From Candidatus Hodarchaeota archaeon (GTDB taxonomy: Archaea > Asgardarchaeota > Heimdallarchaeia > Hodarchaeales > Hodarchaeaceae), in the NCBI GenBank assembly GCA_029856365.1, contig JAHQWW010000008.1, positions 9,579 to 73,578 of the forward strand: 64,000 nt of DNA, given 5' to 3'. The notes beneath the pieces were generated by a model. It was not told where the DNA came from. It did no database searches and saw nothing but the letters and a program-made list of their open reading frames with translations. A program made the position numbers and the translations under genes. Position 1 is the stretch's first letter. Every line of letters starts with the position of its first letter. Shown in pieces: positions 1 through 64,000 of this stretch.

Positions 1-178
1 TCAGGGATAATCTCAAATTAGTAGTGATTTTTATAGAGAATTACATTTTTGATAATTAAGTTAAAAACCTTTAGAAAAAGAATATCCTAAAACTATAGGT
101 ATTTGTAAGGTTTTTAGATTCATATAAATTAGGAATAAACTAATACCATACATAGTGGCTTCAATCGAGGAATGAATT

Positions 179-622
179 ATGGATGAATTGTTAACCGAAT
201 ATCCTGTGGTTATAGAACTACCTGTGTCTTGGGGAGACATGGACGCTCTTCAGCACGTAATTCATACTGTTTACTTCCGTTATTTCCTGAACGGTCGTGT
301 TTCCTATTTAGAAAATCTAAAAGTTTTGAACTCAATGGAAGAAACTGGAGTGGGACTCATTCTAGCTTCAATCCAGTGTAGATTCAAGATACCTTTAACA
401 TATCCTGACAAGCTCTTTGTAGGCACCAAAGTTGAAACAATTTTCAAAGATCGAATATTAATCAAACAGGTGCTTATAAGTACCAAACATAGGAGAACAG
501 CTGCAGAAGCAGAGGCCCTTCTTGTCGCATTTGACTACAAGAAAAACTGCAAAACAATTTTTCCTAAAGAGGTGGATCAAAAAATACAAGACCTAGAGAG
601 CTTAAGACAACGAAATTCTTAA
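179..622 (+). CDS. Acyl-CoA thioesterase (4-HBT/hotdog family), motif degenerate
   Basis: V(S)WGDMDALQHV..TVYFRYF..GR and F(K)IPLTYPD match the 4HBT family; the usual HVNN is HVIH. Confidence 0.8.
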   Translation: MDELLTEYPVVIELPVSWGDMDALQHVIHTVYFRYFLNGRVSYLENLKVLNSMEETGVGLILASIQCRFKIPLTYPDKLFVGTKVETIFKDRILIKQVLISTKHRRTAAEAEALLVAFDYKKNCKTIFPKEVDQKIQDLESLRQRNS

Positions 623-763
623 AACATTATCTATCTTTATGTTCTGACTCAATCTCAGGTTTTGTTGTATAATTCAGTTGTTATCTTTTTGAAGTGAAAC
701 GTTTCATCGTGAGTCCGTCGTCTTTTGGTAGAGATGAGGAGGAAATCAATCTCAAAGTATACA

Positions 764-829
764 TCAATGCATAATACACACCATGATTCCCTTTTAAGCA
801 CGTAACCTATTTTCAGCTTGATCAAAAAT
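764..829 (-). pseudogene. Remnant copy of the last 22 codons of the carbamoyltransferase gene (3162..3227)
   Basis: 60/66 nt identical to 3162..3227; reads IFDQAENRLRA*KGIMVCIMH* with internal TAA. Confidence 0.9.
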
Positions 830-951
830 AGCTTATTCTAACGTGTGAAAATCTATGAGGGGTAACATCCGAAAGGTTATCGATAATCGTTATTGTATCC
901 AGGGGGAGACCAGCACAAAGTCTAAATCTTATTTTTCGAGAAATGAAATAA

Positions 952-970
952 TAGGATCTAACAGATCCTA
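952..970. repeat. Perfect 8-bp inverted repeat TAGGATCT-aac-AGATCCTA upstream of the radical SAM gene
   Basis: Read directly; function unknown (operator or hairpin). Confidence 0.5.
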
Positions 971-1049
971 GTAAAATTGTAAACAAAGGTCAGAACAGGT
1001 TTTTTTCTTTTTGCCTTAAGAAACATATTTATCAAGAGTCAATAATTCT

Positions 1050-3113
1050 TTGGATCAAGATAGAGGTAAAATTATAATGGGTCCTCAAAGAACCATCCTT
1101 TTACTTAATGCAAGCAATCTCAAGACTGCGTTGATGTATCCTTACGCTTTCGTGCAAGTTTCAGAGATTGCAGACAGGTTTAACATTCGGACTATCTGTA
1201 ATGACATGTACGGGATTTCAGAAAACCAATGGGAGGTTTATCTTCAGAAGTTACTCAAAAAAGAACCCTTTGATATGATATTAATTACCTTGAGAAACAC
1301 TGACTGTGTGGACGTAAATGATTATCGGTACCATCCTAAAAACACTAATTACCACAAGTCTATTGTTTTTCAATCGCCTGAACAAAGGTCTTACTATCCA
1401 ATCCAAGCTACGAAACTCTTAATTCAAGTTCTTCGCAAACTAACTGATGTGCTTATTGTCATTGGAGGATATGCTTTTTCTGTTATGCCAGAAAGGCTGA
1501 TGAATTACCTCAACCCTGATTATGGCGTGATTGGAGGGCCTGACGCCTTTTTTGAACATTTTGAAGATGTTCTTGGTAGACAGAATTTAACTCAGATTGC
1601 TAACCTAATTTATTCTCAAGCAAAGACTCTCCAAAAGGGGCCTTCCCGGTTCTTTCCTCCTTCTTTCCGTCAAGAATATACAGACAAGATCATAAAAGAC
1701 CGACAGGCATTCTATTCTAGGTTTTCAGGGGAAAATGTGGAGCTTAGCGTTTCCATAGAAGTGTCTCGGGGTTGCCCAATGAATTGTTCACCTTGCTCAG
1801 AACCCTTGGTTGAGGGGAGAAAGGTACAATACCGAGATTTAGACGTGATCGAAGATGAAATCAACTTTCTTAGGAAGTATCAGCTGAATCAACTGTTTTT
1901 CATATGTTCTGAAATTAATGCTGATGGTAATGAGTTTGTCATGAATCTTGCAGATCGGATAATTGAAATTAACGAAGAGAGGAAGGATTATGAGAAAGTA
2001 TCTTGGTATGGGCTGCATCTTTTGACTCTCTCGGCTGATCAATTAAAACACATCAGAAAAGCGGGTTTTCGTGGAGATTTCAATCCACTCCCTGTTGTTT
2101 CTCTTGATGATCATAATCTTGCAGCAATTAAAGCTCCACTAAAGAGTGATGATATCATCAATTTTTTTACTCAAGCAAAAAAAGTGGTTAAAGAAGAGTT
2201 CAGACACATCGGGAAGAAATTTTTTTCCTTGGAGGAACGAATATTCAGAGCTCCCCAATCTTTGAACCCTGAGGATTTTATGAATTCTTGGAATATCTTT
2301 CTTGGCAACATTGAATCTACTTCTGAGACTATCCGTGTCACACTAAAACGTGCTGATGATGCTGGACTTAACCAACTCTTTGACTCTTGTTATGTTAATA
2401 AAGCGACAAGAATTTACGATTTTATACGACCAACGGAGGAAGTGTTAAAACATACTTGGTCGTTAATCAATGGGGTAATCAAAAATTCATACAATGAACT
2501 CTATCCCTCGTTTACATATCCTCCAGCTCTTTTACGTCACTTTGGGAGTGCGGAAACTTTAGATGAGTTCTTTGTTTTAGTTGGAGATACTTACCTCTCT
2601 CGAAAACATCTCTTCAAAAAAGATTGGAATTGGTTTCTGGCTACTAATCTTGATCCTGGAACTTTCTTGTCTTGGTGGATTTCTGCAATTAAGTCTGAGC
2701 TAGCTTTCAATAGCCTTACTGCGATACCCGAGGTTCTGAAATTCCTTACTTTCCTGCGAAATAGTCCTTCAATAGGTAATATCAAACTACTTTTCAATCC
2801 AACACCAGGTAGAAAGAGCCTAATAAATTTTGCAACCAATATAGCTATCCAGTTTGTCTTATTTTCCCAAGAAAAAAAACTTGTTCCAATCATGCAACGT
2901 CTTGGCTTACCTCCCCTTAAAACTACTCTGAATCTTTCCCCCTATAAATTTGCGGTGAAACTCTTTGAACACTATTCAAACAAGGATGAATTGTTTTCTG
3001 TCGTAAATGATAGTTCATTCAACGGTGCTCTCTTTAGCTTCTTTGTTGAATACTTGCTATATCTCAAGAACACTCCCCTCAGCGATGAATTTCAGATATT
3101 TTTTAGTCACTAG
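1050..3113 (+). CDS. Cobalamin-binding radical SAM protein, TsrM-like (probable start ATG 1077)
   Basis: SRGCPMNCSPCSEP (CxxxCxxC); N-terminal B12-binding region ITLRNTD / IVIGGYAFS. Confidence 0.75.
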   Translation: MDQDRGKIIMGPQRTILLLNASNLKTALMYPYAFVQVSEIADRFNIRTICNDMYGISENQWEVYLQKLLKKEPFDMILITLRNTDCVDVNDYRYHPKNTNYHKSIVFQSPEQRSYYPIQATKLLIQVLRKLTDVLIVIGGYAFSVMPERLMNYLNPDYGVIGGPDAFFEHFEDVLGRQNLTQIANLIYSQAKTLQKGPSRFFPPSFRQEYTDKIIKDRQAFYSRFSGENVELSVSIEVSRGCPMNCSPCSEPLVEGRKVQYRDLDVIEDEINFLRKYQLNQLFFICSEINADGNEFVMNLADRIIEINEERKDYEKVSWYGLHLLTLSADQLKHIRKAGFRGDFNPLPVVSLDDHNLAAIKAPLKSDDIINFFTQAKKVVKEEFRHIGKKFFSLEERIFRAPQSLNPEDFMNSWNIFLGNIESTSETIRVTLKRADDAGLNQLFDSCYVNKATRIYDFIRPTEEVLKHTWSLINGVIKNSYNELYPSFTYPPALLRHFGSAETLDEFFVLVGDTYLSRKHLFKKDWNWFLATNLDPGTFLSWWISAIKSELAFNSLTAIPEVLKFLTFLRNSPSIGNIKLLFNPTPGRKSLINFATNIAIQFVLFSQEKKLVPIMQRLGLPPLKTTLNLSPYKFAVKLFEHYSNKDELFSVVNDSSFNGALFSFFVEYLLYLKNTPLSDEFQIFFSH

Positions 3114-3161
3114 AGTTTAGTTATATACTAATTCAAAAAGATGAGAGAATTATACTTCCAT

Positions 3162-4226
3162 TTAGTGCATAATACATACCATGATTCCCTTTTGAGCATG
3201 TAACCTATTTTCAGCTTGATCAAAGATGATGGATCGTGGTCCGTCAGCAACTTCATCTTCCACTTCCATTCCTCGATCTTGTGGCAAACAATGCATGTAG
3301 TACCCTCGTCCCTTCTTGGTTACATCCATTAATTCTACTGTTGTTTTCCATTGCTTGTATTTATTCATGATCTCTGGCATGATTTCAGGTTTAGCGGGTC
3401 TGACACCCTCAATTCCATGAGCCTCTAAAACCCCCCAGCTCTTGGGATAGACAAAATCTGCCTCTTCAAAAGCGGTTTTCATATCCCGTTCAATTTGAAA
3501 TGTCCCTCCATAGAGGTCGCAATGGTCTTCTACTTTTTTGATGATATTGGGATCAAGATCAAATTCTGGTGGACAAGCAAACGTTACATCCATACCAAAC
3601 ATAGAAGGCGCAAGTACTCCTGTTTGTGGTACTGCCATTGGTTTTTGACCTGCGGAATACGCCCAGCTCATAACAAATTTCTTTCCTTGCAATTTATTGA
3701 AATCATGACTGCATTTCTCATAAATGGTCATAATATCTGCCATTCCTTGACAGGGATGGTACACATCTGATTCCATATTAATGATAGGCTTTTTACTCCA
3801 ATAAGCAAAGTTTTCTTGGATTTTCTGTCCTTTGCCATAGATCCAATTGCATTTATCCCCGTATATACGTATAGCAATGGCATCTCCCATCCTTGATAAC
3901 ACCCTGGAAACATCTGAGACGCGTTCAGTTTCATAAGCGATTTCATCACCAGGTAGAGCTGGTGTGTATATAGCCCCTGGCTGTAAGAAGTGCGCATGTC
4001 CTCCAAGTTGAGTCATTCCAGCTTCAAATGAATTTCGTGTTCGTAGGCTATCATTATAAAAGATCATAAATAAAGTACGGCCAGGTAATATATGGCGATG
4101 ATCTTCATGTATAGTAAAACGCTTTTTGAGGTCCATTCCAACATTCAGGAATGTTTCGATTTCTTCACGTGTGAAATCAATCATAGTAAGAAAGTCTCGG
4201 CCTTTCAAATCTTCAGTTACTACCAT
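3162..4226 (-). CDS. Ornithine carbamoyltransferase-family protein, knotted AOTCase/YgeW-like
   Basis: SLRTRNSF, HPCQ, MHCLP, FDQAENRLH, plus SWAYSAGQKPMAVPQ loop typical of knotted transcarbamylases. Confidence 0.85.
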   Translation of the reverse strand: MVVTEDLKGRDFLTMIDFTREEIETFLNVGMDLKKRFTIHEDHRHILPGRTLFMIFYNDSLRTRNSFEAGMTQLGGHAHFLQPGAIYTPALPGDEIAYETERVSDVSRVLSRMGDAIAIRIYGDKCNWIYGKGQKIQENFAYWSKKPIINMESDVYHPCQGMADIMTIYEKCSHDFNKLQGKKFVMSWAYSAGQKPMAVPQTGVLAPSMFGMDVTFACPPEFDLDPNIIKKVEDHCDLYGGTFQIERDMKTAFEEADFVYPKSWGVLEAHGIEGVRPAKPEIMPEIMNKYKQWKTTVELMDVTKKGRGYYMHCLPQDRGMEVEDEVADGPRSIIFDQAENRLHAQKGIMVCIMH

Positions 4227-4361
4227 TATTAATCAATCCTGACGTTTGGTTCAATATATTCTAAAAAAACATCACGTTAATACTTGTACTAAATCTTGTA
4301 AGCAAATTCTCCTACCCTCATAAAGCTTCAAATTTATTATTGAAAGAGATTTGATGTATAA

Positions 4362-4898
4362 TTTAAAGAAAGAGAACCAGATAATTTATCTCCTATAGAA
4401 TCAACCTTTCTTGAAGAGTATTCAGTCATAAAATTAGAACGTGATAAACAAACATATCAAGCTCGTTATGAGTTAGAGGTTCGGTGTACTCCAGAAGAGG
4501 TTCAAGCCTTTTTGCCTGTGGATAAAAATCAATTTGAGAGCTCAAAGATAAAAACAATCCTCTGACCGATTTTCACCAAGATTTTTCCTTTGGACATCAA
4601 TTTTTGGACAATAAGTCATAGTAATGAATTGGTTGGTAGTATGTACGTCCAAATCGATAAATCGGGCAAATCAAATCACCGCTTGGGTTTCACAATTGAC
4701 CCAGCTCATACTCAAATATTAACTGAACCTATGCTATCTTTTTGTATTGATAAGATTCTTAAAAGTGGTCACACAAACCAAAATGTCCTAATCACAGTAC
4801 GCAGTAATAGTGAGGTTCATACTATTCTAAAATCTCGTGGTTTTATCGAAATAGAAACAAATCATATTTTAGACTTGAAGTTTAATCCTGATTTCTAA
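4362..4898 (+). pseudogene. 5'-truncated GNAT-like acetyltransferase fragment with in-frame TGA at 4563
   Basis: Frame open 4362-4562, TGA 4563-4565, continues to 4898; C-terminal ILKSRGF GNAT-like; no start codon at the 5' end of the open frame. Confidence 0.55.
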
Positions 4899-4922
4899 GT
4901 TACTAGGCTTTTCTATCTTTTT

Positions 4923-5726
4923 CTATGTATTCAATTCCCAGTCTTCTGAAGCACAACAAGAAGGAGAAGAAAAATATCCTTGAGAAACCTCCAACAATGA
5001 AGTTTCAGTTGTCCAAATTGCGTACCAATGATTTGTATCCCAGTTTGAGACTGTTAAAAGGATTTTCTTATCAACGATGAGGAAAAAGCAATTGCAATTA
5101 ATTACTTGAAAATCGAATGGGAATGGTTCAGTTGGGAGCTTTTGGCGAAAAAAACCAATTGATAAATCTGAGATCCTCTTCTGAGCTTGTTCAATAGATT
5201 TCTTAAGAGGATTAAACACCTCTTTATTCGGCATCATTAATGTTATGCTTGAAGTCGCATCATCGATCAACCGTTTAGCGTGGTTAAATATATTGGTTTT
5301 TCCCTTAATTATATAGGCAATTTTAGGTGATTCTTCATGATCCTGATAAATGGGAACTAATGATTCAATCAATTTATCGATAGAAGTCATCCTTTTCGTA
5401 TATTCTGTTTTGAAAATTGTTCGTAAATTTTCCATTGCTTCAATAGGATGAATAGCGATGTACTTCTTTGGTAGCCCTTCTTGAAGGATGATTAATCCTT
5501 TTTTTTGTAGATTATCCATAGTCCGATATATTTTACTATCTGGGATTCCGGTTTTCTCAACCAATTTACTCGCAGTTGCAGATTCTAATGGTAATAATGC
5601 TATATATGCTCTTGCTTCATTCCTAGTAAGATTCAGTTCCATTAAATCATCAATTAATTGTTTTTCTGGTCGACTAAGCCTAAGTGTTGCCTCATTAAGG
5701 GATTTTGTCATAGTGCTTTCTTCCAT
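4923..5726 (-). CDS. TrmB-family transcriptional regulator
   Basis: LTRNEARAYIALL...IPDSKIYRTMDNLQKKGLI..PKKYIAIHP HTH; C-terminal effector domain. Confidence 0.9.
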   Translation of the reverse strand: MEESTMTKSLNEATLRLSRPEKQLIDDLMELNLTRNEARAYIALLPLESATASKLVEKTGIPDSKIYRTMDNLQKKGLIILQEGLPKKYIAIHPIEAMENLRTIFKTEYTKRMTSIDKLIESLVPIYQDHEESPKIAYIIKGKTNIFNHAKRLIDDATSSITLMMPNKEVFNPLKKSIEQAQKRISDLSIGFFRQKLPTEPFPFDFQVINCNCFFLIVDKKILLTVSNWDTNHWYAIWTTETSLLEVSQGYFSSPSCCASEDWELNT

Positions 5727-5735
5727 TCCTCTACT

Positions 5736-5761
5736 TACCCTTGGTAGGAGAAGTTTAAATA
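5736..5761. promoter_or_regulatory. TACC-N3-GGTA palindrome plus TTTAAATA TATA-like box in the trmB/arsM divergent promoter
   Basis: TACC 5736-39, GGTA 5743-46; TTTAAATA 5754-61; resembles the TrmB TACT-N3-AGTA box. Confidence 0.5.
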
Positions 5762-5785
5762 TTTTATTCTTGAGGCACTAAATAG

Positions 5786-6568
5786 GTGCATTATGCAATG
5801 AGTCAATTCAAGGAAGAAGTTAAAAAGAGCTATGCTAAAGCAATAAACAAACATACCCAATCAAGACTTGCTAAGCAATCTAGTTGCTGTTCTCCATCAG
5901 TAACATCAATTAAAAACGAAAAACTATCACAAGGCGATTGTTGTCCTCCCTCAACATCAGAAATGAAAAAAGAGTCTACGATCCCCAGTTTCGGATGTGT
6001 AATCAACCTTGCACAGAAAGCCAATATTCAACAAGGTAATGTAGTTGTAGATTTGGGCAGTGGGGCTGGTTATGACCTTTTTCAAGCAGCAGATCTTGTA
6101 GGACGAGAAGGAAGAATAATTGGAGTTGATTTTACTCCCGATATGATCATTTCAGGAATGAAAAACGCGACAGAGAAAGGTTATACAAATGTAGATTTTA
6201 GGTTATCAGATATAGAGAATATCGATATTTTACCTGATAACTTTGCTGATGTGATAATTAGTAATTGTGTGATAAACCTCACCATGGACAAAGGAGCTGT
6301 ATTTAAAGAAGCTTTCAGAATTCTTAAACCTGGTGGGAGATTAGTGGATGCAGATATCATTGCTGTTAACCACTTACCACCTGAAATCACACAAGATCCA
6401 GAAGCATGGTGTTCTTGCCTTGGTGGAGCATTAACAAAAGAGGGATATATTGAAAAAATCGAACAAGCTGGCTTTAAAGAAGTTAATGTGACAATCTTTA
6501 ATAATTTTGAATATTTGAACCATCAATTTCAAAGTGGTATTATCGAAGTACAGAAACCATTGAATTGA
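5786..6568 (+). CDS. arsM: Arsenite S-adenosylmethyltransferase (probable start ATG 5798)
   Basis: SFGC, VVDLGSGAGYD, IISNCVINL, AWCSCLGGAL; N-terminal CC pairs. Confidence 0.88.
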   Translation: MHYAMSQFKEEVKKSYAKAINKHTQSRLAKQSSCCSPSVTSIKNEKLSQGDCCPPSTSEMKKESTIPSFGCVINLAQKANIQQGNVVVDLGSGAGYDLFQAADLVGREGRIIGVDFTPDMIISGMKNATEKGYTNVDFRLSDIENIDILPDNFADVIISNCVINLTMDKGAVFKEAFRILKPGGRLVDADIIAVNHLPPEITQDPEAWCSCLGGALTKEGYIEKIEQAGFKEVNVTIFNNFEYLNHQFQSGIIEVQKPLN

Positions 6569-6808
6569 TTAATTCTTTAGTCACTTGGAAGCTCATTTTA
6601 TTTTTAAAATATCACAGAAATATTTCTTTTTTTCTTATTATTATAATCCATCTTACCTTATTGATCTTTTTTGCCACTTTCTATCCCTATAAATATTATA
6701 GTGTAATAAACGTCAACAAAACTGTAAAAGTTCATATTCATCACCCTAGATTTTATAGCTCATTATTACTATTCAAATCAAAATATGTTTCTTTTATCTG
6801 GTGATTTC

Positions 6809-9800
6809 ATGAATATTTCCACAATTAAGGATAAAGATAACTTTGAAGGTATAATCCGTCCGATTAATACAATTGTTGATTCAAAAAAATTAGTAGAATT
6901 TTTCAATGCAATTGATGATTTATGGCCAGGGACATAGACTCAAGGAATCAAGTATGATGAAAAACGAGCACGAGAATTCATTGAAAAAAGGAAAGCTCTT
7001 GAATGGTTTGTTGCTTTCGATCCCCAAGATCGTTTAGTCGGTATCTGCTCTGTTCATAACCGCATGGAAGAACCTAATGTTTCATACATTGGTATTTTAG
7101 GTGCCCATCCTGAAGTATTAGGCAAAAAATATGGTAAACATCTACTCCTCACAGCAGTTGATTTTAGTGTAAAAAATGGGGATGTACGGCAAGATCTGCA
7201 TACTTGGCCATCAAATATGAAAGCTGTACCCCTTTATAAGAAGATTGGCCTTCAATGGGTTCCCGAAACATCAGTATATATGCAGAATTACATTCCTGTT
7301 ATTTTACAAAACTCCTTCTGTAAACCATTTTTTGATAAACATCCTGATTGGTACCTAAATCAGAAGCGTGAAATCACACAAGCGCCTGATGAGCAGACCT
7401 TAGGGTCTATGAAAGTTTTTTATTATCGGTTTGAAAAAGAGGCAGATTTTCTTGAAGTTATTATTGATCGTTACAGCCGATCCATTACTAGTATTACCAG
7501 AAGAATGAACGATGAATTAATCGGAATAACTATGCAACAAAAAGATCATGATGTCTTTGCTGGAATTAAACAAAATACCTCTTTACTCATAAGGAATGAA
7601 TCCAATAAAGAGCTATCTGTTATTGTATCTATGGAGGGGTCTAAGGAAATCAGTGTAAAAGCAAGTCAAGAAATTCTAACAGTTCCCAAGGGAACTAAGA
7701 TACTTGAAAATACCTATATTGTTGATGATATAACTTCTGATACTGATATCCAGAGAAAAACTCCCAGCATTAAAAGTCGAATTATTGTAGATGGAGAAGT
7801 TGTTACATTGGAAGCAGGTATGAGAGTTCGTCAGCTTATTGATATCAAGATATCAGATCAGGTTTGGTGGAGGCCTTCTGGTAAGCAAGATATACCAATA
7901 CACATACAAAATAGGTCAGAGAAGACCATTGAAGGAGAATTATTATTCTGGTCAATTAATAAGATTGATATTCTCACTCCTATTATTCCTATTAGTCTTG
8001 ATCAGGAAGAGAATGTTGGTGTCAATGTTCAACTAGAAATTCCCTTAAAGAATAATGATATTTTTACGACTATATATTGTCAGATTAAAATGAGGAACAT
8101 TAAAAGTAGAGTATTTGAGCTCCCTATTTTCCTTTCTGATAACCCAGGATTATCTGCTGGTATACAACAAGACAAAAAGTCTGTAATCATCCAAAACCAA
8201 TATATTCATGGTGTTATAAAATTAGAGGGAGCTAGTGCTGATTTTCGTACTCCTGATGAAACTTTAATGGGAATAGGAGTTCGTACACTTGATTACGGAC
8301 CTCCATTTGGTTTTAGCGAATTTAATCAGGCTGAATTCAGCCCAAAAATAATAGAAAAAGAAAATTCTATTCAGGTTAAACTTTCTAGGAGAGGAAATTC
8401 AAAGAGGGAGTTGATTTTTCATCGAATTTTTGAATTGAAGGCAGGAGACCCCTATTTTGCAACATGGACGGAAGTACAAAACTTAGGAACTGTAGATGAC
8501 CAAATTACTACGATTTTAGAGCCTCATTTCACCCATGGTATAAACATGCCTCTTGGTGAAACCTATTTTGTTTTTGATGACCAGCTTATTCATGGGCCTG
8601 CTTTTCTCTGGCCAGCTGGAAAAGGAGATTTACCTGAAGGAACTGAAAGGTATGAACCTTGGATTTGCATGCAGGTTGGAGATTTCAGTTACTATCATGT
8701 TTATGAGGTTCATGACACTAAAGCGGATCCTGGCCGTAGTAAATTATCATCTCTTGAAAAACAGATCCAAATCCCAGCTCTTTCCTCGTCTAGAGGGCCA
8801 AAGAGCTGGATTGGTTGTGGAGATATAGATTGGAAGAGAGTTCGCGCATTAGCATATTATTTGAGTAAAAATCAAGTATTATCTCCAATTCAGCAAAAAA
8901 TTAAACCTATATCATATCTTAATATCGATGTTCCCAGAAACCAACTACTTATTGGGGGAAAAATATCAGTAATCCAGATTACTCTAAGATCAATTCGATT
9001 AATGCCTTTAAATGGTCGATTAATCATTGAGACACCGAAAAGATGGACAATTACTCCTAATGAATTTGAAATCACTAATTTAAACTTAAATAATCCCCAA
9101 GAGTATAAATGCAAGCTAGAATTGCCAAATAATGTTACCTTTGGAATTTACAAATTGCAATTTATCATACAGAGTCCTGAGAAAAGAGAAACTAATCATA
9201 TTCGATTTTTAGTCTTTAATGATTCCGAAAAACCTGAAATTCTTGATCTCCCACCGGAATCAAACAAGAATCTGGTCTTAGTAAGAAATAAAGTTCTTAA
9301 GATTAAAAGTTCAGCTGATTTTGCAGCTTGTCTTACTCAAATACAGTATAACGGAGAACCTTATTTACTTTCAAATTTTCCTAATTATTCTCCATCGATC
9401 TTTTTCTCGAAGGATCCTGGTGGGATGGTTAATTCTATTATTCTAGGTGAAAATGATGATTTGGACGAATCAAACTATACCAAAGAGAAATTTATAGCTA
9501 GGAAGATCCAATCAGATCACTGGTCAGGAGTTGAATATTCAGCAACAATCCATGAACAAAAGTCATTAAAGGGTTTGGTTATGAAAATCGCATATGAATT
9601 ATTAGGAGGAGACTCAAGTTTAGTTCGGGTTCGAACAACGATTCATAATCCAACTTCAACAACATTTCGAGCCACATCATTTAGTTTATTAAGTCCAGGA
9701 ATTGATGGAAGTATAGAGAACATGGTTTCGAGATTTTCTATTGGCACTGAAACTCCTTTTCAATTTTCGAGAGCCAATCCCGGTCTTATAATTGGAGTCG

Positions 9801-10039
9801 GATCAGAGGATTTGACCTATTTAACATTGGAAAAAAATAATAACTCCGTTTCCCTTATTAAGATTTCTTCAAGATCTAAAATAATCCCTCTTGATGTAGG
9901 TAAGATGATCCTCGGAGCTGGTTTTGTTACATTTTGGTATTTAGAGCCCAACCAAACTGATGAAGTTTCCTACTTTATTTCCCTGAACAGCAAAGAGGAA
10001 TTTCTAGAGGATTTATCCCACTTTTTTTGTGAATGCTAG
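6809..10039 (+). pseudogene. Large GNAT-domain protein interrupted by in-frame TAG at 6935-6937 (ORF track shows only 7064..10039)
   Basis: GGTGA SD + ATG 6809 in frame; WPGT*TQG; GNAT motifs HPEVLGKKYGK and NMKAVPLYKKIG. Confidence 0.75.
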
Positions 10040-10049
10040 TGAAAAATAC

Positions 10050-11318
10050 TTAACTAACTTTAAGGTTATTATTCAATAGGGATTGAAGTTCAGAAATACG
10101 AGGAAAAATGGGAGGGGGGAGTGATATCTGCTGGAATAAGACTTTAGGATCTTTAAATCCGACACCAGTTATAGGTATGACTACTCGATCTGATCGATCA
10201 ATCTCTCCCATTTCAACTAACACTTCAAGACCAGCGATTCCTGCGGTCCCTGAAGGTTCACCGAAAATTCCTTCATATTGTGCTAACCATCGTTGGGTTC
10301 TGAGAATAGATTCCTCTGATACAGCAACTGCGGTACCAGAACTATCATAAATGGCAGCTAAAGCAGAGTCAGCATCCCAAGGATGAGGATCAGCAAGCCC
10401 TCCTGCTACGGTATGGGGAGTTCTCTTCCAGTCTTGTAATTCTAATGGAGGAGAGTTCCTTTTCACTCCTTTAACAATTGGTGCACACTCCTCAGGTTGG
10501 ACTGCAACATGATGAGGAACAGAAGATATGAAATCAAGCTTTTCAAATTCTTTGAATCCTCTATGAGTTCCTGCTAATAAACCTCCACTACCAGTAGCTA
10601 AAAGCACCCAATCAGGCGGCTCCCAATCAAATTGTTCACAGAGTTCAAAACCAAGACTTTTTGTGCCTTCAAATTGAAAAGGATTAAAGGGACCAAAAGA
10701 AGGGGAGGGTATCCATCCAAATGCTTCATAAGACTTTTGGAAGAGTGTTACTGATGGATCTTGACCTTGCACTACCTCCTTAACCCTAATTACTGTAGCT
10801 CCTAAATATGCTAGTTGGGATAATTTTCCTTCGGTCGCGTGTTCAGGTACAAAGACAACAACTTTTTTTCCCGCTCTCGCACCATAAGTCGCTAATGCTG
10901 CGGCCGCATTTCCAGATGAGGCGGCAGTTAAGACTTTGGCGTTTAATTCGACCCCTTTGGAAACCCCAATAGAAATCGGCCTATCTTTAAAGCTTCCTGA
11001 AGGATTCCCTGTTTCTACTTTAAAAAATAAATTTTTTAATCCAAATTTTTCTTTTCCCAAACGATGAGACAATAAGAGAGGCGTTCCTCCACCTCCAAGA
11101 TCAACGATGTTTTTATAATTTCTTATAGGAAAAAATTCTCTATATCGCCAATGAGTGAATGGTCTTTGCTGTAACTTTTCCTTTGTAACTAAATCGTGTA
11201 ATTCTTCATAATTGAAGTTTATTCGTAAGCGGAACCCACAACCACACCTTTCAGTCAAAAATTGCTCTTCTAACACCGATTTGGCACACTTTGGACATAT
11301 TAAATTAGGATCATACAC
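10050..11318 (-). CDS. thrC: Threonine synthase-family PLP enzyme
   Basis: FKVETGNPSGSFKDR, ASSGNAAA, TGSGG, GEPSG, ITGVGFKD; N-terminal CxxC. Confidence 0.85.
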   Translation of the reverse strand: MYDPNLICPKCAKSVLEEQFLTERCGCGFRLRINFNYEELHDLVTKEKLQQRPFTHWRYREFFPIRNYKNIVDLGGGGTPLLLSHRLGKEKFGLKNLFFKVETGNPSGSFKDRPISIGVSKGVELNAKVLTAASSGNAAAALATYGARAGKKVVVFVPEHATEGKLSQLAYLGATVIRVKEVVQGQDPSVTLFQKSYEAFGWIPSPSFGPFNPFQFEGTKSLGFELCEQFDWEPPDWVLLATGSGGLLAGTHRGFKEFEKLDFISSVPHHVAVQPEECAPIVKGVKRNSPPLELQDWKRTPHTVAGGLADPHPWDADSALAAIYDSSGTAVAVSEESILRTQRWLAQYEGIFGEPSGTAGIAGLEVLVEMGEIDRSDRVVIPITGVGFKDPKVLFQQISLPPPIFPRISELQSLLNNNLKVS

Positions 11319-11356
11319 AGTTAAAACCGCGCCATCTTAATAAAACTTGTTTTATC

Positions 11357-12748
11357 TTAAATTTGTCTCGCAATTCTGGGAGTGAGATCTAACCGCTCCC
11401 AAAGAGAGATTGCAGAATCCATTGACTGTTGACTAACCATCGTTGCATCGAGAGAAGTATGAGTGCGGTTTTTTACGACAGTTTTCCCATTTACAATGAC
11501 CCGTTTGATGTCTTTTCGTGAGAAAGAGCCATAAACAAGATGACTATAGACATTTCCTTCATGGATCGGTGTAGGTAAGGCGGACGCGTCTAATATTGTA
11601 AAATCTGCTGCTTTACCTTTATCGATGGATCCAATCTGATCTCTCAATCCGATAGCTTGTGCTGCATTTATAGTAATCATTTGTACTACTTGAAGGGGAG
11701 TTGGAAGTTGACTAGGATTACGATGGTTCAACTTATGCATGAGATAGGCAGTTCTCATATTTTCAATCGCATCATAGATAAAACCATCATTACCAACACC
11801 AATGTTTACCCCTTTCTGCAACATTTCAGGAAGTTTAGCTACCCCAACCGCGTTCAATTCATTACTTTTTGGATTATGAGCCACACTAGTACCTGTTTCA
11901 GCGATGAGGTCGATTTCGTGGCCGTTAATATGAACAGCATGAGCTAAGGCAGTTTTCGACCCGAGAAAACCTTCATCATAGAGTCGTTCAACTGTTCGTT
12001 TCCCATATTTCTCTAGGTTATGATGAAGACCTATCAAACCTTCTGAAGTATGCATTGTTTTGAAAGAGTCAGTTTTCGCAGCATACTCAACAGTTTTGTG
12101 AATTAATTCATCTGATACTGTAAAGGATGCATGTAAACAGTAAATCCCATTAACCAGAGTTTTTTCAGGATCGTTATGTGAAATAAAACGAAGATTTTCC
12201 TCTAATCCTTTTACCCCTTCTTCATAACTACGACGTTCTGTGGCTTCAAAACAAATTACTCCACGAACACCAACATCTTGTGTAGCCTTTGAAATACGAT
12301 CTAGTGACCCTTCAATGGAATTTGGACCTGAATAGGTATCTAAATAAGCAGTTACTCCATTTAAAGCTAATTCATAAACCGCATATAGTGCTGAAGTATA
12401 AGCATCGCCCAATGTAAGAGCCTCGTCCATTGTCCACCATATACGTTGCAAATTCTGTGTGAAATCAGTAGGAGGATCAATAAGAAGTGGAGCACCCCTT
12501 AATAGTGCTGAATAGAGATGAGTATGAGCACAAATAAAACCTGGAAACACAACTTGGTCTGAGCAATCAATAACTGTGTCAACATTATCAGTAATATCTT
12601 TTTCAACCTTAACTATCTGGCCATCCTCCACCAAAACATTTCCTTGGGATATGACTTCATTATTTGCATTCATTGTCACAATTAATCCATTTTTGAGTAA
12701 CAGACGTTCCATTATATTAACTCCAATATAGGATAAATGAAGAAGCAA
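11357..12748 (-). CDS. Amidohydrolase, SsnA/chlorohydrolase-like (probable start ATG 12712)
   Basis: PGFICAHTHLYS, PPTDFTQNLQRIWW, LHASFT, MHTSE, HAVH, GNDG. Confidence 0.8.
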   Translation of the reverse strand: MLLHLSYIGVNIMERLLLKNGLIVTMNANNEVISQGNVLVEDGQIVKVEKDITDNVDTVIDCSDQVVFPGFICAHTHLYSALLRGAPLLIDPPTDFTQNLQRIWWTMDEALTLGDAYTSALYAVYELALNGVTAYLDTYSGPNSIEGSLDRISKATQDVGVRGVICFEATERRSYEEGVKGLEENLRFISHNDPEKTLVNGIYCLHASFTVSDELIHKTVEYAAKTDSFKTMHTSEGLIGLHHNLEKYGKRTVERLYDEGFLGSKTALAHAVHINGHEIDLIAETGTSVAHNPKSNELNAVGVAKLPEMLQKGVNIGVGNDGFIYDAIENMRTAYLMHKLNHRNPSQLPTPLQVVQMITINAAQAIGLRDQIGSIDKGKAADFTILDASALPTPIHEGNVYSHLVYGSFSRKDIKRVIVNGKTVVKNRTHTSLDATMVSQQSMDSAISLWERLDLTPRIARQI

Positions 12749-12851
12749 TTTCTTAAGGATTTTTTTTTTGTTTTCCTTTTTTACCCTAAGATAATTACTA
12801 ATATGATAAAGTTTTAATTCTATTGATGTTCATACGGAATATTGAGTTTCT

Positions 12852-15050
12852 TTGAATCAAATGAGGAACTTCCTTATGAATAATATAAAATACAATATTG
12901 TAATGTTTCTATTGATAACAGGATTTTTATTACTAATCTTTAATACAAATATCGGGGTTAGGGACGACTCTAATCTTCGATTCAAGATTACAAATACTGC
13001 ATCGCCCTTGTTATATACTCCGAAATTTGACACGCTGAACATCAAAGAGAAAATGACTCTCAGTCCGATGTTCACTCCTGATAATGCACTTGCTATTCAT
13101 AAAGCATGGATTGATCTCGCGAACAGCAGTATTGATGTACAGAATCAGTACATTACCCAATTTGATAACGGAGACTGGGATACTGATTCATCACCTATTG
13201 TACGAGCCCTTGTTGACGCCAATAACAGCCGAGGAGTAAATGTACGAGTTCAGGTCAATGAAGATGGTGATAGTGATGATGTCACAAATTACTTGCAAAG
13301 TAAAGGAATCGAAGTCAGGTGGATGGGATCCTCGTCTAATAATCCTGATGGAGAGTATCTATCAAGTACGCATAATAAACTAGTCATTATTGATAAAAAA
13401 GTGACTCTCCTTTCATCGATCAACTTTGGAATAAATGCCTTTACCAACAATCGCGAAGCAGGAATGGCCATCCAAAATCCAGCTGTAGCTAATTATTTTA
13501 CTTCAATTTTTGAGTCAGATTGGAAAGACGGTGAAGTTCCTCCAACATCCCTTATTAAATATTCATTGAAAAGAAATTCTTTAGTGATAGAATCGAATTC
13601 TAGAAAAAGAATTAGCTATACAAGCCCTACTGATATTCCGAAAGCCAATTTCACGGATATATACAATGTTACGCTATTTACAAATCCTGATAATGCAGAC
13701 GAAGTAATTTTCCGCTATCTTAAAGAAGCAAAAACATCTATTTATGTATCAATGTATACGATCAGCCGTTCTGATTTCAATGAAACTTTAATCGATTTGA
13801 AACAAGCTAATCCTAGTATAGATATTCAGGTTCTGATATCTAATCGAAGATTTGGTTCTTATGAAAATATTGATACAGCCTCAGCAGCAAGATCATTGGT
13901 TGAAAATTTAATCCCAGTCTATAACTCTACCAAGGATCTGAATTATTATCATAACAAATATTGGATTATTGACGGAAATCATGTATTTGTTTATTCAGGC
14001 AATTGGAGTCCAAGAAGTGTTTCCAAATTGGATCCAGGTGACACTTACTTCTTATCTGGTGATGTTAATCGTGACATGGGGATTGCGGTACATGATGCCT
14101 CTGATATTGCTTCATTCTTTAAAGAAGAGGTTTGGGATGCAGACGTAGCTGTAGCAGACGCTTGGGAGTTACCAATTGGAATTAGACAAACAAGTTTCTC
14201 TAAAGCAGATGTCATTTCGGGAACAGTTTCTTTTAATGGACAAATTACAGGTCTTGATGAGGCAATAGTCTCATATAGATGGGGAACTGAAGATTTTACC
14301 GAAGTACCCCTGAAAAAAGATACTTTTTCAGTTCAATTAGATACACGAACAATCCCAAACGGTATCACAACCTTTGAGGTTAAAGCAGAAACCAATACCC
14401 AAACTTTCACTGATGAAGTGACAGTAAACATTGTTAACTTCGCTTCTGATGAGAACTGGAGATTCCTCATAACAGAACTGTTACCTGATCCGTCAGCTGT
14501 GTCAGATGCAGAAGGGGAATATATTGAACTCACAAATAGTTTTCCATTTGATCTGTTAATTGAGGACTGGCAAATTGGAGACGATAAAAGCCTTTATACG
14601 TTTCCTTCGGATTACACTGTTGACGAATATTCATCTATTGTGATTGCGAAAGATCTAGCTGGTTTTGAAAGTGCCTATGGAAAAACTGCTGATATAGAAA
14701 TGGCCATTGCTCTGACAAATACTGGTGATTTTGTACAACTCTTGGATCACAAAGAAAATTATTTTGATGTCGTTGCTTACGGTGATGCTACTACACCTGA
14801 CGGATCAGAAGTATTAGAAGCTCCTGATGCTGGTGAAGCAATTCAAAGAACACCATTACACATTGACACCAATACTAAAGAGGACTTCAGTATTGGATCA
14901 CCTGATCCAAAAGGGCCTGTTCCTCACGTTTCTTTGAATACTGAAGTACAGTTTTCAAATGATACATCAACAGAGGATACCCCGCTTTGTTGGGGTGTAA
15001 TAATCATTACTCTTGTTCTTTTTCCCATTATCAGGAGGAGATCAAAGTAA
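12852..15050 (+). CDS. Surface phospholipase D/nuclease-family protein with lamin-tail domain and C-terminal membrane anchor
   Basis: Two HxKxxxxD motifs (HNKLVIID, HNKYWIID); ITELLPDP..DAEGEYIELTN LTD; N-terminal hydrophobic segment; C-terminal TM + RRRSK. Confidence 0.85.
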   Translation: MNQMRNFLMNNIKYNIVMFLLITGFLLLIFNTNIGVRDDSNLRFKITNTASPLLYTPKFDTLNIKEKMTLSPMFTPDNALAIHKAWIDLANSSIDVQNQYITQFDNGDWDTDSSPIVRALVDANNSRGVNVRVQVNEDGDSDDVTNYLQSKGIEVRWMGSSSNNPDGEYLSSTHNKLVIIDKKVTLLSSINFGINAFTNNREAGMAIQNPAVANYFTSIFESDWKDGEVPPTSLIKYSLKRNSLVIESNSRKRISYTSPTDIPKANFTDIYNVTLFTNPDNADEVIFRYLKEAKTSIYVSMYTISRSDFNETLIDLKQANPSIDIQVLISNRRFGSYENIDTASAARSLVENLIPVYNSTKDLNYYHNKYWIIDGNHVFVYSGNWSPRSVSKLDPGDTYFLSGDVNRDMGIAVHDASDIASFFKEEVWDADVAVADAWELPIGIRQTSFSKADVISGTVSFNGQITGLDEAIVSYRWGTEDFTEVPLKKDTFSVQLDTRTIPNGITTFEVKAETNTQTFTDEVTVNIVNFASDENWRFLITELLPDPSAVSDAEGEYIELTNSFPFDLLIEDWQIGDDKSLYTFPSDYTVDEYSSIVIAKDLAGFESAYGKTADIEMAIALTNTGDFVQLLDHKENYFDVVAYGDATTPDGSEVLEAPDAGEAIQRTPLHIDTNTKEDFSIGSPDPKGPVPHVSLNTEVQFSNDTSTEDTPLCWGVIIITLVLFPIIRRRSK

Positions 15051-15286
15051 AACGGATCAAGTTCCGAATCCCGACATGGGATGAAGGCCGTAATTTCATG
15101 AAGGAAATAGCGAAGGAATTAAACATCGAACCCGAAATTCGTGATGCTAGGCAGGTCATCAGTAGTGATTCGATTGAGATCCACTTCCATCCTGATGATC
15201 GTGGATTTTCTTTTATCACCTGTAAGCTTCATGATGAATCGTTTGAACCTATGCTTGAGAAGTACATAAGACGTTACAGTAAGTGA
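14987..15286 (+). CDS. Hypothetical small protein (start uncertain)
   Basis: Protein-like composition after ~15047; AGGAGG near 15033; overlaps PLD gene end. Confidence 0.45.
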   Translation: MLGCNNHYSCSFSHYQEEIKVKRIKFRIPTWDEGRNFMKEIAKELNIEPEIRDARQVISSDSIEIHFHPDDRGFSFITCKLHDESFEPMLEKYIRRYSK

Positions 15287-15684
15287 GTATATCAGGCTTG
15301 TTAATGAAATAATAGGAAAATCCACACCTTCCCATCCCACTTCAGATGCTAGCATTATTTTTCCATTTTTATTCAATAAAACTGATGTTTTTATTTCCAT
15401 TATTTCTGCTAAACAAAAGTATTCAAGTAAAGAAAGGAAATTTACTGTGTTCTTTCGACAAAAATATTTATGTCGATATTTTGTATTGAGTGACAATCCG
15501 ATCGGTTTATGTGAATTCATGTTCTCAGAGCTATTATGACATATGCGCTAGCCAATATCTCGGGCATTGGAAGGGCGATAAAAAGAAATATTTATAAAGA
15601 TGAGAAATTGCAGGTCACTTGTTCTGTTAAAAAGTAGATCAAAAGCAGAACGAACAAATTTTTTGGAGAAAAGGTGAAAAAAAA

Positions 15685-15888
15685 ATGGCAGGATTTGCAT
15701 CTGCAAGAATTGAGAAAATAATCCGTAACGCTGGAGCACGACGTGTCTCTGCAGACGCGATTGACAGACTCAATGAGATTGTAACTGATTATGGCACTAA
15801 CATCGCCAAATACGCAGTTGAGATTGCTCGTCACTCTGGTCGAAAAACGGTCAAAGAATCTGACATTAAATTGGCAGCAACCAAATAA
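15685..15888 (+). CDS. Archaeal histone (HMf-like, tail-less)
   Basis: RIEKIIRNAGARRVSADA...ARHSGRKTVKESDIKLA histone fold. Confidence 0.95.
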   Translation: MAGFASARIEKIIRNAGARRVSADAIDRLNEIVTDYGTNIAKYAVEIARHSGRKTVKESDIKLAATK

Positions 15889-16128
15889 GCTCCTTTTAAA
15901 TGTCGATAAACATTCTCTTCTTTTCTTTTTTTTACTTCCAAAGTTTACCATACTGTTTTTTCAGTGTAATTACAAATTTCTTCGTAATTAATTACGCTAT
16001 TTCAGTCCGGTAACACGCAACAACTAATTTAATATCAAACTAAACTGCATTAAATGAGCTTAAAATCCCCTAAAACTCCCTAAGTTAAAGAAAAAAGGGA
16101 TAAAAGGGGATCAACGAGGTTTGTTACC

Positions 16129-17778
16129 ATGCAATTAGGTGGACAACCAGTAATTATACTCAAAGAAGGAACAGAGCGCTCACGCGGTCGAGACGCTCTA
16201 CGAAACAACATCCAGGCCGCGATAGCTGTCGCAGATTCAGTACGTAGTGCATTAGGCCCTAGAGGCCTTGACAAACTTTTAGTAGATTCACTAGGCGATG
16301 TAGTGATTACTAATGACGGCGCTACAATTCTAGATGAAATCGACGTCCAGCATCCAGCAGCTAAACTCCTTGTTCAGGTTGCCAAAACCCAAGACCAAGA
16401 AGTTGGTGATGGAACAACAACATCTGTCATTGTCGCTGGTGAATTGCTAAAGCGGGCTGAAAAACTGCTTGATCGGAAGATCCATCCAACGGTGATAATT
16501 TCAGGCTTTAAACTAGCCTCTGATAAATGCACTGAGATCTTACAAAGTATTGCCAACAAGATTGATCCAAATAATGAAGCCCATCTCAAAAACGTTGCCA
16601 GAACTTCCCTCAACTCTAAGGCCACAGGAGGAGCAAAAGATCTACTGGCAGAAATAGCTGTCAACGCTACCAAAGCCGTAATGGAAGAGGGGAAAGTGGA
16701 CATTGATATGATTTCTATTATTCAAAAACAAGGTAAAGGCCTACATGATACCGAACTAGTTCAAGGAATTGTTATTGACAAAGAAGTTGTCAATACTAGA
16801 ATGCCTTCTTCTGTAGAAACAGCTAAAATAGCTTTGATAGATCTAGCATTGGAGATAAAAAAAACCGAATTTGACGCAAAAATCCGTATTACTGACGCTT
16901 CTATGATGGATGCATTTCTAGATCAGGAACAAGATATGATTAAAGAAATGGTTGATAAAATCCATGAATCAGGAGCAAATGTAATTCTTTGTCAAAAAGG
17001 AATTGATGATTTAGCTCAACATTTTCTAGCTAAAGAGGGCATTTTAGCTGTGCGACGAGTCAAGAAATCTGACATGGAAAAGTTGTCCAAGGCCACAGGT
17101 GCACGGATTGTCACCAATATCAAAGATCTTTCATCAGAAGATCTAGGAGATGCTGGGTTTGTCGAAGAAGTTCAGATTGGTGACGAGAAACTTATTTACA
17201 TCAAAGAATGCGCCAATCCCAAAAGTGTTTCTGTTGTTCTTCGCGGCGGGACTAAATATGTAACGGATGAAGGAGAACGGGCCTTACATGATGCACTTTG
17301 CGTTGTACGCGATGTTTTAGAAGATGGTTGGGCTGTTGCAGGAGCTGGTAGCCCTGAAATTGAATTGCATAAGAGTCTTAAAGAATACGCTGGTACAATT
17401 AAGGGACGTGAACAGATGGCTGTAGATGCTTTTGCTGACGCGGTAGAGATTATTCCAAGAACACTTGCCGAAAATGCTGGTCTAGATTCAATTGATGTGC
17501 TAGTCGAACTCAGAGCTGCTCATGAAAAAGGGAATGCTAACATTGGAATAAATGTGGACACAGGTAAGAATGTTGATGCCTTTGAGGCTGGAATCATTGA
17601 GCCTCTTCGTGTTAAACGTCAAGCACTTAGATCTGCAAGGGAAGCAGCAGAATTAATTCTTAGAATTGACGATGTTATCGCTAGTAAAAGCTTAGGTGAA
17701 GGCCCAGGTGGAATGCCCCCAGGTGGAATGCCCCCAGGTGGAATGGGTGGTATGGGTGGTTATCCCCCCATGATGTAG
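16129..17778 (+). CDS. thsA: Thermosome (group II chaperonin) subunit
   Basis: [31 protein letters not shown] tail. Confidence 0.95.
17703..17745 (+). repeat. ~2.9 x 15-bp tandem repeat (CCCAGGTGGAATGCC) encoding the PGGMP chaperonin tail
   Basis: Read directly. Confidence 0.9.
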
Positions 17779-17790
17779 GAGGAAATCAAA

Positions 17791-19419
17791 ATGACACTAC
17801 AAGGTACTCCAGTATTCATTTTAAAAGAAGATACAGCACGAACTACAGGAAAAGATGCACTTAGCAGCAATATTACAGCTGCTCGTGTGATTTCTGAAGC
17901 AATTCGCTCTGCCCTCGGCCCCAAGGGTCGTGATAAGATGTTAGTGGATAATTTCGGAGATGTCGTGATCACTAACGATGGGGCGACTATTTTGAAAGAG
18001 ATTGACATCGCTCACCCTATTGGTAAGATGATGGTGGAGCTCTCTAAGATTCAGGATCAAGAAGTCGGCGATGGAACCACTACTGTGGTCATTATAGCTG
18101 GAGAATTACTACAACATGCAGCAGAACTAATTTCCAGCGATAAAATTCATCCTACGATTCTTGTCGAAGGTTATCGAGTAGCTACAGAGAAAGCTGCTGA
18201 ATACCTGAAGGAAATTGCAATGGATGTTCCTGCTGAAAATGATGCACTTCTAGTTCAACTTGTCAATACTACCATGGGATCTAAAATTGTCTCACGTTCT
18301 AGCAACCTATTAGCTAGAATTGTAATAGACGCTGTTAAAAGCATTGATCCTGGCACAGGTAAAATTGATATTGATGATATTAAGGTTGAAAAGAAAGAAG
18401 GCGAGGATATTGAATCCACAGTTCTTATAAAAGGTATCGTCTTAGACAAAGAAGTTGTGCATGCAGGAATGCCAAAGAAGTTGAAAAATCCCAAGATAGC
18501 ATTAATCGCAGAAGCTTTTGAAGTTTCAAAGACGGAATTTGACTCTGAACTTAGTATTACAGATCCTTCCAAGATTCAAGAATTCTTAGATCGAGAAGCG
18601 GGTATGTTAAAAAAGATGGTAGATAAGATTGTAGAATCTGGTGCTAATGTTGTAATTGCCCAAAAGGGTATTGACGATATTGCCCAACATCTTTTAGCCA
18701 AACAGAATATCATGGCCATTCGTCGTGTTAAAAAGTCAGATATGGAAAAATTAGCAAAGGCAACAGGTTCTAAAATCGTGAGTAATATTCCAGACCTTGC
18801 AACCGACGATCTCGGAACCGCGGGAAAAATATATGAAACCAAAGTTGGAGACGACGATATGGTTTTTGTGGAAGACTGTCCTTTAGCAAAGTCTGTTACA
18901 ATCTTGATTCGTGGTGGAACAGAACTCGTAGTAGATGAAGCTGAACGATCTATTCATGATGCAATCTGTGTGGTTCGTAATGTATTAGAGGATAAAAAAA
19001 TTGTTCCTGGTGGTGGTGCGCCAGAGGCTTATGTTAGCCGGAAGCTTCACAAGTTCTCTGAATCATTAGTTGGACGTGAACAACTTGCTGTTCAAGCTTT
19101 TGCTAATGCTTTGGAAGTTGTTCCCCGAACTCTCGCTGAAAATGCTGGATTGGATCCAATTGATATCATCGTAGCTCTTCGAACAGAACATGAAAGTGGG
19201 AATAATAAAGCAGGTATTGATGTCTTTCAAGGTAAAGTTCGCAATATGACCGACGTGATTGAACCCCTTCGTGTGAAAACTCATGCAATCACAGCAGCGA
19301 GTGAAAATGCTCAGATGATATTACGTATCGACGATATCATTGCAGCAAAAGCATCTGAAGGCCCAGGTGGACCACCAGGAGGACCAGGTGGCGACATGGG
19401 CGGCGAAGATTTTGACTAA
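17791..19419 (+). CDS. thsB: Thermosome subunit (second paralog)
   Basis: [24 protein letters not shown]; acidic tail GGEDFD. Confidence 0.93.
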   Translation: MTLQGTPVFILKEDTARTTGKDALSSNITAARVISEAIRSALGPKGRDKMLVDNFGDVVITNDGATILKEIDIAHPIGKMMVELSKIQDQEVGDGTTTVVIIAGELLQHAAELISSDKIHPTILVEGYRVATEKAAEYLKEIAMDVPAENDALLVQLVNTTMGSKIVSRSSNLLARIVIDAVKSIDPGTGKIDIDDIKVEKKEGEDIESTVLIKGIVLDKEVVHAGMPKKLKNPKIALIAEAFEVSKTEFDSELSITDPSKIQEFLDREAGMLKKMVDKIVESGANVVIAQKGIDDIAQHLLAKQNIMAIRRVKKSDMEKLAKATGSKIVSNIPDLATDDLGTAGKIYETKVGDDDMVFVEDCPLAKSVTILIRGGTELVVDEAERSIHDAICVVRNVLEDKKIVPGGGAPEAYVSRKLHKFSESLVGREQLAVQAFANALEVVPRTLAENAGLDPIDIIVALRTEHESGNNKAGIDVFQGKVRNMTDVIEPLRVKTHAITAASENAQMILRIDDIIAAKASEGPGGPPGGPGGDMGGEDFD

Positions 19420-19453
19420 TTTTCCCCCTCTTTTTTCCTTCTTTCTTTTTTTT
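19420..19453 (+). terminator. Pyrimidine/oligo-T tract, probable archaeal terminator
   Basis: Long T/C-only tract directly after the stop codon. Confidence 0.5.
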
Positions 19454-19652
19454 AATAAAATTCCTTTTACATATAATCCGGTATGTTCAATTTTTCTAAT
19501 TTCGCTTTTTTTGCTCTTTTCCTTTCAACAAATACAATTTACAACCCGAGGCGAAAAAATTCATATATCTCAGTTAAAACCTTCCCATCCTGACACTAGG
19601 GCATTTTCTACGCACAACGTTTTTTTGCATTAATAATCGAGCTGTTTATCTT

Positions 19653-19985
19653 TTGTCAAACGACAATATTGATCAAAAAATTCTCATTGGGCCTAAAATG
19701 CTCACCAGATTTGAGTATGCCCGAATTTTGGGAGCTCGTGCACTCCAGATCTCCATGGGAGCTCCAGTCCTGGTCGAATCAGATGATCCTTCTAAGATTG
19801 AGGGGCTTCAAAGAGATGAACAAGAACAAGGGGATCCCCTTTTAATTTCTGAGAGGGAAATAAAAAAAGGTCTTCTTCCTATCTTAGTTAGAAGAACTCT
19901 TCCGGATGGTAGATACCAAGACATTCCTCTTGCATATCTTTTGAAAGAAGCTGGCAGAAAACATGGAGAATTTCTTATTAAATAG
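19653..19985 (+). CDS. rpoK: RNA polymerase subunit Rpo6/K
   Basis: [22 protein letters not shown]...[12 protein letters not shown]. Confidence 0.95.
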
Positions 19986-20130
19986 TTAGATTTCTAAAAA
20001 TTATCTCTATCTAATCGATCTTAAACTATTTCTGTCAATGAATATCATTTAAATCTAAATCAGAACAAACATATTTTTTCTATTCTTCCTTAAAATAAAA
20101 GCTTTTTATTAGGGGATTGTTCATGCAAAA

Positions 20131-20823
20131 ATGGAGGTTAAAGATATTTCTAAGCAGGATGACTATAAAGCACGATATAAGGCACTTGGTAAAAAGCTGA
20201 AACGAATCCAAGATGATACAACTCAAGAGGTACAAGAACAGCTGGAAAAAGGAGTAGAATCAATATCTTCGACCAAGTACCTTCCTGAAGATTTAGCAAC
20301 ATATCTTCTTAGTTTAAAACGAGAAATTAGCTTACCTGTTTCTGTACTTCCGTCTTCTCTTTTCAATCGGCCAGTATTTTTTGGACGCGAAGATTTTTTC
20401 CATCGACTTGCGTCAGAATTAATTTCTTTCGGTATTGCTTACCAAAGAGTCTATCTTCTACCCATTAAATTAAATCAGCTAGCAACTCTCTTCCACAAAC
20501 ACCGTCCCTGGTGGAAATGCGACATTCAGGACATTGAGAAAGCTTTAGTCATTCTAAATAAACATAAAATCATCCGAAACACTCCTGATGGATTTTTATT
20601 TGAACCATTGTCAATGTCCTCTGATGTTAAGGACTTCTTAACCTTCATATCCAAAGGAATCAACAAGTTTGGAGAGATATCTTTAGTTTCTGCTCGGAAA
20701 CTGGTACCTTGGAATAACGCGAAGATAGAAGCAATGGTAGAGTTATTATGTTCTAATGAAATTTGTTTTATAGATCGAAATAAAGAATTATTATTTTTTC
20801 CTGAGCTTAAAACAGGCTCGTGA
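20131..20823 (+). CDS. Vps22/Vps36 (EAP30, ESCRT-II)-like tandem winged-helix protein
   Basis: N-terminal coiled helix, DFFHRLA, DIEKAL, PLSMSSD, W..AKIEAMVELL...CFID, FFPEL align by eye with Snf8/Vps22 motifs. Confidence 0.65.
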   Translation: MEVKDISKQDDYKARYKALGKKLKRIQDDTTQEVQEQLEKGVESISSTKYLPEDLATYLLSLKREISLPVSVLPSSLFNRPVFFGREDFFHRLASELISFGIAYQRVYLLPIKLNQLATLFHKHRPWWKCDIQDIEKALVILNKHKIIRNTPDGFLFEPLSMSSDVKDFLTFISKGINKFGEISLVSARKLVPWNNAKIEAMVELLCSNEICFIDRNKELLFFPELKTGS

Positions 20824-20827
20824 AGAT

Positions 20828-21148
20828 ATGTCTCTCTTTCCGTCACCTGAAATAAATGAATTCTTCGACAATCGACTAATAATTTCGATGATTATCATGC
20901 AACCTCAGCATCTTCCTTCTCTGAAAAAAATCTTGATCCAAATTTCAAGTAGCCCACCACTAATTTTTGATCCTCTTCAGGATCCCCAGCTGGAAATTAA
21001 TGAGTTGAATAATAATGAATTCATCGTTAATTGGGTAATCCAAAGGCCATTAGTAAGAACTGAAGTCACTCTTTCTATCCAGAGCGAGATAATTTCCGAG
21101 GAACACAGTCTTATAATTAATCCAGAGACTTACATTCAAACAGAATGA
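20828..21148 (+). CDS. Hypothetical protein
   Basis: ATG 4 nt after the previous stop; no recognised motif. Confidence 0.55.
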   Translation: MSLFPSPEINEFFDNRLIISMIIMQPQHLPSLKKILIQISSSPPLIFDPLQDPQLEINELNNNEFIVNWVIQRPLVRTEVTLSIQSEIISEEHSLIINPETYIQTE

Positions 21149-21252
21149 ATACAGAGGAAACTTTTGGCAAAGTATTAAAAAATCAAACAATGAACCTCAG
21201 ATTAAGAGTGATTGGCCATCTACGTCCTCTAGAAAGAATATCATAAAGGATA

Positions 21253-21477
21253 TTGAACAATATGGGAAAGGTTCGAACCTCTGCAGTTAAAATCATCTCC
21301 CGTCAAATTATTAAAGAATATGGAGAACACTTATCACCTGATTCCTTTGAACACAACAAAGATATTGTTTCTAAAGTTGCGGTTGTTCACTCGAAACGGT
21401 TTAGAAATAAGATAGCCGGGTATGTAACCCATCAGATGAAGCTACAGAAGCTAAGAGAAGAGTCATACGAAGATTGA
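21253..21477 (+). CDS. rps17e: 30S ribosomal protein S17e (probable start ATG 21262)
   Basis: MGKVRT..VK...FEHNK...SKRFRNKIAGYVT. Confidence 0.95.
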   Translation: MNNMGKVRTSAVKIISRQIIKEYGEHLSPDSFEHNKDIVSKVAVVHSKRFRNKIAGYVTHQMKLQKLREESYED

Positions 21478-21586
21478 ATAACCTCTTTTTGATAGATTTT
21501 TTTCTAAGTGAATAATATAAGTTCTAGCTAGTGATTGGATAAAGTCTTAAAGAAATGTAAAATGCTTACTTCGGATTTGGAATATT

Positions 21587-22315
21587 ATGGCTACTATCAA
21601 ATCCGGTATTCCTGGATTAGATACTCTTTTTGAACCTAATGAATTCCCAAAAGGACGTCAAATTCTTGTTACTGGCCCTCCTGGTTCTGGAAAGACCGTT
21701 TTTGGACTTCAGTTCCTATTGAATGGAGCTTTACATTACGGAGAACCTGGAATCTTTATAAGTTTTGACGATTTACCTCGTCACATTCGTGCTGATATGT
21801 TTTCATTTGGATGGAATATCCAGCAACTCGAAGAGTTCAATCCACCTTTAATCACTTTAGTTGATGGTTTTTCAGCACGAGTTGGATTAACTACTGATGA
21901 AAAATACACAATTCGCGCCAATGTTGATAGTTTACTTCTAGTTTTAACAGAAATATTAGAGGATACTGGTGCCACTCGGGTTTGTATCGACTCTTTATCT
22001 ACACTTTCAACTATTATTAAAGACCCCGCACAAGTCCGAAAAGAAATTCTGACTATGGGAGCTATTTTAGGAGAGCAAGGGTGTACCACATTATTGACCG
22101 CTGAAACCTTAGCAATGGGGGTCGAAGAATATTCCTCCCAAGGACTTATCCGACTGAGTTACGATGAACTTTCAACTGGAGAATTTCGTCGGGCTATTCT
22201 CGTCCAAAAGATGCGTGGATTTGCCCATGAGTTCTCTTGGAAGGAATTTCGTATTACAGCTGATGGAATTAAGATTTTTCCCGATAGGACTATAGGACGT
22301 GGGCAATTCAAATGA
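21587..22315 (+). CDS. Single-domain KaiC/RAD55-like RecA-superfamily ATPase
   Basis: SGIPGLD, GPPGSGKT, CIDSLS, VQKMRG. Confidence 0.9.
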   Translation: MATIKSGIPGLDTLFEPNEFPKGRQILVTGPPGSGKTVFGLQFLLNGALHYGEPGIFISFDDLPRHIRADMFSFGWNIQQLEEFNPPLITLVDGFSARVGLTTDEKYTIRANVDSLLLVLTEILEDTGATRVCIDSLSTLSTIIKDPAQVRKEILTMGAILGEQGCTTLLTAETLAMGVEEYSSQGLIRLSYDELSTGEFRRAILVQKMRGFAHEFSWKEFRITADGIKIFPDRTIGRGQFK

Positions 22316-22488
22316 CGACTGATCTTCCCCCAGGGGTATTAGTTCAAATTAAACATATTAAGGAACGCTGTGGGCATTGTAACCAACCATTCACGATGGA
22401 AACTTATCTCGAACCCCTAACAGAACAACGCTCCTATCGCATCTTATGTAAAACCTGCAATTACACTGTTCCATTAGTTGATGACTAA
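22312..22488 (+). CDS. 58-aa zinc-ribbon microprotein (absent from the ORF track)
   Basis: MTTDLPPG...RCGHC...LCKTC..VDD*; ATGA overlap with upstream stop and TAATG overlap with downstream start. Confidence 0.75.
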   Translation: MTTDLPPGVLVQIKHIKERCGHCNQPFTMETYLEPLTEQRSYRILCKTCNYTVPLVDD

Positions 22489-23102
22489 TGAATGGAATTT
22501 TATTTGAAAAAATGCGATTTACATGTCAACAAAGTGGTCATTGCTGTTGTGATCCAAACATCATCGTTACATTAACTTATCGTGACCTTTTACGACTTTT
22601 CACTACTCTGTACTGTGATTTCAGGTTATTACTCCAAAAAATTTCTTTTTATACTTTAGATTCAACGACTTCCCCCATTCTTGAAAAACAAATGGTATTA
22701 GAAACCATCCTAACAAGTGATGGAAAAGTAATTCCTGGTTTAAAAAAACATTCCAAAAAGATATGTGTATTTTATTCCCGTCCAAGTTGTTCAATCTACT
22801 CATCCAGACCACTGGCTTGTAGAAACTATCCACTAGCCTTTGTGAAAGAGAAAGAACTTATTATGTCCACCTGGGTGAAAAATTCACCAAAGACATGCCC
22901 AGGTATAGGGAAAGGTTCTCCTCTGTCTCAAAAGAATATTGAACAGAGAGGAAAACGATTTTTCAAGGAGATTGAAAAACACAATCAAGTAGTGAGGGAA
23001 TTGAATGTAGAAGCATCAAATAATCGCCCTTTAACAGCTAGAGAAGCTCTATGGACTTTAATAATATATGGAGAGAGTGAATATCAACAAAGACAGAAAT
23101 AA
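22488..23102 (+). CDS. YkgJ-family Cys-cluster (putative Zn/Fe-S) protein
   Basis: FTCQQSGHCCC, CVFY...CSIYSSRPLACRNYP, CPGIGKG. Confidence 0.85.
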   Translation: MNGILFEKMRFTCQQSGHCCCDPNIIVTLTYRDLLRLFTTLYCDFRLLLQKISFYTLDSTTSPILEKQMVLETILTSDGKVIPGLKKHSKKICVFYSRPSCSIYSSRPLACRNYPLAFVKEKELIMSTWVKNSPKTCPGIGKGSPLSQKNIEQRGKRFFKEIEKHNQVVRELNVEASNNRPLTAREALWTLIIYGESEYQQRQK

Positions 23103-23294
23103 GCTATTATCCTGTTGTTATTCTTTGTCAATTCTTAATGAAATTATTTTTTGTCTGTTTGCTTAGTGCATAAAAGATATTGCTCTACATCAAGTAACAT
23201 GAGATAAAATTAATAATCTGGTTTAATAGAAAACTTTAGTGATGTCAAAACAACTGGTTAACTCCATATCTGCTATAATGAGTTGAAATAATAA

Positions 23295-24941
23295 ATGAAA
23301 ACTTTAGACAAGGTTACAAGATGGGGAATAGGATCTAAACCAGTCCATGTTAGATTTACTAATGCACTCAAAGAATTCATTTTTGACATGTTAGGGATGG
23401 ATTTACAAACAAAAAAGAAAATATATCCACAAAAACGTTCTTTAGATGAGTATTTCACCGAACCTCAACTTCCTGAAAAATTTATCATGAAATTGACACA
23501 AGAGCTTACTTCAGATCAAATTTCTAGTGATTTTCAAGACAGAGTCAAGAATTCAATTGGAAAATCATATCTAGAAATAATTCAAGCACGAATAGCTGAT
23601 ATTCCCTCTCTAGTTGAATTAGTAGTCTATCCCCGGACACATAATGAAGTTATCAAAGTTGTAAAAATCGCCAATGAATATAAAATCCCTATATCTCCTG
23701 TTGGAGGAGGAACTTCGATGACATTGGGAATACAAGCTCCCTCAGGTTCAATTGCTGTAAATCTATGTCAAATGAATCAAGTATTATTGATTAATAAAGA
23801 TTCTCTATATATTACAACTCAAGTTGGTATATTAGGTCCAGAACTCGAAAGAATTTTAAATCACGAGAATCTAACTCTCGGTCACTTTCCTCAATCCTTC
23901 GTATATAGCTCTGTGGGAGGATGGGTTGTTACACGAGGAGCAGGTCAGAATTCAACCCTTTATGGAAAGATCGAAGACATGATTATGGGATTTAAATTTG
24001 TAACAGGTATGGGAGAAACCTTAACCACTCGTAAAGCTCCTGCAAGAGCTACTGGTCCCGATTTAAATCAGATTATTGCTGGATCTGAAGGCGCTTTCGG
24101 TATACTTACTGAGATTACATTAAGAGTCTCAAAGTTACCTCAAAAAAGAAAAATGGCAAGTTTTTTCTTTCATAATTTTAAGGAAGGAATAACAGCTTTT
24201 AAGAATTTACTTCAGGATGGATTCACTCCTGCTATTATACGTCTGTATAATACTGAAGAGACTTTCTCTAGCTTACGTAGTTCAGCATTAATGAAAGACC
24301 CTCCTAAGGAGTCATTTCTCATTCGTACAGCATTAAAGTATGTCGAATTAAGAGGTTATTCTGAAAAAGCTCGATGTTTGGCTGTTGTGGTTTTTGAAGG
24401 GAATTCTGATTTAGTAAAAGTAACTCGAAAAAAGACAATAGCTTATGCAAAGCAGGCTGGGGGAATTTCTCTTGGCTCAATTCCCACAAAATCATGGATA
24501 AAGTCTCGTTATGAATCTCCTTTTCTTCGTGATCCTATTATTGATCATGGAATACTTATAGAAACATTTGAAACAAGCACAACTTGGGAGAATATTGTAC
24601 CTTTGTACAACGCTGTACAAAAGGTTCTTAAACCCGAGTGTCCCGTTCTCTGGGTACATGCGAGTCATTTTTATAAAAATGGGGCAAATTTATACTTCCA
24701 TCTTTTTGCTCCTCAAGAATTAGGTAATGAAGTTGAACAATTTCTTCGGATTAAAAAGAAAATTATTGATACATTCCTTGAGAATGGAGGAACAGTAAGT
24801 CATCATCATGGTGTTGGTAGAACTTTCTCTCAATGGCTTTCTCAAGAAATCGGAGTTGAAGGAATTAGAATATTGCAAGATATCAAGAAGAGTCTTGATC
24901 CAAATGGAATAATGAACCCTGGAGTCTTCGGGTTACAATAA
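23295..24941 (+). CDS. FAD-linked oxidoreductase, alkyl-DHAP synthase (AGPS)-like
   Basis: PVGGGTS, TLGHFPQSF, GGWVVTRGAGQNSTLYGKIED, GSEGAFG, SHHHGVG, LDPNGIMNPG. Confidence 0.8.
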   Translation: MKTLDKVTRWGIGSKPVHVRFTNALKEFIFDMLGMDLQTKKKIYPQKRSLDEYFTEPQLPEKFIMKLTQELTSDQISSDFQDRVKNSIGKSYLEIIQARIADIPSLVELVVYPRTHNEVIKVVKIANEYKIPISPVGGGTSMTLGIQAPSGSIAVNLCQMNQVLLINKDSLYITTQVGILGPELERILNHENLTLGHFPQSFVYSSVGGWVVTRGAGQNSTLYGKIEDMIMGFKFVTGMGETLTTRKAPARATGPDLNQIIAGSEGAFGILTEITLRVSKLPQKRKMASFFFHNFKEGITAFKNLLQDGFTPAIIRLYNTEETFSSLRSSALMKDPPKESFLIRTALKYVELRGYSEKARCLAVVVFEGNSDLVKVTRKKTIAYAKQAGGISLGSIPTKSWIKSRYESPFLRDPIIDHGILIETFETSTTWENIVPLYNAVQKVLKPECPVLWVHASHFYKNGANLYFHLFAPQELGNEVEQFLRIKKKIIDTFLENGGTVSHHHGVGRTFSQWLSQEIGVEGIRILQDIKKSLDPNGIMNPGVFGLQ

Positions 24942-24950
24942 TTCCCCTCC

Positions 24951-26597
24951 TCAAGGTTTCCAAACTAAACTTTCTTTATATTTCGCGATTTCATCCCTCT
25001 TTTTATCAGAGGACCATTCAAGAATTTCAGCCATACGATTTACAATACTTTCAACACAATCTAAGCCCTGTTCATCAGAAAGCTGAAGCTGGGTTCGCCT
25101 GAACATGATATCATTTAATGTCACTGCTTTCTCATGCTTTATATAATAATCAATTTCAGCAAGAATGTATGGGCGATTCTTTGAAATTCTTTCCCGCAAT
25201 AGAGGATTTAATTCCACCTGTTCACATACTTGGGGATAATTTTTTCCATATCTAAGTAAATGCCTAGCTATGTCCTTAGAGAACTGATACCGAATTGTTA
25301 AATCTTCCATCGCAATGGTAGCCCAATTATCCCAATGTTTTCGTTTTATTGAGGCCCAACCATAAAGTGGAATCTTATCTGTCTGACATTTTCCCTTCTT
25401 ACCCAGAAGTTCTACCAATTGATCTACTAGTTCCTTCGCCATCGAACGAAAAGTAGTAAATTTTCCACCTGCAATAGCTAGAATATTTGGTTTTATTATA
25501 AAAATCTCGTGCTTTCGGGAAACATCTGATTCTGATTTCGCGTTAGGTGACATAACTAAGGGACGTACCCCTGAATAGGCACTAATAATGTCCTCTTTCC
25601 GCAAAATACCTGGAAAAAGAAAATTTGTGGCTTCAATCAAATATTCGATATCCTCTGTATTTACAGGAACATAATCATAATCTTCATCATAATCAGTATC
25701 AGTTGTTCCTATTAAATTATATTTTCCAAATGGTAATATGAAAAATATTCGTCCATCCATTATTGGTAGACCTAGAGCAAAGTCTTCATGGCAAAATTGT
25801 TTTGTAATAATGTGTACCCCTTTTGTTGGCCGAACACGAGGAGTTATAGTTGGATCTATGGACTTAACAACTCTTTCAGTCCAATGACCACAAGCAAGAA
25901 CAATAGAACGAGCTTTAATCTCAAATTTATTATTCTTCAATGTGTCTAAAGCTTGTACTTTTTCAATAACCCTCTTATTGTTCTCCTTTTCGAATGAAAT
26001 TGCTTTACAATAATTAAGTACTACTGCTCCGTACTGCTCTGCAGAGAGAATAACATCCAAAGTTAATCTTGCATCATCCATTTGACCATCTCCCCACAGC
26101 GCTACACCTTGAAAATTTTCTTCTCTCAATGGTGAGGGAAGTAGCGATCGTGCTTTCTCAGGAGTTAACATTTTATGAAATGTATGGTTTTTAAAACTTG
26201 CAAAAAAATCATACAACCAAATAGCTATTCTTATTCTCGATTTAGGATATTTTGTGTCAGAATACATTGGAAGTAAAAATTTTATAGGGTAGGTAAGATG
26301 TGGAGCCATTTCTAACAATTTTTTTCTTTCAACTGAACCTTCTCGTACTAATCGAAATTCTCTTTGACCAAGATACCGTATACCCGCATGTACGATCTTT
26401 GATGACCCGCTGCTCGTTCCAAAACCAAAATCATTTTTTTCTATTAAAGCAACCGAGTAACCCCGCAAAACAGCATCACGTGCAATACCTGCTCCCGTTA
26501 TTCCTCCCCCAATTACGAGTATATCAAACTCTTTGGCCTTCAATTTTTCAATTGTCTGTTCTCGATAATTTAGAAGGTCAATTTCTATACTATCCAT
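24951..26597 (-). CDS. glpD: FAD-dependent glycerol-3-phosphate dehydrogenase
   Basis: IGGGITGAG, GTSSGSSKIVHAGIRYL, DDARL, GTTDT, SGVRPL, GGKFTTFR. Confidence 0.9.
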   Translation of the reverse strand: MDSIEIDLLNYREQTIEKLKAKEFDILVIGGGITGAGIARDAVLRGYSVALIEKNDFGFGTSSGSSKIVHAGIRYLGQREFRLVREGSVERKKLLEMAPHLTYPIKFLLPMYSDTKYPKSRIRIAIWLYDFFASFKNHTFHKMLTPEKARSLLPSPLREENFQGVALWGDGQMDDARLTLDVILSAEQYGAVVLNYCKAISFEKENNKRVIEKVQALDTLKNNKFEIKARSIVLACGHWTERVVKSIDPTITPRVRPTKGVHIITKQFCHEDFALGLPIMDGRIFFILPFGKYNLIGTTDTDYDEDYDYVPVNTEDIEYLIEATNFLFPGILRKEDIISAYSGVRPLVMSPNAKSESDVSRKHEIFIIKPNILAIAGGKFTTFRSMAKELVDQLVELLGKKGKCQTDKIPLYGWASIKRKHWDNWATIAMEDLTIRYQFSKDIARHLLRYGKNYPQVCEQVELNPLLRERISKNRPYILAEIDYYIKHEKAVTLNDIMFRRTQLQLSDEQGLDCVESIVNRMAEILEWSSDKKRDEIAKYKESLVWKP

Positions 26598-26615
26598 TTG
26601 AACTACCTTATTAAA

Positions 26616-27359
26616 TCAGATTTGAAAGAATTCCCGGGCATTTAAAGTTGTAACTTCATCAACCTCTTCAAATGTACTCTCTTTTAATGTTGCGATTTCC
26701 TCAATAGCATATCTCACGTTTGCGGGCTCATTCTTTTTACCTGGAATTGGACTAAGAAATGGTGTGTCAGTCTCAACAACAATGTATTCTAAGGGGATAT
26801 TTTGAGCAATTCTACGGTGTATTTTTCGATTTCGTACAGCAGTAGGGATTGAGATGAACCAACAAAGGTCAATTATTTTCTTTGCTTCTTCTAGGTTACC
26901 TGCAAAACAATGCATAAGAACTGGTACATCAGCATTATTTTCCAGAATCTCCAAGCATTCTTTTTCAGCTTTTCGTGAATGAATTACAAGCGGTTTTTGT
27001 CGTTCATTAGCCAATTGAATAAACTTGATAAAGACTTCTTGTTGTTTTTTACGCCAATAAGAATCCTTTATCCAGTGATAATCCAAACCAACTTCCCCAA
27101 TAGCTACCAATGAGGGGTAATCCCGAATTTTTTCATAAGCCTCCAGAAAATCTATTTTTTGTATATAGGATGCTGAAAAACCTAATGTTGTGTACACAAA
27201 GTGAGAGTTTTTCTTTTCGATATATTTAGCAAATTCAATATGTCGTGGTTCAATCGCTGAATTCACTACTGCTTCAAGTCCTGCCAAACGGGCATTTTCT
27301 ATAATTTTCTCGATGTCATTAACAAAATCTGGTAAAATGTGAGCATGAGAATCAATCAT
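26616..27359 (-). CDS. tatD: TatD-family DNase
   Basis: DSHAH, AIGEVGLDY, IHSR, HCF, ETDTPF. Confidence 0.92.
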   Translation of the reverse strand: MIDSHAHILPDFVNDIEKIIENARLAGLEAVVNSAIEPRHIEFAKYIEKKNSHFVYTTLGFSASYIQKIDFLEAYEKIRDYPSLVAIGEVGLDYHWIKDSYWRKKQQEVFIKFIQLANERQKPLVIHSRKAEKECLEILENNADVPVLMHCFAGNLEEAKKIIDLCWFISIPTAVRNRKIHRRIAQNIPLEYIVVETDTPFLSPIPGKKNEPANVRYAIEEIATLKESTFEEVDEVTTLNAREFFQI

Positions 27360-27507
27360 ATGTAGTTACCAACTAAATCAAGATTATAACACATCAATTT
27401 GCAAGTTATTCATTTAATTTTTTTTCCTACTCTGGATTACTTAACAACCTTTTTTTTGGTACTCTAAATGGGTAAGTATTACTTCCTCATCGTGATTTGG
27501 AGTTGTT

Positions 27508-28695
27508 TTGATGAAAATTATTGATTTAGTCCATCAAAATGAAGAATTTCGGAAAGATAATCTGAATATGATTGTATCTGAAAATATACTGAGCCCTCAG
27601 GTGAAACAAGCTTTATCCCTCCAGCACTCCCGATATCATGCTTCCTTTTACGGAGGAACAGAAGTTTTCCAAAAAATATATTCCCAAACCCAAGAATTGG
27701 CCAACAATATTTTCCAATGCAGTCATTCAATAATTTCCCCCTTATCAGGGAATATGGCCGTTTTAGCCGTTATCTTGGCTTTAACAAAACCTGATGATAA
27801 AATTGCTATTTTACCTCTATCATCTGGAGGATATCCGATTAATCTCGAATTTTTTGGTCGGAAAAGAGTAGATATCCCTTTCAGTTTTGAAAAATATAAT
27901 ATTGACTCATCTCCAACACTTAACATACTTTCCCGAGAAAAACCAATACTTGTGTTTTTGGGATCCTCATTATTTCTTTTTCCCCATCCTGTTAAAGCAA
28001 TTGCTGATACTGTACATAATTATGGAGGAACTGTAGCATATGATGGGTCACATGTTTTAGGTCTTATCGCAGGTAAACAGTTTCAGGATCCTCTTGTCGA
28101 AGGAGCTGATTTACTTCTTGGTTCAACGCATAAATCGTTTCCAGGGCCTCAAGGAGGAATCATTCTATCAAATGAGCTTCACATTGAAAAATTAGAGGAA
28201 GTTATTGGTACAAATCCTCTCAGTGGTATTGTGTTAGTTGATAACATTCATAATTCACGTGTCGGTGCATTGGGAGTTGCACTCGAAGAGTTTCTAGAAT
28301 ACGGGAGAGAGTATGCCCACCAAGTAATTAAAAACTCCAAAGTTCTTGCGAATAGTTTAGATGCAAACAACATATCTCTTCAAGGTAAAGAAAAAGGATT
28401 TACACAGTCTCACCAAGTATTAATGAAGATACGAGATTTTGATGAAGGAGCAAAATTAAGAAATCTCTTGATGGATTATCAAATTGTGACAGATGCAGGC
28501 ATGCGTTTTGGAACCGCAGAGCTGACCCGTTTAGGATTTCATGAAAGAGAAATGAAAATTCTTGGTAATATTATCGGAAAAATCATTTACAGTCATCTTC
28601 AAACACAACCGCTTAAACCTTTGGAGATAGATACTATCAAGGAGGAAGTTAAAAAGCTCATTAACCTTATGAAAGAATCAAATCTTCTGGGATAA
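27508..28695 (+). CDS. Serine hydroxymethyltransferase-like PLP enzyme (divergent)
   Basis: LNMIVSEN, YDGSHVLGLIAG, GSTHKSFPGPQGG, GMRFGT. Confidence 0.8.
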   Translation: MMKIIDLVHQNEEFRKDNLNMIVSENILSPQVKQALSLQHSRYHASFYGGTEVFQKIYSQTQELANNIFQCSHSIISPLSGNMAVLAVILALTKPDDKIAILPLSSGGYPINLEFFGRKRVDIPFSFEKYNIDSSPTLNILSREKPILVFLGSSLFLFPHPVKAIADTVHNYGGTVAYDGSHVLGLIAGKQFQDPLVEGADLLLGSTHKSFPGPQGGIILSNELHIEKLEEVIGTNPLSGIVLVDNIHNSRVGALGVALEEFLEYGREYAHQVIKNSKVLANSLDANNISLQGKEKGFTQSHQVLMKIRDFDEGAKLRNLLMDYQIVTDAGMRFGTAELTRLGFHEREMKILGNIIGKIIYSHLQTQPLKPLEIDTIKEEVKKLINLMKESNLLG

Positions 28696-28799
28696 AAACT
28701 CAAAAACTGTATTTCATTGTGGCAACATCAAAGAATAAAATCTTGACACTTCTCCAAACTGAATTTATTAACAGTAAATTCTCATGTGTGGCTATAAAA

Positions 28800-29810
28800 A
28801 TGGAAGAAGCAGAATTTCGTGAACTTATCCAGCAATACGCTATGCAGGTACGCTTAGAGCAGGGGGAGGCAAGCTTAACGTCTGTTTTGAAACTAGTAAT
28901 TACAGAAAATCCACAATTAAAGAATCAAGTTCGTTCATCTGTATCTATTGTGAAAGAAGAAATTGCCAAGATCAATGAGATGGCAGAAGATGACCTGGGA
29001 GATGTTACTGCTGAAATTGAAGCTGATGAATCCTCTGAATACGAGATGCTTGAGAATCTTGTAATACAAAAATTCACAGAAGACGAAAAATTAAAAGCCC
29101 AGATCAAAGCTTTAATCATCTACGGATCTTATGCCAAACGTTTACATGTTGTTGGTGAGAGTGATATTAATTTTGTAGTTATTTTAAGTTCTGATTACTC
29201 CCAAACCGAGACGGAAGAAGCCATTGAAAAGATTGGTCAAATTGCGGAAGAAATCGTCACACCTGAAGTAGCTCATATCTTTGATCTGATGATCTTGAAA
29301 GAAGATGATCTCACTCAACTAGAAAAATTTGGGCCTGATTTCAGTTTTATTCATGCATTATATGCAAAAGAAGGAGACGTCAAACTAGGCACAAACGTGT
29401 TCAATTCTTTAGATATCTCAGAGGAACAAGTTCATGAAGCAGCAAAATTACTAATTAGTGACGCAATTGTACAGTACGATGAAATTATTAATACTGCAAA
29501 AGAAGAGGGATTACCTGATGATGAACTAGAATATCTTGTTAGCGCCTCGATTATTGATATTGCTTTTGCCCTATGTTGTTACAAAGTAGGTTTAAAAGCA
29601 GTAACGATGGACCTTGTCAAACCTGATATCCATGAAGAAATCATTGAGGTTTGGGGGGAAAGAGGATTGTTTTCAGATTATTATGATATGCTGCAACAAG
29701 CTCATGCTTTTAAACTTGGAATAAAGCTTCCAAACTCCCAAGATTTTCTACAAAAAAGCATTGACTTCATTAAAGAAGTGATTAAACACACTGGTCTAAA
29801 GCAAGAATAA
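28800..29810 (+). CDS. Nucleotidyltransferase-domain protein with GluRS-like N-terminal domain and helical C-terminus (ORF track start 28719)
   Basis: IIYGSYAK...SDINFVV Pol-beta NTase motif; N-terminus resembles the archaeal GluRS extension. Confidence 0.65.
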   Translation: MEEAEFRELIQQYAMQVRLEQGEASLTSVLKLVITENPQLKNQVRSSVSIVKEEIAKINEMAEDDLGDVTAEIEADESSEYEMLENLVIQKFTEDEKLKAQIKALIIYGSYAKRLHVVGESDINFVVILSSDYSQTETEEAIEKIGQIAEEIVTPEVAHIFDLMILKEDDLTQLEKFGPDFSFIHALYAKEGDVKLGTNVFNSLDISEEQVHEAAKLLISDAIVQYDEIINTAKEEGLPDDELEYLVSASIIDIAFALCCYKVGLKAVTMDLVKPDIHEEIIEVWGERGLFSDYYDMLQQAHAFKLGIKLPNSQDFLQKSIDFIKEVIKHTGLKQE

Positions 29811-29827
29811 CCCTGAATGTTTATCAG

Positions 29828-30415
29828 CTATAATATAAATTCCTTGAGGTACTTTTCTAAAAAAGAAAATTGTTCTTCATACTGCTGCAGTTGTTGAAGA
29901 GCATGCATTTTAAATCCTTGGAATTGGTTCTTATCAAGCCACCGTTTTTTTCTATATTCGTTTGCTTGGTGAATCAGATCAATAAAATCTGATACTCTTG
30001 CTATATGATACTCTTCACTCTGCTGATCATTTAATATCCTTTCAAATGATTCTTTTAATGGGAGGGGAACCTTACCTAAGATGTTGTGAATCGCTCCCTC
30101 CTGCACTTTCTGCTGAAATTGTGCCAAGTGTTCTTTGTTGTATACAACATTATTAAAGCTTTTATCCATATCAAGACACTCTGATTCTGAAAGATCATGA
30201 ACTAAGCCGATTAGTACGGCTTTCTCAATATCTAACGGATGTTTTCTTTTTGCCACACGAAAGGAATTCTCCAGAACACACAGGATGTAAGTGAGAAATG
30301 CAACAGACCACGAATGATCTGCAAGGGATTCAATTGAACTAAAAGGTACACCAGCCCTTACCCACCCCTGTCTCCGTAATCTTTTCATCAAAATTATGTT
30401 TTCATATAGTTTCAA
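29828..30415 (-). CDS. HD-domain phosphohydrolase (YfbR/HDDC2-like)
   Basis: KRLRRQGW, ESLADHSW, VHDLSE, D..D. Confidence 0.88.
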   Translation of the reverse strand: MKLYENIILMKRLRRQGWVRAGVPFSSIESLADHSWSVAFLTYILCVLENSFRVAKRKHPLDIEKAVLIGLVHDLSESECLDMDKSFNNVVYNKEHLAQFQQKVQEGAIHNILGKVPLPLKESFERILNDQQSEEYHIARVSDFIDLIHQANEYRKKRWLDKNQFQGFKMHALQQLQQYEEQFSFLEKYLKEFIL

Positions 30416-30672
30416 AGGTTACAATCACCTAGGCTCAGTAGGAATTAGTAAAACAAAAAACGAGTTTCTTTATTATGATTTTATCAGTTTTATTATCATA
30501 TTTTCAATTATTAAGTGGCTCTAAATTATCTTTTAGCATGATTAATTAAGTGATTAGAAGAAATAATGCCCTTTCAAACAGATTAAACGAATTACCATTA
30601 GAAAGTCCTAATTCTCTTATAGCCTGTAAACATTAATTAAGGCCTTTATCCCAGTACTAATCGGAATCAATA

Positions 30673-30903
30673 ATGACGAAAAAAATACAAAGCCAAAAGA
30701 AGAATAATGACCCAACCATTGATGGTGATTCCTCCGAAATCAATGAAAAAACGATTAGTGAAGAAAAATACAAAGCTGACATTGAAATGAGAAGAAATAG
30801 GGATTTCTCTGTGAATATTTTCTTGTATTCTTATCCAATTCCTCTCAGATGCACAAAAAACACAATCTATCTCGGAAATTTGATACTAGAAAAAAAAATA
30901 TGA
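30673..30903 (+). CDS. Hypothetical protein (doubtful)
   Basis: Isolated 76-aa ORF in a long intergenic region; no motif. Confidence 0.25.
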   Translation: MTKKIQSQKKNNDPTIDGDSSEINEKTISEEKYKADIEMRRNRDFSVNIFLYSYPIPLRCTKNTIYLGNLILEKKI

Positions 30904-31141
30904 TCATTACCAATCCGAATTGTTAAATCACGTCAAGGGTATTGACCGACATTCTCAATCCACTACTCTGTGACACTAATAGGTGAAATGTTTAACTAGA
31001 AATTAAGAATAGGATCAATTGACGTTAAAACAGTAATTTGAATCTATTTTTCTTATTGTGTTTTCTATAGAAGTTCTCTGAGTTCTAGGAACATCCCCCA
31101 TTAAACGACAAAAATAAGAATTATTAAAAAAAGCCTACTCA

Positions 31142-31432
31142 TCAAGCTTTGACATAAACTTTTAAACGACGATTGGAGACGGCTTTTTTCAGAATTTTCT
31201 TTTCTTCCAAATCTTCTAATAGTTGTTTCGCTGCAGAAACACGAATATCTCGCTTTGCAGCTATTTCCTGAGGCGTGACAACTACTGTTTTTCTTTTAGA
31301 ATAATCCTCTTCTAATTCTTTGAGAATTTTTTCGTATTCATCACCAACCATCAAGGAACGTTCATAACTAGAATACTCGAATATTTTACCCCAACGACGT
31401 TTCTTACGAACTCTTTTTTCAGAAAGACCCAT
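31142..31432 (-). CDS. rps25e: 30S ribosomal protein S25e
   Basis: KKRRWGK, VVTPQEIA...IRVSAAKQLLEDLEEKKIL, VYV. Confidence 0.88.
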   Translation of the reverse strand: MGLSEKRVRKKRRWGKIFEYSSYERSLMVGDEYEKILKELEEDYSKRKTVVVTPQEIAAKRDIRVSAAKQLLEDLEEKKILKKAVSNRRLKVYVKA

Positions 31433-31681
31433 TAATAGTTACTCCACAATATACAGGTTGATGTAAAACCTTTTAGGAGACGGTTTTACAGTAATTAAAC
31501 TAATTTACGTTACCATGTACCAAGTTTTTATTCTTTTCGTGAAATTCTCTTCTTTAAGAAAACAAAATTAAATATTTTCTGCTATTTTATCGATTTATGA
31601 AAAACAGAAAACTCATAATTGCAATAAAATGAATTTTTACTAATTAAATATCTATTTTTTAGATAATAAAATGTTAATGAG

Positions 31682-32425
31682 ATGAGTATTTCAGTGAACA
31701 AAGCATTTGGGGACAGTTTGCTCGCATACTGGCGTGGTAATCTGGAAGCAAAGCATATCATAGAGCGGGATGATGGCTATAAACAAGAAGTGCTAATAGA
31801 ATATCTTTTCAAGAAACACAGCGAATGACCTGAAGAGGAAGTTCGTTCACTTGAACATATTCCCTTGGGTTCAACTATTCTCGATGTGGGATGTGGTGTT
31901 GGAAGAATAGCAATTTATTTACAAAAAAAAGGACATAAAGTTGTTGGTCTGGATTCATGCCCAACAGCAATTCAGATAGCGAAAGCTCGAGGATTACAAT
32001 ATACACTTCTAGGAAATGTCTGTGAATTAAAGAGCTCTCCAATCTTTTATACATTTGACACCATTTTAATGATGGGAAATAACTTCGGATTGTGCGGAGA
32101 TATACCCAATACAGAAAGGTTATTAAAAAGATTGAATTCTTTTCTTTCTCCAAATGGATTGTTGATTTTTTCTTGTCTTGACCCCCTCAATACTGACAAT
32201 CCTTCCCATTTGGCCTATCATGAACAAAACTGTAAAAAAGGTAGACCCCCAGGACTCGTTCGTATTCGAATTCATTATCAAAATATTGTGGATAAATGGT
32301 GGGACCTTCTGTTTGTGAACGTTATTACTGTAAATAAAATTTTAGAAAACATAGGATACCAAAAAGTTTCCATCTATCAAAATATTTCTTCTCCTGTGTT
32401 TTATATTGTAGCTAAAAAACTGTAA
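31682..32425 (+). pseudogene. Class I SAM methyltransferase with in-frame TGA at 31826-31828 (ORF track shows 31865..32425)
   Basis: ATG 31682 in frame; IIERDDG...KHSE*PEEE..ILDVGCGVGR; MMGNNFG. Confidence 0.75.
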
Positions 32426-32574
32426 TAATGCTGAAACCTTGAATCATGAAGCTCCCTGTTTGTTGTCCCCCTACCCCCCTCATGTTCTCTCTTTAAAATC
32501 TCTTTGCATTTCCACTCAGAAAGAAGAAATTAATATGTTTCATCAGTAGGCTTAAACAATCACTAGCTTTTTTT

Positions 32575-33495
32575 TTAAATGTAAGCTGAGAACAATTTCA
32601 TTAAGCCTTCAATAAGAAAACCAAGAATACCTAAAGTAATACACGCTTTCAACATCTTTTTAGCAGGAGTTGCATTTGTAATTATTTCTTCTTCTGTACG
32701 ATTAAACAACAAATAACCGCAATAAAAAATCACTATGTCAATGATCAACACGATTAAAACGAAAATTGGATTTGTGTAATAATTCCAAAGAATGGGTAAG
32801 GGATTAACAAATACTAACAACAGCAATATCAGAAATCCAAGATTTCGTGCGGGTTTAACCCCATACTTCAAAGCAACTGATTGGACATTCTTCAATTGAT
32901 CGCCATGAACATCTTCGATATCTTTAATCACTTCTCTCCCCACAATTAATAAGAAAGCAAACAGAACTGGAAAAATCATTGTTTCAAAACTCCTTGTTAA
33001 AAATCCACCATAAATAAACGGGATGGCAGTAAGAAGACCAATCATGATATTCCCCAAAAGACCTGATCGTTTAAAATAGATAGCATAAAGATAAAGGAGA
33101 ACTCCCCCAACGAGAGCAATGAGGGATGCTTGAATTCTTAGCATAAAATGACTATATATATTAAAAAGAGGGACTACAACGCCAATAATAAAAAGAATGA
33201 TTGAATATCCTTTAGCTTCACCTATTGTCATTAATCCTGAGGGGAGAGGACGATGAGGAGCATTAATCTTATCGATTTCAATATCGAAAACATCATTTAT
33301 TGCATATCCTCCAATAGCAATCAATGATGTTGCTAAATAACCTAGTACAATTCCAGCAATTTGACTTTCGTCCAACGGTAATTTATTTTCTGTTACTGCG
33401 GCAATCGCACCTATTACAACTGCAAAACCCGATAAAAAAGAATTTAGAGGGCGACTAATTAAAAAGAGGGCTAATAGAAGACGTTTTATATTCAT
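32575..33495 (-). CDS. Digeranylgeranylglyceryl-phosphate synthase (UbiA family)
   Basis: SRPLN, INDVFDIEIDKINAPHRPLPSG, GREVIKDIEDVHGD. Confidence 0.88.
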   Translation of the reverse strand: MNIKRLLLALFLISRPLNSFLSGFAVVIGAIAAVTENKLPLDESQIAGIVLGYLATSLIAIGGYAINDVFDIEIDKINAPHRPLPSGLMTIGEAKGYSIILFIIGVVVPLFNIYSHFMLRIQASLIALVGGVLLYLYAIYFKRSGLLGNIMIGLLTAIPFIYGGFLTRSFETMIFPVLFAFLLIVGREVIKDIEDVHGDQLKNVQSVALKYGVKPARNLGFLILLLLVFVNPLPILWNYYTNPIFVLIVLIIDIVIFYCGYLLFNRTEEEIITNATPAKKMLKACITLGILGFLIEGLMKLFSAYI

Positions 33496-33823
33496 AAAGT
33501 ACAGCTCGAGTCATTTTTCAGACTTGTATGAACTCAATCTTATATTTTTTTAACCTTGTGTACTCTTCATGTAAGTTTTCTCCATGAACCGAGATAAAAA
33601 TGTGAAATTTTGGTTTTTAGGTGACATTCAGAAGAACATTGAAGATATTTAAGCTGGTAAATAACCAGTAGAATAGGTGATAAAGATGTTTTACTATTGT
33701 ATTTTGAATCATAAGTTTTTAAATTTTTGAATTCTGTTTGAGGGACTTTCTAGAGGAAAACAAAAATTCATTATTATCTGTCTTTTTTTTAAAAAAATGA
33801 AGGTGAGAAATGGAGGAAGACTA

Positions 33824-34714
33824 CTACTCACTGTCTTCTTCTTTCTTTTTCTCTACAGGTAGTGATTTTACTCCATAAACACCTACTGGAGGTAGACCAC
33901 TACCAGATCCTCCTTCAGTACTACCTGAAAATCCTGCTATTGGGATATTCGCTGGAATCAACATGATAGTAGCGCCTCCTTCTGTAGCGGCCTCAAACAA
34001 AAGATTGATCCACCGGAGCTCCATAGCAACTGGATTATCTATGTATTGGTTTGCTGCTTCAATCATACCTTTAGCAGCTTCCTTTTCGGCCTGAGAAAGA
34101 GTTATACGGGCCCTTCGCTCTCGTTCTGCTTCTGCCTGTCGTGATATAGCTTCTTGTAATCTACCTGGAACCACCACATCACGAATTTCAACAGACATGA
34201 TCTTTATTCCCCAGTTCTCTGTTTTTTCGTCTACCAATTCTTGCATATGATGTGCTATTTTCTCTCGTTCTGCGAGTACCTCATCAAGTTCCACTTGTCC
34301 TGTTACTTCTCGTAAGGTTGTTTGAGCTACCCATTGGGTTGCGGATTGATATTGTTCGACTTCAAGGATTGTTTTTTCAACATCAATTACCCTGAAAAAG
34401 AGGACTGCATCAATCGAGACTGGGACATTATCCCTTGTCAAACTCTGTTCGGAGCGGAACGAATAGGTTTGAATCCGTGTTGAGATAATTGACGGGATTT
34501 TGTCTATCCCTGGTATTATCCAAAAGATTCCTGGCCCACGAAGCCCAGTATAGCGGCCGAGGCGTAAAACTGGTGCGCGCTCCCACTCTTTTACAACCCT
34601 TATTCCACTGAGGAGATAAATTAAAACTAGGATAAAGGCAATAATTACTATAATGCCTAGAAAAACTTCATCTATACCTTGCCCGAAAAAATTTAATAAA
34701 CTCACTTCTATCAT
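33824..34714 (-). CDS. SPFH/stomatin (band 7) membrane protein
   Basis: EWERAPVLRLG, TRDNVPVSIDAV, AQTTLR, QAEAERERRA. Confidence 0.92.
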   Translation of the reverse strand: MIEVSLLNFFGQGIDEVFLGIIVIIAFILVLIYLLSGIRVVKEWERAPVLRLGRYTGLRGPGIFWIIPGIDKIPSIISTRIQTYSFRSEQSLTRDNVPVSIDAVLFFRVIDVEKTILEVEQYQSATQWVAQTTLREVTGQVELDEVLAEREKIAHHMQELVDEKTENWGIKIMSVEIRDVVVPGRLQEAISRQAEAERERRARITLSQAEKEAAKGMIEAANQYIDNPVAMELRWINLLFEAATEGGATIMLIPANIPIAGFSGSTEGGSGSGLPPVGVYGVKSLPVEKKKEEDSE

Positions 34715-34879
34715 CCTTTTTGTTGTTTTTATGGAAAACTTCCTGAGTGAAGATAAAAGGAATTCTTATTTAAATTAATGGTAGTGGAACTTAATATAAC
34801 CTTTCTATAAGTAATTTAAAAATTTGTAACCTCCAAAAAAAAGGCAGGACGACAAATCTAGAATGAGGAAATTATTAAA

Positions 34880-35293
34880 ATGTCTTTTAATCAATTTACA
34901 GTTGAGTTCTCAATCATTGGAGAAGAGAGAGTTGGCCGTGCAACATTAATACAGCAATTATCTCCCAAAACTGTGGCATTAATTCGTTATCGGTTACGAC
35001 AACCAATCCAATCGCGCGTTGTTGTTCGTAATGGGGAGGTTGCTATACCATTCAAAATCGGGCGAGCTGGGCCAGAGAAATCGAGGCGAGATGTAAAGCG
35101 AGGGGAAGTTGCCTACTGGCCTCAAAGCCAGACTCTTATCATTTTTCTTAAAGAAAAACAAGTTGATTATCCTGTGAACATCATTGGGTCAATAGATATT
35201 GGAAGTTTGAGATTTTTCGACCAACTTACTATTGGAAAATCCATCAAATTAGAAATGCTTAAACCAACGGTCGATGAAGAAGATTATCTTTGA
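34880..35293 (+). CDS. Cyclophilin-like fold protein (DUF369/TM1367-like)
   Basis: SPKTV...LP/QP, GEVAYWPQ, PVNIIG. Confidence 0.65.
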   Translation: MSFNQFTVEFSIIGEERVGRATLIQQLSPKTVALIRYRLRQPIQSRVVVRNGEVAIPFKIGRAGPEKSRRDVKRGEVAYWPQSQTLIIFLKEKQVDYPVNIIGSIDIGSLRFFDQLTIGKSIKLEMLKPTVDEEDYL

Positions 35294-35301
35294 TTACTAA
35301 C

Positions 35302-36033
35302 TTATTGTCCGAAAAACAACCTTTCTGCAAGTCGAATAGGAAGCCCTACACGCTGAATTTCCCGTGCAACTTCTCGTATATCATATTCTACCCGAATCCA
35401 ATCAAGTCGCATGGCTGAATCCGGGTCAATTTCTATAATTCCTACTGAGGCTCTTGGATCGTTGTCTCGAGGTTGACCTACGGATCCTGGATTAAAAATG
35501 ACTTTACCGTTTTTCTTACTCTGGTAAATGAATGGGATATGTGTATGTCCGATCACAAGTACATGATTCTCTCCGATCATATCTAGTAATTTATCCTTTC
35601 GTTCATTAGAATCTTCTGGATAGACATAGTCAGCCAAATAGTCTAGTGGGGAAGCATGAGTAAGGTAAATCTTGACACCACGTTCTTCGATTTTGAGATA
35701 CTCATTTTTTGCTAGTATTGATAGAAATGTCTTATTATATGTTGTTAACTCATCAAACGTCCAATGGACTGCTTGCACTGCCCATTTTTTAAATCCATCA
35801 GCATTTCCAGTTGCACAAGCGACATCATGGTTACCAATCACACTGACAAATGACTCTGCAATTTTACACATTTCATTGGGATAAGGACCGTATCCTACGA
35901 TATCTCCTAAACAAATAACATGATCGATATTCTTTCCATAAACTTCTGAGATTTTATCGTGCACAGCATAATATGCGGGAAGATTACTATGGAGGTCAGC
36001 GATTATTAAGATTCGTAAAGTACGGGTTCCCAT
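35302..36033 (-). CDS. Calcineurin-like metallophosphoesterase
   Basis: ADLHSN, LGDIVGYGP, GNHD, HASP, GHTH, NPGSVGQPRD. Confidence 0.9.
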   Translation of the reverse strand: MGTRTLRILIIADLHSNLPAYYAVHDKISEVYGKNIDHVICLGDIVGYGPYPNEMCKIAESFVSVIGNHDVACATGNADGFKKWAVQAVHWTFDELTTYNKTFLSILAKNEYLKIEERGVKIYLTHASPLDYLADYVYPEDSNERKDKLLDMIGENHVLVIGHTHIPFIYQSKKNGKVIFNPGSVGQPRDNDPRASVGIIEIDPDSAMRLDWIRVEYDIREVAREIQRVGLPIRLAERLFFGQ

Positions 36034-36125
36034 ATAACACCAACAAATAATTTAGATATGAACCTATTTAATTCTAGTCCTATATTATTCCTTTATATAA
36101 AAAAGGAAAACAGGGGAGGAACCGT

Positions 36126-36788
36126 TTAGTCTGTGATTAATATGTGAACTTCAACTTCCTTTTCAGTTAGAGGTTCTTTTTTCCCTAATGCTGAAGTCAT
36201 AATTTCTAGAATTAATTTCTTTGCAGTTTCCACATCAAGACCGACTTTATATTGTTTTCGTAGAGCATCAATCACCCGTTCATTACCGCTACCTGCAGCA
36301 TAGGCATTTACTGCAAAGAATGAACCACCATTATCAACAAAGAAAAGCTGTGCTTCATTATCCACTGAACTAAATCCAGCGAGAATTAATGCAGTACCAA
36401 AAGGCCTTAATCCACCTGCAATAGTATGTCGAGCCATTAGATCACCTAATCGTGATGCCAACGCACGAACAGAAATCTTTTCACCATAAATGAGACGATG
36501 TTGCTGAGCAATAAGACGGGCTTGACCAATGAGAAGATTAGAATCTGTAGATAAGCCTGAAGCGACAACAAAAAGATTTTTATCGATTTCTTGAATCTTG
36601 TCTGGTCTGATGACAAGAGGATCATAAAGTGTTTCACCAGCTAATAATATTGTCTTATCATCAAGTATCATACCGACAGCAGCAGCTCCTCTTTCCGAAG
36701 CTTTGCGGGCGTAAGAGAGTTGAACCAGTTCCCCATCAGGAGACCAAATAGCCGCACTTTTATCGTATGGAACACGAGAATCATACAT
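36126..36788 (-). CDS. psmA: 20S proteasome alpha subunit (divergent paralog)
   Basis: YD..AAIWSPDG.L.Q..YA, SGL..D, RPFG.ALILAG, AAGSG. Confidence 0.88.
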   Translation of the reverse strand: MYDSRVPYDKSAAIWSPDGELVQLSYARKASERGAAAVGMILDDKTILLAGETLYDPLVIRPDKIQEIDKNLFVVASGLSTDSNLLIGQARLIAQQHRLIYGEKISVRALASRLGDLMARHTIAGGLRPFGTALILAGFSSVDNEAQLFFVDNGGSFFAVNAYAAGSGNERVIDALRKQYKVGLDVETAKKLILEIMTSALGKKEPLTEKEVEVHILITD

Positions 36789-36800
36789 TTATTGTTCACC

Positions 36801-37454
36801 TCATAAGTCTATATGAATTTCTTCTGCAACGTCCTCTTTAGTGCTGAAGATTAATCCATCAATGCCGTTTCCTGTAGCAATGTCACGACCAATCGCCATT
36901 TTCAACGCATTAATACCTAGGTCTTTTGCTTTAGCTTTTGTTAAATCTGGTTTCCATGAGGCCTCAAGAACACCCATTGCTAGAAGAGTACCAGACCCAA
37001 TAGCTATATAATCCTCCTCTGCAAGGGATCCACTTGGATCAAGCACGTAAACATGAGACCCACGACGATCCACTCCTCCGACAAGGAGTTGCACCCACCA
37101 CGGGGTATATCTTCTAAAACCCCCATGTATGATTGTAGCCAATAAACTTGCCGCAACTCTTATACTTGGTCGAAAATTGTTCTCTAATTCGTAGAGACGA
37201 AGTTCAGATTTCATTACGTCAATCAAGGTTTGGGCGTCGGAGACTAAACCCGCAATACCCATACCTGTATATTCATTTAATTTATGCACTTTCTTTGCGC
37301 GTTTACTAGCAATGAAAGTTCCTGCTGATGCTCGTCGGTCAGCAACAAGTATCATTCCATCTACATATTTTAAAGCGAGACCTGTTGTACCTGTTACAAG
37401 TTGCATCTGATTTGGATTTCCAGTATTAAACATTGGATTAGTTGGAAAATTCAC
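36801..37454 (-). CDS. psmB: 20S proteasome beta subunit
   Basis: Propeptide then TG|TT, ADRRAS, KK, AGLVSD, GSG, RDIATG. Confidence 0.93.
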   Translation of the reverse strand: MNFPTNPMFNTGNPNQMQLVTGTTGLALKYVDGMILVADRRASAGTFIASKRAKKVHKLNEYTGMGIAGLVSDAQTLIDVMKSELRLYELENNFRPSIRVAASLLATIIHGGFRRYTPWWVQLLVGGVDRRGSHVYVLDPSGSLAEEDYIAIGSGTLLAMGVLEASWKPDLTKAKAKDLGINALKMAIGRDIATGNGIDGLIFSTKEDVAEEIHIDL

Positions 37455-37695
37455 AGTAAATTTCTCCTTGTATTGAATTTTTCTTTTAATATTAAGTTTT
37501 TCTAACTTATTTAAGCTTATTTAGCTAGAATAATATATTGACTGACTTTTAATGGATATAACCAATCGGCTTTTTTTATATCCCCAAACTTTACATAATT
37601 GCATGAAAATTTTACAATTAATAAAATTACATCAGTTTTTATATCATAACCTGAAATTTAGATGGAAAATAGGTAGGTTCAATAAATTTACTTGT

Positions 37696-40659
37696 TTAGA
37701 GTTCCAGTGAGAGTGCTGGTTTTCCAGGTTGAGCCCTAGGAGCTCTGTTTAATGGATCTTCGAAGTCATCGCTTTCAGCAATATAGACAGCAACAGGACA
37801 TTTGAATACTGTCTCCATATAATCTTTGTATCCTTTAACTGCTTCTAATTCTTTGTGAGATCCCAAGAAGTCTTGTCGGAATATTTTTACATCTCCACGA
37901 ATACGTTGTAATTCTTTGGCTAGCGTATTCATTTTAGAGGAAAGCTCGGGCATTTTTTTAAATTTTCCCATTATTTTTCCTATATTAAATGCACCATCAC
38001 CCACGATGTCTCGAGCAGCTGCGTATAATTCTCGTTTCCACTCTGGCGCAATATAGATAGAGATACTAGTAGGATTTGTTCTTTTTAACTCTATGATTGA
38101 CTGGATATCCTCAATTAGATTATTAATGAAAGACATCTGCCTATTTAATATGGTTCCTTCAGCTGGGACATCAATAGAGGGTATTAAACGTAGAGAACAG
38201 AACTCTGAATTACCAATTCGTTGGTTTAACTCTTCACAAATGTGAGGTATTACGGGACTTAGGACAACAATCCAAGGATCCATGATTAAACGTAAAGCAG
38301 CATGTTTTTCAGACGTTGGAATCCCAATTGATGTTTTTTCATAGAACTCAACATCTCGCAACATTAAATGAAAACAATGTGAGACATAACCTCGCCCGTT
38401 AAATGCTTCAATTTGGTCAATGGCGTCCCTTAAATGTTGATGACATGTTGATACAAATGCTCGGGTCATGAAGGAAGCAGTTTTCAAGTCAACTTGTTCT
38501 GTAGGTGGATTGTTAATTATCGAGTTTGCAATAGTCCAAAACTTCCGTATCCTAGATACAAGGGTTATTACCCCTTCTTCTGTCCAATTTAATACAGTGT
38601 CTGCAGAACCAGCTGAAACTAAGTATAGACGAGTCACATCAACTGAATACTTTTTTGGTAGATGAGCGATTGGAATGACATTTCCAGCAGACTTAGACAT
38701 TTTTTTCCCTTCACGGATTAACATTTCATTCAATGAGAAATTCTTCAACCAATGTTTTTCAGGAAATATTGCAGCATGATGGAAGATTGCGAACGATAAA
38801 TGATTGCCTATGTGACCAATCGCGGTATGTCGTAGATCATTCGGGTACCAATATTCGAATTCTTCACGCATGCTCTCCAATAGTCTGGAATCAATGTCGG
38901 ACTCTTGTGAGATTTTTTCGGCGTTACCTTTACCTAAAAAGATAAAATCGAATACTGCTGGGATTAAGTGATCAGAAGTAATTTCATTTTCATGAATTTG
39001 ACGAATTATAGTGTAAAATGCCATGTAAATTACACTGTCTGATAAAGACTCTATGATCCATCCTTGACCTTTTGTCAGAGGAAATTCTGTTCCTAAACCT
39101 CGTTTTCTAACACATGGTCGACGATCTAACCAATTAAAGGTGCTTTCAAAAGAGCGACGATACTTCTCTGGAACAATAGTCATTTGGTTTAAAGCGCGCC
39201 AAGCAGTTGCTTTCCATTTTTTATCGCCATAATTCAAGAAATATTGATCGGGGATAACTGCAACTATTATTTCGCCACCACATCTGCAAATTGCTTTCCG
39301 TGAAACTTCATAAAACGAACTAGCACGCCCCTCCGCCTTCAATGTCTCTGCAACTTTATCTTTGGCTTGTTCAACCCTCAAACCTATAAATTCCTCTGTA
39401 TTTCCCATCATGATGCCATTATAGAATTCAGTCGAATAAATCTCTTGGGTAGCAATTTCTAGTTTCTTGACATCATTTTGGTCTTTTATATCCATTCTTT
39501 CACAGATCTCAACAGCTGGAAATTCACCGTATAAATCCAGAGAAATAAGAGCAATAGGCTTTATATCTTTAACTTTTTCAGCCAATCCTTCATATGGCTC
39601 AAGAGGAGAGGGATTTATCTGGATGTCTCGTAGCGCAATATAATCATAAGGCGCATGTGCAGGTACAGAATATACAACGCCAGATGCATGGCTAGGATCA
39701 ACAAATGTTGCTGGTAGGATTGGGAGAGGACGATCAGGGACTCGAGGGGCAAAAGCTTCCTGACCTATCAATTCAGATCCGGGAAATTCATCCAAGACTT
39801 TTATCTTATGATTCTGATATTGCAGCTTTTTTTCTGCTTCTGAAGAGACAATCCAAACTTCTCCATCAATTTCAATTCTTTTATAGATAGCAGTTGGATG
39901 TAACCAGATATTAGTGGCTCCATATATTGTTTCAGGACGAAAAGTTGCAGCAACTAGATATTCTTTCTCTAAAGAAAATTTTAAGCCAACAAATTCCTGT
40001 ACTTCAACTTTTTCAATATCAGCATCTTTGATGTCATCTTCACCAACCGCATTTTGACAATTCAAACACCATAAGATAGGAAATTCTCCTTTTACGATTA
40101 GATTTTTAGCGATGATATGACTATACTGCCATTCAATGAACCTGTTGTATTCTGGATCCCCAGTAGTGAATTGTCGATGCGTATCTAGGGAATATCCCAT
40201 GGCTTTAAAGTCGTTGATCATATTTTTCGCAAAAAACATTGCTACATTCATGGGTTTTACAAAGGACTTTACTATTTCAGAGACTTTTTTGTCATCAGTT
40301 TCATAAATCTTAACGTAATCAGTATATTTTTCAACCTCTTTCTTATCTCCTGCTTCAATTTTTGCTGAAACAGACAGAACAGGTGTTCCAGTTATGTGGA
40401 AAGCCATTGGCCACAATGTATTATAGCCTTGTTGACGCTTAAATCGAGTAAATAGATCTCCTAGCGTATATGTTCGAGTATGGCCGACATGGAGAGCTCC
40501 AGAAGCATATGGATAAGCAACTGTAACAAAATATTTTGTTTTTGATTTATCTACAATTGCTTGGAAAATATCCTTTTCATCCCATCGTTTCTGCCATTTT
40601 CGTTCTACAGATCGTAATGTTTCAAAGAATTCTTCTATAGATAGCTGCTGTTCACTCAC
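37696..40659 (-). CDS. leuS: Leucyl-tRNA synthetase (archaeal/eukaryal type)
   Basis: AYPYASGALHVGH, ATFRPET, SVPAHAPYD, KMSKS, A.PGKPAL. Confidence 0.95.
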   Translation of the reverse strand: MSEQQLSIEEFFETLRSVERKWQKRWDEKDIFQAIVDKSKTKYFVTVAYPYASGALHVGHTRTYTLGDLFTRFKRQQGYNTLWPMAFHITGTPVLSVSAKIEAGDKKEVEKYTDYVKIYETDDKKVSEIVKSFVKPMNVAMFFAKNMINDFKAMGYSLDTHRQFTTGDPEYNRFIEWQYSHIIAKNLIVKGEFPILWCLNCQNAVGEDDIKDADIEKVEVQEFVGLKFSLEKEYLVAATFRPETIYGATNIWLHPTAIYKRIEIDGEVWIVSSEAEKKLQYQNHKIKVLDEFPGSELIGQEAFAPRVPDRPLPILPATFVDPSHASGVVYSVPAHAPYDYIALRDIQINPSPLEPYEGLAEKVKDIKPIALISLDLYGEFPAVEICERMDIKDQNDVKKLEIATQEIYSTEFYNGIMMGNTEEFIGLRVEQAKDKVAETLKAEGRASSFYEVSRKAICRCGGEIIVAVIPDQYFLNYGDKKWKATAWRALNQMTIVPEKYRRSFESTFNWLDRRPCVRKRGLGTEFPLTKGQGWIIESLSDSVIYMAFYTIIRQIHENEITSDHLIPAVFDFIFLGKGNAEKISQESDIDSRLLESMREEFEYWYPNDLRHTAIGHIGNHLSFAIFHHAAIFPEKHWLKNFSLNEMLIREGKKMSKSAGNVIPIAHLPKKYSVDVTRLYLVSAGSADTVLNWTEEGVITLVSRIRKFWTIANSIINNPPTEQVDLKTASFMTRAFVSTCHQHLRDAIDQIEAFNGRGYVSHCFHLMLRDVEFYEKTSIGIPTSEKHAALRLIMDPWIVVLSPVIPHICEELNQRIGNSEFCSLRLIPSIDVPAEGTILNRQMSFINNLIEDIQSIIELKRTNPTSISIYIAPEWKRELYAAARDIVGDGAFNIGKIMGKFKKMPELSSKMNTLAKELQRIRGDVKIFRQDFLGSHKELEAVKGYKDYMETVFKCPVAVYIAESDDFEDPLNRAPRAQPGKPALSLEL

Positions 40660-40797
40660 TGCATTTCACCATATTTCTCATACTTTCTAGTTCCATTCTT
40701 ATCTGCTTCGCAGCACACAGGCTTCAAACCAGAAGAAATTGCTAAAAATTCTACTGAGGTTGACTGAAAACGTTCTCTGAAAAATTGAAATAAGACT

Positions 40798-40830
40798 TTA
40801 TAGGGGGAGAACGTAATTCCTCATTACCAT
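40798..40830 (-). other. Putative leader mini-ORF MVMRNYVLPL* upstream of leuS
   Basis: GAGGT SD-like motif just upstream; TTTATAA box at 40861-40867; overlaps nested inverted repeats. Confidence 0.4.
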
Positions 40831-41006
40831 TACCTCAACTCTGCACCCCTTTCTTGGTACTTATAAACATTTGGAATACGTCAATTGTAGTTTCCATTGG
40901 ATGGGATTTTTGGTTTGATGTAATACTAGTCACTCACCAAGTACATGAAGAGAGAATGAAAAAAGAAAAAACCAAAATGAAGATTGGAATCTTTTGTTAA
41001 AATCAC

Positions 41007-41639
41007 TTAGTTTGCTAATGATGTAGGGGTATCATTAAAGTTCACTAAAATCTTACAATCCAAAAGAAATTGTTGAAGAATATGTAAGAATTTATTAATT
41101 GCTCCTTTTGACACGTTATAGGCCATTATTTCAATCTTTGAGGCAGTAATTGATGAAATAAGGATTTTAGAGTGATCTTCTGCATGAATCCATTCTAATC
41201 GCCCCTTTCCGTTTGTATAGTAATGTCCTATGAATCGAAAATCACCAAAATATTTTCCAGCTAATTTACTAATAATACTCTTCACTGGAAAATCACGATC
41301 AGTTGAAAAAACAGTTAATTCCTGTTTGTTACTCGTGTTCAAATTAGAATAGTCTAAAAATAACTGTTGTTTATTATAATAATCACGAATCATCTCATAG
41401 GAATTATTGTCCAATCCATAACCCCCATCTGGATAACGTTCAATCAATTGATCTTCTTGCAGTCGTTCCAGAGCGCGTGATAGTTTTTGTTGATGGACAT
41501 CCTTTAAAATCCGACGAAGCCCATTAAAACGGAATGTATAGTTTTTTTCTCGCAATGATAATTCGGAGAGGACATCTCTTTCGAGTTTTGATAGGTATTC
41601 AGGAATAATTTCATCCTCTTCTTGATTCAAATTCTCCAT
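41007..41639 (-). CDS. Winged-helix (HxlR-like) DNA-binding protein
   Basis: FRFNGLRRIL.DVHQQKLSRALERLQEDQLIER..GGY. Confidence 0.65.
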   Translation of the reverse strand: MENLNQEEDEIIPEYLSKLERDVLSELSLREKNYTFRFNGLRRILKDVHQQKLSRALERLQEDQLIERYPDGGYGLDNNSYEMIRDYYNKQQLFLDYSNLNTSNKQELTVFSTDRDFPVKSIISKLAGKYFGDFRFIGHYYTNGKGRLEWIHAEDHSKILISSITASKIEIMAYNVSKGAINKFLHILQQFLLDCKILVNFNDTPTSLAN

Positions 41640-41731
41640 TTATTCAACGCTTCCTACAAGATCAATTTTACTAAAAATATAAAAAGATAAAGAAAATGGT
41701 AGACCAATATCATTGAATTGAACAGGTCAGC

Positions 41732-42316
41732 CTAGTCAATCTTTACCCGAAACTTCTGTGAGGAGTTCTTAATCTTCTTGCCACGGATCTCAAGAACTCC
41801 ATTATTAACAGAGCTTTTTATGCTATTCACTTCTATTTTCGAAGGTAATAAGATCGTCTGATTAAACTCGTTACTCTCTGACTTCCCTGTAAGAGTGATT
41901 TCTGTCCCTTCTTCATTAATATCTATAGTCAGATTTTCTTTAGTAAATCCTGGCACTTCAACAATTAATTTCAAATGATTATTATCATCAATGAAATCCA
42001 CAAACCTCTCCTCTGAGGTTAAAGTTGCTTGAAGACGTGGCTCAGAAAGACCTTTTAATGGGAGTTGTATTTTAGGAAGACCCTGTTTTTGCCGATAGTC
42101 GTTTAAATTTCCCCATTGGCGAAATTCAGGCTTATAATCTGTTTCAGGTCCAATACGGACAGAATATCCATAGGATATTGGTCCATCTTTTCGGTACTCA
42201 GAAGAACTAGCCCGCATGAGAGAATCAATCTCTTCTTCGAAGGAACGAAACATTTCACCGAAATTAAAATTCCAAATATCATCAAAATATCGTTTCTTGC
42301 GATTCATATCAATCAC
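41732..42316 (-). CDS. hsp20: Archaeal small heat-shock protein Hsp20
   Basis: GPISYGYSVRIGP, VEVPG, I.LP...SSVNNGVLEI. Confidence 0.9.
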   Translation of the reverse strand: MIDMNRKKRYFDDIWNFNFGEMFRSFEEEIDSLMRASSSEYRKDGPISYGYSVRIGPETDYKPEFRQWGNLNDYRQKQGLPKIQLPLKGLSEPRLQATLTSEERFVDFIDDNNHLKLIVEVPGFTKENLTIDINEEGTEITLTGKSESNEFNQTILLPSKIEVNSIKSSVNNGVLEIRGKKIKNSSQKFRVKID

Positions 42317-42479
42317 CTTGTTGATTATACTTTATATAAAAAAATTCACATTATGTTTATAAATTTTTTGTTATGGGATGGAAAATAATTTCGCACTTTA
42401 TGGATGTTATAGGACATTTATAGCATTTTCTATCAAAATCAAATGGTGTGAATAAAAAAAGAATCTTAGATAAACTATT

Positions 42480-43358
42480 ATGGTTTATTACTCTCTTGGA
42501 GTATGTCAGCTATTGGTAGACTTTATTGCTGCTTTATTGATGGCAATTTTTCAAGGAATCATCGAGTGGCTTCCCATTAGTTCTGAAGGTCAATTATCGC
42601 TGTTATTTGTTAATTTTTATGACATAGACGAACTAGAAGCTGTTACACTAGCCTTATTGTTGCATATCGGCACAATGATTTCCGTATTGTGGGTTTTTCG
42701 GTCTGATTTTAGAGAGATGGCCGATTTAAACGCGAAAATCACTGAGGTGACTTTGATAGCTACATTAGGAACAATAATTACAGCTGTCCCTATTGTACTC
42801 ATCTTCAAAAACTATTGGGAACAATGGACACATATTCTTTCAATCCCAGCAGATCTTCTTTTCACTATGATTGTTGGAATTCTTTTAGTCTTAACTGGAT
42901 TAATTCTCACTAGCCAACCGGAACAAGGTACACGAGAGCTAAAATCCGTTACACAAAAAGAAGCGCTCATCTTGGGCATGGCTCAAGGAATTGCGGCATT
43001 ACCAGGTATTAGTCGAAGTGGGATGACAATAACTGTATTATTGTTCGTTGGTTTAACTCAACGAGATGCCTTGCGTATAAGCTTTATCATCTCAGTTCCA
43101 GCAGTGTTAGGCGCCATGATACTAGAATTCATTTTAAGTGGCTTCTCAATCCAACCTAATGCCCTCATTATAGGTACCATTATATTTCCTTATATATTAT
43201 TGATTTTCACAATCTTCATAACTGCTGTCATTGGAATAATCACAATGAGAAGTCTACTTCAATTGAAAACTTTACCATATGATAAATTTTGCATTATATT
43301 TGGCACTGGTACTATTCTCTTAGCAATTTTATTATTCATCATCTGGATAGTGTGTTAA
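42480..43358 (+). CDS. uppP: Undecaprenyl-diphosphate phosphatase (BacA/UppP family)
   Basis: QGIIEWLPISSEG, LHIGT, QGIAALPGISRSGMT. Confidence 0.9.
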   Translation: MVYYSLGVCQLLVDFIAALLMAIFQGIIEWLPISSEGQLSLLFVNFYDIDELEAVTLALLLHIGTMISVLWVFRSDFREMADLNAKITEVTLIATLGTIITAVPIVLIFKNYWEQWTHILSIPADLLFTMIVGILLVLTGLILTSQPEQGTRELKSVTQKEALILGMAQGIAALPGISRSGMTITVLLFVGLTQRDALRISFIISVPAVLGAMILEFILSGFSIQPNALIIGTIIFPYILLIFTIFITAVIGIITMRSLLQLKTLPYDKFCIIFGTGTILLAILLFIIWIVC

Positions 43359-43359
43359 A

Positions 43360-44706
43360 ATGACATTAACCCCAACACATTTTAGTTTGCAGTCCATTTT
43401 ATTTTGGACATTCATACCTACTTCTGAAAAAGAAAGATTTCAACAAAAAAAGTTGTATTTTTGGGCTGTAGTAGCTTTTTCAATCCTTCCCGATCTTGAT
43501 ATATTTATTGGGGTACATAGAGGCTTGTTTCATAGTATAGTTCTACCAATAATTTTGATAATTCTAGGAACAGTCATATACTATCATTATTCATCTTCAA
43601 GTAGTATAGAGAGAGAAGAAAAAATTATTACAAACAATAACGAAAAACGTAGCTTCATAGGCCGCTGTATATTGTATGCAGGAATCTTATGGCTGATTCA
43701 TATCTTTCTTGACTTAGAAACTCCCTTAGCTATCTTTTATCCATTGTCTGATCGCCTTTATCAGTTTAATTTCGTAATTCTCTTCGATGTTATGCCTTGG
43801 TTAATATTTCCAGCCACAATCGCTGGTATAGGTTTTGAAATCTCTGGAATATCATATTTAAGAGGTCTAACAACATACTTTGTGAATTTACCACCTTCAA
43901 TTCGGGAAGAAATATGGGGTCATAAACCTGTGGCCTTCTATATTAATGATTTCTTTATCCATGTGATTTTATTTGTGATATTTTTAGTGTATGTAGCTCG
44001 CCCCATGGCACCGACAGTCAATTTAAACCGTTTGACTGAATGGCGAGAAAAGATCCGATTTGATGGACCTATCTTAACATTTAGTACAATAATGCTAGTT
44101 ATGGGACTTGTTATTGGCCCAATGATTGGAACACAGACTGTTGATACAGATTATATTAGAGGTTCTTTTCAAGTATCACCAACTACTTTTTCTCCAACTA
44201 TAGCAATTAAGTTTGAAACCACGAATTATTTACTCCAACCCAACACAGTGTTCTCTATAGAGAGTACATTAATTACAGGTTCTGATAGTAATCCTTTCGA
44301 CCAAGTATTATTGTTAACAACTCAAGAATATTATAAGAACTTCTCCACTGGTGTCTCACAATTATTTAAACAGTATCCATTCAACACAAGTGAAAACATT
44401 TTCACTTTTGAAACCAATTACCAGTCTTTACTTTCAGATCTCATCATTTATCCTTTGGCTATGAATTTAACAAATCTCAACGAAACTAGTTTACACACTC
44501 AGTTATCTAGTGGGTCTTTTATGGTTGTAGGAGTGATTGAACATTGGGATTCGACACAAATCCTAAATGGTACTCACTTATCTGAGAACACCAAATTGGA
44601 AGTTACAATAACATCCAGTCGTTTCACTCTTATGGTTTTTGGAACAGCTTCAATTATTATCGGACTGGCTTCTATAATTATTTCAGTTAGGGTTAAAAAG
44701 AGATAA
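43360..44706 (+). CDS. Membrane-bound metal-dependent hydrolase (YdjM-like) with C-terminal extension
   Basis: LPDLD...HRGLFHS, HIFLD, multiple TM segments. Confidence 0.7.
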   Translation: MTLTPTHFSLQSILFWTFIPTSEKERFQQKKLYFWAVVAFSILPDLDIFIGVHRGLFHSIVLPIILIILGTVIYYHYSSSSSIEREEKIITNNNEKRSFIGRCILYAGILWLIHIFLDLETPLAIFYPLSDRLYQFNFVILFDVMPWLIFPATIAGIGFEISGISYLRGLTTYFVNLPPSIREEIWGHKPVAFYINDFFIHVILFVIFLVYVARPMAPTVNLNRLTEWREKIRFDGPILTFSTIMLVMGLVIGPMIGTQTVDTDYIRGSFQVSPTTFSPTIAIKFETTNYLLQPNTVFSIESTLITGSDSNPFDQVLLLTTQEYYKNFSTGVSQLFKQYPFNTSENIFTFETNYQSLLSDLIIYPLAMNLTNLNETSLHTQLSSGSFMVVGVIEHWDSTQILNGTHLSENTKLEVTITSSRFTLMVFGTASIIIGLASIIISVRVKKR

Positions 44707-44834
44707 TTTTTGAAACATTCAGTTATCTGATTTGACATTTAATTCCTTTAATCCTCGATCTAATGATATCTAATCCAAATTTCAAACGTAAAAAAGTCTA
44801 TAATCGAAAATATTTTAATCAGGAGACGATTATT

Positions 44835-45023
44835 ATGCCTTCATATCGTTGTCAAAATTGTGGAACCGTTGTTTCACCAATTCCTAAGCATTGCGGAAAA
44901 GAGATGGTGATTGGAGAAATAGATGGTATACCAAGCTTAATTTGTTCTGTGGGAGGAGAATCTTGTCATCATGAACCTCTTCCAAAGTGTTGTTCAATGC
45001 CTGGTTATACTAGATGGATCTGA
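44835..45023 (+). CDS. 62-aa Cys/His-rich metal-binding protein (ORF track start 44763)
   Basis: AGGAG SD at 44821; YRCQNCG..PKHCGKEM / LICSV..SC..PKCC. Confidence 0.7.
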   Translation: MPSYRCQNCGTVVSPIPKHCGKEMVIGEIDGIPSLICSVGGESCHHEPLPKCCSMPGYTRWI

Positions 45024-45046
45024 AAAAGTCAATTCTCCATCCTAAT

Positions 45047-46261
45047 TTATTTGACAATCAAATTCAAGAAGCGCATAAATGGAGCTATCAGAAAAACCCT
45101 CCAAGGTACGATACAATGTACAACACTATTGATATCTGATGAACTTAAGCGATTCATATACCATTGTACACGTCTGTCTCCACCCCCCGAGATTATGTCA
45201 AAGAATTGACGTAATTTATAGGCGCTTTTAAACATCTTCAACATTTGAACTTGCCATTTTGACTGATAATCAGATAACGGAACTTTTTCTCTGAAAAAAC
45301 GTATAATAGAGCTTGCTGCAATTGAACCTGCTACCATTGACGGAGGGATTCCTCCACCAACGCTAGATACAACTTGACATGCTGCATCACCAACCAGCAA
45401 AGTTTTTGTTTTTAATTCAACAGTTTCTTGAAAGGGGAGACCTACAGGAACGATACCTGCAATCGTTTGTCCTATGTGAGCATTCTTAAGAATTTGACTT
45501 GCAATAGGATGAATATTAATCAGATTAGACAATGCTTTGGAAACATTCATGTCATTTTTTAGCATAGGAAGGCGTACTCCAGCACCAACATTTGCAGTGT
45601 TCCGACTCTTGGGAATGATCCAAGCGTAAGCTCCAGGTGCATATTTCTCACCAAAAAACATCTTTACATCAGTTGAGTCATACTCGTTTTCTATCTCAGT
45701 CATTAAATGTTGTTTTACAATGACAAAATGCTTATCGGGTCTTTTGTTTGCCAGTCCTGTCCATTTGGCTATACGAGAGCTAACTCCATCTGCTCCAACG
45801 ATAATTTGTGGTGTAATTTGTATAGATCTACCATTCTCCCGAACAACTGTGACCATATTATTTGTCATATCAACAGCGCAGGCAGAGGTCCAAACTTCAG
45901 CTCCATATTCTTTTCCTACTTCAATTAAATGGGCATTCCAGTTTCCACGATGAAGAGTATATCCCTGAAAAGGAGTTCTAATGACCTTTCTTTCTGGAGA
46001 AAAGAAGGAAATAGAGTGGGTATATGTACTGATAAATTGCTTATTAAATGTGAAAAATGCTTGAGCATTAGGGACATCAGGCATCAAAGTAGCCATTTCT
46101 TCGGGAGCTGGCATAAACTCGCCACATTGAACAGGAAATCCAAGTTCTTGCCTATGATCAATGGCTAAAATTGAGATTTCTGAACCAGCAATTTGAGCCA
46201 ACTTTGATAGAACTGTTGCACCTGCAGGTCCTAAACCTACAATAAGAACGTCCACATCCAT
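45047..46261 (-). CDS. Geranylgeranyl reductase-family flavoprotein
   Basis: DVLIVGLGPAG, PVQCGE, VGADG, PGAYAWIIPK, VGDAA, GGGI. Confidence 0.88.
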   Translation of the reverse strand: MDVDVLIVGLGPAGATVLSKLAQIAGSEISILAIDHRQELGFPVQCGEFMPAPEEMATLMPDVPNAQAFFTFNKQFISTYTHSISFFSPERKVIRTPFQGYTLHRGNWNAHLIEVGKEYGAEVWTSACAVDMTNNMVTVVRENGRSIQITPQIIVGADGVSSRIAKWTGLANKRPDKHFVIVKQHLMTEIENEYDSTDVKMFFGEKYAPGAYAWIIPKSRNTANVGAGVRLPMLKNDMNVSKALSNLINIHPIASQILKNAHIGQTIAGIVPVGLPFQETVELKTKTLLVGDAACQVVSSVGGGIPPSMVAGSIAASSIIRFFREKVPLSDYQSKWQVQMLKMFKSAYKLRQFFDIISGGGDRRVQWYMNRLSSSDINSVVHCIVPWRVFLIAPFMRFLNLIVK

Positions 46262-46325
46262 AAGATGACAACTCAAATTGCGAAAAGCTAATAAGAATCG
46301 ACAATTTAACTGAAAGGGTTTTTGT

Positions 46326-47876
46326 TCAAGGTGATAATAGATTTTCAGCTGCAGAAAGGGCAAATTCAAGGAAGGGCCCAGGAAGTATACCAATAACTAT
46401 TATGAGAAGAACTGAAATGCCAATACTAAGCTGATATGATAATGGAATAGTAAAGGGAGTAACTCTTTCCACGGGAATGACTGCAACATCATCTCGTTCT
46501 TCTAAAGGTGTGTCAATTATCATTAGCTTGATTACACGAATATAGTAGAAGATTGAGATGGCACTATTAATGATTCCAATTATAGCTAACCATATGAGGT
46601 TTGCATAAATCGCTGCAAAAAATAATAATATTTTGGAAACGAATCCAGCTAACGGAGGAACACCCAAAAGGCTCAACAATGCAATTGTTAAACCAAAAGT
46701 TAACCATGGGTGTTTTTTTCGTAAACCTACATAATCTTCGATCTTCTCACTATGAATAGAAAATGCAATCACAATCACTGCTGTGAAAGCGACGATTTTC
46801 ATCAGTGCATGAGTGAGAATATGCATTTCAGCAGCAGCGATAGAAAATTCTGCAACTGAAAAGTTAAGATTACCAATGACCGAAGAGATTGGGCTGCTGG
46901 TTACCGCAGCTAATGCAATGAGGATGTAACCTGCGTGGGCAATGCTAGAATAAGCCAACATCCGTTTAATATTCTCTTGGACTAAAGCTACAACGTTTCC
47001 TAAAGTCATAGTGAGGATTGCTAGTAGTGCAAACAAGTAACCCCAAATAATATCTATTTCAGTCAGACCAGCAACTATTATACGGAACACAGCCACAAAT
47101 CCTAAAGCTTTGGACCCTGCTGCCAAAAAGGTTGTTATGGTTGTAGGTGTTCCTTGATATACATCAACTGCCCATGCATGAAATGGGACAGCAGCTATTT
47201 TGTATCCGAAACCAACCAACAAGAACATCAGTGCAAGAAGATGAAATGGGGAATAACTTTTAGTATCTGCAAAAGAAGTAATAACTCCATCAATACTCGT
47301 TGTACCAGCAATCCCATAAACTAATGAAATACCAAAGAGTATGAAGGCTGAAGACATAGCACCAATAAGAAATAATTTCAAAGCACTCTCACTGGTTTCA
47401 GCTCGGGTTTTTTGAAAAGCTGCTAGAGTATATACAGGGATACTTCCCAATTCCCATGCAACAAACAGGACTAATAGATCATTTGCAGCAGCAACCAATA
47501 ACATCCCTATTGTTGCAAATACTAAAAGTATATAGTATATTCCTACATTCCTTTCGGAATTCATATAATCAATACTCGATGTTGAGACTAATAATAACAC
47601 AATTAGAAAAATAATGGCGAAAAATCGGGAGAAATTATCAATAACAAAAAGACCTGTTGTCCTTGAAAGGTCAAAGAGGTCAGCTGCATTCCCAAATACA
47701 TAAGTGATGCCACTATCTATTCCGATAATTATGCAATATAAAGAGAGAAGACCTCCTATTATGGTAACAGGAGCAAAAATTCTGTGATCCATATCAAAAG
47801 CTTCTAGAATTATACAAATGATGATAGTTCCAATTAATGATAGAAAAGGAAGAAATGTAGTCAGGAAATCACTCAT
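46326..47876 (-). CDS. nuoN: Complex I-like subunit N
   Basis: WELGSIP, ESALK, KIAAVPFHAW..DVYQG, KRMLAYSSIAHAGY. Confidence 0.92.
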   Translation of the reverse strand: MSDFLTTFLPFLSLIGTIIICIILEAFDMDHRIFAPVTIIGGLLSLYCIIIGIDSGITYVFGNAADLFDLSRTTGLFVIDNFSRFFAIIFLIVLLLVSTSSIDYMNSERNVGIYYILLVFATIGMLLVAAANDLLVLFVAWELGSIPVYTLAAFQKTRAETSESALKLFLIGAMSSAFILFGISLVYGIAGTTSIDGVITSFADTKSYSPFHLLALMFLLVGFGYKIAAVPFHAWAVDVYQGTPTTITTFLAAGSKALGFVAVFRIIVAGLTEIDIIWGYLFALLAILTMTLGNVVALVQENIKRMLAYSSIAHAGYILIALAAVTSSPISSVIGNLNFSVAEFSIAAAEMHILTHALMKIVAFTAVIVIAFSIHSEKIEDYVGLRKKHPWLTFGLTIALLSLLGVPPLAGFVSKILLFFAAIYANLIWLAIIGIINSAISIFYYIRVIKLMIIDTPLEERDDVAVIPVERVTPFTIPLSYQLSIGISVLLIIVIGILPGPFLEFALSAAENLLSP

Positions 47877-47913
47877 GGATTCGATTCACCTTGAATTCTT
47901 CATTTTTCATTGA

Positions 47914-49431
47914 TTATAGAGGCCAACTAGCAGTTGCCATTAGATCCAATAAGAGTGCTGGTAATATTCCAAGGAGTAATGTAAAGAAACATAGGAACCC
48001 AAAGACGGCATATTGAGACCAGTGTGATATATCATGTACATATTCCAATTCAGGATTTACATCACCAAATACTGTCCTTTGTAACATCCATAGATAGTAT
48101 GCTGCTGTAAAAATAATTCCGAGAACTCCAATTAAAGCTAATCCTCTACCAAATTCACCCCAATTGAATAAAGCAACGAAAGCAAGCAATTCAGACCAAA
48201 ATCCAGCTAATCCTGGTAACCCAGCACTAGCAAACGATCCATAGACCATAACCCCCGCGGTCACAGGCATATTCTTTGCTATTCCTTTAAGTTTAGGAAT
48301 ATCTCGGGTGTGAGCAGCATGTCCAATAGTACCAGCAACAAAGAACATTAGGGGAGAGATAATTCCATGTGCAATTTGCATGTACATTGCACCAGCGAAT
48401 CCTATAGGGGATTGAGTAGCACATCCAAGAAGAATAATTCCCATATGGCCAACTGATGAATAAGCAACAAGACTTTTCATATCAACTTGGCGAAGAGCAA
48501 CCCAAGAACCATATAATAGCGAAACCAATCCAATAATTGCGACCAACCAGGCAAACTCCGAAAGGGCATCAGGTAAAAACCAACCACCCATTCTTAATAA
48601 GCCATAACCACCCATTTTCAAGAGTAGCCCAGCTAGAATCATTGAACCTGGTGTAGGGGCTTCAACGTGAGCTAAAGGCAACCAAGTATGGAAAGGAACA
48701 CTAGGTACTTTCACTATAAATCCAAATAATAATGCTAGAAAGATCAGGAGAACAAATGGACCAGTTCCGAATTGATCAGCCATGCTAGCTAATTCAGTAA
48801 ATGAAAAAGTACCAATTCCTGTAAGAGTATATTTGGATGACTCTAACCAAAGACCTACAATTCCTAAAATCATGACTAAAGACGCAACATGTGTATAGAT
48901 AAAGAAGTAGATTGCTGCATATTCTTTTTTAGGACCACCCCATATTCCGATTAGGAAAAACATCGGAACCAAGACCAATTCCCAAGCAACATAAAATATA
49001 ACAAAATCTATTGCAAGAAATGTTCCAATGAGGCCTGTCTCAAGAAGCATTATCATTGCATAATATGCAGGTTCTCTCTCATGAATTTCTTTGAATGAAG
49101 CAAGGACTGCTACCAAAAATATGAATCCACTTAATAAGACCAAAGGTAGGCTTAATCCATCAACTCCGAGTGAATAACTCATTCCAATTGCTTCAATCCA
49201 AGGAATTTCTTCTATTAAATCCCAACGACCGGTAGGAGGTTGTTCATACATCATCAAGGCCATAATTGCTAATACCATGACAACAACACTAATAACAAGT
49301 GCAAACCACTTTGAAAGCTCATTACGAACACGACCTACTAGCCATGTCGGAAATGCTGCCAAAATTGGCAGTAAGAAGATCAGAGATAGTATTCCGATAT
49401 TAAGATCACCAAAACTTAATTGTGTCAACAT
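47914..49431 (-). CDS. nuoM: Complex I-like subunit M
   Basis: GVDGLS, WELVLVPM, KVPSVPFHTWLPLAHVEAPT, LLKMGGYG. Confidence 0.93.
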   Translation of the reverse strand: MLTQLSFGDLNIGILSLIFLLPILAAFPTWLVGRVRNELSKWFALVISVVVMVLAIMALMMYEQPPTGRWDLIEEIPWIEAIGMSYSLGVDGLSLPLVLLSGFIFLVAVLASFKEIHEREPAYYAMIMLLETGLIGTFLAIDFVIFYVAWELVLVPMFFLIGIWGGPKKEYAAIYFFIYTHVASLVMILGIVGLWLESSKYTLTGIGTFSFTELASMADQFGTGPFVLLIFLALLFGFIVKVPSVPFHTWLPLAHVEAPTPGSMILAGLLLKMGGYGLLRMGGWFLPDALSEFAWLVAIIGLVSLLYGSWVALRQVDMKSLVAYSSVGHMGIILLGCATQSPIGFAGAMYMQIAHGIISPLMFFVAGTIGHAAHTRDIPKLKGIAKNMPVTAGVMVYGSFASAGLPGLAGFWSELLAFVALFNWGEFGRGLALIGVLGIIFTAAYYLWMLQRTVFGDVNPELEYVHDISHWSQYAVFGFLCFFTLLLGILPALLLDLMATASWPL

Positions 49432-49465
49432 TTGTCTTCAACCTTTATTCTTATTATTCCTTCTT

Positions 49466-51706
49466 TTAGAGAGGTACCACCCCTGCTACAATAATCGCAA
49501 CAACGATGAGAAAAATCGCTCCCAAGAGGGTATATAGAGCGTAATTTTCAACTACTCCCGTCTGTATTCGACGTAAATAACCCCCTGTTTTCATAACTCC
49601 TTTAGCTGAATTTCGAATAATACCATGATCAATTACCCGTTCATCTGTGGTTTTAGCTAAACTACATAGAGCTAAGGAAGCTCGTGCAGTCAATCGAACC
49701 AACCCATCAACAACATGGTCATCACACCATTTGGAAAGTCCACAAAGTTCATATCCCCCCCAACCAACAAGTCTAACAGCACCATCGAAGACGTTTTGTT
49801 CTATCCAATTCATTGCGGCGCAATATTTAGCATCTACAAAATAAACCAGTGCTAAGTAGAGATCATCGATATAATACCCTTTTTCTAGAATCCGTTGAAT
49901 GCCTCTACCAAGTATTGTTGACTTTATTTTTCGAGTAATGGAACGAAAACCACCCTGTAGCACCGCGATACTATCAGGATCTGCCACTTCAATATTGAAT
50001 GATGGTTCTCCCTTAGGAAAGCTAACTTTCGCATCAGCTCGGGGGTAATAAATCAGATAGGCCAATAGGATTCCAAGAACTGCTAAGACTATAGAAGATA
50101 TTCCAACAATCCAATCAAAGTCTAATGCATGTTCATGAGGTTGTAACCAGTGAACAAGATGATGTTCAAAAGAAAGATCTGGAAGGAAAAGCCCTATTGT
50201 GAAATAACCTGCAAGCACTAAAGAAACAATAGCCAAAATCCACAAAGGAATCGTCATCCAATGATCAGATTCGTGGACATGATGACCTGGAAGACGATTT
50301 GTTCCTGGAAACACCACAAACCATAATCTAAAAATATAAAAAGCCGTTAAAAATGCAGTAATAATAGATGATAACCAAACTAACGCAATTAGTTGTTCAT
50401 GTAGTGTTGAAAGACCAGAATAATGAAGAGCATGTAAAATTATTGCATCTTTACTGAAAAAACCATTACCAATTCCAGCGAGAGAGAGTGAACCAATTAA
50501 CATTACTTTCCATGTATGAGGCATTTTTTCTTGTAATCCTCCCATTTCTCTAATATCCTGACTTCCAGATCCATGAATAACAGAACCCGCGGACAAAAAC
50601 AATAAAGCTTTGAAAATCCCATGGTTAATAATATGGAAAACCGCCACAGCCATTCCACCAACACCCAAACCAATTGTCATATAGCCTAATTGGCTGATTG
50701 TAGAATAAGCTAGTATCCCCTTAATATCTGTCTTTACTAACGCAATAGTTCCAGATAAAATAGCAGTTATACCTCCAATTAATGCAACCACCAATAAAGC
50801 TTCCTTACTTGCATATTCAAACACAAAATAACTGCGGGCTACCAAGAATATCCCAGCTTTCACCATGGTTGCAGAATGAATTAAGCAGCTAACAGTGGTT
50901 GGTCCTGCCATGGCATCTGGTAGCCAAACATGGAGTGGAAATTGAGCAGATTTCCCTATAGCACCCCCAAAGATTAAGAGAGCGATCATTATAAATAACA
51001 TGGGATCTATATTAAGAGTTCCTGCTTCTAGCATATGACGGATTTCGAGAAAATCGAATGTAGGATGATTTACAGCAAGAGTCTCTAAATAAAGAAGAAT
51101 AATGCCAACAAATAGAAATACATCTCCTACTTTTGTTGTTAGAAAAGCTTTCTTTGCTGCTGATGCAGGATGAGGTTGTCCTTCTGGAACAACATCTTTA
51201 TCGTAAAAATAACCAATCAACAGATATGAGCAAACACCCATGATTTCCCAGAATAGAAATAATTGAATCATATTTGGTGAAAAAACTAAGCCCAACATTG
51301 CTGCAGCAAATAAGTTAATCTCTGCATAATAACGTGGCGACCCATCATGCGCCATATAACTACGACTATAAATAGCAACCAGAAATGAGACCAAAGCGAC
51401 CATTAAACTAACTACAGCAGATAATGGATCCAATAAAATTCCAAAATCTAGAGATACATCACCAATGCGAATCCATTCCATCAAAATTAATGATTCCTCG
51501 ATATGTTCTTCCGCGAAGAGTCGAAGCAAGACTTCCCCTGAAACGATAATAGTTAATATAAAACTAACGCCCAATGCAATGAGGGCAAAAATATTCCCAT
51601 GAGCTTTTTTGTCCACAAATTTACCAAAGAAAATGGTTATGAATGCAAAAATGATGGGAATAATGGGAATGAGATAAGCAAAACCACCAAAGACTAATTC
51701 CGACAT
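49466..51706 (-). CDS. nuoL: Complex I-like subunit L
   Basis: WEIMGVCSYLLIG, GKSAQFPLHVWLPDAMAGPT, LAYSTISQLG, IQTG. Confidence 0.93.
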   Translation of the reverse strand: MSELVFGGFAYLIPIIPIIFAFITIFFGKFVDKKAHGNIFALIALGVSFILTIIVSGEVLLRLFAEEHIEESLILMEWIRIGDVSLDFGILLDPLSAVVSLMVALVSFLVAIYSRSYMAHDGSPRYYAEINLFAAAMLGLVFSPNMIQLFLFWEIMGVCSYLLIGYFYDKDVVPEGQPHPASAAKKAFLTTKVGDVFLFVGIILLYLETLAVNHPTFDFLEIRHMLEAGTLNIDPMLFIMIALLIFGGAIGKSAQFPLHVWLPDAMAGPTTVSCLIHSATMVKAGIFLVARSYFVFEYASKEALLVVALIGGITAILSGTIALVKTDIKGILAYSTISQLGYMTIGLGVGGMAVAVFHIINHGIFKALLFLSAGSVIHGSGSQDIREMGGLQEKMPHTWKVMLIGSLSLAGIGNGFFSKDAIILHALHYSGLSTLHEQLIALVWLSSIITAFLTAFYIFRLWFVVFPGTNRLPGHHVHESDHWMTIPLWILAIVSLVLAGYFTIGLFLPDLSFEHHLVHWLQPHEHALDFDWIVGISSIVLAVLGILLAYLIYYPRADAKVSFPKGEPSFNIEVADPDSIAVLQGGFRSITRKIKSTILGRGIQRILEKGYYIDDLYLALVYFVDAKYCAAMNWIEQNVFDGAVRLVGWGGYELCGLSKWCDDHVVDGLVRLTARASLALCSLAKTTDERVIDHGIIRNSAKGVMKTGGYLRRIQTGVVENYALYTLLGAIFLIVVAIIVAGVVPL

Positions 51707-51721
51707 GAGTAATTCTTCCTT

Positions 51722-52036
51722 CTAACCTTTGAGTTTAACAAAATCTGTAGCATCTATTGTCCCATGGGTTCGAAAAATCGATAGGATGATCCCCAGGCCG
51801 ACTGCGGCTTCAGCTGCTGCTAAAGCAATACTGATAATAACACCCACATGTCCAGTAACAAAAGTAAGATCATTATACAGTGCAAAAATTGCAAAATTGA
51901 TATTAGCAGAATTTATCATGATTTCAATTGATATCAGCATTCGTACTGCTGATTGAGACTTAATGAATCCTGCAAAGCCAATTAAAAACAAAATAAGGGC
52001 AATTCCAACAAATACCCAAGCATCTAAGTCAGTCAT
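51722..52036 (-). CDS. nuoK: Complex I-like subunit K
   Basis: SIEIMINSAN, AAAEAAVGL. Confidence 0.92.
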   Translation of the reverse strand: MTDLDAWVFVGIALILFLIGFAGFIKSQSAVRMLISIEIMINSANINFAIFALYNDLTFVTGHVGVIISIALAAAEAAVGLGIILSIFRTHGTIDATDFVKLKG

Positions 52037-52590
52037 ATGTCTTCAACCTCTTTTTTTACTAGATAAACACTACCAAGCATTGCTGCAAGTAAAAGGAATC
52101 CTAGCACTAATATTGTCCCTCCATGAACCGTGAATAACATCTTGGCCATGTCTCTTATTAAATCTATTTCACTAGGCTTGTTGGTCAGGTCAGGTTTTTG
52201 CCAAAAAATGCTACTGACTCGTGAAAGTACATAAAGCGCAATAAGGAGTAAAATGAAGCTCCCTGCAAAACTTAATCGCCAATCTAATAATTTCAAATCT
52301 TTTTGTTCCTCAAACATTGCTTCTTTTCCAGAAAGGGAAATTGCAAAAACAAATAAAACGGTGATTCCTCCAGCATATACAATCATCTGAATAACTAAGA
52401 GAAGAGATGACTCAGCATAGAGTAAAAAGATCATAGCAACACCTAACAGGGTGAATACAAGCCATAGTACAGCATGGTAGACACTTTTAACTGTAACAGC
52501 TAGGAATGCTGACCCTATTGTATATCCAATCAATATAAAGAAAAAAAATAATTCTAGAGTTTGAAATAACTCCGTAGGAATTAAAGCCAT
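52033..52590 (-). CDS. nuoJ: Complex I-like subunit J
   Basis: QMIVYAGGITVLFVFAI. Confidence 0.9.
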   Translation of the reverse strand: MALIPTELFQTLELFFFFILIGYTIGSAFLAVTVKSVYHAVLWLVFTLLGVAMIFLLYAESSLLLVIQMIVYAGGITVLFVFAISLSGKEAMFEEQKDLKLLDWRLSFAGSFILLLIALYVLSRVSSIFWQKPDLTNKPSEIDLIRDMAKMLFTVHGGTILVLGFLLLAAMLGSVYLVKKEVEDI

Positions 52591-52592
52591 TT

Positions 52593-53219
52593 TTAATCAT
52601 CCAGTTCCTTATTCTCAGAAGTTAAAAATTCCTCAATTGATTTACCATATGTTTCAACATACTTTTGCTGTTGCTGTTCATACTCTTTTGGATAATACAA
52701 TTTATAAACATCGTATAAATCAAAATAAGTGTAATATAAATCTTCCTTTTTTGAGGTAGCCCCATCAAATCCAGCTGAATGATATAAGGCATCATATCTG
52801 CATGCTTCGACACAAAAACCACAATACATACATCGCCCAATAAAGATTTGAGGAGATTCTAATGGCCGTTTCTTTTCCCAATGAGGAGGTTGAGGATCAA
52901 GTAACTTCATTTCTATACATTTATTGGGACAAGCTCTTTCACAGGCCTTACAACCAGTACAATTCATAAGATTTAAGGCTATTAATCCACGAAAATTAGG
53001 TGAAATATGTGGTGTGTGATTGAAAACGTCCGAAAGAGATAGATCTCTATCTAAGACAGTTTGTCCTTTTTTAGCGAGCTCTTTTGGAAAATAAATGGTA
53101 TTCTTGTTTCTACGATCGCCATCAGGTATTGTAATTGGTTTTTTTAAGAAAATATGTCGGAAGATGTAAGCCAATGGACGAGTAATTAAAATATTTGGAA
53201 TATAACGGAAATTTACCAT
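52593..53219 (-). CDS. nuoI: Complex I-like subunit I (2x[4Fe-4S])
   Basis: CTGCKACERACP, CMYCGFCVEAC. Confidence 0.92.
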   Translation of the reverse strand: MVNFRYIPNILITRPLAYIFRHIFLKKPITIPDGDRRNKNTIYFPKELAKKGQTVLDRDLSLSDVFNHTPHISPNFRGLIALNLMNCTGCKACERACPNKCIEMKLLDPQPPHWEKKRPLESPQIFIGRCMYCGFCVEACRYDALYHSAGFDGATSKKEDLYYTYFDLYDVYKLYYPKEYEQQQQKYVETYGKSIEEFLTSENKELDD

Positions 53220-54386
53220 TTAAGGAACCACTCCGAAGAATTGGGGATAGTACAGCATAATTAATACAATATAGATTATATTTAAAATTGCTAGAGGAAT
53301 TAGTCCCTTCCATCCAATGTCTAGTAACTGGTCTGGTCTTACCCTTGGTAATGAAGCACGTACCCAGATATACAAGAAGATAAATATCCACAGTTTCACT
53401 AAAATAATTAAAAACGCAAGAAGGTGAATTGTCTCAATTTCGTGCTTAAAGAGATTAAAGGGTAAATAAGGTCCTCCCCAGAAGAGAAATACTCCTATAA
53501 ACGCACCAATCAAGAGGATGAAATATTCAGTCGCCATGGACATCATATATCGAAAACCAGTAAGTTCAGTTCGCCAACCCATAACTAATTCTGCTTCAGC
53601 TTCAGGAATATCAAAGGGGACTCTCTCTGTTTCTGCTGTTAGTGCAGCCATGAAAATAATAAATCCTATAGGCATTAGAATAGCAAAAGGAAGAAGCAGA
53701 GTTGCTTGTTGTTTAGCAATTTCAACAAATGAAAAAGAATTGGTTACCAATACAACTGATGCAATAGAAAGCATCAATGGAATCTCGTAACTAATCATTT
53801 GAACTGCTGATCGAAATCCTCCTATGAGAGAGTATTTATTGTTTGAAGACCATCCTGTAATAAGAACACCAACAGGATATAAAGAAAAAAGAGCAAATAT
53901 AAGTAAGAAACCTACAGCAGGATCTGCAATTACCAAGGTTGCACCTAAAGGTAACAATGCCCCTAGTATGAATGGCGGAGCTACAACAAAAGCAAAAAAT
54001 CCAACATTAAAAGGAAATTTATCTGCTTTTTCAGGTACAATATCTTCCTTAGAGAAAAATTTCAGGAACTCGGCAATGTTCTGTAATAATCCAAATTTCC
54101 ATGTTCTACCGAAGAAATGCCCATAGTTGAAATCAATAAAGACTGGGCCGCGTGCAGTCCATGCCCTACCTGATGATATCTTCCTTTCTAACCAGATTAA
54201 CAAAATTGTATTGACAATTAGAAATACGAGGATAGTTGTCATTTCCAATGAATCAATTACAAATGACCTTATTGGGCCTATGTGCTCAGGAGGAACTAAT
54301 GGTTCAATTAAAAGAGGTATGATCCCTGGCCACCATTCCCAGCCATCTAAAAGCCAATCATACAAACCATAACCCATAATCTTCAC
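53220..54386 (-). CDS. nuoH: Complex I-like subunit H
   Basis: WLERK, KEDIVP, SNNKYSLIGG, AETERVPFDIPEAEAEL, PRVRPDQL. Confidence 0.93.
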   Translation of the reverse strand: MKIMGYGLYDWLLDGWEWWPGIIPLLIEPLVPPEHIGPIRSFVIDSLEMTTILVFLIVNTILLIWLERKISSGRAWTARGPVFIDFNYGHFFGRTWKFGLLQNIAEFLKFFSKEDIVPEKADKFPFNVGFFAFVVAPPFILGALLPLGATLVIADPAVGFLLIFALFSLYPVGVLITGWSSNNKYSLIGGFRSAVQMISYEIPLMLSIASVVLVTNSFSFVEIAKQQATLLLPFAILMPIGFIIFMAALTAETERVPFDIPEAEAELVMGWRTELTGFRYMMSMATEYFILLIGAFIGVFLFWGGPYLPFNLFKHEIETIHLLAFLIILVKLWIFIFLYIWVRASLPRVRPDQLLDIGWKGLIPLAILNIIYIVLIMLYYPQFFGVVP

Positions 54387-55487
54387 CTATCGATCGATTT
54401 CTCCCATACAAAGGTCTATGCTTGCAACAGTAGGGGCAATATCTGCTACTTTACCCCCCTTCAAAATATAGTTACATATTGCTAAATTTGAATAAGCAGG
54501 AGATTTAATCTTCACACGGTAAGGAATTCGGTCATCATTCCCAATTATATAAAAAGCAGCTTCTCCACGAGGATCTTCTGTTCGAAAGTAAATATCTCCT
54601 TTAGGCAGCTTACGTGGAGGCTTTTGGAGAATTTCCCCCTCTAAAGGTATTTGATCTAGTGCTTGACGAATTAATCTGATGGATTGAAACATCTCTTCCA
54701 TTCGAATCTCATATCGAGCATAGCAATCCCCAGAAGTACGCATGGGAATGTCAAATTCAAGTTCATCATATACTAGATATGGTTCAATTTTTCGTAAATC
54801 AGCTTGTACCCCAGAAGCGCGTAATACAGGACCAGTAGCACCAAGATTCAACGCGTCATTTTTAGTTATGATCCCCACATTCTCACTCCTGAGTAAGAAT
54901 ACTTTTGAATCATCCAAAATTGCTTTATATTCCTTTAATCGTTCCTCAAGATAGTGAGTGAGATTATGACAATCTTCTTTGAACCCTTGTGGCAAATCAC
55001 GACGTAAACCCCCTGCAGTGAAGTAGTTATACATCATTCGGGATCCAGTTACATGTTCTAAGAGATCTAACACATATTCTCTTTCCCGATATGCGATAAC
55101 TAACATAGTTACTACTCCAACATCAGTTGAATATGCTGAAAGCCAAGTCAAGTGAGAAGCAATCCGTTGAAGTTCTAACATAATTGTACGAATGTATTGG
55201 GCCCGTTTGCTTACTTCAACCCCCATTAACTTCTCTACAGCCATAGTGTAACTTGCTTCCCAACTCATCCCAGAAACATAACAGAGTCGGTTAGTTAAAG
55301 GTTGAATAGCGTTATAGGGACGCGATTCGGCAATTTTTTCAATCATCCTGAAAACGTAACCTATTAACACCTCTGCATCAATAACAAGTTCACCTGCAGT
55401 CTTTACTTTCAAAGTCCATAAGCCATGATTTACTGGATGCTGTGGACCCATATGGATATACATCTGTTCACTCATTATTATTTTCAC
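54387..55487 (-). CDS. nuoD: Complex I-like subunit D (FpoD-like; no CxxC Ni pairs)
   Basis: MGPQHPVNHG, RLCYVS, ELQRIASHL, DLCMGEIDR. Confidence 0.92.
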   Translation of the reverse strand: MKIIMSEQMYIHMGPQHPVNHGLWTLKVKTAGELVIDAEVLIGYVFRMIEKIAESRPYNAIQPLTNRLCYVSGMSWEASYTMAVEKLMGVEVSKRAQYIRTIMLELQRIASHLTWLSAYSTDVGVVTMLVIAYREREYVLDLLEHVTGSRMMYNYFTAGGLRRDLPQGFKEDCHNLTHYLEERLKEYKAILDDSKVFLLRSENVGIITKNDALNLGATGPVLRASGVQADLRKIEPYLVYDELEFDIPMRTSGDCYARYEIRMEEMFQSIRLIRQALDQIPLEGEILQKPPRKLPKGDIYFRTEDPRGEAAFYIIGNDDRIPYRVKIKSPAYSNLAICNYILKGGKVADIAPTVASIDLCMGEIDR

Positions 55488-55492
55488 TCACA

Positions 55493-56002
55493 TTATTTAG
55501 TATGTGGTTTGAAAGAAAACGGTTTTTCAGGCAAGTGATAATCTCGGCGCATGGGATGCAGTTCCGAAATGTGTTTATGCTCATAATCATCCCATTCTTC
55601 GGGGAGAAGTAACCTTTTCAAATTTGGGTGATTTATAATGCTAATCCCAAAAAGATCAAACAGTTCTCGTTCGTGCCAATTTGCAGATTCCCAAATAGGA
55701 GTTATTGTTGGGATAGCTGGATTTTCTCGGTCATTAACCTTGACATGGACTTGTAAAACTGTTGGATCACCATCCCATCTATCAATATGGTAGACTACAT
55801 CGAAATGTGTTTCATAATCTACTCCTGAAATTGCTTCTAGGGATGTAAATAGTAATTCTGAAGCAATATATTGCATAATATCTACTAAATCTTCTACAGG
55901 AATTTGTAATCGAATACGATTAGTCTCAGATATCTCTGTTATTGATAATTTTGTATTAAATCTTTCTTTTAACCGATTTAAATGATTCTCTGCAACAGAC
56001 AT
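55493..56002 (-). CDS. nuoC: Complex I-like subunit C
   Basis: ANWHERELFDLFGI...HPNLKRLLLP. Confidence 0.92.
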   Translation of the reverse strand: MSVAENHLNRLKERFNTKLSITEISETNRIRLQIPVEDLVDIMQYIASELLFTSLEAISGVDYETHFDVVYHIDRWDGDPTVLQVHVKVNDRENPAIPTITPIWESANWHERELFDLFGISIINHPNLKRLLLPEEWDDYEHKHISELHPMRRDYHLPEKPFSFKPHTK

Positions 56003-56700
56003 TATTCTGCCTCCTTTAATAGCTTTTTACGGCGTAATCGTAAGTCCATCATTGGAGGATCTCGGTCATAAAATTCTCTAGGCTCTTCAAGCAGTGGTTC
56101 AGGTATGAAAACTCCATCTGATCTAATTTTTTCCTGGAGGCGATGAATCCCCGCCCACATAGCTTCTGGACGAGGAGGACAGCCAGGAACATAAACATCT
56201 ACAGGGATTACTTGGTCTGCACCTTCTAGTATCGTTGGTGCCTGCCAGAAAGGTCCTCCAGAAATTGCACATTCACCAGTCGCTAAAACCCATTTAGGAG
56301 CAGGCATTTGATCATAGATATCCCGAAGGCGGGGAATAAATTTTATGCTTACAGGACCATTAAGCCACAATACATCACAATGTCTAGGGCTAGCTCGAGC
56401 TAAAACCCCAATCCGTTGAGTATCATACCGACTAGCCATTGTTGCACCCATTTCTATGGCACAACATTTCATTCCAAGATATACAGGATAAAGGCTACAT
56501 CTCTGAGCCCAATTACGAAGCCAATTGATCATAACAGTTACAAAATTTCGTGAGTGAGTAAGGACCACATTTGGCATTGGTTCATAAATCTCTAATTCTC
56601 CCAGTTCTTTACATTCTTTCCTAATTCCCCATGTTTTTTGCCGTGAAGTACGGAAATATGACTTTAGTTGATCCAGTTTCGACATAATTCTTACACCCAC
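56002..56700 (-). CDS. nuoB: Complex I-like subunit B
   Basis: CCAIEM, ASPRH, GECAISGG, PGCPPRPE. Confidence 0.93.
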   Translation of the reverse strand: MGVRIMSKLDQLKSYFRTSRQKTWGIRKECKELGELEIYEPMPNVVLTHSRNFVTVMINWLRNWAQRCSLYPVYLGMKCCAIEMGATMASRYDTQRIGVLARASPRHCDVLWLNGPVSIKFIPRLRDIYDQMPAPKWVLATGECAISGGPFWQAPTILEGADQVIPVDVYVPGCPPRPEAMWAGIHRLQEKIRSDGVFIPEPLLEEPREFYDRDPPMMDLRLRRKKLLKEAE

Positions 56701-57074
56701 TTCATTGTTCCTTTTTTCATCCAGAAGAACAATCCAATTAAAACAAATAAGGCAAATACACTCATAATAAGAATAATGGTAATTTTTTCTTCAATGATTT
56801 GGAAAGCATAAGCCCAGAGAAGAAAGAAAATGGTTAGGATATCAAAAAGCACAAATACAACTGCAAAGGTGAAGAATTGAGCATTGAATCTAACCTGGGC
56901 ATCTCCTATTGGTTTCTCTCCACACTCGTAGGTAGTAGTTGCGGCTTTCAGGCGTGGAATATTGGGTGCCAATATATATTGAATGATCTTAATTACAACT
57001 GGACTGGCTAGTCCTGCTACAAGAAAAATACCTAGATGAGTAAGCTCAAGGTCAATCATGTGATGTCCCATCAC
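56691..57074 (-). CDS. nuoA: Complex I-like subunit A
   Basis: YECGEKP, FVLFD, KKG..KW. Confidence 0.9.
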   Translation of the reverse strand: MMGHHMIDLELTHLGIFLVAGLASPVVIKIIQYILAPNIPRLKAATTTYECGEKPIGDAQVRFNAQFFTFAVVFVLFDILTIFFLLWAYAFQIIEEKITIILIMSVFALFVLIGLFFWMKKGTMKWV

Positions 57075-57240
57075 TGAGAATAATTTAGTTTTAGGTTGGA
57101 GAGATTTTTATCATTAAAATTATGATATTCCGCAGAAAATGGTGGTTATTTATAATTTGGCATACTTTTTCCTCAGAAGTAAACAATGTAGACACTGAAT
57201 TTATTAATATTAATGAAAGGGCTTTTCATGGTTTTTAAGG

Positions 57241-58683
57241 GTGAAAATTCTCCTTTTAGTCCCACCAGCAAAACGAAAAGAAGTAAACAAGTACCAACTT
57301 GCCTTTTTAAACTTTACTGCGCCTCCTCTCGGCTTAGGATATATTGCTGCTGTGTTAGAAAAGAATGGTTTTTCTAAAGTTAGAATATTAGACTGTTCAG
57401 CTTTAGAATATTCGTTTGAAAGCTATCGAAAATACTTAAAACGATTTGCTCCTGATTTTGTAGGAATTCAAACACTCACACCTAATCTCTATAATGCTCT
57501 TCAAGCAGCCCACATTGCTAAAGAGGAGAAAGTTCCAATTGTAGCGTTGGGAGGCTACCATCCAACTGCCATGCCAGATGAGTGTTTAGAGTTAGCTAAT
57601 GGAGATGTTGACCTTGTATTCCGTGGGGAATCTGAATATTCTGTTTTAGAGTTTATAAAACATTTTGAAACTGGCCACGATTGGACTCGAATTAGGGGGA
57701 TTTCCTATTTAAACAAAGATAATCTAGCCAAACATAATCATCCTGCACCGTTCATCCAAGATCTGGACACTCTTCCTCTACCTGCCCGTCATCTCCTACC
57801 TATGGAAAAATATCGAATTTTTGGATCATCTTTTCCCGCAACTTCAGTCATTACAAGCCGAGGATGTCCTTTCTCTTGTGATTTTTGTAGTGTTTCAGCT
57901 TTTTATGGGGCGAAATGGCGTCCCCGTTCACCAGAGAAGATTACAGAAGAAATCCGTTATCTGCGCGAAATGATGGATTTGAAAGCAACAGCATTTGTAG
58001 ATGACTTGTTTTTTATCTCAAAACGTCGTGTTAAACGATTAGTCCACGGCCTTTCTAAGATTAAGGATATTTATTGGGGTGCAACAACACGAGCAGATAG
58101 GGGGGAACTTGGACTACTTACTCTCATGAGAAAAGCAGGCTGCAGGCTAGTTTTTGTTGGTGTTGAATCTGGAAATCAAGCAATTCTTAATCAAATTCGT
58201 AAGAGAACCTTGGTTAGTCAGATTGAACAATATTTTGATAACACCAAAAAAGCACACATGGATACATTAGCCTCATTGTCTTTCGGATTTCCTGGAGAGA
58301 CAAGACAGACAATAAAAGCCACTGTGAACTGGGTCATCAACCGACTAGATCCAGAATTAGCATTATTCACTCTTGCGACACCCTATCCTGGTACGGAATT
58401 TTATCGGAATATGTTAAATGAAGGGAAGATAAAAGAGCACGACTATAGTAAATACAATCTTTTTTATCCTATTACAGAAAACACTGGGATGTCACGAGAA
58501 GAAATGAAGACAATGACGAAGTGGGCGTATAAAAGATTCTATCTTCGACCCAAAAAAATATTACAAAACACTTTACGAGAATTAAGATATTCAATGGAGA
58601 GTTATGGTTTCAGTCAATTCCTGTACAATGGCAGCGTATTCGCTAAAGGAATTGTTAATATGAAGATTTTAACCTCAATGTAA
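57241..58683 (+). CDS. Cobalamin-binding radical SAM protein
   Basis: PPLGLGYIAA, GGYHPT, TSRGCPFSCDFC, FVDD, GVESG, TPYPGT. Confidence 0.9.
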   Translation: MKILLLVPPAKRKEVNKYQLAFLNFTAPPLGLGYIAAVLEKNGFSKVRILDCSALEYSFESYRKYLKRFAPDFVGIQTLTPNLYNALQAAHIAKEEKVPIVALGGYHPTAMPDECLELANGDVDLVFRGESEYSVLEFIKHFETGHDWTRIRGISYLNKDNLAKHNHPAPFIQDLDTLPLPARHLLPMEKYRIFGSSFPATSVITSRGCPFSCDFCSVSAFYGAKWRPRSPEKITEEIRYLREMMDLKATAFVDDLFFISKRRVKRLVHGLSKIKDIYWGATTRADRGELGLLTLMRKAGCRLVFVGVESGNQAILNQIRKRTLVSQIEQYFDNTKKAHMDTLASLSFGFPGETRQTIKATVNWVINRLDPELALFTLATPYPGTEFYRNMLNEGKIKEHDYSKYNLFYPITENTGMSREEMKTMTKWAYKRFYLRPKKILQNTLRELRYSMESYGFSQFLYNGSVFAKGIVNMKILTSM

Positions 58684-58698
58684 GGCTAATAACGAACT

Positions 58699-58944
58699 TT
58701 ATAACAAGTCTCTGCCTTTTTCTGTAATCCCAAAGGTTTCAGGATTACTTGGGAGACGCCTGATGTATTTTTTCTTCTCCAATCCCGCTAAACTTTCCTC
58801 AAATAGATTTTTGTTAAATGATTGATCAGTGATATTACTCATCTGTTTTATTTGTGCCATGATATTTAAGAAATGTATGTCTCTGTGTTGTGATATTATT
58901 TCTAGAATTGTTAATTCCATATTTGATATTTCTTCCTCTGACAT
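58699..58944 (-). CDS. Small winged-helix protein
   Basis: L..LEKKKYI...FGITEKG wHTH-like C-terminus. Confidence 0.55.
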   Translation of the reverse strand: MSEEEISNMELTILEIISQHRDIHFLNIMAQIKQMSNITDQSFNKNLFEESLAGLEKKKYIRRLPSNPETFGITEKGRDLL

Positions 58945-59232
58945 TTCTTTCCTGTCCTATCTGGTTCTCTTATTTTGAGAAATCTGGCTTTTTTATGTAT
59001 TTCTCTATTAATTTCTAAATACTGAGAGAAATTATTACAAAAGTATAATTTATGTTATTCCAAACCTTTCTATATCTATACTAAAGATAAGTTTTATCAC
59101 TGAGAAAAATTCTGAATCTATTCCGAATAAAATATAAAAGAAGAAAAAGAAGAAAAAGATAAATAATTGAAAGTGAATAATTAACTGATATTATACGATA
59201 TCTCTCATTCTCAAAAAATATAAACCTGTTAA

Positions 59233-59835
59233 TTGAGTGTATCTCTAATGGAGGAACTACAGGAACGTATCATCAAAGCTAAAGCATTAAGGAAGAGGGA
59301 AGAAATCAAAGAAGCTATAAAGATTCTAAATGAAGGACATGATATAGGTGTTAAGAACAACGCGGTTGAGGATTTAGTTGATATTCACAACCAACTTATC
59401 TTATTACATTATCAAAATAACGACCCTGTGATGTTTGAAAAATCGTATAATTTTGCCAGAACCTTAGCAGCCAGGATTAATTATAATCAAGGACTTGTAG
59501 AAACGTTTATGAACAAAGCATGGGTTGAAACAGATAACAGGAACTTTCTCGAAGCAATAACTGAAGCATCTCAAGCTCTTGCTATTGATGATATCCTAGA
59601 TAATGCCTCTGCTTTTACAACAGCCTTGTACATTATTTCAGAAGCAAATTATAGTGTTGGAGACATAGAAAAGGGAGATAAATATAAGGAATTATATCAG
59701 AAAAAACTCATGAAACTTACGGAGAGTGAGGAAAAGATGTTGAGAAGCATTGAGGGATTAAGCGTAGGAATGACCAAGGAGGAGGATATAGACACGCGGG
59801 TCAGACAAGCTTTAGATGAACTCGATTCATTTTAG
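59233..59835 (+). CDS. TPR-like alpha-helical protein
   Basis: Repeated helical TPR-like segments (EAIKIL, EAITEASQAL, YSVGDIEKG). Confidence 0.55.
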   Translation: MSVSLMEELQERIIKAKALRKREEIKEAIKILNEGHDIGVKNNAVEDLVDIHNQLILLHYQNNDPVMFEKSYNFARTLAARINYNQGLVETFMNKAWVETDNRNFLEAITEASQALAIDDILDNASAFTTALYIISEANYSVGDIEKGDKYKELYQKKLMKLTESEEKMLRSIEGLSVGMTKEEDIDTRVRQALDELDSF

Positions 59836-59916
59836 ATTCCCATCCTTTTCCATAATATTTTTATAATATCCTATCTTTTTTATCGTTTTTTTGTATATCT
59901 TCTTGGAGCATGAATC

Positions 59917-61107
59917 ATGTCTGAAAGCTATTCAAAGATACCGCTGTCTGAAATTGAATCCCGAATTACGAAGTTAAGACACCAATTAAAAAAAGACAAT
60001 ATTGATGGAGCAATTCTATTATCAACTCCCGAACTTTATTATTATTCAGGCGTGGGGTACGATGGGGCAGTCTATATACCAACAGAAGGAGGTGAACCTG
60101 TTCATCTCGTCAAGCGAAATGCTTCGTTAGCACAAGCTTTCTCACAAATACCTCAAATTCAACAATTTGGTAGAAAATCAAAGTTATTCGAAACATTGGA
60201 TATCATACAACCAGCTATCATCGCTATAGAGAAAGATGTCTTATCTTATTCATTCGTTCAATTTTTACAGTCCAAAGCGAAGAATATTCAATTAGTTAAT
60301 TGTAGCTCACTTTTCAGACAACTTCGTTCTATAAAGTCAAAATACGAAATTAATCAAATAGAACGTGCAGCGAAGTTGGTAGATCTATCATATGAATATT
60401 GTACAGAGATTGCTACTCCAGAAATGACAGAGATCGAATTATCTTTACGATTGGAAAGTTGGCTGCTTGAGAATGGGCATGATGGCTTCATTACAACATA
60501 TGGATTCAATTCGGAATTATTACACTATGCCTATGTTATTTCAAGTCAATCTTCAACATTAAATATTCATTTCACCCCAATTTCAGGTCGAGGACTCACT
60601 TTAAAATATCCGTATGGTCCTAGTCGTCAAAAGCTGGGAAGAAACCCTTTCATTGTAGATTCTTGTGGAAACAGTCAGGGATATATTTCTGATACAACAC
60701 GGACGTTCATCTGTGGACAATTTGATGAAGAGACTCGTAATCAGCTAGAATCTCTCCAAAAAATAAAAAAATTTCTTCAACGTAATTTAAAACCACCTAT
60801 AAACCTAGGAAACCTATACAATGATGTTATAGAATTAAGTAAGGAGTTGAAAATATATGATTACTTCATGGGTACTAGTACCGACAGAGTTGCCTTTATT
60901 GGGCATGGAGTGGGACTTGAACTAGATGAACTTCCTGTGTTTTATCCAAAAGGGCCCAATCTTGTCAGTGGAAATGTCCTAGCCTGTGAACCAAAGTTCT
61001 TTATCCAAGATAAAAAAGTGCTTGGGATTGAGGACACCTATGCTATTACTGATTCTGGAAACATAATTTTGTCAAATTCTCCAGATAGCTTTGAGATTTC
61101 TACGTAA
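59917..61107 (+). CDS. Xaa-Pro aminopeptidase (M24)
   Basis: LRSIKS..EI, IVD..G..YISDTTRT, GHGVGLE, EP, GIED. Confidence 0.88.
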   Translation: MSESYSKIPLSEIESRITKLRHQLKKDNIDGAILLSTPELYYYSGVGYDGAVYIPTEGGEPVHLVKRNASLAQAFSQIPQIQQFGRKSKLFETLDIIQPAIIAIEKDVLSYSFVQFLQSKAKNIQLVNCSSLFRQLRSIKSKYEINQIERAAKLVDLSYEYCTEIATPEMTEIELSLRLESWLLENGHDGFITTYGFNSELLHYAYVISSQSSTLNIHFTPISGRGLTLKYPYGPSRQKLGRNPFIVDSCGNSQGYISDTTRTFICGQFDEETRNQLESLQKIKKFLQRNLKPPINLGNLYNDVIELSKELKIYDYFMGTSTDRVAFIGHGVGLELDELPVFYPKGPNLVSGNVLACEPKFFIQDKKVLGIEDTYAITDSGNIILSNSPDSFEIST

Positions 61108-61124
61108 TATCACCGTGATTCTCC

Positions 61125-62387
61125 ATGGAAAGCTCAACGATATCCCCTAAATCTTTGATTTTCGATTTATATTTACAACCATCTCTTTTAATCGTAGCGC
61201 TTTATTCAACTATCGTAACTATCGCTTTCACTGCTCAACAATTATTACTAGCTGCATATTTGGACGAATTAGGCTTTATCTTAATTAGTGGCGTCATTAT
61301 TTCGGTTTATTTCCTATTTTGGTTTATCTTTGGCCCTATATTTGGGACTTTAAGTGACCTTCATGGTAGAAAGTTCCTCTTAATATTAGCCAATTGTGTT
61401 TCATTCGTGGGTTTTTTGGGATTGGTTTTAGTTCCAGACCCCCTATTTTTGTTTGTTATGAATGCACTTTTAGGATTCGGAGCTGCAATACGTGTTGGAT
61501 CAGTAATCGCATTATGGGTACAACATAGTCCTCAAGATCGTATCGGAGAATCTCTTGGTTATAATAGTATTTTACTCACTGTGGGGGGAGTCGGAGGTGC
61601 CTTGATAGGAGTTTTTATGTGGACAACAATTCAAGCGCAATCCTTCGTCATTTTGGGGATTCTATTACTTGTTTCAGCCATCCCTATTATCTTTATTAGT
61701 GATTCAGGGAATTATATCCCATTTTCATTTGAAACACTTTTGAATGTTGTACATGAGAAGTCCAATCAAAAAATTTTCTTCTCTATACCAATCCTTCAAG
61801 TCAGTATTCACTGGTTGGCATTTTCAACCATTGTTTCTTTTTCTACGTTTATAATTCCCATCATTGACCGACTATCGGAGGAAATCCCAACTGGATCTGG
61901 ACTCCAAATCCCATTTTATCTTTCTCTTTTTATTCTGGTAGCTCTAATAGTTTCATGTGTTGGAGGATTATTGTTTTGGGGGAGAATCTCTGATCTATGG
62001 GCAAGAAAGCCCGTATTGATCATTGGCTATGCTGGAACATTATTATTAATTCTTTCAGCTATGATATTCTTCCTGTTTGATTGGTTCCCGATATTAATTG
62101 ATGGATTGAATAGCTATGATCTCCTCAGTATAATAATAATTGGATTATTTTTTCCAATAATATTTTTTACGGCAGTTTCCTTGGTCACTACCCCAACAGC
62201 ATGGATATCTGACATTGTTGGTCAGGAAGATTTAGCTAAAGCAATGTCACTTAGACAAGTTCTCATTGGCATGGGAACCGTAATGGGAACATTAGTTGGG
62301 GGTTTTGTAATTGGAACGTTGGGAATCAGTGGCTTACTGCTCATAATCCTCATTTTACTAGTGGTTTCTGCGGTTATTCTCATATGA
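61125..62387 (+). CDS. MFS transporter
   Basis: GTLSDLHGRK and GRISDLWARK motif A copies; ~12 TM. Confidence 0.88.
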   Translation: MESSTISPKSLIFDLYLQPSLLIVALYSTIVTIAFTAQQLLLAAYLDELGFILISGVIISVYFLFWFIFGPIFGTLSDLHGRKFLLILANCVSFVGFLGLVLVPDPLFLFVMNALLGFGAAIRVGSVIALWVQHSPQDRIGESLGYNSILLTVGGVGGALIGVFMWTTIQAQSFVILGILLLVSAIPIIFISDSGNYIPFSFETLLNVVHEKSNQKIFFSIPILQVSIHWLAFSTIVSFSTFIIPIIDRLSEEIPTGSGLQIPFYLSLFILVALIVSCVGGLLFWGRISDLWARKPVLIIGYAGTLLLILSAMIFFLFDWFPILIDGLNSYDLLSIIIIGLFFPIIFFTAVSLVTTPTAWISDIVGQEDLAKAMSLRQVLIGMGTVMGTLVGGFVIGTLGISGLLLIILILLVVSAVILI

Positions 62388-62640
62388 TCCGCAATCTGGA
62401 ATAAAATATACGTAACTAACGAACACTTTTCCCATTCATTCTTTTGGTGGTTTTTTAATAAGGCTATCTGCCATAGAGATGATGATCTAGCCTTTTACTA
62501 ATGAATCCCTAAAAGTTTATATTATGCAAATTTAATATTTACCATAGAAATTTACTTATTCAAAGTGAATTTAAGTTATAGACGTTATCTATAGCACATA
62601 TCTATTATTTGAGTCACTTCATCAAGGTTGTGTATCATTA

Positions 62641-64000
62641 TTGCCTCGTTGGTTTGGTAGTTCTGGAATACGTGGATCGTATACTAAAATAACTCCATTT
62701 TTTAGTATGAATCTCGGAATAGCTGTTGGTAAAGTATTCCAAGCTTCCAAACCAGCATATATCGCTTCTGATATACGTTTTACTTCTGATTTACTTAAAA
62801 CATGTTTCATAAGTGGATTTTCTTATTATTCAGGAACAATGATTGACATTGGTTTATCCCCAACTCCAGTTATATCTTATATCACCTCAGTTAGGGATGA
62901 TACATTAGGAGTAATGGTTACTGCTTCCCATAATCCACCTTCAAACAATGGATTCAAATTTTTTTTAAATGGAAGGGAATGTGGAGAGGATTTTGAAGTC
63001 AAGGTGGAAGAAAGTCTCTATTATGAAAGCAAAAGGTCTTTCAGCGATAAGATATCGCCATATTCATGGAAAAATGTAGGAATCTCAAAATATGAAAATA
63101 ATAAGATATACATTGATAATTATATCAATCATTTACTCAGTAATATCAAAATAAAGAATCAAGGAAAGAAAATTATTCTAGATTGTGCTAATAATGTACC
63201 GAATCTTGTTTCTCCATATGTTCTTGAACACTTTGGTTTTGATGTAATCTCAATAAATAATACCTTAGATGCTACTTTTCCTGGACGATCTAGTGAACCA
63301 ACGTCTGAGAAACTATCTATATTAAAAGAAAGAGTGATCGAAGAAAGTGCCGACATTGGTATAGCACATGATGGCGATGGAGATCGTTTTGCTCTGATTG
63401 ACGAACAAGGTCACTTTGTAAATTCAACTACGATAATAAATTTCTTCCTTGATCATTTGAATTATTCTAATCCACATCGAAGAAAAATAGTTTTGACTAG
63501 TGATTGTACTAGCCAAGCATTCGAAATTGTGGAGAAAAATAAGGCAGAAGTAATCACTAGTCGAATTGGAAGAAATCGTGACTTTATAGACGATAATTCT
63601 ATAATATTCTTGGGGGAACCAAACAAGCTACTATTCCCTGATTTCGGTAAATGGATTGATGGATTATATCCTGTGTTGAAATTTTTCGAACTTTCAGAGT
63701 TGAACGGGGTCTCAAAGATCCTAAAACCATATGATAAACGAAAAATCCTCAGGAAAGCGTTCAATATCACAGAAAAACACAGAAAATATGTGAAAGATGT
63801 AATTAACAACCTTCCAGACTTATGGTCAAAGAAAATTTCAAGAGTATCATCTTTAGACGGTTTAAAGCTTTATTTTAATGATAAATCTTGTTTATTGATC
63901 AGATTTTCTGGAACTGAACCAAAAATTAAATTCTACATAGAATCTCATTCAGTTAAGAAAAACTGGAATATATTATCCCAATTAACAACCGAATTTGAGC
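62641..64000 (+). CDS. Phosphoglucomutase/phosphomannomutase-family protein (runs off the window end; not in the ORF track)
   Basis: TTG 62641, FGSSGIRG, TASHNP, DGDGDR, RFSGTEP; no stop before 64000. Confidence 0.9.
   Translation, partial: MPRWFGSSGIRGSYTKITPFFSMNLGIAVGKVFQASKPAYIASDIRFTSDLLKTCFISGFSYYSGTMIDIGLSPTPVISYITSVRDDTLGVMVTASHNPPSNNGFKFFLNGRECGEDFEVKVEESLYYESKRSFSDKISPYSWKNVGISKYENNKIYIDNYINHLLSNIKIKNQGKKIILDCANNVPNLVSPYVLEHFGFDVISINNTLDATFPGRSSEPTSEKLSILKERVIEESADIGIAHDGDGDRFALIDEQGHFVNSTTIINFFLDHLNYSNPHRRKIVLTSDCTSQAFEIVEKNKAEVITSRIGRNRDFIDDNSIIFLGEPNKLLFPDFGKWIDGLYPVLKFFELSELNGVSKILKPYDKRKILRKAFNITEKHRKYVKDVINNLPDLWSKKISRVSSLDGLKLYFNDKSCLLIRFSGTEPKIKFYIESHSVKKNWNILSQLTTEFE

Follow-up and report, generated by a model that had tools for sequence, protein, structure and literature searches.

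A glutamyl-tRNA synthetase N-terminal module fused to an ANT(9)/AadA-like nucleotidyltransferase-fold protein in Hodarchaeales

Within a 64,000-nucleotide stretch of DNA from the archaeal order Hodarchaeales (the whole of which is called the window here) lies a gene for a 336-aa protein in which, on the evidence of sequence comparison, an N-terminal tail copied from glutamyl-tRNA synthetase (GluRS) is joined to a nucleotidyltransferase (NTase) body resembling ANT(9)/AadA, with an altered active site. By the same evidence the fusion is real, and it is an undescribed one, as literature searches turned up no paper on a GluRS-N/NTase fusion. A preliminary description, made from the DNA letters, had read this architecture rightly in all its parts. 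The best overall explanation is more tentative: a nucleotide-binding module with the NTase fold that would be targeted by its synthetase-derived N-domain, with the adjacent HD-domain gene a bystander.

The gene (P0001) occupies positions 28800..29810 of the forward strand, stop codon included, within an open reading frame that spans 28719-29810 (+). The ATG at 28800 gives the 336-aa product and agrees with both the length (332-341 aa) and the MEE/MDE start of some 75 homologues; an in-frame GTG at 28719 was considered as an alternative upstream start, for which the homologues give no support. The protein is strongly constrained, with identities across the genus of 57-92% against 44-82% for the HD neighbour. 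It is also the most acidic among the 38 large open reading frames of the window, at a net charge of -38 (-11.3 per 100 aa); the median for the window is -1.5, and the GluRS of the same genome has +1. No tRNA-Glu or tRNA-Gln gene was found near the locus, the sole tRNA call in the window being at 63897-63992.

The N-domain (residues 1-65; 28800..28994, forward strand) is a four-helix module that profile searches, BLASTP and HHalign all relate to the extension at the N-terminus of archaeal GluRS, and that is homologous also to the one in Heimdall GlnRS. Residues 4-77 of the fusion protein align with positions 3-77 of the NCBIfam GluRS profile PRK04156 (E 3.3e-5), and BLASTP aligns residues 1-72 without a gap to residues 1-72 of the GluRS encoded in the same genome (E 9e-5). 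A profile run exhaustively against 1.8 billion proteins returned the N-termini of 530-570-aa tRNA-synt_1c proteins (E 2.7e-6 to 1e-3), and HHalign of a fused-only against a GluRS-only profile gave 98.8% and an E value of 7.4e-16 over 78 columns. Judged from these comparisons, the homology is well above chance, and all four uphold the GluRS-like pattern that the preliminary description had given for residues ~1-65. The homologous stretch, of ~65-78 residues, starts at residue 1 in both proteins; it is carried by the NTase body in the fusion protein and by the synthetase in archaeal GluRS. The class-Ic catalytic domain (tRNA-synt_1c, HIGH/KMSKS) is absent from the fusion protein according to Pfam, and the genome's own GluRS is a separate gene. 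Modelled alone with AF2, the N-domain reaches pLDDT values above 90 across residues 1-60. Three lysines conserved in the synthetase tail (consensus IRK, KNA and GKA) are replaced by Gln, Gln and Glu, and the basic positions K41, R45 and K52, common to the GluRS N-extension, are retained.

Fold searches with the N-domain by itself stayed at noise, the best Foldseek match in the PDB having an E value of 4.5 and the ESM Atlas matches TM scores of at most 0.51. A VIA-wide search likewise ended at noise level, its top matches (best Z 6.4) being small helical proteins, PadR-type ones among them. Residues 1-85 of the M. thermautotrophicus GluRS, termed a 'YqeY domain', are disordered in the crystal (PDB 3AII; PMC2978374), which explains why that structure is missing from the matches. 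Kinship of the N-domain to the GatB/YqeY tail was also considered and is at most faintly supported: the Pfam model GatB_Yqey (PF02637) matched two of 36 N-domains and only faintly (best E 0.021), HHalign against 24 Asgard GatB/GatE tails gave E values of 0.2 and 0.012, and the YqeY structure 8xje ranked 50th at a noise-level Z of 4.3. A complex prediction for the N-domain with the genome's own GluRS N-extension, run without controls, scored 0.00, a value that speaks neither for nor against a pairing.

As to its donor, the fused N-extension is most likely of the GluRS type, to go by trees and identities. Its mean identity is 28% to GluRS-type versus 23% to GlnRS-type extensions, and the N-domain tree places it in a weak sister grouping (0.72) with a GluRS from the same order. 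GlnRS with an N-extension does occur in the Heimdall families f3 and f7, and the GlnRS of the window's genus has none; a GlnRS donor is unsupported, tree and identities both favouring GluRS.

The N-domain is followed by an acidic linker (residues 66-78; 28995..29033, forward strand), predicted to be flexible from its charge and from pLDDT values below 50 for residues 68-78. The net charge of -9 over residues 63-80, together with low pLDDT, bears out the acidic linker that had been described from the letters. Beyond it, the predicted model of the fusion protein (pLDDT 82.5), on which all fold matches for the body rest, has the two-domain layout of ANT(9)/AadA, an NTase domain and a C-terminal helical domain that form one cleft. 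A VIA search with the whole body found 6sxj at Z 14.7 (rmsd 3.6 over 215 aligned residues, model residues 79-334) and 7uy4 at Z 13.6, and Foldseek found 6sxj at E 1.9e-4. Like ANT(9)/AadA [ANT(3'')(9); PDB 6sxj, 7uy4, 5g4a], the fusion body packs a Pol-beta NTase domain on a C-terminal HEPN-like domain and retains the GS motif along with two carboxylates, the first and the third. It differs from these enzymes in its low identity (~16%), in the Asn at the second carboxylate, and in having the additional N-domain and acidic linker. The gene is, moreover, chromosomal, lineage-wide and syntenic, unlike the resistance determinant pattern of ANT(9)/AadA.

The Pol-beta-type NTase domain itself (residues 79-200; 29034..29399, forward strand) is assigned to its superfamily (PF01909 / PF18765) by Pfam, NCBIfam and the fold match to ANT(9)/AadA. 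Pfam NTP_transf_2 (PF01909) matches at 23.4 bits, above its cut-off of 21; the NCBIfam model ANT_9 (NF012212) matches at E 1.6e-8 but covers only residues 95-185 and scores 34.1 bits, the cut-off being 340. The active site was tabulated for 43 family members, comprising 18 fused proteins and 25 that lack the N-domain (N-less). The hG[GS] nucleotide-binding motif, which closes strand 1 in Pol-beta NTases and is G109-S110 here (29124..29129, forward strand), is nearly universal (G in 43/43, S in 42/43). In D122-I-N124 (29163..29171, forward strand) the first metal carboxylate is retained and the second has become Asn. SDIN aligns with the canonical SDID, and this alignment and the PF01909 match confirm the Pol-beta NTase with YGS...SDIN, and the DxN within it, that had been noticed from the letters. 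The [DE]-h-[DE] metal pair that Pol-beta NTases carry on strand 2 is thus not found in the fusion protein. The second position is Asn in all 18 fused proteins and Asp in 18 of the 25 N-less relatives; the first is Asn too in 2/18 fused proteins. Beside the third carboxylate, which lies on strand beta-3, the fused clade has a His of its own (H159...D162; 29274..29285, forward strand), shared by 17 of the 18 fused proteins and absent from all 25 N-less ones. D162 is invariant in the genus and Asn in two of the eight divergent fused members, and four of these eight have lost one more carboxylate, leaving a single one. Within the genus there is no variation at D122, N124 or D162, nor anywhere in the loop that links the GS motif with D122.

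The universal Asn and the further carboxylate losses make ordinary two-metal nucleotidyl transfer doubtful, and suggest that this classical reaction is weak, altered or lost. Asn can ligate Mg2+, however, so real catalysis by the fusion protein is still conceivable. The cleft would probably still bind an NTP, to judge from the GS motif, D122, D162 and the conserved basic positions K274 and K305, which most of the family fills with Lys or Arg. Both lie in the HEPN-like helical domain (residues 201-336; 29400..29807, forward strand), which is placed as in ANT(9)/AadA and has VIA matches to 2hsb (Z 10.6, residues 211-335), 1wol (Z 9.2) and 3o10 (Z 8.9), in a tool where helical bundles reach high scores by chance. 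The Rx4-6H RNase motif is absent from residues 201-336, where R287 is the one Arg and no His follows it before H302. This residue scan and the 2hsb and 1wol matches agree with the HEPN-like bundle without RxxxxH of the preliminary description.

Of the 20 genomes of the genus, 19 have the fused form; so do both genomes (2/2) sampled from a second family in the window's order, one of them interrupted by a contig end. In the rest of the 300 genomes searched, the matches consisted of the N-less body, in the same class and in one genome of another class, or of synthetase N-termini, and none among the matches listed was a full-length fused form outside the window's order. The fused protein was accordingly found only in Hodarchaeales, including homologues so labelled at NCBI. 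The fused gene is single-copy; an N-less paralogue also occurs in its own genome (L008:1447-2271), and most genomes of the genus carry both. The fused clade is monophyletic in a body-only tree (support 1.0) and in an N-domain-only tree (0.90). Read from these trees and distributions, the origin is a single fusion event in which the body came from a duplicated N-less paralogue of a kind widespread in Heimdallarchaeia. These paralogues, the source family of the fused clade, have the same body at ~28% identity but no N-domain; they are less acidic, keep the D-x-D...D triad in 18/25 cases, and carry Ser/Thr at the position of H159. In a single genus their neighbours are a P-type ATPase and a KaiC-like ATPase, which offer no functional hint.

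Downstream, on the reverse strand, lies the gene for a 195-aa YfbR-like HD 5'-nucleotidase (P0002; 29828..30415). The convergent stop codons are separated by a 17-bp spacer (29811..29827), just as the preliminary description had it. The HD protein resembles the YfbR/HDDC2 5'-deoxynucleotidases: it matches PF12917 with an E value of 7.6e-18 (65.3 bits; cut-off 25.9), and its H...HDxxE...D motif is intact. Against the NCBIfam equivalog PRK03826 it scores 45 bits, below the cut-off of 122, so that it is placed in the YfbR family, orthology with E. coli YfbR being beyond this evidence. The HD gene is single-copy and was matched in 60 of 150 Asgard genomes, some of them from families that yielded no fused gene. 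The two genes adjoin in 20/20 genomes of the genus, where the whole block from an FAD oxidase to S25e is syntenic. Among three divergent lineages the adjacency is kept in one, L009, at ~30% identity. In L010/L011 the HD gene lies 2 kb from the fused gene with an RsmB-like gene between them, and in L031 it was not detected within a downstream flank of ~1.1 kb. HD co-occurrence across Asgard genomes had been proposed as a check at the outset; adjacency held for the genus and one divergent lineage and broke in two of the three, for L031 within the flank covered. None of nine N-less paralogues has an HD gene beside it. We read the HD protein, from its family and its distribution, as a housekeeping YfbR-type 5'-nucleotidase whose adjacency is probably inherited synteny and not an eraser partnership. 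Against this reading, the L009 adjacency at ~30% identity exceeds what trivial synteny would predict.

The preliminary description had also proposed an active tRNA-directed NTase (writer) that marks tRNA or the synthetase machinery, with the HD neighbour (eraser) removing the nucleotide. The synthetase origin of the N-domain, the NTase fold with its GS motif, and the convergent HD gene next door throughout the genus and in one divergent lineage speak for such a pair. Co-transcription is excluded by the convergent orientation, though, and the genus-wide adjacency is part of the FAD oxidase-S25e block, while outside the genus it is lost in L010/L011 and not detected in the L031 flank. The catalytic triad is degenerate, and the HD protein belongs to a single-copy 5'-monoesterase family widespread where the fused gene was not found. 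Nor do the two genes show the coupling of the GlnD type, in which both activities share one polypeptide or operon and are inherited jointly. With separate convergent genes, an HD protein widespread in families that yielded no fused gene and a broken adjacency, the proposed pair is not supported and is now very improbable. More credible, if still unlikely, is an unconventional NTase that works independently of HD, with Asn124 and His159 catalytic, on tRNA-Glu/Gln or their aminoacylated forms. The invariance of the site and its GS-to-D122 loop within the genus and the gain and conservation of H159 beside D162 would fit such an enzyme, as would the YqeY and GatB-tail modules that reportedly raise tRNA affinity in other systems; the single carboxylate left in half of the divergent fused members, the extreme acidity and the lost N-domain lysines do not.

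Rather less probable again is an ANT-type NTase for a small polycationic metabolite (polyamine- or aminoglycoside-like), with the N-domain a regulatory or structural appendage. The best structural matches, ANT(9), AadA and ANT(4'), do extend over both domains, the ANT_9 match is significant by E value, and a strongly acidic surface is typical of enzymes that bind polycations, ANT enzymes among them. Yet the ANT_9 score is a tenth of its cut-off and the triad is degenerate, the synthetase-derived domain is left unexplained, and the conservation is housekeeping-like, unlike that of a resistance gene. A similarly low probability attaches to a protein-directed AMPylase or adaptor whose acidic body acts on a basic protein (GluRS, or a ribosomal or RNA-binding protein), with the N-domain pairing with the GluRS N-extension. 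The acidity of the fusion protein would suit this role, and the pairing of GST-like domains reported for eukaryotic synthetase complexes offers an analogy; the fold resemblances to DrrA (Z 8.6) and GlnE (Z 7.4) are inside the tool's stated noise range. Hardly credible is a fused MNT-HEPN-type (type VII) toxin-antitoxin or defence module. NTase and HEPN-like domains do occur together in the protein, and PADLOC gave weak matches to NTase models (E 3.5e-6), but these were generic NTase matches only, just as an ESM Atlas feature search returned generic NTP_transf_2 clusters only. The RNase motif is missing, the NCBIfam MntA model yields 15.4 bits where 60 are required, and the layout fits monomeric ANT(9)/AadA. 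Defence genes, moreover, are patchy, while this gene is single-copy, at a stable syntenic position, and present in 19 of the 20 genomes of the genus.

The reading preferred here, of a nucleotide-binding module targeted by its N-domain, would work as follows. The body is most likely a nucleotide-binding, sensor-like or slow-acting module, and the tethered N-domain would direct it to the ligand of the GluRS/GlnRS N-extension, most plausibly tRNA-Glu/Gln. The outcome would be lineage-specific control of Glu/Gln-tRNA metabolism. The protein could conceivably act on tRNA or on the synthetase machinery; the narrower proposal, that the module delivers an NTase-fold protein to tRNA-Glu/Gln or GluRS and so makes a lineage-specific regulator or modifier of Glu/Gln-tRNA supply, is doubtful. 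The acidity (net -38) and the three lost lysines count against tRNA as the ligand; K41, R45 and K52, however, are kept.

The eukaryotic translation machinery is characterised by domains appended to synthetases and by the reuse of such domains on other proteins, and Hodarchaeales is the archaeal order closest to eukaryotes. In this order an event of the same kind is caught, with its donor type (a class-Ic synthetase N-extension), its recipient (an N-less NTase paralogue) and its single origin all identifiable. YqeY on the Deinococcus GlnRS and the GatB tail are reportedly modules that raise tRNA affinity, and they share with the fusion the reuse of a small synthetase-associated helical module on another catalytic scaffold. 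Those cases stay inside aminoacyl-tRNA synthesis, whereas here the recipient is an NTase-fold protein. If targeting to tRNA or GluRS proved true, the fusion would be an early example of the eukaryote-typical reuse of synthetase-appended domains; if the protein were simply a pseudo-enzyme unconnected with tRNA, it would be a minor curiosity of a single lineage. The fusion N-domain would also give a second, independent handle on what the archaeal GluRS N-extension binds. With its change from Asp to Asn and its new His, the protein is well suited to the question of whether an NTase fold has turned sensor or acquired new chemistry. This remodelling of the active site, to Asn124 and His159, coincides with the fusion event.

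The fusion gene occupies an open reading frame at 28719-29810 (+), with the stop codon ending at 29810. An internal ATG at 28800, with a TATA-like, AT-rich stretch about 30 nt upstream, yields a protein of 336 aa (P0001), and is the likely start because some 75 homologues share this length (332-341 aa) and begin with MEE or MDE at the equivalent position. The convergent HD gene (29828-30415, -) ends 17 bp past the fusion stop.

The preliminary description of this protein, drawn from sequence alone, proved correct. Its N-terminal domain (residues 1-65) had been likened to the glutamyl-tRNA synthetase (GluRS) extension, and positions 3-77 of the NCBIfam GluRS equivalog PRK04156 indeed match residues 4-77 (E 3.3e-5), while residues 1-72 of the genome's own GluRS (L001, 581 aa) align without gaps to residues 1-72 of the fusion protein (E 9e-5). 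When the family profile was run exhaustively against 1.84 billion proteins, it picked up the N-termini of proteins 530-570 aa long (E 2.7e-6 to 1e-3) that Pfam identifies as class-Ic synthetases, and a profile of fused proteins only aligned with one of GluRS N-termini only over 78 columns (HHalign probability 98.8%, E 7.4e-16). Homology between the two is therefore established. Of the 11 short "stand-alone" HMM matches, six were inspected, and all six were truncated GluRS N-termini. The domain is confidently modeled (pLDDT above 90 over residues 1-60); fold searches with the model gave no match above noise, since the GluRS N-domain is disordered in the 3AII crystal (PMC2978374). A link to GatB/YqeY proper was not confirmed by Pfam or HHalign.

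Judged by sequence, the donor is a class-Ic synthetase extension, with the GluRS type weakly favored over the GlnRS type of sister families. In sister Heimdallarchaeia families f3 and f7, GlnRS (about 655-668 aa; L071-L077, L080-L082) carries an N-terminal extension of about 90 aa, a homologue of the one on GluRS (HHalign E 7e-24). The genus of the window has a shorter GlnRS (571-594 aa; e.g. L002:1438-3153, G000:C142), matched in only 3 of 7 sampled genomes (E <= 1e-120), which is without the extension and begins directly at the DFIRKII motif. The window's own genome may encode two routes to Gln-tRNA-Gln, because genes for a GatE-type protein (GatB_Yqey domain, 667-aa frame; G000:C91:19308-19730) and for a GlnRS (G000:C142:28492-30204) are present side by side in it. 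Elsewhere, a synthetase N-extension match at G010:C85:17657-17851, inside a 1227-aa open frame of a 0.9-Mb genome from another Asgard family, may belong to a synthetase that is fused or read through. Two further proteins, P0145 (293 aa, from an ENA contig of 2436 bases; N-extension, then the C-terminal half of a class I/II aminotransferase) and P0142 (238 aa; N-extension, then short GluRS and hydantoinase-B fragments), appear to be broken genes or chimeras of assembly, not further real fusions.

In the AF2 model (pLDDT 82.5), the body (residues 79-336) matches both domains of ANT(9)/AadA (6sxj, Z 14.7 over 215 aligned residues; 7uy4, Z 13.6; Foldseek E 1.9e-4), and the C-terminal half resembles HEPN domains (2hsb, Z 10.6), though no Rx4-6H motif is present in the sequence. 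The body is thus modeled as an ANT-like nucleotidyltransferase (NTase) domain joined to a helical domain, and an acidic linker, modeled with low confidence, connects it to the N-domain; bundle and linker had both been anticipated, as had the loss of the second NTase aspartate. SDIN of the fusion protein aligns to SDID of canonical NTases, such that G109-S110, D122 and D162 are kept and the second carboxylate is Asn124. Across 43 family members, Asn holds the second triad position in all 18 fused proteins, and half of the 8 divergent ones (those at about 30% identity) have lost one more carboxylate (N-N-D in two, D-N-N in two); D-D-D is retained in 18 of 25 relatives lacking the N-domain. His159, three residues ahead of D162, occurs in 17/18 fused and 0/25 N-less proteins, and positions 274 and 305 are basic across most of the family. 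Given these triad states, His159 and the kept basic residues, we infer that nucleotide binding is retained and two-metal catalysis altered or lost.

Among 300 Asgard genomes, the full-length fused form was found in 19 of 20 genomes of the genus and in both genomes sampled from another family of that order; matches elsewhere covered only the body or fell on synthetase N-termini. Five further families of the class (f3-f7) have the N-less form, and most genomes of the genus carry it as an additional copy; the copy in the window's genome (L008:1447-2271; G000:C131:38328-39068) has an intact D-I-D...D triad. Next to this paralogue lie a ZIP-like transporter and a protein of 171 aa that belongs to no known family; in sister genus g7, the paralogue's orthologues have a P-type ATPase on one side and a KaiC-like ATPase on the other. 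Trees of the body only (support 1.0) and of the N-domain only (0.90) both recover the fused clade as monophyletic, and it therefore traces to a single fusion event. Its divergent members are considered orthologues because their neighborhood is recognizably the same. The fusion is real and, at 57-92% identity across the genus, conserved under strong constraint. It is best described as an ANT-like NTase family variant whose active site is remodeled and which bears a putative targeting module of synthetase origin, an architecture that the preliminary description did not recognize; we found no earlier account of a GluRS-N-extension/NTase fusion in the literature.

Our best reading, given somewhat less than even weight, is that the body would bind nucleotides with weak catalysis or none, and that the N-domain would direct it to whatever the GluRS/GlnRS extension recognizes. 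tRNA itself may be the target: the N-domain originates in a tRNA synthetase, YqeY/GatB-tail modules have a known role in tRNA binding, and basic K41, R45 and K52 are retained. Against this, the fusion protein has a net charge of -38 (-11.3 per 100 aa), and none of the other 38 window ORFs of at least 200 aa (median -1.5) is as acidic; the genome's own GluRS stands at +1. In addition, Gln, Gln and Glu replace three lysines that 68-95% of synthetase N-extensions keep. At the window edge, ARAGORN predicts a tRNA of 96 nt (63897-63992, -), its type undetermined and its anticodon oddly only two bases long, which may be an intron-containing archaeal tRNA.

The HD neighbor (P0002), proposed earlier as an eraser to the fusion protein's writer, is a YfbR-like 5'-nucleotidase with an intact metal motif. 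Its adjacency held, convergently, in 20/20 genus loci and in divergent lineage L009; in divergent L010/L011 it lies 2 kb off beyond an RsmB-like gene, and in divergent L031 an E1-like gene comes next and no HD was detected within the ~1.1 kb downstream flank. The whole block is syntenic across the genus (FAD oxidase, GlpD, TatD, SHMT, fusion gene, HD, S25e), and the HD gene is single copy, has matches in 60 of the 150 Asgard genomes, some in families without a detected fused gene, and lies beside none of nine N-less paralogues. YfbR-type monoesterases are also not among the HD enzymes known to strip nucleotidyl groups from macromolecules. For all these reasons the writer/eraser link is weak, and the pairing is probably inherited synteny. 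At L010:7104-8495 and L011:7104-8495, the HD gene's usual place is taken by a gene for an RsmB/F-type RNA m5C methyltransferase, convergent to the fusion gene. The order at 23295-31432 in the window (AGPS-like FAD oxidase, GlpD-like dehydrogenase, TatD, SHMT, fusion gene, HD, ribosomal protein S25e) is kept in three genus loci examined to 6 kb (L004-L006), with a PALP enzyme instead of SHMT in L004.
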